64,000 nucleotides of DNA from Pocillopora damicornis (Eukaryota). Below the pieces are notes generated by a model that was not told where the DNA came from, searched no databases, and saw only the letters and a list, made by a program, of their open reading frames with translations. The translations under genes and the position numbers were made by a program. This document shows positions 1 to 64,000 of this stretch, one piece after another (positions within the stretch are counted from its first letter, which is position 1; the number at the start of each line of letters is the position of its first letter). The stretch lies in contig NW_020846339.1 in the NCBI RefSeq assembly GCF_003704095.1, positions 1-64,000 on the forward strand, given 5' to 3'.

Positions 1-506
1 CGAAAATTTGAGTAAAATCGGTCAAATTTTGCCTGTATTCGACGAAAACACGTTGCTAGGGTGGAGTTCAACAAGCATTCCCTATGAAATTGACTGAAAA
101 CTTTTATTTCAATTTGCAAAAGGCCCGAATTTTTCCCAGCAAAGCAAGAATCATTAGAGAAGACTTCAAACCTTACTGAACAACTGACAGAGGTAAATGT
201 TTTAATCCGAATTGTTTTAGACTCCTCTCGAGGCGCTTTTAATATGTTAAGATCGGCCGTTATGCGACTCCATTTTGAATTTCGGAAGTACTGAATTTTA
301 AGCAAAACAGTCTGTAAACGACTGGAGAGCTTTAGTTTTGGTTCCAAAGAGTGCGGTAACACTTTTATTCATATAAACTAGTACTTGAGCAAATAAATTA
401 CACTAGATTTACATACATAGTACTCGTTCTTAGTCAATGAACCGATACATTGCAAGTGAAAAGGCAGGGGATTTACTCGTTCGCTTTTCGTTTTAAATTT
501 CTCTCT

Positions 507-2653
507 TTAGGTTTGAGAGCTTTCCCGACTCGTGGCAATGTGGTGGTTAACAAGGATTTGACGTAATCTCGTGTCCTTTTTCTTCACATGGTCAAAATGC
601 TGGGACTGGGTGTTGAAGGAGTGTATTCCTTCAATCCTTTGTTCACCATGGAATCCATTGTTGAAGAAAAGGGCAAACATGTTCTTCTAGCGTATGGAGC
701 CTTGGTGTGATCATCATGTCTGGGAATTTTTCCCTAATGAACTGAAGAAAATTTGCGATGTCTTCCTCTGCAACAAGAAAAGGTGGAACAGACTTAAGAC
801 ATGATCTTATTATTGAATTCATGTTTTTCATAAAAGTGAGGTTCTTTCTTTCACTTACCTAACTTATCAATCTTGCCATTATTGAGATAGTCTGCACTTT
901 CATAGACTAAGTGGCAAGCAGTAAATAACTTGAAAACTTGTTTAAATTTAACACTAATTTCTCTTGCTTGAGAAAGGAAGGAAGGACACAGCTCCACTGT
1001 TTTTGTCACCACAGTACTGCATAGTTAAATGATATTGTCTTCCTACCAAAAAAGAAACCCGCAACAATTTAATAGAATTTTGTGACTCAACAATTTCCTT
1101 CTCTAAGGGTAGGATTTGTGTTACCTTGCAGCAAGTGTGTACATGGTTACCAATTAATGATTTTCCATGGTAAGCTTGTCTCTTGACATTCATTTTCTTG
1201 AGAACCTCATCCAAATGAACTGATAATGGTCCATTGACTTTCTCAAAGGCAGCCAATTCCATTTGTTCACCCAAAAGCTTTTCCTATAATGTTGAGATAA
1301 TACTTTTTAAATCTTGCTGTTGATAGGTTGTCAAATTCATTTGAGCCAGTGTAAATATATAAATAAATATATAAATAAATGATCTGTAAAACAAAATCAT
1401 ACCTTCTTCAACTGAAAAATTAAGATGGGTTTGAAACATGTGCAATGGAATTGGAGGGTCATACAGCTGATATACTGGAAAACACAAATATATTATTGCT
1501 ACCTCCTCCTTTGCATTTCCAAGGAGTTTGTGTATCTCCTCCTGTAGTAGTGTAAAGTAGGCAGGCATGATATGAACATTAGCATGCAGACTTTGTAAAT
1601 TCAGCAACTCCTCTAAAGAATTGGCTTTTTCATGAAATTTTTGTGCCTGTCTAGTATGTAGTTGGGCAGCTCTGAATGCCTGGATCTTTTCATCATTCTC
1701 TTCACTGTCTCCTGCCAGCATCATTTGAATGTTTTTTGTCCAGTGCAAAGCACTGGTTCTCTAGTTCATCAAACAGTTTCTTAAACACACCCAAGCTAAT
1801 GTGAAGTCCTGGAACACAAACCTGAAATAGAGAACCATTTAGTTAGGTGTCCTGTATGTCCCTCTTCAAAGCAATAAAATTAACTCTTCTAAGGGCTGAA
1901 AATGGATTATCTTATCTTTTGTTTTGAAATGAATGTCTTTATTTTCAACTTAAAAAAATATTTTATTACCTGGCCACCTGTTTTGAGGAGAATAGTTGCC
2001 CCATCCTGAGACTGTGAAAGAAACTGTCAAATGATGAACAATCCAACTTCCTCCTTTAGGGATGAATAAAATTCCTTTGGGCTGGTTAGTATTTGATAAA
2101 CTGACAGTTTTTCCCCACAAGTTGTTGTTGTGCTAGTGGTGGTTGTAAGTTCTGGTTGTATTATTTAGTACATTTACCTGTGCTAGTCCCTTTTCCTCTG
2201 CTGCAGGTATGGGTTTCACTGGGACAAGGGGGGTTGGTTTTACTGAAACTGATCTTTGGGAAGGGGTTAAGATGTGTGTGGGTGCTGTTGTAGGGCTTTG
2301 AATGCAATATTCTTGATGTTGAGGTAGTTGGTGAAGTTTTACTGTATGTTTACAAGTAGGACATTGAAAATCTAACTCTGAAAGTATAGTGCGAAGAACA
2401 AAAGGGGCTTGCTCAACGAACTTGTTAGGATTTACAGTGACAGTTCAGCACACTGGGCAAAGGGATCCACACATTTCAAAAGAAAATGACCAACAACTAG
2501 CACAAAATATGTGTGGAGTTCAGCATTTTGTCTGGACTGGTTGATCAAGTACCTCTTTTCAAATTGGGCACATATACTTGTGCTTGTTTTCAACAAACTG
2601 TTCTGGATAAAGAGGTTCTGATCCTCTAAAGCTTTGTAGATTCTTTACCTCCT
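507..2653 (-). pseudogene. Decayed, intron-containing RAG1/Chapaev/Transib-like transposase (RING + zinc finger + partial catalytic core)
   Basis: Manual minus-strand translation. About 2653-2180 gives YMCPI*KEVLDQPVQTKC*TPHIFCASCW...CPVC*...FQCPTCKHTVKLHQLPQH, a C3HC4 RING followed by a ZnA-like finger as in RAG1. About 2080-1970 ends LLKTGGQ|gt. About 1821 gives VCVPGLHISLGVFKKLFDELE. About 1250-1125 gives KRQAYHGKSLIGNHVH. About 750-510 gives ITPRLHTLEEHV and, after a frameshift, GEQRIEGIH (catalytic Glu region). Several in-frame stops and frameshifts; the central core appears to be missing. Confidence 0.75.
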
Positions 2654-3380
2654 AAAAGAATGAGAGTGTGGCTGGATCAGGTTGGAAGCTTAAAGTGCCA
2701 GTATGTAATGCCTCATTAATTGAATAATACTCCAAAGAATCATGGTGAATCGATTCAAATATCCCGGATGGTTGTCTTAATTTCAGAGAGACGCGACTCA
2801 TTAATGAAGAACTATTTGAATTTTTTATTTAAAATTAATAAATTGGAAGTTTTAAAGAAGTTAGCCGTTAAGTGCTCGAGTTTTTCCCCGTTCAAATCAC
2901 TGCTCAATTCCTGGCAAAAAACGAACCCACAGCTGAGTATTTATTAGGAAAAAAAATTAAAAATAAATAATAAAAAAGGTTAATTTTACTTTTAATTTCG
3001 AATTGCCAAGGACAACTTTCGATCAGACAAAGGGGCTTGCCTCACTTTTCAATCCAGTGGCTGCATGCAGCGAAACTGAAATATCAAATCAAAGAGTAAT
3101 TTTACGTTCAAGACCGTAAAACACGCCAAGCAGACGATTAATCTATCAGGGTTCAAGTGGTAATTTGTATGAATAATTGTAGCGAGTGTGTTTCCAAAGG
3201 TTTCCCGCAAACACGAGTATACTAGTGAACAAAAGCATGTTTCGCTAAATGGAGCCTATTTTCTTTAATATCCTTCAAATACTTTTGAAACTTACGGGGA
3301 GAAACAAATGCCTACTGCGAATCGCACTTAAAGTGATGATGAAAAAGATTTTCAGTAAGTTTCTTTTGACTTCACGAGGG

Positions 3381-3720
3381 ACGCGCAGGAGTTTGCTAAT
3401 AATACCCTCAATTACCAACTAGATACGATAGATTTAAATATCTTAAAATTCACTTTAACTCAATTGCAAATAGTTCGTAAGTATGACGACACTGATGAAT
3501 TGAAGCTAAGAGCACTTACGAATTTAATTAATTTCATGTTTATTATAGGTACGCGCAGGAGTTTGCTAATAATACCCTCGATTACCAACTAGATACGATA
3601 GATTTAAATATCTGAAAATTCACTTTAACTCAATTGCAAATAGTTCAAAAGTATAACAACACTGATGAATTGAAGCTAAGAGCACTTACCAATTTAATTA
3701 ATTTCATGTTTATTATAGGT
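3381..3720. repeat. Tandem duplication, 2 x 170 bp
   Basis: 3381-3550 and 3551-3720 both run ACGCGCAGGAGTTTGCTAAT...TATTATAGGT with only a few substitutions. Confidence 0.95.
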
Positions 3721-4036
3721 AAGGCAACTAAATTATATAAATACTACAATAATAAACTTTATTTTTCCTTTAAGGAAAGAGCAACCAAGGAGAAAAAAGT
3801 GACAAGCAAAATATGTTAGTATGGGCTCCTGGTCTCCACCCTTCCTCGACTGGGGAAGTAGAACTTATGAGTGACTTGTTGTCTCCTTATCACTTGGTCT
3901 CGTTATATTTAAGCTGCACTGTATTTTTTCTTTTTGACCGGGTTATATAAGTATCTTGGTCACTGTTATCTGTCGCTAGTGTATCCCGCAGAGAGAGACG
4001 TGATGGAACAACAATACCATTATCGTCGTGTGGGTG

Positions 4037-8146
<4,110 letters not shown>

Positions 8147-9125
8147 TTTCTGTTTCTGAAAAAGAAATACAATCACATGAAGGAGTAAATGATAAACATA
8201 AAATTCTCTATATATGCTCTTTCTGTGTGTCATATCTTACCAGTTACCTAATTTTGTGTAGACAGTTCTTGAAATTTACTGGGTTGAATTTAACTTCAAC
8301 AATCTCTCCAAGGAAATGGGAAATTTGGTAGTGTCTACTGTTGTGCCGACAGCAAATAACTGATTAAATCAGTCACATAACATATTCTTTTAGACATTCA
8401 GACTTTTAGCACTTTACATTATACCGAAAAGCCAACATCCCTGTGTCTGGAATGACAATACACTGATTTTTTAGGTCATTTTTACCATTATAGTCTCTTT
8501 TCAATTTTTTCTTATCTTTTGTTTCAGAAATTGTTTAGATATAGTAGAGGTTCTAATTCTCTTGTGATCTTATCGCAAAATAATGAACTGGCATTGAATT
8601 TATTAAGTCTTTATGAAATAAATATGTCATATAAAATTATATTCTGTGATTAACAAATACATTGAATAAAACTGTATTGTACTAACGTATTGTTTCTAAA
8701 ATTAAATCGAATCCATTCGAGCACATATCAAATGCCGCAATATTCCTGTGTTATAATTTCATAAATCTTGCTTCTCATCAGCACCATAAAATTAGTAACC
8801 CTGATCTCGAGTTAATCACAACCGACCAAAACAAATTGAAGCTGGTTGATGGAAAACGGTACGATCACCTTTTTATTATTCCCTTGTGCTAGATCTCAGT
8901 CTAAATATATGTTTCTGACTGAACTGCGCCGACACATTTAAAAGATAATCTACAAAGATAAAACTAAAACAGAGAAATGGAAGAGGAAGCCAAATTGAAC
9001 GCGAGCTAAACTCGTGATCAGCCACATCAAGATCAGTGAGCAGTCTTCAAGGAAACGCTATGTTCCCTACCTGTTTCCTTCTTGCGTGAACTTCTTCAAT
9101 ATACCACGATGAACACCACCGACAT

Positions 9126-9495
9126 TCCTGTGACTCGAGGTCATAAGCTTCTGCACGAAGCACGTGTATCTATTTGTACAGTTCCCAAGCGCTATAAACA
9201 TTGGGCCCAGTGCTCTCAACCTACCCCTCCCTGGTCAGAAATATCTCTGAGCAAAAATGACTTGACCAATACTTTCTAAACCAAATTTTCCATACTTTAC
9301 GTTGCAATTAAACTATAAAACCGACCTTATTGCAGACCAGCAATTATTAGATCAGGAACAAAATGCACAATGGGTGTAGATTTCTGAAACTTCCGAATAT
9401 CTTTCCAGGCCCTAGTGAGGGATATTTACCCTTGCAAAGGACTGGAGTCTAGGGAAGCGGTAATTCTTCCCCATTCCTCGTAGTTCATTTCAACA
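9126..9495. promoter_or_regulatory. Bidirectional promoter region of SRM and PPIH
   Basis: The SRM 5' exon (donor at 9070) and the PPIH ATG (9496) face away from each other about 0.4 kb apart. Confidence 0.7.
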
Positions 9496-12400
9496 ATGGC
9501 GGCAGCATCGTCTTCAACGGGTGCCTCGAACCCCTCAAATCCCGTTGTTTTCTTCGATATATCCATAGGGGGACAGGTAATGCCACTTCGATTTCGTTTT
9601 TTTTTTTTTATATTTTTTCTTCCTGATGATCATCTTTCTGATGGCTGAGAGCAGGACTCGCAAACAAGTGGTTCATCGGGATGCATGTGCAGGTTTCAAG
9701 CACGCGAAAAGCTTTTGGTTGTGCGATACACACGTCTTGATAAGATATGAAGCAAACAGGAAGATTGGAGAACACGATAGTTGCGTTAGAGTTGCTTAAG
9801 GCGTAGCTGAGAGCAACGAAAGCTTTTTTTTTTATGTCAAATGGACTTTAAGTCATCTGACCTGATCGCGAAGTTATGTCGCTTGAAACTATAGCTGTGT
9901 TGCCTAAGAATTTCGTTTCCAACGCAGTATTTTACGTGAAAAATTTCAAAATTGATGGGAATCACTAAATTTTTATAGATCACCTAAGCTTTTACTGTAG
10001 TGAATACGAGCTTGACCTTGGTTAGCTAAACTATTCCAATATTTATCCATCAATTTATCTATTTTAATATTTATTGATTTTAATATTTTATTGACATTGA
10101 TCTTTTTTTTTTTACCTTCATTTATCTAATATGTAGTATTTTGTAATCAAGTATGCATTTTGTTCCAAAATGTAGGAGGTTGGAAGACTGAAAATGGAGC
10201 TGTTTGCAGATGTCGTACCGAAAACAGCAGAAAATATGAGGTGGTTTTAATTGTCCCGGAGTAAATCTAGAGTACCCCTTTACTTTACTGAAGAACATTT
10301 TACCTCTCCTAAGCTCTTATTCTAAAGAAGGAAATGTGTTTCTTGCATGCATAATGATGAACAGTAAAGTAACTAGAAAATAAATGACTAACTGCAACTT
10401 TAACCCTTTAACTCCTATGTGTAACCAAGACAGAATTTCAATTAATCAATACAATATTAAGCAGACAAGTGATGAGAATAAATAAAAATACTAATTAGGG
10501 GATTATTAATTGATCCAGTACTAAATTCTCAAAATTAACATCACAAGAACTATATGGCAGACAGTAAGGAGAACTATGAATGAGATCTTGGGAGGTAAGG
10601 GTTAATTACAGAAATCTGTGGCATAGCTGGAGTATTTTTAAAATTCAGCCTTTTCTCTTGTTATTTTTATGTATCATTTATTAATTAATTCGCTATTGAA
10701 AAGAGGAAACAGTTTGAAAAGAGCACAAACTCATGAAAAAACTTCAATTGAGTCTCATGGAAAGCAAAATGTTTCAAATTTAAACCAAGAGAAAATGTAA
10801 AAATGCTTGAATTAGCTTGTGTACAGCCTCCCCTCTACCCCAAACAACATCATAAAGGGGTCCTTTCCCAATTTTTTTGTGTGTTTGTGTTTAGTACATG
10901 TAGGGATAGGCTCAGTACAAGGGCCTTGACTCTTGTCTGAAGAAATGAATTTGAAGCTTTTTATGTCTCCCCTTACATGTATTTACAATCCTTTGGATAC
11001 TTGATCTACATCAAGCTCTCCCTTTTTTGTAATTATTTGGATTGTAGTCTGTATGAACTTTTTCTAACTGAATAAATTCATGTAGTCCTCCATCAATGTA
11101 AATCCAAATTGGATGAAGCAGGAGATAATTATGTCTGCACACAAGACAACAAAACATTTAACCCAATCAAAGTGTCAGTGTTCAGTAGTGACATGGTTGA
11201 TTCTACTGTAGTTTTGTTCATTCTTCACGTGACACTTAGTCAAAAGTTTTAACTCCACAATACCTTTTGGCAAACCTTTATACACATGTTTCTTCTTTAC
11301 TTTCCATTTTTATTTCCAGACAACTGTGCACAGGAGAATTCAGGTAAAAATATGTTTTGATATTATTCCTCTGCTTTACCTGAATTAAAGAAATTACAGA
11401 AAAAAGGTTTGATCCTAGGTTTAACCTTGATCTCAGGTTAACCCTTTACACTCTAACATCAGTATGCATATTCTCCATACTGTTCTCTATACATTTCCTA
11501 AGGTGCTGATAAGGAGAATTAGCTTAACGATCCAGAGCTTCTGTAGTTGTTGATCATTTTCATTATTCTCATGACCTTAATGTGTGATTCAGGGGTGATA
11601 TTGTAAGGAGAGATTAGATGCTGGGCACTCTTAGGGGCTAAAGAGTTAAGGTTCACCACACATATTCTGTCCAATGTCTGTCTGATTGATTTATTTAACT
11701 GTAGATGGAATGAGCAATGATTTTTTTGGTTGTTTTAAAATAGTACATTCTGTATGTAAATAAATTCAAGAAATCTTCTTTGTTCTTAATTACAGCCACT
11801 CTCATTTTTTTTCTGTCATAGAAAAGATGGAATACCTCAAGGATTCAAAGGGGCCTTCTTTCACAGGTTTGTTGTAATTTTAGTTACATACAGTAAAGAC
11901 CTCTAAAATGATTGCCTTTTTTTGTTTTTTGTTTTAATTTAGGAACAAAACATTGCATGTCTGTACTACATGTACACCGTATAAACTAAGGCAATTATAA
12001 ATGTCGTAGTGTCTAAGAATGCAAATTTTTGTGATGGTATATAATTATTGCACATAGCAATGATACTTGTCATCTTTGATTGCTTCTTTAAGATTTATGC
12101 TTTTATCTGGCAGGGTTATAAAAGACTTCATGATTCAAGGTGGCGACTTTGTCAAAGTAAGTGCTGGCTAATGCTTGGTATCCAGAATCCATGTCACTCA
12201 GGACTTTCAAAAGCAAAGGTTATCTCCTCCCTCCAAACTTTAACTGTGCATCTGACTATTTGTTCCACATTAATCAAAACTATAATAAAATTCTCAAACG
12301 TGACTGGTTATCATCAGGCCAATTTGAGCACTAATAGGACAGCATATGTATCATGCTTGTAATTGGACAGTTAGAGGGTCAGTTAACATGTCATGCCTGT

Positions 12401-14933
12401 GTAAGTGGACAGAACACACCATGTGTGCATGCTTTTGTCTCACATTTTGCAAAGTTAATCGTTGCCATTGTTGTTGTTGTTTTTTTTTTATGGAAATGTA
12501 CACATAACTGATGTCTAGTTTCTTTCTGAAATTTTGTCATAATTTTGACTAATTGGTAACAGGACTTTGTGTGGTCCAGTTCTGTCTGTGATCAGTCTGA
12601 CTTGTGATTAATAAATTAGACTCCCACTTCACAGTAGTCCGATTTTGTTGATCACTTGAATGTATGATTACAGACAGAATAGGGCTCGACTCAGTCTTAT
12701 TACCATTATTAATTTATTAAAAAATATTAATCTCTCATGTCATGTTTATTAATCCTGTTAATGAAGAAAGAAACTTGAGTAAAATGTTTGTGGCCAGTCC
12801 CCACTGTAGTTTCATATGCTCACTGAGAGAATACTTTTGCTGGATGCGTGGCAACCCCCTACTCTGTCAGCATGTAAGGGTTGAAATAAATTTATTCAAG
12901 GTCCTTAATTGATCCATGTCTCACATATGTGGTATATGCAGTCTATTTTTTCCTGCACATAATTTTTTTTAAAAATTTTTTCTAAGGGTGACGGTACAGG
13001 GGTTTTTAGTATTTATGGAGAGGTTGCATTCCCTGATGAAAATTTCAAGTTAAAACATGATGCACCAGGTCTTCTATCTATGGTGAGTGTGATTCAACAA
13101 GTTTATATGATTATGCAGTAGTTCATTGGTATAAATAGTATCTTACTTCTTTGCATTTCTTTTGATGGTAATTACATGCAACAAGAAGTCTCAGTGCACC
13201 TCTAATACTCTCCACTATTATATTGGTAGTGATACTGGTTATACATTTGCATGATATGATAATGATAAAACAATGCATATTTACTTATAATGATGACAAA
13301 TAATTGGATTAGGATGATGGTTGTGGTGCAACAGCAGAGCAGGCTGGCAGTGATGATAATGAAATCAATTCATCTACTTAGGCACAATCCTTAAAATGTT
13401 CAAGGAGAGAGAGGTTCCTGAGATCGATCAAGTTAATTTTTAATCTGATCATATACAGGACTGGATTGCATTGATGGTTACAATAATTGCTTTATAGCTT
13501 GGTCCATTCTTGACTTCTTTGATTTAAATGATAAATTTATCCAATGGTATTTTTAGGCAAACAGTGGTCCAAACACAAATGGATGTCAGGTAAGCATACA
13601 TGTAAACAGTATAGTTATATTCAAAGGTATTTAACATTTGTTGCACTATTAAGGCTGTGTTCATGGTAATGTTTAGATTTCAGTTTTCATTTATCTTTTT
13701 TCTCTGAAAACTGTGCCCCTTTTAGAACAGAGAATGTATACAGACAAATTTAGAGCACCCTTTCATGCTAAATGGAGACGTTGTCTTTCCATTTTGTCAT
13801 GCAGTTCTTTATCACCTGTGCCAAGTGTGATTTTCTTGATGGGAAGCATGTTGTATTTGGTAAGTATAATTAAAACAATATGAACAAAGTTAATTTCTTC
13901 GTGGAGATAATAATAAAACCTCCATTAATTTAGTTCCCAGGTTCACCATGTACAGTGTAGTATTACCATCTTGATACTTGTGAATAATTTTTTTAATCAG
14001 TCAACAATGTTTGTAAAATGAAGTAAATAATTATAATTTAATGTATTTGATTTATGTTGTTAAGAACGTTGTTGTTGTTGTTGTTGCCAATGAGTGTTGT
14101 CTTTTTAACCTATTGAGATTTATTTCCTGTAATTATTCATTTGTTGTGGTTATTATTTGTTATGACTGGCATTCAATGTAAACTAGAAATTAGAAATTTT
14201 CTCTTCCCATGTAGAATTTGCCAGCAATTTGTGTGCATTTTTATATTTTCCCTTTGGGAATTCCAAGTTATCTATTGAAGGAATGTTACACTTCTAAAAA
14301 GGGTAATATTCTGTTTACATATTATTTTATGTGATTATTGGAAAATCAGTATTCACATTTACTGTTGTGATTTTAGGTAAAGTTGTTGATGGACTGTTAG
14401 TGATGAGAAAAATAGAGGTATTGTTAAGTTTGTGTGTACATTGTATGTTCATTTGTACAGTTTTGTGAGTTTGCTTGAACTTTGTGCATATTTTAGAGTT
14501 TCCTGAAAGAAGGAAGGGAAGGCAAATAAATCTCACTTCCCAGCCTAAAATTTTCCCCAATAGTATTGCACTCTTTTTGTTTTTAGAATACATCCCCTCA
14601 CCAAGTTCAGTGTACCTAGTGTAATTCTCAGTCTATGTAAAAAATGTCCCAAAAAAAATCTTGGTGTAATACCTTCTTGCTGCTCTCCTGGGTAAATCCT
14701 CATTGATGTTATAATATGTGATAAATTAAGTTACTGTACAATGAATTTTGCCTGTATATCTTGTGGAAACGTAGTTTAGCCTTTCTCTGTCTTGCCAATA
14801 TAATTTTTATTGCTCAGTAAAGTGATTTACGACCCTATTATCGTTGTCATTTATCTCCTTTTAGAATGTTCCTACGGGACCCAACAACAGACCTAAATTA
14901 CCTGTGGTTATATCACAGTGCGGAGAAATGTAG
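9496..14933 (+). CDS. PPIH: Peptidyl-prolyl cis-trans isomerase H (cyclophilin H, U4/U6 snRNP)
   Basis: Exons 9496-9576, 10176-10240, 11320-11343, 11822-11866, 12114-12156, 12987-13082, 13557-13589, 13805-13859, 14377-14417, 14865-14933. Protein: ...[75 protein letters not shown]...[34 protein letters not shown]...[22 protein letters not shown]. The C-terminus is diagnostic of PPIH. Confidence 0.97.
10400..10605. mobile_element. TTAA-bounded MITE (piggyBac-like termini)
   Basis: TTAACCCTTTAACTCC...GGAGGTAAGGGTTAA inverted termini. Confidence 0.75.
11438..11649. mobile_element. TTAA-bounded MITE
   Basis: TTAACCCTTTACACTCTAA...TTAGGGGCTAAAGAGTTAA; related copy at 6844-7059. Confidence 0.75.
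12270..12712. repeat. Interspersed repeat with an internal imperfect hairpin (PPIH intron)
   Basis: Imperfect inverted repeat across about 12555-12705 (GGTAACAGGACT...TCTGTCTGTGATCA / TGATTACAGACAGA...AGTCTTATTACC). Confidence 0.45.
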
Positions 14934-15348
14934 AGTTGAATGTATCTTTTTTATANNNNNNNNNNNNNNNNNNNNNNNNNNNNNNNNNNNNNNNNNNNNN
15001 NNNNNNNNNNNNNNNNNNNNNNNNNNNNNNNNNNNNNNNNNNNNNNNNNNNNNNNNNNNNNNNNNNNNNNNNNNNNNNNNNNNNNNNNNNNNNNNNNNNN
15101 NNNNNNNNNNNNNNNNNNNNNNNNNNNNNNNNNNNNNNNNNNNNNNNNNNNNNNNNNNNNNNNNNNNNNNNNNNNNNNNNNNNNNNNNNNNNNNNNNNNN
15201 NNNNNNNNNNNNNNNNNNNNNNNNNNNNNNNNNNNNNNNNNNNNNNNNNNNNNNNNNNNNNNNNNNNNNNNNNNNNNNNNNNNNNNNNNNNNNNNNNNNN
15301 NNNNNNNNNNNNNNNNNNNNNNNNNNNNNNNNNNNNNNNNNNNNNNNN

Positions 15349-16430
15349 AAAGGAATGAGATTGATTCTCTTTTAATAGAAAATTTTGTTGAACATACATG
15401 TAATATTGAATGAAGAAGGAAGAAGTTTGGTGAAGAACTTAATTTTTGTAAAATGTTTGCTGTAGCATTAAGTTAATAATCTATTTCAACTAACTGGACG
15501 CACAGCTCATTGTTGCTATCTAAGAATCAATTAAAAAACTCAAATGTAACTCCTAAATGTATGTACAATGTTATTCTTTAAAAGCACTGTTTGCTTCATC
15601 AGATGAAATGAATAAATTTTCACTATATTTTAAAAAACTCCACTAAATAGCTCCTTTTGTTTATACATTCTCTGTGTACATGGCGTCTCTTCGTTAATAA
15701 TATGTGCTACCAGCTTCATTTCTGTTGGATTTTTAGAATGCCACTACACAATACATAAGACACATTTGATGTGTAAAAGACAGCAAGTGTTTAAGGTGGT
15801 GAAATCCTGCAATTTGAATTTATTAAATTGACCACCCATGAAGAAATTCCTTTCACTTATAATGGGAAATAAATATAATTTCCAATTTCCTACTGTGATT
15901 GTTTGTTGTAACAAGAATTCACCATAAACATTTCATTTGCTGAAGACCACATTACCTTTACCAGTCTTTTCTTTAAAGAATTTGATGCTTTGGCATCTTA
16001 ATTGACATACATGGGGTGCTACAATTACATTAAGACCAAGGCTTGTCTTAAACAACTGCCCCGACTTAAATAGCTATAAATATGACCTAAAGATCGTACT
16101 GATGTTAACTGTACATTTACTGTACATTTGCATCAATTGCAATTCTTTAAACTTTCAACTGTACATCGAGTGGAATAATTTAAATAATCTTGCCACATTC
16201 AATTCAATTCATCCTCAAAAATGCCAAACAATTTTACTGCCAACTTTCCTTTTTGCCTCAAAAGTATTGGTATCTTCATCAAGATATTTTTTTAGAACTT
16301 GGAAATCCACTTTTTTTTCCGCTTAAACTGTTTCATCTTCAAAATCCTTTCCGCATGAAGAATGAAGTTAGCGGAGTTGACTTTCTTCTTACAAAGGGCT
16401 ATGTCCAAAAGAATTTGGAATAGAGTATTT
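15349..16430. repeat. PPIH 3' flank, duplicated at about 28630-29700 (left edge of the cassette 1/2 duplication)
   Basis: Colinear similarity, e.g. AAGGAATGAGATTGAT vs AAGGTATGAGATTGAT, and the shared strings CTATTTCAACTAACTGGA and GAATTTGGAATAGAG. Confidence 0.9.
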
Positions 16431-17212
16431 TGTTCACATAAGCTGAACGCTCTTTGTGCGGTACTGCTCAAAAGTAACTTCGCTAGGGCTAGTTCTTATC
16501 TTCTTGACAATAACCTCGCGAATTACCTGGTATTTTTACTGTACGCTTGTCCCTCTTCGTTGCCTCGTCTGAACACTAATGACTTTCTTTTTTCGGTACT
16601 TCTTTTACTGATCTTTCGTGTAAGTAAACCTGCTTTCTTTCTGGATTCAAGAAGTATTTAAATGATTTTTTTTTTAAAAACAAAGATGACACTTACTTGA
16701 CGGATTAGTCGAAACATGAAGTATTTTTTCTTTCTGGAGCTTGTATTCTGATATTAATTCTTATATATAATAAAGGAGAAAAGAGAAACATTGATCAATT
16801 TACAATTGTTGGTATGGAATATCCTGATCATTGGATAATGCAATTAGAGAGTTTTCATTGGTTTAGCCGTCATGAGTTATGAGCCAGTATACCATGCGCA
16901 AGCAATAGGACGAGTTAAATCGGAACTGTTTTTGTACATTTTAAAATTCTGTTTGTTCTTACAAAATAAAGTTTGGGGCGTTTTTAATTACACTTTTCTA
17001 CTCGGGCTTGTTGGATATGAGATGATATACAACCAACGAGGTCCGTAGGCAATTGTTTTGGTCGTTGAGAAAATTGGTCTTACTTATCAATTTGAACTGA
17101 CTCTCGAAATCATATGGTCACCTGTACTCATTGCGTCTAGCCAAACAAATTAAACAATGAGTTTCCTCCAAAATTAAAAATAAGAGCTAAGAAACAGTTG
17201 TTTAATCCTGTA

Positions 17213-18717
17213 TCATGCCTCCATTTCAAGTGGTTGATTTCCTTCATGCTCGTTTTCAACGGCAGGGCGTGTCTCGCCTTGAAACTAAAACAGATCAAAT
17301 TTAAAGAGTATCAGGAATCTTGCACAGCATCTAATAACTATTGTGCAGTCCACGTAACTAGGATTCCAAAGTTGATGTGCCTTTTCATTATTTTTTCAAG
17401 GCAACCATTTGCGGAAATTTAAATAATATTTTGTTCAAAGGTGAAAATTATGTACTAATTAAGAATAAACTTACAGTTGAAAGCTCCAGGTCCAACTCTC
17501 TCGCTTGAAAAATGATATCTCGGCTCTCGTTCATTAGTGTTGCCTCCACTGTCATGAAAGACGCATTACTCTTGGGCAAGGTAAAAACAAAATTCTCCCC
17601 AAGTTTCATTTCTTCGATTTTAAGTCTGTCGACCTAGAAAGAACACATCAAAGGGTTGGTCTGTAATGCAATTACCGTATTTGCGCGAAAAAGCGACCCC
17701 GCTCTAATCAGCGCCCTCTCTCCAAAAAGAGCTCACCCCCTGGGCCATGATATCAACCAGGCGCCCCTCCCCCTCCTTCCTCACTTTCTTTATTAGTGGA
17801 GATAGGGAGAAAACCAGAATCAGTAAAAACAGCGGAATCAGTGCAGGTTGATGGTTCCTAATAAGCACCCTCCTTCCAAGGGGTACCTCTCTTATATTAG
17901 CTGAAATTTTAAAAAAGTGCCCGGGCGCTTGACCGAGGAAATACTGTATTATCACAATCTTTTAGGCTTTTCAAATTTAACAGCTCTTAGTTACCCACTC
18001 TGATGATCATGAGTTATCGGAGATCACTAAGGACATTCACAAAAAAAAACAAAAAAAAAACAATGAATCTAAAACAAAATTGTACGTACAAAGCTTTTAC
18101 CTTCTTTTCAGCTTGGAAATCTCCCATGATTAATTGTGCAAGAAGCCTGGTACCCTCACTTTTCCTCCAACGAAAACTATCTGTGTATACAGACCGTACG
18201 TTGACCATACCTTGATCAAGCTGCTTCTAATTAGAAAAAAAATTCTAATTATTGCTTAGTTGATGAATGCAGTGATTAAATAAATGCTTTATTGAGATGT
18301 AACAGTTTAAGAAAGTGGAAACACCGTCTCCAATTTTCATCACAGGTGTTTAAAGGCTTGCCCCTAAGATGCACCAAAAAGAAGAAAAAATAAAGAAAAT
18401 TTCATTTCCCATGCATCTCCCAACTCTCTTCCTCTCTGCTCCCCTCCCCAACCTCTTTACATCATCCCTCCGGCGGGTCACCCTGATCATAATTATACTT
18501 ACATGCATGTCCAATAATTGTGTAAACCCACAGTCCTCACCTGTATTATATCTAACTGCCCAGAATCTTCCAAGGCTTTTGTGATAAACAAAACCAGTTG
18601 TTTAAGTGACCCTGTACCGCCATTTGTGGCTGGCCGTGCGTAGCTAAACACATGTATTTTGTAATATTCGTCTTCAGTACATGACTGCTGGGTTCGCAAA
18701 GGAATTTCATCTGACAT
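17213..18717 (-). CDS. Cassette gene B1: orphan 177 aa protein, possible stand-alone UPA-like beta-sandwich
   Basis: Exons 18717-18541, 18226-18101, 17633-17475, 17284-17213, all phase 0 and GT-AG. Protein: MSDEIPLRTQQSCTEDEYYKIHVFSYARPATNGGTGSLKQLVLFITKALEDSGQLDIIQ|KQLDQGMVNVRSVYTDSFRWRKSEGTRLLAQLIMGDFQAEKK|VDRLKIEEMKLGENFVFTLPKSNASFMTVEATLMNESRDIIFQARELDLELST|FQGETRPAVENEHEGNQPLEMEA*. Same structure in four paralogues. Probable 5'UTR exons at 20259-20057 and one ending at 20529. Confidence 0.88.
17673..17948. mobile_element. Tc1/mariner-pogo type MITE in B1 intron 2
   Basis: TA-CCGTATTT...AAATACTG-TA termini; the paralogous B2 site (about 30758-30780) is empty. Confidence 0.75.
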
Positions 18718-19270
18718 GTTGGATCCTTGCCAATTGTATTTACTGATAGACGGTGTAACTGATGTTATTTCCTTGCTAGCTTCTGTCGTATGGGAAGAAA
18801 CAAAGTGTGTGAGGTGTGTTTAAGTGTAATATGATCGAAGAAGCTATTTATGGATAATTACGCGTGCATGGTGCACGAGATAATTCGTGGATCCGCGTGC
18901 CATATGATCAGAAAGATTTTACCCTCTAAAATCGAGATACCAGAACTGAATTTACAGTACAGATCATGTGCACAATATGTGCCAGGCGATATCTGAGCAT
19001 GGCACGAAATAACCAACATACTGCAATACTCTCACCAACTAAAGCATACGAAAGGAACTTGATTTGTTCTTTTATAGCTAACAGTTCTATGTAGAATTTT
19101 TGTCGTTCTCGTTTTTGTTGTTTGTTTATTTTTGTTCGCTTGTCTTTGTCTTTTAGTTTTTGTTTTTTGTTTTTATCCATGGCTGGAAATGTAAGTTGGC
19201 CAATGCATGAGCCATTTGATGGAGGGAAAAAGGAAAACTCTTCTTTTTCCTCCATCAAATGAAATAGGCG

Positions 19271-19920
19271 TTTTATTTCGTGTTTAAGTGTAAATCAAGA
19301 CAACGTTTTAGTTTGGGTCAAATTCGTCACGACACCGAGGCAAGAACTTCCCTGAATTATAAATTGCCACAGTAGATTTGAAACTATCTTGCTTCGTACT
19401 GAGACAGACACACACAACTGTCTCTACAAACCAGAACATACGTGAAATTTCGAAATTTCGTGAATTACTTCCGGAAGAAAGGAAGAAATTACCATTTTAT
19501 TTCGCGTCTCTGAGCGTAAATCGAGACAACGTTTTAGTTTGGGTCATATTCGTCACGACACCGAGGCAAAAACTTCCCTGAATTATAAATTACCACTGAC
19601 AACAGATTTAAAATAATCTTCCTTCGTACCAAGATAAGTACACACAACTGTCTCTACAAATCAGACCGTACGTGAGATTTCGAAATTTCGAAAATTACCT
19701 CTGGAAGAAGGGAAGAAATTACCGTTTTATTTCGTGTGTCTGAGAGTAAATTGAGACAACGTTTTAGTTTGTGTCATATTCGTCACGACACCGAGGCAAG
19801 AACTTCCCTGAATTAAAAATCGGCACAGTAGATTTAAAGTAATCTTGCATCGTACCAATATAAGCACACACAACTGTTTCCCTATAAATCAGAACGTAGG
19901 TGGAATTTCGAAATTTCGGC
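19271..19920. repeat. Three tandem copies of a ~225-230 bp unit
   Basis: TTTTATTTCG...GACAACGTTTTAGTTTGGGTCA.ATTCGTCACGACACCGAGGCAA.AACTTCCCTGAATTA recurs at about 19271, 19495 and 19725. A single diverged copy lies at about 32070-32240. Confidence 0.9.
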
Positions 19921-20818
19921 GCTTGCTTAGAGCAAATTTTGGCTTGAATTGACACGGTGCGTGATCAAGTCAGTGGTGGCTTTGTCGGTATGTAAATTAA
20001 GCATCTACTCGTCATCTACAACTGTTGATGATATTTTACAAAAACGTGTAAGTTACCTTTGACGTCTGATATTTAAAACACGATTCGAATTGTACTCTTA
20101 TTAGTCTGGCCAGGCAATACATAAGCGGCTCATTATCTTGATCATGGGTAAATGACTGTCCTTTTTCTGTCGCTCTGAACACACTAAACAGGTCCCACAC
20201 ATGTAATGAAAATTTGTGTTCACCCTTTCTGACGGACAGCGCTGCGTGACTGTAGCCACCTGCAAGGAATGTTGAATTCCCAAAGATTATTTCGGAGGGA
20301 ATCTCAGCAGAAAACAATCCCTCCTCGAACTGAAGCACTATCGTAGTATTTGTGTTTAATTCAACCCGCTATTGCTTCCAAGTTTTCTTGGTCTAATTTT
20401 GTAGCTTACGTAAGTTACTATGGTTTACCATTTCCGATCATAATATGCGCAAAGATCGATGGCGATGGAGTCTCTCTTAGAAGCCAAACATCGCCCGGAG
20501 GAAACAATAGATATACTCAGTTACTTACCGGAATGAACTTTTGTTAGAGATAAAGAGTGCTCCGTCCTCAGTCGCAGAGGTCTCTTCTCTTTCCACTAAT
20601 GCGTGATGTTATTTATTTATTATGTTCCGCGAGCCTTTAAAGTGATCGTCTTTGCTCTAACTCTCTAAGCAAGATGCATTAAGTTCAGCTATGTGGCTCC
20701 TTATATGGGCGAGCTCAGTTGTACCTTGTACTTTAGAGGAGTGAAATAGGCTGAACCTTGTACCTTCCATAAGCTTTTCTACACTTGTTAGACGATTTTT
20801 ACGAACAGCATCTGTACA

Positions 20819-21434
20819 GGGTAATCCCCAGTTTTAGTTTCGGTCGTGTGAAATAGCTCCAGCCCCGAAATTTAGTTTTTTTTTTACTTTTCTTCGCTTA
20901 TAAATGATTTGATAAAACTCGGTCCTTGTAGGGTTTTCATCTTTCTTCATCATTTACTTATTTCATCAATCTGCTTTTCTTCTAAGCATGAGACTTCAAG
21001 TCGAAAGCTGAAATATGTTTAATTAGCGTTTCTAGGGTTACCCTGATAAAAATATGCAACGTTGCACTATCGATTTGAAGGGAAAAATCCCTCATTTGTC
21101 GATTGACAATTTATCTTATTCTTCTTTAGCATGACGTATTTAAATTTTGTTCAACCAGGTGGTACGAGATCACATCAAAGAAAAAAAGGAAAACAAAACG
21201 GAAAATGAGGTTTTCTAAGCTAATATATATATTTTAAAGTGTCTTAATTTTGAACTTTATTTACCTAGTTGACATGCAAACTGAGCGCAGAGTAAGCTCT
21301 GAAACGTTACGTTCTTGGCGACAAAAAAACGCTGATAGGGTTGTTTTGGTAGATATGCTTCGTTGCAAAATATTTACAAGTTAGGGGAAACCCCTCGGCC
21401 GTGACCTCTTGACCTTTTGAAATAAACCGAAAGT
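20819..21434. promoter_or_regulatory. B1/A1 bidirectional promoter with NF-kB-like and IRF-like sites
   Basis: GGGTAATCCCC 20819-20829, GGGAAAAATCCC 21080-21091, GGGGAAACCCC 21384-21394, IRF-like AAACCGAAAGT 21424-21434. Confidence 0.65.
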
Positions 21435-21551
21435 GCAAATCAGCTGAAATTCACTGCGTGTGTCAGCAATGTTTTAGGAACAAGAGCAGAAACGAACTGT
21501 TCATCGCATCACAACTTGACGACCCGCAGTAGAAAACGACCGATCGCAAGT

Positions 21552-24500
21552 ATGCATCCTGGTAAGTCAGAAATATGCAAATTAGGGGCAAAATCGATAC
21601 ATGAATAAATTATTTCCATGGATCGAGCGACAAACATCTTAGGTAGAAAATCTAATTTTATTATATTCCATTTATTGCAGCAAGGCATCGTTTTCTCCTT
21701 TTTTCACTGAATTTCATCGTGGTTTTTAATTAAGGTTGTATTTTCTACATAACATGTTTCTTCATTTTACAATTTAGATGACCTGCACATTTCAGACAGT
21801 TACAACACATTGAAAATATAAAAGATGTTGTGCATAAGGTTGTGAGCCATCCATACTCTCTTTCCGTAGACAATCTTTCTTGTGATATTGGTTAACGAAG
21901 TTTTTGCAAACCATGGCTATTTCATCAAATTTGATTTTTTGCAGCCTACGGATTCACACAGCAACTATGCACTTATGTCTTGCATCATACTTTTTGCATC
22001 CTCAAGACCCATAACGCGCGCGGTGTCACGTGCAGCTTCGAGACTGAAAAATCAGCTTTGTTCCCATTTTTAAGTACTCTTCTTTCCTGTCCCAATCTTC
22101 AAGAACATGTAATTCTGAATTACCTCCATAAGGACGTCAAATTTATACTAGATTAGGGCTTAATTATTTCACAATTATATTTCCATTTTATTACATGTGC
22201 ATTATTATTATTATTTTCTTTTTTTGTTTTTGTAATCAAGAGGAGAAGGAATATGTAAAGGTTATTTCGAGCCAATTGAAAAAAAAAAGAAAAAAATTGA
22301 AAATTTCCTCCAAAAGAAAAGTCAGATTTGAAGGTTGTGAAAGAAGGAACGTGTACACATTTTTTTGAGCCCACTGAGAAAAAAATTAAAAAGATAGAAA
22401 ATTCTCTCCAAAAGAAACATCAGATTTAAAGGTTGTTGAGGTTGTTGAAAGTATCAATATCATAAATCCCTTTTCATTTTTTCCTGAGTTAAATGTAACA
22501 TTAATTGTATTCATCTCCCTACAATAGGAGCAAGATTCCAAAACCGTGGCTTCCATTGTCTAGTCAGCGGTTGCTACAAAGTCCACAAAAATGGGGCCCT
22601 TCCTCCCAAGCCGACTTCGATCGAACACTGTTGTTTGATGACCGAGGGAAATTCCTGGGACATCTTAGTCAATTGCCGACCAAACAATAATCAATGCAAG
22701 AGGGAAAAAAACTGGAAAAATGTCATGGAGGTCTACCCCGATGCCAAGGTAGAGAGAAAACACAACAATATAGAGTTGACGTTGCCTGTCTTAACGGAAA
22801 ATCTTGAGGTTGCTGCTTTTGGAGTTCCCAAAAAGAGTGACCAGAAACGAATGCAAATGGCGATCTTTGGAAAAGATCCGACTCAGGGCTGCAACTGGAA
22901 GATTCGGGTTTACTTGATTGATGATTCAAAAAAGGCATTCGAGGTAAAAAAAGCATGTAACTGTAATTATAATGATAAAAGTAATTATGATTTAAGATAA
23001 CATTGAAATGAGAAGGATAACTCGTACTACAGTCAACAAGAAGGCTTAATGAAACGTAAGTCAGTTATAATCCAAGAACTCAGCAGATGAAGTAGTCAGC
23101 TTCTAAACTGATGTAAGACGGTACAAATTACCCAAGTGCCCTGCTCGAGAGCTATTTTCTTTTCTATCAACTGAAGATCACATTCTTTCTCTTAATTAAG
23201 TGTTTATTTGATGAGAGACCACCTGTGATCCCTGCAATGCTGTGGTGCAACAATATAAGGCATTGCATTATTTTCCTTTATCCATTTTTCATTAAATCAT
23301 CAACTTTTTGTTTATTTTGTTTTTTCGCTTTTTAATTTATTGCTTTCCTTTGATAACAGGTTGTTTGCGAGAAAGAAGCAGAAAAAGGAAACAGACTGCT
23401 GACAACTCTTTCAGGCCTATTTGTGTCCAACAGCAAGGAAAACATCAGAATTGAGTTTACTGATCTAGATCCAGGATGGCAAATAAAAGGTGAAAACGTG
23501 AAGGTAAATTGACATCTCTGATTGTACAGATGAATTCCCAGCTGCTCTCCGATAAGTAAAGAACTTTTCGAATAAAAGATTGTTATAGAAAGTAGGTCAT
23601 ATCGAGGAGAAAACAAACTGAGGTTTCATGTAACAGAAAACTGGTACAAAAAGCTAATCAGACAATCGTTACTGCACTCAAGGAATAACTCCAGGATTGC
23701 GTTTCTTGTGCCATGCAGATTTAGGACAACTTAATAACATTTCAATTCGAAAGCTAGAGGAATGATTTTGTCCGTTTGTATGTCTCTATTTAGATAATAT
23801 ATATAAAAGATGCGTGGAATTCGCCTGAAAACTCAGCAAATTTCCCTCTCTGTGTTTTTGAAGTAAGTCACGTTGATCGAACCAAGCAGCAGTTCTTTTG
23901 CCGAATAATAGTTTCACATGACGATGACAGCGCTAATACCGAGATGGTGGCTTTTTTCGAGCAGGTAAACCAACAGCAGATTATTAAAAAAAAATCACGA
24001 GAATAATGGCTAATGACAATTTATGACAATAATAAAGTAATAATACTTATAATAGTTATAATAAGAACGATTGCAAAATAACGAGAATTAAAATAGAAAA
24101 AGATTAAATCCTACGTGAATATTCTTGAAGAAAAAAAAAAACTTTTATTTATACTACTATGCAGCGTGTCAAATTCAACTATAACTGTTTCTTGACTAGT
24201 TCAGGCTCTAATCAGGCTCCTCCAGGTTCACAAATTGGAGTTGAAATTTGCTGTTCAAATTGAATCGAATAACCTAAAACTCTTCTTTTCTCTTAGAAAA
24301 GAGGCGTAGGGATTAAACCGCCAAGGAAACGTAAGAATGCTCCGATGAAGCCTCCACACGGTAAGTTATATTTGTTAGTCAACAGCGGGAGGAAACTGAC
24401 TGATGTTTGTAACATGTAACCTACTGTGTTATATTAATTGCATTTAATTTGCAATCCTAGACAATTTATCATATTAACTTCTTGTTGATTCCTCCTTAGC

Positions 24501-25551
24501 TGGTACTTTACCGACACCTCATTTGTTTTTATTTTTGTTGTTGTATAGTTAATCATGTATAGGTTTGTTGTTTTAAGATTTAAGGTAGTAGTGTAGCGTG
24601 ATAACTGAATGATAATAGTAGTAACAACATTAACAGTAATGATGTTATTCTTGATATATCTAATACATACACATTATGATGACGATATTTACAATCTTAA
24701 TCTCAAATGCTATGGGCTCCAAAGTTGATCAAAAGAATTTCAATTTTTCGTTTCATGACCATCCAAAAATACACAGCTGAAACACATTTTTCGCTGCTTG
24801 GGCCCCGCACTAAATCGAGGCTCCAAAGGTGAATGGTAAGAGATGAATCTTAATCACGTATCTTGTAGACTTCTTTCATTCTCTGACCGGTCTCGTTTGA
24901 TTACCGCAAACTATGTCAGTTGAGGCTCACTGATGTAACGTTACATGTTGGACTGTTTATGTGAGAATTCAGTCATTCTTTATCCATTGCGTTCTTCTAT
25001 GCTTGTTTACTATCCTAGACGATCATGATATTTGATATAGCAATATTCACATGATTGATATAGGATAGTTCCCTACGTAATATGACTCGCACATTTTTGT
25101 GTGCGCTTTTATTATAAAACAACCTTTAAAAAAAAAGATTCCCGATGCACGTTCACCAGCAGAGTCAGAAAAAATCCTCGCAAGCGTTCGGAACAGGTAC
25201 AAAAAGAAAAGTAGATATAGAGAGATCGGTAGTCATATGATAAAATGCTTATTTATTGAATTGATTCGATCGCACTGGACGAGAAAATACTTATTTGTTT
25301 CATCCCCTGAGGCAACAAGGAAAAAAACGTTACCTTGTTAAAACGGTCAGGCACAAATTGCCTTGAATTGAAGAAGTTGGCCATAGACCAAATATAGATA
25401 AGTTTTTCAGATGCCCCGTTGTGTTCGCTATGTGATGCTATCAGTTTATAGACAAGAAATAAACAAACTTTATTCCTAATAAAGGTGTGCTTTCTGCAAA
25501 CCCTAACCAAGAACTTACCTCTTTTTCACAGGATCCAGTGCCACTGACTGA
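21552..25551 (+). CDS. Cassette gene A1: partial ZU5 + UPA domain protein (UNC5/PIDD-like) lacking a death domain, about 274 aa
   Basis: Exons 21552-21561, 22528-22943, 23360-23503, 23794-23964, 24297-24360, 25532-25551 give one open frame. Motifs LVSG...P..IEHCC...WDILV...VAAFG...KRMQMAIFG...WKIRVYLIDDSKKAFEVVCEKEAEKGNRLL...W...CVFEV...FFCRIIV parallel the UNC5 ZU5-C/UPA region (KRLKLAIFAP..YSLRVYCLEDT..ALKEVLELE..GG.L). Basic tail KPPRKRKN, ends GSSATD*. Confidence 0.88.
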
Positions 25552-26221
25552 TTTCCTAAAAGAACTTGGAGAGTTTATTGACATCAAACTCTTTTAGACA
25601 AAGCTGCTTGATACTAAGTGCATTAAGTTTTCGTAGGTCTCGCGCCGTTGTTGACTCTTTTGACTTTAAACTAGAAACTATTGAGGTTTTAACTCGAGCT
25701 TTCTTGGGGATTTGCAACGAATGCACGATTTTACATGCCAGACCATTGTAACTAGTGTGAGTAGCTGGTGGTTTTGTTGGGGAGCACTCAATCAAGTGGC
25801 AAGGCCTTACAGGGAATGGAAAACAAAAAACAAACAAACAAAGAGGAAAAGGTCTGCTGCGCAGGTGAAACAAATACAACACCTTGCGCAGCAAAACTAC
25901 CATTTACGACCGCCTTCACAATAATAAAGACTGAATTAGTGATTATTTCAGTAATATCAAAACAACTTTGGTGAGGGTATGAAGGACATGGAGATGATAA
26001 AGAAATTTTAGTTCTAATACTGTCAGGTTAGTTCCCCGAGACACTTTTCTCACTTGTAGAATTTGGGGCCATCTGCTATGGAATTAAGCACGAGTTTTCA
26101 GGTTTTACACTCACTTTGCAGGCTTATTTCGTATTCTAGATAATTAAAATACCTTGAAAAGTATACATCTTCCCCCTTTCTAAAGTTCTAACAATAACTA
26201 TAACGATGGTAGTACACATTG

Positions 26222-26365
26222 ATATCCGGTTTTTAGACACTTGTGTCCGATTCGAGATGCTTATGTTCGATTTTAGACACCAGAGTCCGATTTAAGACAA
26301 CAGCACCGATTTAAGACTTTAATTTCTGATTTCAGACACCACTGCCGATTTTAGACACTAGTTCG
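26222..26365. repeat. 20-bp minisatellite (short, degenerate array)
   Basis: Repeats of GTGTCCGATTTTAGACACTA-like units. Confidence 0.75.
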
Positions 26366-28325
26366 CTTTTCAGAGAGTAGTTTCCGTCTTTATTTCCTGA
26401 TATATGAATAGCTAACTCTTGAAACTTCTGCATTTATTTTTTCTCCAGTGGCTTTTCTTTTAATTGTAACTCAGTTAATAACACAAAATTACATTTTAAT
26501 ATCCACACAGATGCCCCACCACCGTTTCTTTAAACGCCCCCCCCCCCCTCTTCCCCCTTTACTATCTCTGAACTTTATTGCTATCCAAAGCTTTAAAACT
26601 CCTCTCACCTTGGAGATGAAGGAGTTTTCAGTAATATCCAAGCTTCCAAAGGAAAGGAAAACGTATCCACTTATCAGTTTTAAGTTTTGTTTATTACTAA
26701 AAAGAGAAAGTTATTAAGTACGTTCTATCTCACGTATAAAAGTTTTAGCAAGTACAAAACTAGTACACGTATCTTTAAAGTGTTGCTAAATCTAAAAATA
26801 GATAAAAAAAATTTCTTTTTCAATATGGAAAACGCTAATTGGATTCAGGTGTGATTCAACGCCGTCTCATTTTGGGACAGTACAACATAGCGAGAACCAA
26901 TCAGGAAGATTGAATTAAGTCTTCAGTACAGACATTAATCAAAGACATTTAACTAAGAGTAGGAAGGTAAATAAAAACCTTGCAAAAAAACCCTAATAGT
27001 AATCAGGGAAAAAAAGGCTAAGGGCTTATTTTCAGTAAGCACTACTCGTTAGGTTTCATAAGATACCAGGGATGTTTGTTCTCGTTTTTGTTTTTTTAAC
27101 TTCTTTTTTTCTTCTTATCCCAGTTTGCTTTAAACGCCCCATTGCATAGATGAATACACTAAAATATATATTCGTAAGAGGTATGATGTCTATTAAGGAT
27201 ACTATGCTGTTTGCATCTACTTATTAATAGGGCAAAACAGCACTTGTCATTGTAAGGACTTGCTGAAAAATTAACATTAAACAAGTGATTATATTCATAG
27301 TCAAGCTACCATAAAGCACCAGATTTTCAAGCTAGTCTCACTTCTAATCTCGCGAGTTAATTACCCTTTAATCGTGCATATTGATTTCGTCGTCTTTTCG
27401 GAGTGTGATTTTGTGCTGGCAGCACGTAAAAGCAGCCACACATTTTATTATCAGTTCGATACCTCGATGAGATTTACTAAAATGAGACGCGGTGCTTGTT
27501 TAGAGATGACAAATCGCCAAAATGGGAATTATGCCATCGAAGCAAAGTTAAAGCCTTTTAAATGTATAAAATATGAATATTCAGTTAAGGTTTCAAGCTA
27601 ATATCACAAGCATTCTATATCAGTATGAAAAACTTACTGATACTCAACTTTAGTTAAAAGAAAACACTTGTACAAAAGATTTTTAACTGCTTTTGCCTTA
27701 ACCTATGTGATGTACCTATTCTCAACTAACAAGGTCCATCGAGGACTTTTTTTTTTGTGCTAGTACCGATTCACATTTCCAACAAAACGATCTATCGCGC
27801 TCAATAATTCAACTGATTTGTCTCAAAGTTATCTCAAAATAGATCATAGTTTTCTCTCAGGAATTCGAGTATCATTTCTGTTCTTTTTTTTTGTTTTCCT
27901 TCCTCTTCTTTTTTGTTTTTGTTTTTTTGTTTATTTTTTTCCTGTGTCATTGTTATTCTGTTGATACTATGCGGCTTCATGGCCTTGTTGTTAAAATACG
28001 TAAGTGGTATCTGGAAACATTCAATTACAGCCCAAGCCTAATTCCCTTCAGTTTACCAGCGACGATATATTCACATCCCCCTGTGTTTAAAGTATGTTGT
28101 TATATTCCTACACTTTTACTCAACAAAATGAGCACTGTGATTGGTTGATTCTTGGTCACGTGCCCCTGATCAAATTCAAATGTATTCCGACCGTGATAAA
28201 ATCGCGCAGTTGTTGCCCGCGTGCCGTAAACAAAAGCACGTGATCAGTGCGTGACTAAATTAAAAATGGCGTGATCTTCAGCGCGTGCTCACGATTCACA
28301 CCCACCCACCTTCCCCCATTCATTT

Positions 28326-28538
28326 TTACCCTTTAACTCCTAAGAGTGATTTGCATGTAACTTCTCCCTACAATATATACAATATCCATCCAGCAAACAG
28401 GTAATGAGAGTACTCAAATGTATCAGGTAGAAGTTGTTATCTTGATCTAGCACTAAATTCTTGCAACTTATTTACAAGGAAATGTGCAGCAGCTAAAGGG
28501 GAGAATTAACAATCAGATCTTGGGATTTAAAAGGTTAA
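28326..28538. mobile_element. TTAA-type MITE
   Basis: TTACCCTTTAACTCCTAAGA...TCTTGGGATTTAAAAGGTTAA inverted termini. Confidence 0.7.
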
Positions 28539-30283
28539 GTCAACACACCCCAGTGAACAGAATAGGGCTCAGTGATCTATAAATAATCTTTCTTACAGAA
28601 ATTAATAGAAACACATCCAAACTTTGGAAAAAGGTATGAGATTGATATTCTTTTAATAGTGCATTTTGTTGAACATACATGTAATAACATTGAATGAATA
28701 TGTTACAAGCTCAGTGAAGAACGCAGTTTTCTAAAATGTTTGCTGTATTATTAAGCTAATAATCTATTTCAACTAACTGGAAGGCACAGCTCAATGTTGC
28801 TAGTCTAAGAATCGATTAAAAAACTCAAACGTAAATCCTAAATGTATGTACAATGTTATTCTTCAGCACTGTTCACTTCATCAGATGAAATGAATAAAAT
28901 TTCCTTATGTTAATGCATTTCCTGTGTACAGAGCGTCTTTTCATTAATAATATGTGCTACCAGCTTTATTTCTGTTCGATTTTTTAATATTCTACTACAC
29001 AAAAGATGAATGTGTAAAAAGATAGCAACTGTTTAAGGCAGCGAAATCCCTCCACATGAATTAATCTACCCGTGAAGAAATTCCTTTCACTTATAATAAG
29101 AAATTGAAAGAATATCCTTTTTCCTGCTCAAAATTTCTTACCATGTGCCTTGGTAATTATTTGTTGTAACGAGACCTCATCATAAAAATTTCATTTCCCA
29201 AAGACCATATTACCTTTGCCAGTCTGTTCTTTAAAGAGTTTGATGCTTCAACATCATAAATGAGGTGCTACAATTACATTAAGACTATGGTATATATTGA
29301 ACTCAATTGCCCTGATTTAAATAGCTTTAAATGTGACCAAACAGTCGTACTGATCTTTACTGTACATTTTCATCGAATAATGTACCCTTGCAGTTCTTGT
29401 CATTATGGTCCTCTTAAAACTCTCAACTGTATATCAAATGGAATAATTTAAATAACCTTGCCACATTCAATTCAATTCATCCTAAAAAATCCCTAGCAAT
29501 TTTACCACCAACTTTACCTTTTGCCTCAAATACTCTTGGTACATTCATCGAGATATTTTAATTTAGAAAATGGAAATCTCCTTTTTTTTCCGCTCAAACC
29601 GCTTCATCTTCTAAATCCTCACAGCATAAAGAATGAAGTTGGCGAAGATGACTTTCTTCTTACAAAATGGTAAGCCCGAGAGAATTTGGAATAGAGATTT
29701 TTACCTCGACATGTTTTCTTCCAAAAAGTTAATAAACGAGTTCCTTAAAAACAAGGATGAAACTTTCTTGGCTGATCCCTATAAATTACACGAAACAAAT
29801 TTTAGAGAAAAAAATTCAGTGCAAAAGTAAGTAACGAATTTGTTTGGTCGCACTTTGAACTCTTTTTTGGTCAACAAAACAAAACATAAAACTTACCTAA
29901 AAACTTGTTTGATTAAACGTAGTTTTTTTGACAGAACACGAAATTTAAAAAAGAATTGAAAAAAGAAAAATTGTCATGTTTGAATGGTCTGGTTTTACAG
30001 GAGATTTCTGCGCCTCTTAATTTTTCCCGTGATATTATCAATCATTAATCACAATCTCCATCACGCAGTAAAGAACGAAAAAACAATCGCAATTTTTTAA
30101 AAAAACTACAAAACACACGCGAGCAGATTTTTTAGTCTTTGACAATTACTCGTACTTATTTATTCCAACTTGCACTCGAAATCATGCGATGACGTTTAGC
30201 AATTTAATGTAAATAATGATTTCCTTTAAAGACATATTAAAATAACAACTAAGAAAAGATGAATCTCCAAATTAAATCCGACA

Positions 30284-43263: not shown

Positions 43264-45192
43264 TCATGAGGCTACATCTTGTTCAACTGGCTCGTTGCCT
43301 CTATACTCGTGCTCTATCCCAACTCGTGTTTCACCGCCTTGAAACTGAAAAAAAGTTGATTTAAAAATAATGAGCACACTGTGTTGCTGGTAGTGCTAGT
43401 AATTACACACAGCCACAAAACTTAGTGACAAGCATCTGGTGAGCGAGTGAAATTTCTCTGCTTTACTGAGGGTAATTGAGGTGAAGCTTGAATGATATTG
43501 GAAAATTTAAGTGGTCCTTTTCCAAAAACCAAGCAACCTGAGTGATTGCAGTAAAAATCATCCAGAATCGGCTCTCAATAATGCATGTATGGTTACGTAA
43601 CATGTTGAATCTCAACTCTCCAGCCTCATTTTGCAACATTTTCTTAGAACATCTGCTACTTTCCTGATGTCTTTGTGTGATTACTCTTTGTGTTTAATTT
43701 CTCTCAAAATACTTAGCCATTAAAATTCACCACTCAGCATCTTGAGAGGTAACATTGGATTTTCTGGGTAGGCATAAACGCATAGGGGTGATTATTGAGA
43801 AATTCTTGACACAAAATCGGTTTCAATACATATAACTCACCTTAAAAAGATTCACGGTCATCTCTTCTATCTCCAAGATCATCTCTCCAACTTCATTAAG
43901 TAATTTTCCTTTCACATTCATTTTGGAGGCGTCACTGACTGGCATGGTGATGACGACATTCTCTGCCATTTTCATGTGATCGATCTTCTTTCTTTCAATC
44001 TGGAAAATAATGCAGGATTGGTTACACACTTTGTTGATCTATTACAAATTGAACTGCAACAATGGTCGTTTTCTGTTAGAAATTTAAACCAATGTCAAAT
44101 GCCTTCAAGGCGAATAGATGTGAGCAGTTTTTTATCATAGCCTGAGAGAAAGGATTTTGTAGAAGACTACTGAGATAGCCAAGGAAAAGTGTGGATAAAT
44201 CGTGATTATACAATGTCATTAAGGTTTCCGTTTTAAGATATGGCCATCAACCATTTTATCTGGTGGAACTAGATCTGAACTTTGATGGGTCAAAACCATG
44301 AATTAACCCTCAAAAAACCCAAAAATTATGATTGCGAGTCATTACCTCTCCGTCAGCGTGAAAGTCCCCCAAGAATAACTGTGCTTTAATGTTTTCCCCT
44401 TGTGTCTTCTTCCATCGGAAAATCTTTGAGTATATCTTCATTATGTTTTGATCACGTTGCTTCTCCTATGAACAGTTCATAAAAAATGGAGAGTTGATAT
44501 GCTGATGCATGCTGTAGTCGCAGGACACGAGTTTAGATCTATGGAAACTTGCTAAGGGATCCCTTTAACTACAACTTAACACTTATTTATTTCCCAAAGT
44601 TGATGGATAAGAGAGTCATTTAACTTGTTATGACAGGTTTAACTGACTGGCTGTCTTACTGGCTAATTGATTATCTATAGACATCCTGTCTGTTGACTTT
44701 CCGAATGATACAGCATAAATTTTAGCACAAGTAACTCTGGAACGAGTGAAAAAAAACCAGTGTGCTGGATGTGAAAATGATAGATTTAAGGGGGAAGTAG
44801 TCGGGCTAGTCTATTCCAGGCTGTACTCGATCTTATTAAACCAATATAGAACTGACTGACCAACTAACTTGTAGAATGACTGATTGACTGACTAACTGAC
44901 TTGCTGACTGACTAACAGACTGGCCAACTTCCAAAATGGCCGACTAAGTGGCTGACTGGTTAGTGAAACGATAGATTGTCTGATACGCTGACTGTGCTGA
45001 AGTACCCGCACTTACTCGAAGAATATCTAGGCGGCCAGAATTCTCCAAGGCCTTTGTGACGTACATGACCAATTGATGCAGTGATCCTGTTTCGCCATTT
45101 GTCGCCGATCGCACATAACTGAAAACATCTATCATGTAGTAATCGTCATCGACGCAAGACTCTTGATCGCGCAGTGGAACGTTATCGGACAT
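43264..45192 (-). CDS. Cassette gene B3 (178 aa)
   Basis: Exons 45192-45016, 44465-44346, 43999-43841, 43344-43264. Protein: MSDNVPLRDQESCVDDDYYMIDVFSYVRSATNGETGSLHQLVMYVTKALENSGRLDILR|EKQRDQNIMKIYSKIFRWKKTQGENIKAQLFLGDFHADGE|IERKKIDHMKMAENVVITMPVSDASKMNVKGKLLNEVGEMILEIEEMTVNLFK|FQGGETRVGIEHEYRGNEPVEQDVAS*. Confidence 0.88.
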
Positions 45193-45977
45193 TGTAATTC
45201 TGTGCACAGCTTTTTGACGTTACTTCTATAGTGTATAAACTGTAGCCTTAAAAAAGGGAAAAAAAGAAGGCATAAAAACAAAAAAGGTTATAGAATATAT
45301 TTGGAAAAAGGAGTAGGGCACATATATCAAGTCTGCGTTTTCGTGTTGCACAGAAGTTGTCAAAAATTACTGGTATTGCAAAAAATATCATCGATACCTA
45401 AAATTGCCGAGCTCTTTGACAGAGTCCAGCAGCAAGAATATCGTGTAGCTTAAATCTGGTTCTCGAATTTTCTTTGAGAGGATTCCCACAGCTGAATGAC
45501 TATGGAATTTCTCGTCCTTATAGTATTGTATATGTCGAATTTAAATTCCGAAATGAACATTCATACTACATAAGATAGTCGAAACTCTATTCTCTGTGGT
45601 GATTCAAACGTGCTCTAGACAATAATTTACATATATTTTCGGAGAGGCCACGTGCGTGTGAGTGTTTGTAAATATTGCCTTTTTGCACGAATAGAGTGGT
45701 TACTTTTGTATATATTCCAATAGTCAAAACGAAATCCCGTCTGTTGTTTTCAATCTAGTGCAAAACTTACTATCATTGCGGGTAAATACTGATAATAGGC
45801 GTCTTGCCACTCCAGCATTGGAGGTGCACTCTACTCTGCAGGCTAGATACTCTCTGATCAGGAGGGTAAGGAATCAATCTTTCTCCTAATGGTCAAGAAA
45901 TGCAGTGGACCCCTGCTAAAAATGTTGTCACGGTAACCTTTTAATATGTTTACAACATTCGAAAGCACTTGACGTTA

Positions 45978-47288
45978 GGGGGTTTCCCCGAAAAAAAAAA
46001 GATTGCACCGTAAGTACTTTCGATTACGTGTGTAAATGGACACAAAAAGATATTGTCTCGTTCACTATTCACCACGATGAGTCATAACTGATATTTCTAT
46101 CATAACAACTTATCAAATAGAATCAGATGGATGAAAATTAATGCTTATGGTGATTCTTACCCCTAGTCTTTCCGAAACCAAGATAGTGTATATGCGTTCG
46201 ATTCCTTCCTGAAGAATCTTTGTATTTGTCTTTGATTCACAACCGATAATCCGATCCTGTCACAGTTTTTTCTTCGAAGAACCTCAATATTAAATGACTG
46301 TTCAAAAACCTTGCTCCCCTATTCACGCTGAAAAAAGCTGCTAAGCACTCGTTCACTTGTTTTATGAAACAAAAGCGAGCGAAATGCCTAATGGCGGCGA
46401 CTGACAAACGTTGCATTGATTAATTTATTCTATTTCCTAGGGCAGGGGGTTTCCCCGCTGCACTTTTGATTTTAAAAAACTTTCACTTCAAAATTCAACA
46501 CTTTTTTGGGGGACCTTTCATCGCTAATCAGAGAAAATTATTTGCTCACACTAGGAGTTGAGAATGTTTTCCCTGTTTTCTTTTTAAATGTATTCGATAA
46601 CCCAGAGACTTCGGCTTCGGCGAAATAGCTTATCTTGGAAGACATATTTGAAAAGTACGCTGTAAACGTTTCTCGATATATACCCGATAGACTTGGCGCC
46701 ATCGATATTGAAAACGTTTCCCTAAGCATTTCTGGAATTTTTTTTTATCAGAGTTCATGGTTTGGATGATTTCTTTAGTGATAAAAATGTGCTTTATTGC
46801 ATTTTTTGTTTGCGTGGGAAAAACCCCGGATTTTTGTTCTTGTTTTCGATTTATTTATTATTTTATTTATGAAGACCTGTTTCAAATCATGTCCTTCACT
46901 TTGGTGCTTTCGACAGATTCGATAAAATCGAAGCACAACTTGGAAAAAGATAGTCAGTTTGAGAAACTAAAAGCTTATAAGAACCTCAGGTATATATTTT
47001 GGTTATTTTTAACCTCCGCAGACGGCGACTGCATGACGGTTAGTGACCTGCTTGTATTATCTTTCATTGGTGGTCTCTGTTTTCATTTGTTATGGAAACT
47101 TTTGCCTCTGTTTTTCAAACTTAATGCACCTTCAGAGCTCAAATGGACATAGAAGACTACTTCGATTAGTAATCTTAGCAACATTTAATGTCCATCTGTT
47201 TTTGTTTTCATCTCTAGTTTAGCTGAAATATGCTTTTTCCTCAAATGTTGCGTTAATTAGGGAAAAACCCCTTTTCGCTTTCATTTCC
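45978..47288. promoter_or_regulatory. B3/A3 bidirectional promoter with four NF-kB-like sites and an ISRE-like site
   Basis: GGGGGTTTCCCC at 45978-45989 and 46445-46456; GGGAAAAACCCC at 46816-46827 and 47260-47271. The last is followed directly by TTTTCGCTTTCATTTCC (reverse complement GGAAATGAAAGCGAAAA, matching GAAANNGAAA). Confidence 0.72.
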
Positions 47289-47434
47289 TGTTTGGGTTAA
47301 ATAAAGGCGACACGTACCGGCCAAACTCCTTCCACTTGGCACGAATCAAACAGCGCAAAGAAGGAAAGAGATGTTTGTGTCGTTGAAACCATGTAAAGCT
47401 CAAGAAAAGGCAAAAGTCAGGCCCAGCAGCAAGA

Positions 47435-50414
47435 ATGTGTCCAGGTAAGACGATGCACATAATTACAATCGACCGAAGCATAAATCTAAAAACATCGCCT
47501 CGCACAAAAATTAACTTAGAAGTTAGACTGTACCTTGCAAATAACAAAAATGCTGCATATATCAAAAATCACCGGTGTATCACCCGAAATTCAAAATTAG
47601 TAGACATTTTTGTCTTCGATAACCTCATCGCGGCTGCGCTTATTTGCTATTTGCTAACATATTGAAAATATGTTGAAAAGAAAGATCGAGCTATTTCCAA
47701 TTTATCTGTAGCTCTAAACACATGATATGATTTTAACCTTTGTGAGTAAATTTTTTCAGCAGATATTTGCAGCGAACACTTCCGATCCTTTGTTTTTGTT
47801 TACTTGTTTTTCCTCTGACGCGGCGCAGGGTGTTTTATAGTTGTTTTGTTCGTTCGTTCCTTTGTTTGTTTGTTTTCTTTTTTTTTTTCATGTAGAATAC
47901 TGAAGGAGCTCAATTTACTTTGGTTCATTAGTATGAGTGACACTTCTGTCAATGGGGTATCATTTTGTGTCATGACTGATCTAAAGCACGTTCGTTCACG
48001 GACTCATCATCATTCTCATTAAAGCCTCAACCATCACCATCTTCATCGTTATCATTATCATCATCACTGTCACCACCGTTATCATTATCACATCCATCAT
48101 CACTATCATCGTCACTGTCATCATAGTCATCATTATCATCAAACAAACAATCTATATATAAATCAATCCATCTAATCAACCAACGATCTATCAATCTTTG
48201 ATACATTCAACTCTTTACTTGTTCATCTGGCTATTTTAAAGTCAGTTCATCATTCATCTCCTTACCTTTTTCTTTAGTGTTGTTTTCTTGTTTTTTGGAC
48301 TGATGTTATCTCTTTATCTTTAACAGCAGTGATGGTCAGTGGCCGTTACGTAATAGTTCAGAATGGGTGCATTCCTCCGCAGCCCATTTTGATGGAACAC
48401 TGCTGTTTGATGGTAGGGGGGAACGACTGGGATATTCATGTGAAATGCCGGCCACATTTCAATCAACGTAAGAAAAGTAAAAAGTGGCGAAATATTAAAG
48501 AAGTGTATCCTGATGCTAAGGTGGAGACAAAACATAACGATATCCGGCTGACGTTGCCAGTGCTAAGACAAAGTCTCGAAGTGGCAGCCTTTGGAATTCC
48601 AGGAAAAGATGACCAGAAGCGAATGCAAATGGCGATCTTTGGGAAGGAGCCAACCAAAGCCTGTAACTGGGATATCCGAGTTTATCTGATAGATGATTCC
48701 GAAATGGCGTTCAAGGTAACACATTTACCCCTGATCTGTATTCTACCAATTTGTTTTTGCATAGGATTAAAGTTAAGTCAAAAAAAGGAAGAAAAAAGAA
48801 GACAAACTAAAGATATTGCCTGAATGATCTTTCTGAAAAATTTCATCCTCTTCTTGAATCATTCTTTTGAATTTTTTACAGCATTTCTCTCTTAATTTAG
48901 TTTGTTCTTTGCTCAAATAAGTTAGTTTAATTTTTTTAGTACGTTTGTTTGACTTGTTTGTTTGACTTGTTTGTTTGTTTACGTTGTCTGTTGAGTCTGT
49001 TCACCTTTTCCCTTTTATTCAATTTACAGCAGATTTGCAAGAAAGTAGAAAATGAAGAAATGAAATTTTTGACAACACTGTCCAGCTTGTTTGTATCCAA
49101 CAGTGAGAAAGATATCAGCATAGAGGTTACTGCCGTGGCTTCAGGGTGGCACATCATAGGGGACTATAAGAAAGTAAGTTACTCTATAGAGGGCGGGTGT
49201 GTTGTTGGATAGTATGACTTTCAAAGATAACTGACACTAGAAATAAGAGTTATTTTTATGGTAAAACACGCACTTCAGCAGCAGATAGTGCCTACCAACG
49301 CATTAATTTTAGGACGCTGATTCCAAGATTCTGAACTTTCATATAATTCTCTAGGGGATAGCTTCAAGAAGTGCCTGGAATTCCCAAGAAAATACCACAG
49401 ATTTTCCCCGTTGTGATTTTTGTGTGAGTCACGATGATATAAAAGAACGGCAGTTCTTCTGTAAAATGAGAGCAACACACGAAAACGACAGTGCTGGCAA
49501 CGAGATTGTGGCCTTTTTCCAACAGGTAAATAAACTCATCATAATCTTTACTTTATTCATGTTGTATCTTCACGGTTATCGTAATGCTATCGACTTTACG
49601 AAGCAATTTACAAAGGAGAAGCCAAAGTATAAATTACTGGCTAGATAACGACAGTAGAAAAGAATTAAGAAATTGCTAGAACATCGATCTCAAAAAGTGA
49701 GATTAAGTTATTTCCTAGTTTACTTGCAAGTGAAAACAACTCGTTTGGAAGAACGGTGGTTCAAAAACAAAACAAAAACGAAGACAAAACAAGGGAAAAA
49801 AATAATAAAAAAACAGAGGCAGAAAAACTGATAAGGAATAAGTTTTGCAACAGCAACTGTCGGCTAATATAAAAGCTAATATTAAATAAGCGATTTATCA
49901 AATCTCCCTACTTCATTCTACAGAAAAGTGATGCCAAGATCAACAACCCAACTGAAAAGAAGTTCAAGAACACGCCGAAGATGAACTGTTCAAAAGGTTA
50001 GACATATTTAGTCTCTTTTTATGATTGGACAAAATTGTATCATTATGCTTTCCAGGTCAAATTTACCTGCAGGTCCCCCAATCATATTTAGTCAATGTCT
50101 TTTAGTTATCCTTAGGGTTAAGGAGAGGAAGGGGATTTATTCAGATTGAATAGCCTCGCCATACTTTATGAGAGCCGAGCCTACATTGTGATTATAGGAT
50201 GCATAGTGATGAATACTAGAAGATTTCTGCTGTTTAATAGGTAGGGGTTGTTTGGCTAAAAATCTATCAGCAGCTTCGTTAGTTAGAAGTGAAAATTATC
50301 AAACTGATAAACCTTTTGCTGAGGAATTTCCCATTTAATAATCGATGCATTCATTCATTAATTTATTCGTCCATTTATTTATTTATATCATCAGAATTTA
50401 ATGCTACTGGATGA
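47435..50414 (+). CDS. Cassette gene A3: partial ZU5 + UPA protein, about 268 aa
   Basis: Exons 47435-47444, 48327-48715, 49030-49173, 49355-49525, 49924-49996, 50395-50414. Protein: MCPAVMVSGRYVIVQNG...EHCC...KRMQMAIFGKEPTKACNWDIRVYLIDDSEMAFKQICKKVENEEMKFL...EFNATG*. Same intron positions and phases as A1/A2. Confidence 0.88.
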
Positions 50415-51161
50415 AGTCTCTGGAACGGATTGTCATTTTACAGCTTCCTACCAAGCCTCGCAGCTTTGTATTAACATTATGATTTCCACCGTCTAGACAC
50501 GCTCTCGAATCTCTAGAGATAACAAAAAAGGCATCCAATTAAATGGCAAAAAGGACGGATCTAAACTGCTTTGAATTTATCTTTGCCAAGTTGGAAAAAT
50601 AGCTAAAAAAAACTTAGATATGGAATGCACGAGGCAAATTAAAACGCAGTGGTTAATTTTCTTTTTCTGCCAATTTTAGGGACCAAGCCTAATACCTCAT
50701 TTAAATCTCTCAGAATCTTACAGGCAGTCAATTAAAAGCCAAAGATTTCCAGCCGTCGAAAGTTTTCTTGTTTGACTTTTGTTTGACAACTCTCTTCTAT
50801 GTTTTTCTTCCTTTTTCTTTTTTGTTTCTTTGTTTTTTTGTTATTATAATAATTTTTTTCAATTTACCGCCTTATTTTATCTATACAAATTATATACAGT
50901 GAACCCCGTTAACTCGAATTGCCAAGGGAAACTGAAATTACTTCAAAAATAAAATTCTGGATAATGAAAAAGTCCCTAAAAGTTTTTGCCTTTCACCCTT
51001 TCGAAAGTTACAGTTATCAGGAAAACTTAGTAAAGCTGAAATGTATAATGTGTGAATTCTGAAATAATAAAGGCGTTCTGCAAAAGGTCTTAGAAATGAT
51101 GGTTTTAAATAATAAAAATAACGATGATAGTAATAATAGTAATGATAATGATGATGATAGT

Positions 51162-52660
51162 ACACACGGATGTCTGATTTTCTACACTGGTGCCCCATTA
51201 GACACCAGGGTCTGATTGTAGACACTATCGTCCGATTTTATACACTACTGTCTGATTTTATACACAAGTGTCCGACTTTGTAAACTAATTTCCAATTCTA
51301 TTCGCTAGAGTCTGATTTTATATACAAGTATCCGATTTTATATACTAGAGTCCGATTTTATACACTAGTGTCCGATTCTAATCACTAGTGTCTGATTTTA
51401 TACAAGTGTCCGATTTTATGTATTAGTGTCTGATTTTATATACTAGAGTCTGATTTGTTATACTAGTGTCCGATTTTATTCAATTGTTCAATTTAATATA
51501 CTAGTGTACAATTTTATATACTACCGTCCGATTTTATACACAAGTGTCCGATTCTATTCACGAGTGTCTGATTTTATACAAGTGTCCGATTTTATGTATT
51601 AGTGCCTGATTTTATATAATAGTGTCTGATTTGTTATACTAGTGTCCGATTTTATTCAAGTGTTCAATTTCATATACTAGTGTACGATTTTATATACTAG
51701 TGTCCGATTTTATACACAAGTGCATGATTTTATACACCAATGTCTGATTGTTTACACAAGTGTCCGATTTTAGATACTAGTGTCTGATTTTATGCACTAG
51801 TGTTCGACCTTATCCACTAGTTTCTGATTTTATACACAAGTGTCTGATTCTATATGCTAGAGTCCCATTTATATACTAGTGTTTGATTTTATACACTAGT
51901 ATCCGATTCTATCCACCAGAGTCTAAATTTATACACAAGTGCCCGATTTTATATACTAGTGTCTGATTTGATACAAAAGTGTCCGATTTTAGATACTAGT
52001 GTCTGATTTTGTACACTAGTGTCTGATTTTATACACTAATGTCTGATTTTGTATAGTAGTGCCCGATTTTATATACTAGTGTCTGATTTTATACACAAGT
52101 GTCTGATTTTACACACCAATGTCTGATCTTATAGACAAGTGTCTGATATTATACTCAAGTGTCTGATTCTATCCACTAGTGTCTGATTTTATACACCAGT
52201 GTCCGATTTTTTATACTAGTGTCTGATTTTATACGTTATTGTCCGATTTTATGTGCTTGTGTCTGATTTTATACGCCAGTGTCGGTTTTTATCGACTTAT
52301 GTCTTATTTTATAAACTACTGTCCGATTTTCTATGCTAGTGTCTCCTTTTATATATAATAAAATTCGTCAGTATCCGATTATATACAGTAATGTTCAATT
52401 TTTTACACTAGCGTCCGATTTTATATACTAGTTTCCGATTTCATACACTAGTGTCTAATTTTATACGCTAGGGTCTGATTTTATTTACTAGTGTCCGATT
52501 CAAGTTAGTAGGGTCCGACTAGTACTGTAGACACCAATATAATGTCCGATTATAGACCCTTGAGTCCGATTTGTGACACTGAAGTCCGATTTTGGAGACT
52601 AGCGTCCGATTTTAGACTCTAGTTTCCGATTGCAGACACTTGTGCAGACCTTTGATACTA
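51162..52660. repeat. 20-bp minisatellite (about 70-75 copies)
   Basis: GTGTCYGATTTTATACACTA units over about 1.5 kb. Confidence 0.95.
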
Positions 52661-54475
52661 GTTTCCTTATTTAGAGAGTTGTATCTTTCAGCTATTTTCC
52701 TTTGTAGAATGCCTTACTTTTGAAACGTCTGCTTTTCATTTTTGTTCCCAGTGGCTTTTTTTTTTCATTTTAACTCAGATGATAAAGGGAATTTATTCTT
52801 TAATACCCACACTGACGCAGCACTACTATTTCTTTAGAAACTCCCCCCCCCCCCCCCNNNNNNNNNNNNNNNNNNNNNNNNNNNNNNNNNNNNNNNNNNN
52901 NNNNNNNNNNNNNNNNNNNNNNNNNNNNNNNNNNNNNNNNNNNNNNNNNNNNNNNNNNNNNNNNNNNNNNNNNNNNNNNNNNNNNNNNNNNNNNNNNNNN
53001 NNNNNNNNNNNNNNNNNNNNNNNNNNNNNNNNNNNNNNNNNNNNNNNNNNNNNNNNNNNNNNNNNNNNNNNNNNNNNNNNNNNNNNNNNNNNNNNNNNNN
53101 NNNNNNNNNNNNNNNNNNNNNNNNNNNNNNNNNNNNNNNNNNNNNNNNNNNNNNNNNNNNNNNNNNNNNNNNNNNNNNNNNNNNNNNNNNNNNNNNNNNN
53201 NNNNNNNNNNNNNNNNNNNNNNNNNNNNNNNNNNNNNNNNNNNNNNNNNNNNNNNNATATGGCAAAACAGGACTTGCTGAATAACATTCACAACAAGTCA
53301 CCGTATTCATGATTCAGCTAGTAAGTAGGACTTTTTTCCTAGTCTCATTTCTAACTTCGCATTTATTATTTAACTTCTACCTCGCGAGTTAAGTCCCTTT
53401 TCGTCGTGAACACTTTACACGAAAGATATAAGAAAGATCAAAGATCGAAAATTACTATCTCCTTTTTGAGAATTACTAAAATTAGGCGCGGCGGTTGTTT
53501 AAAAGGCGAAAAACCCAAAAAGGGGAATCATGCCATCAGAAGCTAAGTTCAAGCGTTTTAAATGTAAAAAAAATGAATATTCATAACATAAGCATTTTAT
53601 ATATGCATGGATACTGAACTGATATTGATAACTTAAAGTTAAAAAGAAATTACTTGTAGAACAGATTTGTAAATTTTTTAGCCTTAACCTATGCGATGCA
53701 CCCATTCTCAACTAACACGGTCCATTGAGGGATTTTCTCATGCTAGTACTGATTCACATTTCCAACAAAACGATCTATCGCACTTAATAACTCAGAAATT
53801 TGTCTATTCCAAAGTAGATCATAGTTTTCTCTCAGGAATTCGAGTAACNNNNNNNNNNNNNNNNNNNNNNNNNNNNNNNNNNNNNNNNNNNNNNNNNNNN
53901 NNNNNNNNNNNNNNNNNNNNNNNNNNNNNNNNNNNNNNNNNNNNNNNNNNNNNNNNNNNNNNNNNNNNNNNNNNNNNNNNNNNNNNNNNNNNNNNNNNNN
54001 NNNTCTTTTTTCTGTTCATTATAATTCTGCTCCTACCGTGCTGCTTCGTGGCTTATTTGTTAGAAGGACACAACAGGTATCTGAGAGCGTACAAGCACAG
54101 CTCAAGCCGAATTTCTTACAGGTGCCTTCATCGTATGTGGCATCAAACTCAGTTTACCAGCGACAACAAATGCGTCATCATCCACTAGTTAAAATATATT
54201 TCAAATCCATTTGTGATCAATTTCAATCGCACAGGGCAACATAACCAACTCATGCCGTAGCACGTTTATTTCCCTCGGACAAAATGTTTAAAGGTTTCTT
54301 TTTTTTAATGCTCTTGCTTTGCGAAACATTATTGGGAGGTTCAAGCACTTTCTTTGCTTAGCATTCATCTCAAAGTACATATTTGACCCTTTGGAAATGG
54401 CAGGCAAAAGCTTTCATCTAGTCAGCCAAATTTACCAAATTGAAACGGAAGATATTCTTATAAAAGTTTTTCGCC

Positions 54476-54571
54476 CTAACGAAGGGCTAACGCTCGAAAC
54501 GTCATCTATAGAAACTCTTTACGGTGGCCAATTTACGTGATCAACCCAGCTGATATAACCAAATTATCTTG
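54476..54571 (+). ncRNA. Degenerate minimal hammerhead ribozyme motif (paralogue of 42561)
   Basis: CTAACGAAGGGCTAACGCTCGAAACGTC, with the same G5>A change. Confidence 0.65.
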
Positions 54572-55674
54572 TCCTCATTGAAACACAATTGAAGCCTCTA
54601 ATTTACACCGCCATATCACGCACAAAAAATAGCAGCGCTGCACCACGCTACTAAAGCGATATGTACATCCACCGTTGTTCATTTCCCTTCCAAAAAAGGC
54701 AAATTTTATCGCAACTCGAAAATTAAATATCAGAGGAAGGGAAATTACTCAACGATACAACCACGTGACACCCTCATCTCTGATTTAAGTTGATTCCTAA
54801 CTGAATTATTTGACTGAGAAGCGGCAACAAAGACTTCCCGAAAAATTGTTAATCATCCCAATTGTAGATCAGTTCGTTAACTCAACTCATTTTTGCTGCC
54901 CTCCAGGTGTAAAGGTCTTCTCATATCGTTTCACAGTTAGGTCCACATTCTCACCGTTCTCCTTTCCTGGAACGCTGAATTGATTGTGTTCAAAACTAGT
55001 TTAATTAATAACATGAAGATTATCCTCCTCATTCAATTTCAACTGAAGTAACGAACAAAAAGGAATTATGTCGCTCAAAGTTTTAACTTACCTAGTCAGT
55101 CCATATACTTACAGTCAATATCGATTATTTTACTCTCGTCCCTACGACAGCTCAATTTTAGCTCCACGAATAACAAAAAGCTAGAAAAAAATCACTAAGA
55201 GGAAACCGACTTATCTTCTCGACAAATTCTTTAAGAGAAAACCTTTACGAGTACGAATTCAACTTTCTATATTAGCTGAGAATGGGTGGGGCTGAATCTC
55301 AACGATTTTGCCATTCTCTCTCTAAAGCAAAGCTGATTATATCAAACAAAAATCCTGATATAGGTACTTATATGTTTAACAAACCAAACTCAGCTCTTTC
55401 ACCTCAACCTGTAAATTAAGATCTCTGTAGGGTTCAGGTCCCGCCCTCCAAAAGCACAAGGAAAAACTTTCGAAGTAGCAATAGGGTTAAAAAAGCTAAA
55501 TATGGTTTCTAGCATGTAAAAAAGGAATATAAAGTAAGACAAAATAACAGAAAAAGATTTTGATCGCTATATTAGAGGAAGTCCCCTCATATAAAATGAA
55601 GTGATAACCTCTACGTGTGCAAATCTACTCTACTAAAGAAAAAAAAACTTACTACAGACTAGTTAGAATTGACA

Positions 55675-57628
55675 TCATGTGGCTACATCTTGTTCAACTG
55701 CCTCATTGCCACTATACTCGTGCTCTATCCCAGCTCGTGTTTCACCGTCTTGAAACTGAAACAAAGTTGGTATTAAAATAATGAGCACACTGTGTTGCTG
55801 GTAGAGCTAGAAATTACACACTGCCACAAAACCTAAGCATCTGGTGAAAAAGTGAAATTTCCCTGCTCTACTAAAAGTAAATGAAATGGAAGCTTGAACC
55901 ATCTTGGAAAATTTAAGTGGTTCTTGTCTAAAATCATACAATCATACCTTTAGTGAATGCAATAAAAATCATCTAGAATCATTCCTTAATAAAGCAAGAC
56001 TACGTAGCTTGTTGAATCTCAACCCCTTAGCCACATTTCACAACATTTTCCTGGAACATCTGCTACTTTCTTGATGTCTTCGTGTGATTATTCTTTGTTT
56101 AATTTCTCTGGAAATACTCGGCCTTTAAATTTTCACCATGAAGAGTCTTGAGGGGCAACACTGGATTTTCTGGGCTGGTAGATACGCACAGGGGTTATCA
56201 TTTGAGAAATGCTTCGAACAAAATCAGTTTCATTACTAGTAAATCACCTTGATAAGGTTTACGTTCATTGCTCCTATCTTCAAGATCATCTCTCCATCTT
56301 CATTCAATAAGTTTCCTTCCACGGTCATTTTGGAGGCGTCACTGACTGGCAAGGTGAAGACGACATTCTCTGCCAGTTTCATATGGTCGACCTTCTTTCT
56401 TTCAATCTGGAGAATAATAAATGATCAGTTACGCACTTTGTTGATCTATTACAAATTGACCCGCAGCAATGATCGTTTTCTGAAAGAAATCTGAACCAAC
56501 GTAAATGCCTCCAAGGCCAATAGATGAGCAGTTTTTTTATCATAGCCCGAGAGAAAGGACTTTGAAGAAGGCTACTGAGATAGCAAAGGATAAATTGTGA
56601 TTAGACATTGTCATTAAGGTTTCCATTTAAAGATATGGCCATCAACCAATTTATCTAGAGGAACAAGATCTTAACTTAGCAATGAAATAAATTAACCCTG
56701 AAAAAAAGTTAAAAAAATATATAATTGGGAGTCATTACCTTTTTGTCAGCGTGAAAGCCCCCCAAGAGCAATTGTGCTATAATGTTTTCCCCTTGTGTCT
56801 TCTTCCATCGGAAACTGTTTGAGTATATCTTCATTATGTTTTGGTCACGTTGCTTCTCCTATGAACAGTTCATAATAAATGGAGAGTTGATATGCTGATG
56901 CATGTTGTAGTCGCAGGGTATGAGCTTCGATTCATGGAAACTTGCTTAGGGATCGCTTTAACTGCAGCTTAAGACTAATTTATTTCCTAAAAATGATCGA
57001 TCAAAGAGTTATCTACCTAGAGTAATAACAGGTTTAACTGAATGGCTGATTGATTATTTATAGATGTTCTGTCTGTTGACTTTCCGAGTGATATAGCATA
57101 AATTTGAGCACAGCAGGTACCTTTTCTAGCGAGCAAATGTCAAATATTCTGAAAGACTGTTGAATCCGCCATATTGGATTGGCAAGATCGAAGTAAGCTT
57201 GGAACGAGTGAAAAGAAAACGAGAGAGGTGGCTGTGAAAATGATAGATTTTATGGGGGAAGTAGTCGGGTAAGTCTGTTCCAGGCTGTACTTAATCTTAT
57301 CAAACCAACATAGAACTGACTGACTTACCAATTTGTAGAATGACTGATTGACTGACTAACTGACTAACTGACTTGCTGACTGACTAACGGACTGGCTAAC
57401 TACCAAAATGGCCGACTAAGTGGCTGACTGTGCTAAAGTACCCGCACTTACTCGTAGAATATCAAGGCGGCCAGAGTCCTCCAAGGCCCTGGTGACGTAC
57501 ATGACCAGTTGGTGCAGTGATCCTGTTTCGCCATTTGTCGCCGGTCGTGCATAAGTGAAAACATCGATCATGTAATAATCGTCTTTGACGCAAGACTCTT
57601 GATCACGCAGGAAAACGTTATCAGACAT
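55675..57628 (-). CDS. Cassette gene B4 (178 aa)
   Basis: Exons 57628-57452, 56858-56739, 56406-56248, 55755-55675; frame intact; ends EQDVAT*. The original acceptor upstream of the ATG exon is deleted relative to B3. Confidence 0.82.
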
Positions 57629-58243
57629 CGCAATTCTGTGCACAGATGTTGTCAAAATTACTGGTAATGTAACGAATATGCTTAAAATTGCCGAGCTCTT
57701 TAACTGAGTCCAACAGCAATAATATCGTGTAGCTTTAATCTGGTTCTTGGCATCCTCTTGCGTAAAAATTTGCTTTAGCAGGATTCCCATTATTGAATGA
57801 CTATGGCAATTCTCGTCCATATAGTATTGTGTACGAATTTAAATTCCGAAATGAAAATTAACAGTACATAGGATAGTCGGAACTACATTCTCTGTGGTGA
57901 TTCAAACGTGTGTTTTCGGAGAGGCCACATGTGTGTGTATAAATATTGCCTTAACAAATAGGGTAGTTACCTTTGTATATATTCCGAAATTCAAAAAGAA
58001 ATTCCTCTGTAGTTTTCAATCCGGTACAAAAACTAATTTCATTACGAATAAATACTGATAATAGTCGTCTTGCCACTCCAGTAAAAGGGTTGCACTCTTC
58101 TCTGCCTGCTAGATAGCCTCTGATAGGGAGGGGAAGGGACAAATCTTTCTCCTGATGGACAAGAAATGCAGTGGACCCCAGCTAAAAATTTTGTCACGAA
58201 AAGCTTTTAGTGTGTTCACAACATTCGAAGTCACTTGACATTA

Positions 58244-59554
58244 GGGGTTTCCCCTAAAAAAAAAAATCCCACGTAAAGCATTTTCACTTTCTAGTTTATT
58301 AATGGAAACAAAGGATGTTGTCTAAGCGATCACACGAGACTCATTCTTGATATTTCTATCATAACAACCTATCAAATAGAATTAGATACTTGTAAATTAG
58401 TGCCTTAGGTGATTCTTACCCCTAGCCTTTCCGAAACCAAAATGACGTAGATGAGTTCGAATCCTTCCTGATGAATCTTTTTCGGCTGCAGTGAGTTACT
58501 CTTTGGCCCTTTGAACTGAATCTTTGATTCGCAACCGATAGCTAATTTGATCCAGTTACAATGTTTTCTTCGATGAGCCTCGATATTAGACGACTGCTCA
58601 AATCCTTGCTCCCCTATTCATGCTGAAAAAAAGCTGCCAAGCGACAAAAGCGAGCGAAATGTCTCAAGGCGGCGACCGTCTCTCTACTCTGTGCTCATTA
58701 GACAAAAGTCTCAGAGATGAATATATTTCTTTCTTTCCAGAGGTACGGGGGGAATGTCCCTATATGTACTTTCGATTTGAAAATACTCACTCCGACAATC
58801 AAGTTTCTCTTTTCTGTTATTATCATTTGTTGAGACCGAATGATTGAGAATGTTTTCCCTGTTTTGTTTTTGAATACAATTAACAACCTAGAGACTGCGG
58901 CTTTGGCGAAATAGCTCATCTCGGAAGGCATTTTTAAAAACTGCTTTATTAGCGTTTCTCGATTTATGCTCGATAGACTTGGCGTACCTAATACCGAAAG
59001 CCCTTGCCTAAGCATTTCTGAAATTTTGTTTATCAGATCTCGTGGTTTGGATGATTTCCAAAGTGGTAAAAATGTGCTTTATTGCACTTTTTTGTTTGAG
59101 AGGGAAAAACCCCGGACTTTTGTTCTTGTTTTCGATTTATTTATGTAATTTATTTTATGTAAGCCCTGTTTCAAATCATGTCCTTTACTTTGGTGCTTTT
59201 GCTAGACTCAATATTTGTAGTACAACATGGGAAAAGAGGGTAAGTTTGAGATAATAAAATCTTATAAGAAATTCAGTTTTATCTTTTGGCTATTTTTGAA
59301 CATCCGCAGAGGGCGATTCCGTGACGGCTGGTGACATACTTATATTTTAATTCTTGGTCTCTGTTTTCATTTGTTATGTAGACATTTACCTTTCGTTTTT
59401 TACTAAATGCACCTTCAGAGCTCAAATGGACACCGAAGACTACTTCGCTAGGCAATCTTGGCAACATTGAATGCCCATTTGTTCTTGTTTTTATCGCTGG
59501 TTTCGCTAAAATATGCTATGTAATCGAATGTTTTATTAATTCAGGGAAAGTCCC
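58244..59554. promoter_or_regulatory. B4/A4 bidirectional promoter with four NF-kB-like sites
   Basis: GGGGTTTCCCC 58244-58254, GGGAATGTCCC 58750-58760, GGGAAAAACCCC 59102-59113, GGGAAAGTCCC 59544-59554 (reverse complement GGGACTTTCCC, the canonical kB sequence). Confidence 0.72.
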
Positions 59555-59719
59555 TTTCCGTTTTCATTTTTCCTGTTTGGGTAATATATTGGGGACACGT
59601 ACTGGTCAAATTCCTTCCAGTTGGCACAAATCAAGCAGCACAAAGAGGGAAAGAGATGTTTGTGGTGTTGAAATTATGTAAAGTCCAAGAAAAAGCAAAA
59701 ATCCGGCCCAGCAACAAGA

Positions 59720-61878
59720 ATGCCTCCAGGTAAGACGATGCACATATTATCAACCGAGGCATAAATCTAGAGACACTGACACAAAAATTAGACTGTACCT
59801 TGCAAATGGCATAAAATGCTACATATATCTACAGTCAACGATGTATCGCCCGAAATTGAAAATATATAGATATGGAGTTATCTCCAATATATCTGTTGCT
59901 CTAAACACATGAAATAATTTTAACCTTTATGCGGAATTTTTTTTTAGTTCAGCAGAACTTTGTAGCGAACACTTCCGATCCTTTGTTTTTGTTTATTTGT
60001 ACTTCCTCTGACGCAGTCCAGGGTGTTTTTTCTGTTGTTGTTTTTTTTCTTAATCGTTATCATTATCACTGCCATCATTACCATCATCGTCACTGTCATC
60101 ATCGTTATCATTATCATCAAGTAAACAATCTATCAATTCATTATCTATCTATCACATCATCTATCGATCTATCAATCTACTTACACATTCACCTCTTTAC
60201 TTATTCATCTGGCCATTTTAAATTTAGTTAATTATTCATCTCCTTACCTTTTTCTTTAGCGTCGTTTTAGTTGTTTTTTGGACTGATATTATCTCTTTAT
60301 CTTTAACAGCAGTGATGGTAAGTGGCCGTTACGTAATAGCTCAAAATGGGCGCATTCCTCCACAGCCCATTTTGATGGAACACTGCTGTTTTATGGTAGG
60401 GGGGAACGACTGGGATATTTCTGTTAAATGCCGGCCACATTTCAATCAAAGTAAGAAAAGTAAAAAGTGGCGAAATATTAAAGAAGTGTATCCTGATGCC
60501 AAGGTGGAGACAAAACATAACGACATCCGGCTGACGTTGCCAGTGCTAGGACAAAGTCTCGAAGTGGCAGCCTTTGGAGTTCCAGGAAAAGATGACCAGA
60601 AGCGAATGCAAATGGTGATCTTTGGGAAGGAGCCAGCCAAAGCCTGTGACTGGGATATCAGAGTTTATCTGATAGATGATTCCGAAATGGCGTTCAAGGT
60701 AACACATTTACTCCTGATCTGCGTTCTACCAATTTTTATTTTTTTATTTTTTTAATAGGATTAAAGGTTAAGTCAAAAAAAGGAAGAAAAAACAAGAGAA
60801 GCTAAAGAAGAAAAGAAAGATTATTGCCTCAATGATCCTTCTGAAATATTTCACCCTCTTCTTGAATCATTCTTCTGAATTTTTTCCAGCATTTTTCTCC
60901 TAATTTAGCTTGCTCTTTGCTCGAATAAGTTGTTTTAATTTTTTTGTACGTGTTTGTTTGACNNNNNNNNNNNNNNNNNNNNNNNNNNNNNNNNNNNNNN
61001 NNNNNNNNNNNNNNNNNNNNNNNNNNNNNNNNNNNNNNNNNNNNNNNNNNNNNNNNNNNNNNAGTGAGATTAAGTTATCTACTAGTTTACTTGCAAATGA
61101 AACCAACTCGTTTGGAAGAACGGTGGTTCAAAAACAAAACAAAAACAAAACAAATAAAAAATTAATTTAGAATAAAAGGGGGAGAAAAACTGATAAGGAA
61201 TAAGTTTTACAACAACAAATGTCAGCTAGCACAATAGTTAATATTAGGATAGGCGATTTATCAGATCTCCTTACTTCATTCTACAGAAAAGTGATGCTAA
61301 GATCAACAACCCAACTGAAAAGAAGTTCAAGAACACTCTGAAGATGAACTGTTCGAAAGGTTAGACATATTTGTGCTTTTTTATGATTGTACAAAACTGT
61401 ATCAGTATGCTTTCCAGGTCAAATTTACCTATAGGTCCCCCAATCATATTTACTCAATGTCTTTTAGTTATCCTTAGGGTTAAGGAATGAAAGGAGATTT
61501 ATTCAAATTGAATAGCTCTCGCCAAACTTTATGAGAGCCGAGCCTACATTGAAAGTATAGGATGTGTAAAGATGAACACTAAAAAATATTTCTGCCGTTT
61601 AACAGACAGGTTGTTTGGTTAAAAATCCCTCAGCAGTTGACTAATGAGATGAAATGAACATCATTTCGTTTTTTTTTTCTAAAGACAACAGGCGGGCTGT
61701 CCCAAGATAGGCTGCCCTAATTCAAGCAGCTTCGTTAGTCAGAAGTGAAAATTATGAAGCTGAAAAACCTTTTGGTGGGGAATTTTCGATTAAATAATCG
61801 ATGCATTCATTCATTCAGTCATTCATTTATTTGTCCATTCATTCATTTTTATCATCAGAATCCAATGCTACTGGATGA
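59720..61878 (+). CDS. Cassette gene A4: partial ZU5 + UPA protein (exons 3-4 fall in an assembly gap)
   Basis: Visible exons 59720-59729, 60310-60698, 61287-61359, 61859-61878 (ESNATG*). The N-gap 60963-61062 replaces about 740 bp that hold exons 3-4 in A3. Confidence 0.78.
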
Positions 61879-62368
61879 AGACTCTGAGACAGTTGTATTT
61901 GTACAGCTTCTTTACAAGCCTTGCAGCTTTGTGTTAACATAATGATTTCCACCGTTCACTGTATTGACACGCTCACAAATTTCCAAAGATAACACAAAAA
62001 GGCCTCCAGTCGAATTGCAAAAATGATGGATCTAAATTTCTTTGAATAGATCTTTGCAAGGCTGAAAAAAAAAATTAAATAGTAGAATGCATCGAGTCAA
62101 ATTAAAATGTAGAAAGGGGCTGAGTTTTTGTTTTTTTTTTTTTGGCCAATTTTATGGACCAAACCTAATGCCACATTGAAATCTGTCAGCATTTTATGGG
62201 CAGTCAATTAAAAGCAAAAAAATGTCCAGCTGTTGAAAGTTTTCTTGTTTGACCTTTGTTTGACAATTCTCTTCTATGTTTTTCTTCCTTTCTCTTTTTT
62301 TCTTGTTTGTTTTTTTGTTATTTATTTTCTATATAATTTACTCTTTCATGTTATCTATACGAATTAGT

Positions 62369-62926
62369 TACGGCTTAACCCCAGTACCTCGAATTGCCAT
62401 GGGGAATTGAAATTACTTCGAGTTATTAGGGCTTTGAACAAAAAGGCCAGAAACACTAGATTAAAGAGGTTTTATGCTTATACAAGTTTCACTGGAAGAT
62501 TTCTAGAAATGTAAGAGAATAACAACGACAAAACAAAACAAAACAAAAAAAAAGCATGAAAACCACAAAAAAGTAGATGCTCTTCAGAATGTTTATAGCG
62601 CTTAATCTAATTTTAACATTTGCTCAAAAATCTATTCACATGATTGATTTGAAGGATAGTTTTCCGTTGCAAATTGTTATTGCTCATTAGTCTGCAAAAA
62701 TTAAAATCGACTTCGAGTTATCGAGGGTAAATTTTCAAAGAAAAGTACCTGAATGGAAGTAAAAATCGCTACGAGTTAGCGGGGGTTTTAAGTTAACGAG
62801 GTTTTGAGTTATAGGGGTTAAAATTACATTAAATGTATGAGGCAAATGTAAGGGAAATCAGTTTTGCTTCGAGTTAGTATGGAAATCGAGTCACCGAGGG
62901 CTCGAGTTATCGGAATTCAACTTATA
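62369..62926. mobile_element. Tigger/pogo-like MITE (degenerate); a truncated copy lies at about 50895-50945
   Basis: TAC.G..AACCCC...CTCGAA left end, repeated TCGAGTTA motifs, and CGAGTTATCGGAATTCAACT right end. Confidence 0.6.
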
Positions 62927-64000
62927 TTAATTTTTATTCCAACCAATTTTTATTTTTCTATCTTTGACTCAGTACATGTTTTCGAAAGGTGGCGAGGCAA
63001 GAAGATGTGGACTCGCTGTCGTGACGTGAGCAATTTCTGAATGAAGACTTTAAAAATAATCGTGAACTTTTCACATGAAACCATTCGACCCATTGCCTCA
63101 GGGTATCTGTACATTCAACTTAACCCCTCTCCCTCACCCCTCCTTCCCCCTGTAAGTAATGAATGAAACTTGAGCTCGGGAGAGTATAGATAAACAGTAT
63201 ACGTAACACGTTATGAACTGATACTGTATTTCATTCAAATCAATCCGATATTTACATGTTTACAGGGCAGATAAGCGTAGTTCGGACGATTAAGGCGCCT
63301 TCTGCCGTCTTAGTCGTCAACATACGGCTCCACACTTGCGCCAACCACGGTACATCACGGTCTCACGACCATGGACAGGCTCAGTCCGGACCGCCACCTC
63401 AGGCGACCAATGTAGTGCGTTTAATCGCAGCAACTCGCGCCGTCTCGAACTAAACGTTACGCGCCTCTCCGCCACTCCAATAGAACTTCTGTCCCTCCCT
63501 TTACTCAGGATTGTTGCCATGCTCCACCGCTGGTTTCGTCTCAATCAAATGAGTCTACAGAGGAAATATTTTTTTCACAAATTTAAATTTTTTTGTCAAT
63601 GAGAAACCTAATCTTCTTAAGATGGCAAGATATGAGAAAGATAACGGAGAAGGTAAGTTATGATACCAACGTTAAACTGCAGCTTCTTTATACATCACTA
63701 TCCTTTGAATGATCAGCCATGCGGGCATTGTTTCTTTTTAGCTCATTTCCCAGCAAAGTATGTTTGCAATTTTTGTTGCTGTTTGAACAATTTTTGGGCT
63801 CGGCGCTTTTCATTGAATTTTAGCGATAAATTTGTCGCGGGAAGTTTTTCCTGCCGAATTACCACTTATTCATTGCGGGTCAATTTTGTTATTCTAAATA
63901 GATAAAACTATGTCACCAAAAGATGTTATAATTATAATTTAATTCAGAGCTTGATTCTTCATAGATTAATTACGCACGTTATCATTTCATTATTGTTTTT

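Follow-up and report, generated by a model that had tools for sequence, protein, structure and literature searches.

Stony corals encode a conserved family of small proteins, here called B, which very probably consists of a stand-alone UPA-like domain with a predicted descent from an UNC5-type ZU5-UPA gene. This reading of B, already put forward in a first-pass annotation as a stand-alone, highly diverged UPA-like domain, held up because the matches of its structural model at Z of at least 8 are all UPA domains and because its introns are in register with those of the neighbouring gene, A. The analysed window, 64,000 nucleotides of a Pocillopora damicornis contig (NW_020846339.1), contains four head-to-head units, in each of which B is encoded on the minus and A on the plus strand, with start codons 2.1-3.2 kb apart (Table 1).

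Table 1. Features of the B/A array (window positions unless marked as contig positions).
Feature	Position	Strand	Description
B3 gene	45192-43264	-	Four coding exons, 178 aa; phase-0 GT-AG introns throughout
B3 exon 1	45016..45192	-	59 codons; conserved N-terminal tail, predicted UPA strands 1-2, first half of helix; RNA joint 44464/45015 in 4/4 runs
B3 exon 2	44346..44465	-	40 codons, phase 0; RNA joints in 4/4 runs
B3 exon 3	43841..43999	-	53 codons, phase 0; ends just past last predicted strand
B3 exon 4	43264..43344	-	26 codons plus stop; acidic tail, predicted disordered; RNA joint 43344/43841 in 4/4 runs
B3 alternative 5' untranslated exons	45771..46811	-	RNA joints 45245/45770 and 45245/46160; outer end approximate
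B3/A3 contig junction	46780..47434	.	Transcript contigs abut; presumed shared divergent promoter
A3	47435..50414	+	268 aa; ZU5 second half and UNC5-type UPA, without death domain; identical to P0175
A3 exons	47435-47444, 48327-48715, 49030-49173, 49355-49525, 49924-49996, 50395-50414	+	From RNA joints
B1	17213..18717	-	177 aa; exons of 59/42/53/23 codons; 52% identical to B3
A1	21552..24834	+	Mini first exon at 21552; UPA exons of 48 and 57 codons; 3' end approximate
B2	30284..31541	-	177 aa; one intron in 3/3 RNA runs
A2	34751..38571	+	3' end approximate
B4	55675..57628	-	178 aa; 82% identical to B3
A4	59720..61358	+	Two UPA exons not visible at N stretch 60963-61062
B5 last exon	63504..63554	-	Remaining exons beyond window end, contig 64019-68268
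A5	contig 72540 onward		Partner of B5, beyond window end

B is a real, spliced and expressed gene. All three B3 introns were spliced in four of four RNA runs, taken from four studies, and the three introns of B1 in three of three; the RNA data for B and A consist of contigs, which carry no levels, starts or strand. Two alternative untranslated exons extend B3 towards 46.4-46.8 kb, an in-frame stop lies 10 codons upstream of its ATG, and its stop codon lies 26 codons past the domain. An open frame at 20036-20368 was considered as a lost coding exon of B1 and rejected, as it is part of the spliced B1 leader, in which a stop in frame precedes the ATG by 28 codons. B1, B3, B4 and A3 are exact database proteins, labelled in the sources as uncharacterised proteins of P. 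damicornis.

The B family is under purifying selection, with dN/dS of 0.08-0.44 in all six paralogue pairs (rough in the four pairs with dS >2). Its tails are conserved though predicted to be disordered, with M1, S2, D3, L7, Q10, C13, E157, T158 and E163 conserved in 79-93% of 29 rows (S2 in 90%). Six B proteins have no hydrophobic segment (Kyte-Doolittle maximum over 19 residues, 0.57-0.75), neither A nor B proteins carry a membrane segment or an effector domain, and no ZU5, death domain or CARD was found within the B family.

A template-free model of B was built from a 29-sequence alignment. Its mean pLDDT was 74.8, with 76-94 over residues 41-150 and less than 50 in the tails; two of the five runs gave a mean near 62. 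In the model two strands lead into a helix, and three strands, a short helix and a final set of three strands follow, the same order as in the UPA of A. The best five of 48,161 chains compared with VIA-align were all UPA, and the next row had Z 7.5-7.6. B matched UNC5B (Z 11.1, rmsd 2.7, 127 residues aligned), ankyrin-B (Z 10.2-10.9; best rmsd 3.0, 118 aligned), CARD8 (Z 10.2, rmsd 3.6, 126 aligned), rat NLRP1 (Z 10.1, rmsd 4.1, 125 aligned) and human NLRP1 (Z 9.2, rmsd 4.2, 121 aligned). In a second structure comparison all seven chains with Z of at least 8 were UPA domains, and Foldseek also placed UNC5B first (E 1.4e-3, which misses 0.001). The first-pass annotation had looked to UNC5B, NLRP1 and CARD8 for such matches; all three were among the best. 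As the UPA matches of B lie within one Z unit of each other, the subfamily cannot be read from structure.

Sequence searches returned no counterpart to these matches. Pfam UPA, UPA_2 and FIIND did not match any of 29 B proteins at E up to 10, no Pfam family matched B as exons or whole proteins, and a PDB sequence search was likewise empty. HHalign of B against A, which the first-pass annotation had proposed as a check, gave no signal, with a probability of 0.06% for whole proteins and 0.11% after trimming to UPA; B against UPA groups gave 0.06-1.6%, mostly no better than reversed controls. Against 300 shuffles, the HMM score reached significance for none of the 16 UPA sequences (best 5/300), in a test whose means and z values are distorted by setting sequences without a reported match to -20. 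That residue identity between A and B is negligible had been noted correctly: the global score of the A3 UPA against B3 was beaten by 886 of 1000 shuffles. The 12 motifs quoted at that stage all occur at their places, 11 exactly, with WDIRVYLID and others found in A3 just as written.

The introns provide evidence of another kind. In both genes, as had been observed, a phase-0 intron interrupts the helix and two further phase-0 exons follow, of 40-42 and 53 codons in B and 48 and 57 codons in A. Mapped on the model elements, the first intron falls mid-helix in both genes; the second and third are 3 residues ahead of the short helix and 3 past the last strand in B, and 4 ahead and 4 past in A. 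The three positions agree within 1-3 residues, for which the chance is near 1 in 50,000 by a rough estimate, made less strict by the third intron lying at the domain end. This register independently supports homology, and it is not specific to A. Because a Pfam UPA search of the genome matched only one exon, genome relatives were sought by ZU5. Of 15 other ZU5 loci, 6 have the three introns of B and A, again all phase 0 and bounding exons of 48-51 and 54-60 codons, as predicted from splice signals. These six are an UNC5-like gene, a ZO-1-like gene, two TNFR-like genes and two related genes; three have a death-domain exon and two lie beside TNFR cysteine-rich exons. The helix intron is absent from another six loci (ankyrin, a PIDD-like gene, three single-exon genes and one other), and three were left unclassed (a minus-strand copy on C2431, C1529 and C4198). 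Since the three phase-0 introns are common to UNC5-type loci, B is assigned to the UNC5-type branch, and its three introns are predicted to record descent from an UNC5-type ZU5-UPA gene. The middle UPA exon may correspond to exon 14 of NLRP1. That NLRP1 exon is given as 44 aa in the available excerpt of a review (PMC7370280).

Some ZU5 loci of this genome combine domains in ways worth recording. The ZO-1-like gene (PDZ, SH3, ZU5; G000:C1307:330500-360499) has three UPA-like exons beyond ZU5, the domain with which vertebrate ZO-1 terminates. On the same strand, at the 5' end of the gene, there is an open frame for a CARD (Pfam E 6.5e-13), a putative linkage. At G000:C4113:1-4600 and C2431:150600-154500, TNFR cysteine-rich exons are followed by ZU5 and UPA-like exons, in C4113 also with a death domain, so that both are TNFR-like receptors with an UNC5-type tail. 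A paper on TNFR origins shows no 'ZU5' among the matches listed (PMC4979521). On G000:C3382 and C2336, three genes have ZU5 and a UPA-like region in one exon, next a death-like exon and then a long unannotated C-terminal exon; a DBB gene is found 20 kb from the C3382 pair.

Gene A was matched by Pfam UPA in four of four cases (E 4e-9 to 3e-14; A3, 4.2e-9). The A3 model superposes on UNC5B 595-828 with Z 17.1, as against 10.6-11.7 for FIIND, making A UNC5-type and not FIIND-type. Pfam ZU5 and Death had no match in A. Its large exon begins in phase 1, at about the phase-1 intron of the ZO-1-like gene (Pfam ZU5 position 49), and A has therefore likely lost the first ZU5 exon. The autoproteolysis motif (S/H)-F-S (HFS/SFS) at the end of ZU5 is absent from all 18 A rows. 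The A copies have dN/dS of 0.13-0.46 in three of three pairs. The two nearest genomic relatives of A include the PDZ-SH3-ZU5 gene like ZO-1, and a UPA tree from which B was excluded picked out no single nearest relative. Of the four A copies counted in the window, only three are complete; A4 is without two exons at a stretch of 100 N. In Oculina, A (P0074 / P0186) is annotated with two tandem near-identical half-ZU5-UPA units in 584-587 aa, which are either a true internal duplication or two genes joined together.

The B/A unit has been duplicated as a block, giving five units. The B copies are 49-82% identical, and the trees of A and B are congruent, ((1,2),(3,4)),5, with A4 and A5 placed from one exon only; it is this congruence that indicates block duplication. 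In the third unit 2243 bp separate the two ATGs. No other copies of A or B were found in the genome by candidate-limited searches. In the B5 region (G000:C2974:63504-68268), exon 1 and exon 2 each occur in two versions, with a single visible exon 3 and last exon; the doubling reflects either alternative pairs of first exons or a partial duplication. A short A-like ZU5 remnant at G000:C2974:78333-78572 and about 80800, in duplicated sequence downstream of A5, is probably a pseudogene fragment. The array is flanked by spermidine synthase exons on the minus strand (Pfam PF17284, E 3.8e-13; window 4000-8240), and minisatellite-like tandem repeats lie within or after A genes (window 35190-36239, 40733-41147 and 51154-52666).

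Judged from their sequences, A and B appear to be cousins within the UNC5-type UPA family, and a closer sisterhood is not readable at that level. The earlier claim that they are ancient paralogues is thus sustained in its broad sense, both coming from UNC5-type UPA genes, and not as sisters made by local inverted duplication. In the sister scenario, a truncated ZU5-UPA gene would have been duplicated once, locally and in inverted orientation, to give both, after which B would have lost its ZU5 remnant and diverged fast. The head-to-head layout, the three identical introns, the lack of a death domain in either gene and the presence of A and B at this locus only in this genome are all consistent with it, as is parsimony, the death domain being lost once rather than twice. 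However, the same three introns occur in six unlinked genes, and no profile test places B nearer to A than to these genes, no comparison with any UPA group being significant. The B profile aligns out of register with A alone and in register with other UNC5-type genes, at equally insignificant scores. Moreover, Pfam UPA matches A and not B, so that B as a sister needs a much faster rate. We regard sisterhood as rather doubtful, though with a real chance of being right.

B is conserved across stony corals. It had been called an orphan; it is taxonomically restricted, but named relatives come from six stony-coral genera (Pocillopora, Oculina, Desmophyllum, Orbicella, Porites and Montipora), which span both main stony-coral clades. 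Profile searches gave 71 and 69 matches, many of them single-exon fragments, and taxonomy was looked up for 18 of the 69 representative matches. The 29 aligned rows have 144-206 aa and identity down to 27%. Among 1.8 billion representatives, 68 of the 69 B matches have at most 205 aa and the remaining one is a 935-aa repeat. A single 563-aa prediction from P. meandrina (P0015) joins ankyrin repeats to the B domain, probably through a read-through mis-join since its linker equals the untranslated-leader sequence of other rows. A and B have adjacent accessions in Oculina (LOC144658427/428), Desmophyllum (KAJ7382369/70) and Pocillopora meandrina (CAH3135202-04), a neighbourhood that is weak evidence for a common pathway; a word-limited search did not find A in Porites or Montipora.

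CARD-only and PYD-only proteins (COPs and POPs) are decoys. Like B, they are small single-domain products of tandemly clustered genes that arose from signalling genes. Their fold differs from that of B, and by this analogy a decoy role of B is putative. The genome encodes several ZU5-UPA-death-domain receptors, and B is a lone UPA placed head-to-head with a second cut-down gene of like kind, from which we tentatively propose, at somewhat less than even confidence, that B together with A tunes these receptors as a death-domain-less adaptor or decoy. Both proteins would be cytosolic and non-catalytic, would be co-transcribed from the shared divergent promoter, and would act by occupying UPA-binding surfaces, as COPs and POPs do for their folds; taken jointly, and by analogy, these steps seem possible without being probable. 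In the available excerpts, UPA is described as a docking module in UNC5B, PIDD1 and NLRP1 (PMC5123080, PMC9162469, 10.1101/2020.08.14.246132), and UPA and death domain are described as folding back on ZU5, which keeps the death domain inactive (PMC9162469). One of these sources, as excerpted, presents the UNC5B UPA as an exposed docking site and calls its signalling unresolved (PMC5123080).

A more specific role would be a dedicated A-B heteromer, in which ZU5-bearing A would cap the free UPA of B much as full-length NLRP1 caps its freed C-terminal fragment. The head-to-head unit has been retained through four duplications and is adjacent in two other coral families, and about the first half of ZU5 is absent from A in all relatives seen, with the remainder under selection. 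The B tails, conserved despite their predicted disorder, also fit, and in a variant of this reading one of them would provide the strands missing from the half ZU5 of A. According to the excerpted preprint, ZU5-bound UPA of NLRP1 does bind and cap free UPA, but through a contact unseen in other ZU5-UPA structures (10.1101/2020.08.14.246132), and A is UNC5-type and not FIIND-type by its Z values. UPA oligomers are also described, in an excerpt, as reducing the threshold for CARD filaments (10.1101/2020.06.27.175497); neither A nor B has a CARD or death domain, and the pair thus lacks the NLRP1 output. When A3 (1-242) and B3 were modelled as a complex, two runs scored 0.00, with alignments not used and the fold of B itself uncertain, so that the score speaks neither for nor against binding. 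We consider the heteromer unlikely, and its variant no less so.

Similarly unlikely is a role of B as an independent scaffold with no connection to death receptors, such as cytoskeletal or junctional docking like ankyrin or ZO-1, in which case B would be linked to A by shared regulation only. By structure the UNC5B, ankyrin and FIIND matches of B are inseparable (Z within 1), the ZO-1-like gene is among the two nearest genomic relatives of A, and the UNC5B UPA alone is described in the available excerpt as signalling to VEGFR2 without the death domain (PMC5123080). Against these points, tandem expansion and divergence to ~50% identity would fit an immune or conflict role better, and most intron-sharing relatives have death domains or TNFR repeats.

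ESM Atlas features of B4 gave unrelated prokaryotic rows. Those of a Porites relative (P0148) scored 0.89 with a chordate cluster of 159 aa, unnamed but labelled ARHGEF28, and 0.75-0.80 with RHD_dimer and TIG clusters. The P0148 matches could point to an immunoglobulin-like sandwich of IPT/TIG or DBB type that merely resembles UPA, a reading that is highly improbable. Every ESM Atlas match was below the tool's lead level of 0.9, and UPA structures aligned at Z 9.2-11.1 over 118-127 residues, well clear of the rows that came next. B also agrees with UPA genes in the helix that follows strand 2 and in the positions of its three introns. Pfam DBB and RHD_dimer match elsewhere in the genome and not at the B locus, and the loci that they match do not score against the B profile. 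Pfam TIG, RHD_dimer and DBB had no match in B proteins, and no IPT/TIG or DBB domain was among the best 50 rows of either VIA-align list, which is not an exclusion.

Several known systems come close to B and A. UNC5B, with the ZU5-UPA-DD module of the netrin receptors (PDB 3g5b; Pfam UPA PF17217), is the best structural match of both proteins, and the three introns of B are the same as in the coral UNC5-like gene on G000:C1098. However, B has no ZU5, death domain, membrane segment, ectodomain or PF17217 score, and in A the ZU5 is reduced to its second half and the death domain is absent. Like the C-terminal fragment of NLRP1/CARD8 (UPA-CARD), B is a free UPA with a short N-terminal tail, which starts with Ser after the initiator Met, and matches that fragment at structural Z 9.2-10.2. 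In contrast, B is free from its own gene and not by autoproteolysis, has no CARD, and has a Ser-Asp tail, whereas the NLRP1 fragment tail is Ser-Pro; A differs from NLRP1/CARD8 in lacking the cleavage motif. Ankyrins (ZU5-ZU5-UPA-DD; UPA_2 PF17809) also match B in structure, but in the coral ankyrin gene the UPA helix is not interrupted by an intron, and B has no ankyrin repeats, save in the probable join P0015. B is predicted to work like a UPA domain, yet, being without ZU5, cleavage motif and effector, it falls outside the UNC5, FIIND, PIDD and ankyrin families.

In the excerpts of the literature available, UPA is described only within ZU5-UPA modules or as a cut UPA-CARD fragment (PMC5123080, PMC9162469, 10.1101/2020.08.14.246132), and FIIND is said to have been recognised as ZU5-UPA by remote modelling only (PMC3210808). 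Two surveys report ZU5 in cnidarian and invertebrate immune proteins, and their excerpts mention no free UPA (PMC8260672, PMC8195603). Among the matches listed there was no literature on a UPA-only protein or this coral locus; coral annotation tables in supplements could bear on novelty.

A bolder reading, which we rate as quite unlikely, is that the two divergent genes of stony corals make up a 'pre-cleaved' UPA switch, whose cognate pair would gate TNFR-like and UNC5-like ZU5-UPA-death-domain receptors. B would then be a genetically encoded counterpart of the C-terminal fragment freed from NLRP1/CARD8, minus the CARD, and would be bound by the half-ZU5-UPA protein A, its conserved tail perhaps completing the ZU5 of A. 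If true, no earlier class of UPA-only decoys would precede it, and UPA-UPA pairing would occur outside vertebrate inflammasomes. More generally, a predicted fold is now assigned to a coral family that is uncharacterised in every source, and a conserved UPA-only family offers a natural test object for UPA binding partners and for whether UPA self-association is ancient or a novelty of vertebrate inflammasomes. Together, B and A suggest that reef builders have a layer of cell-death or immune regulation that annotation has missed.
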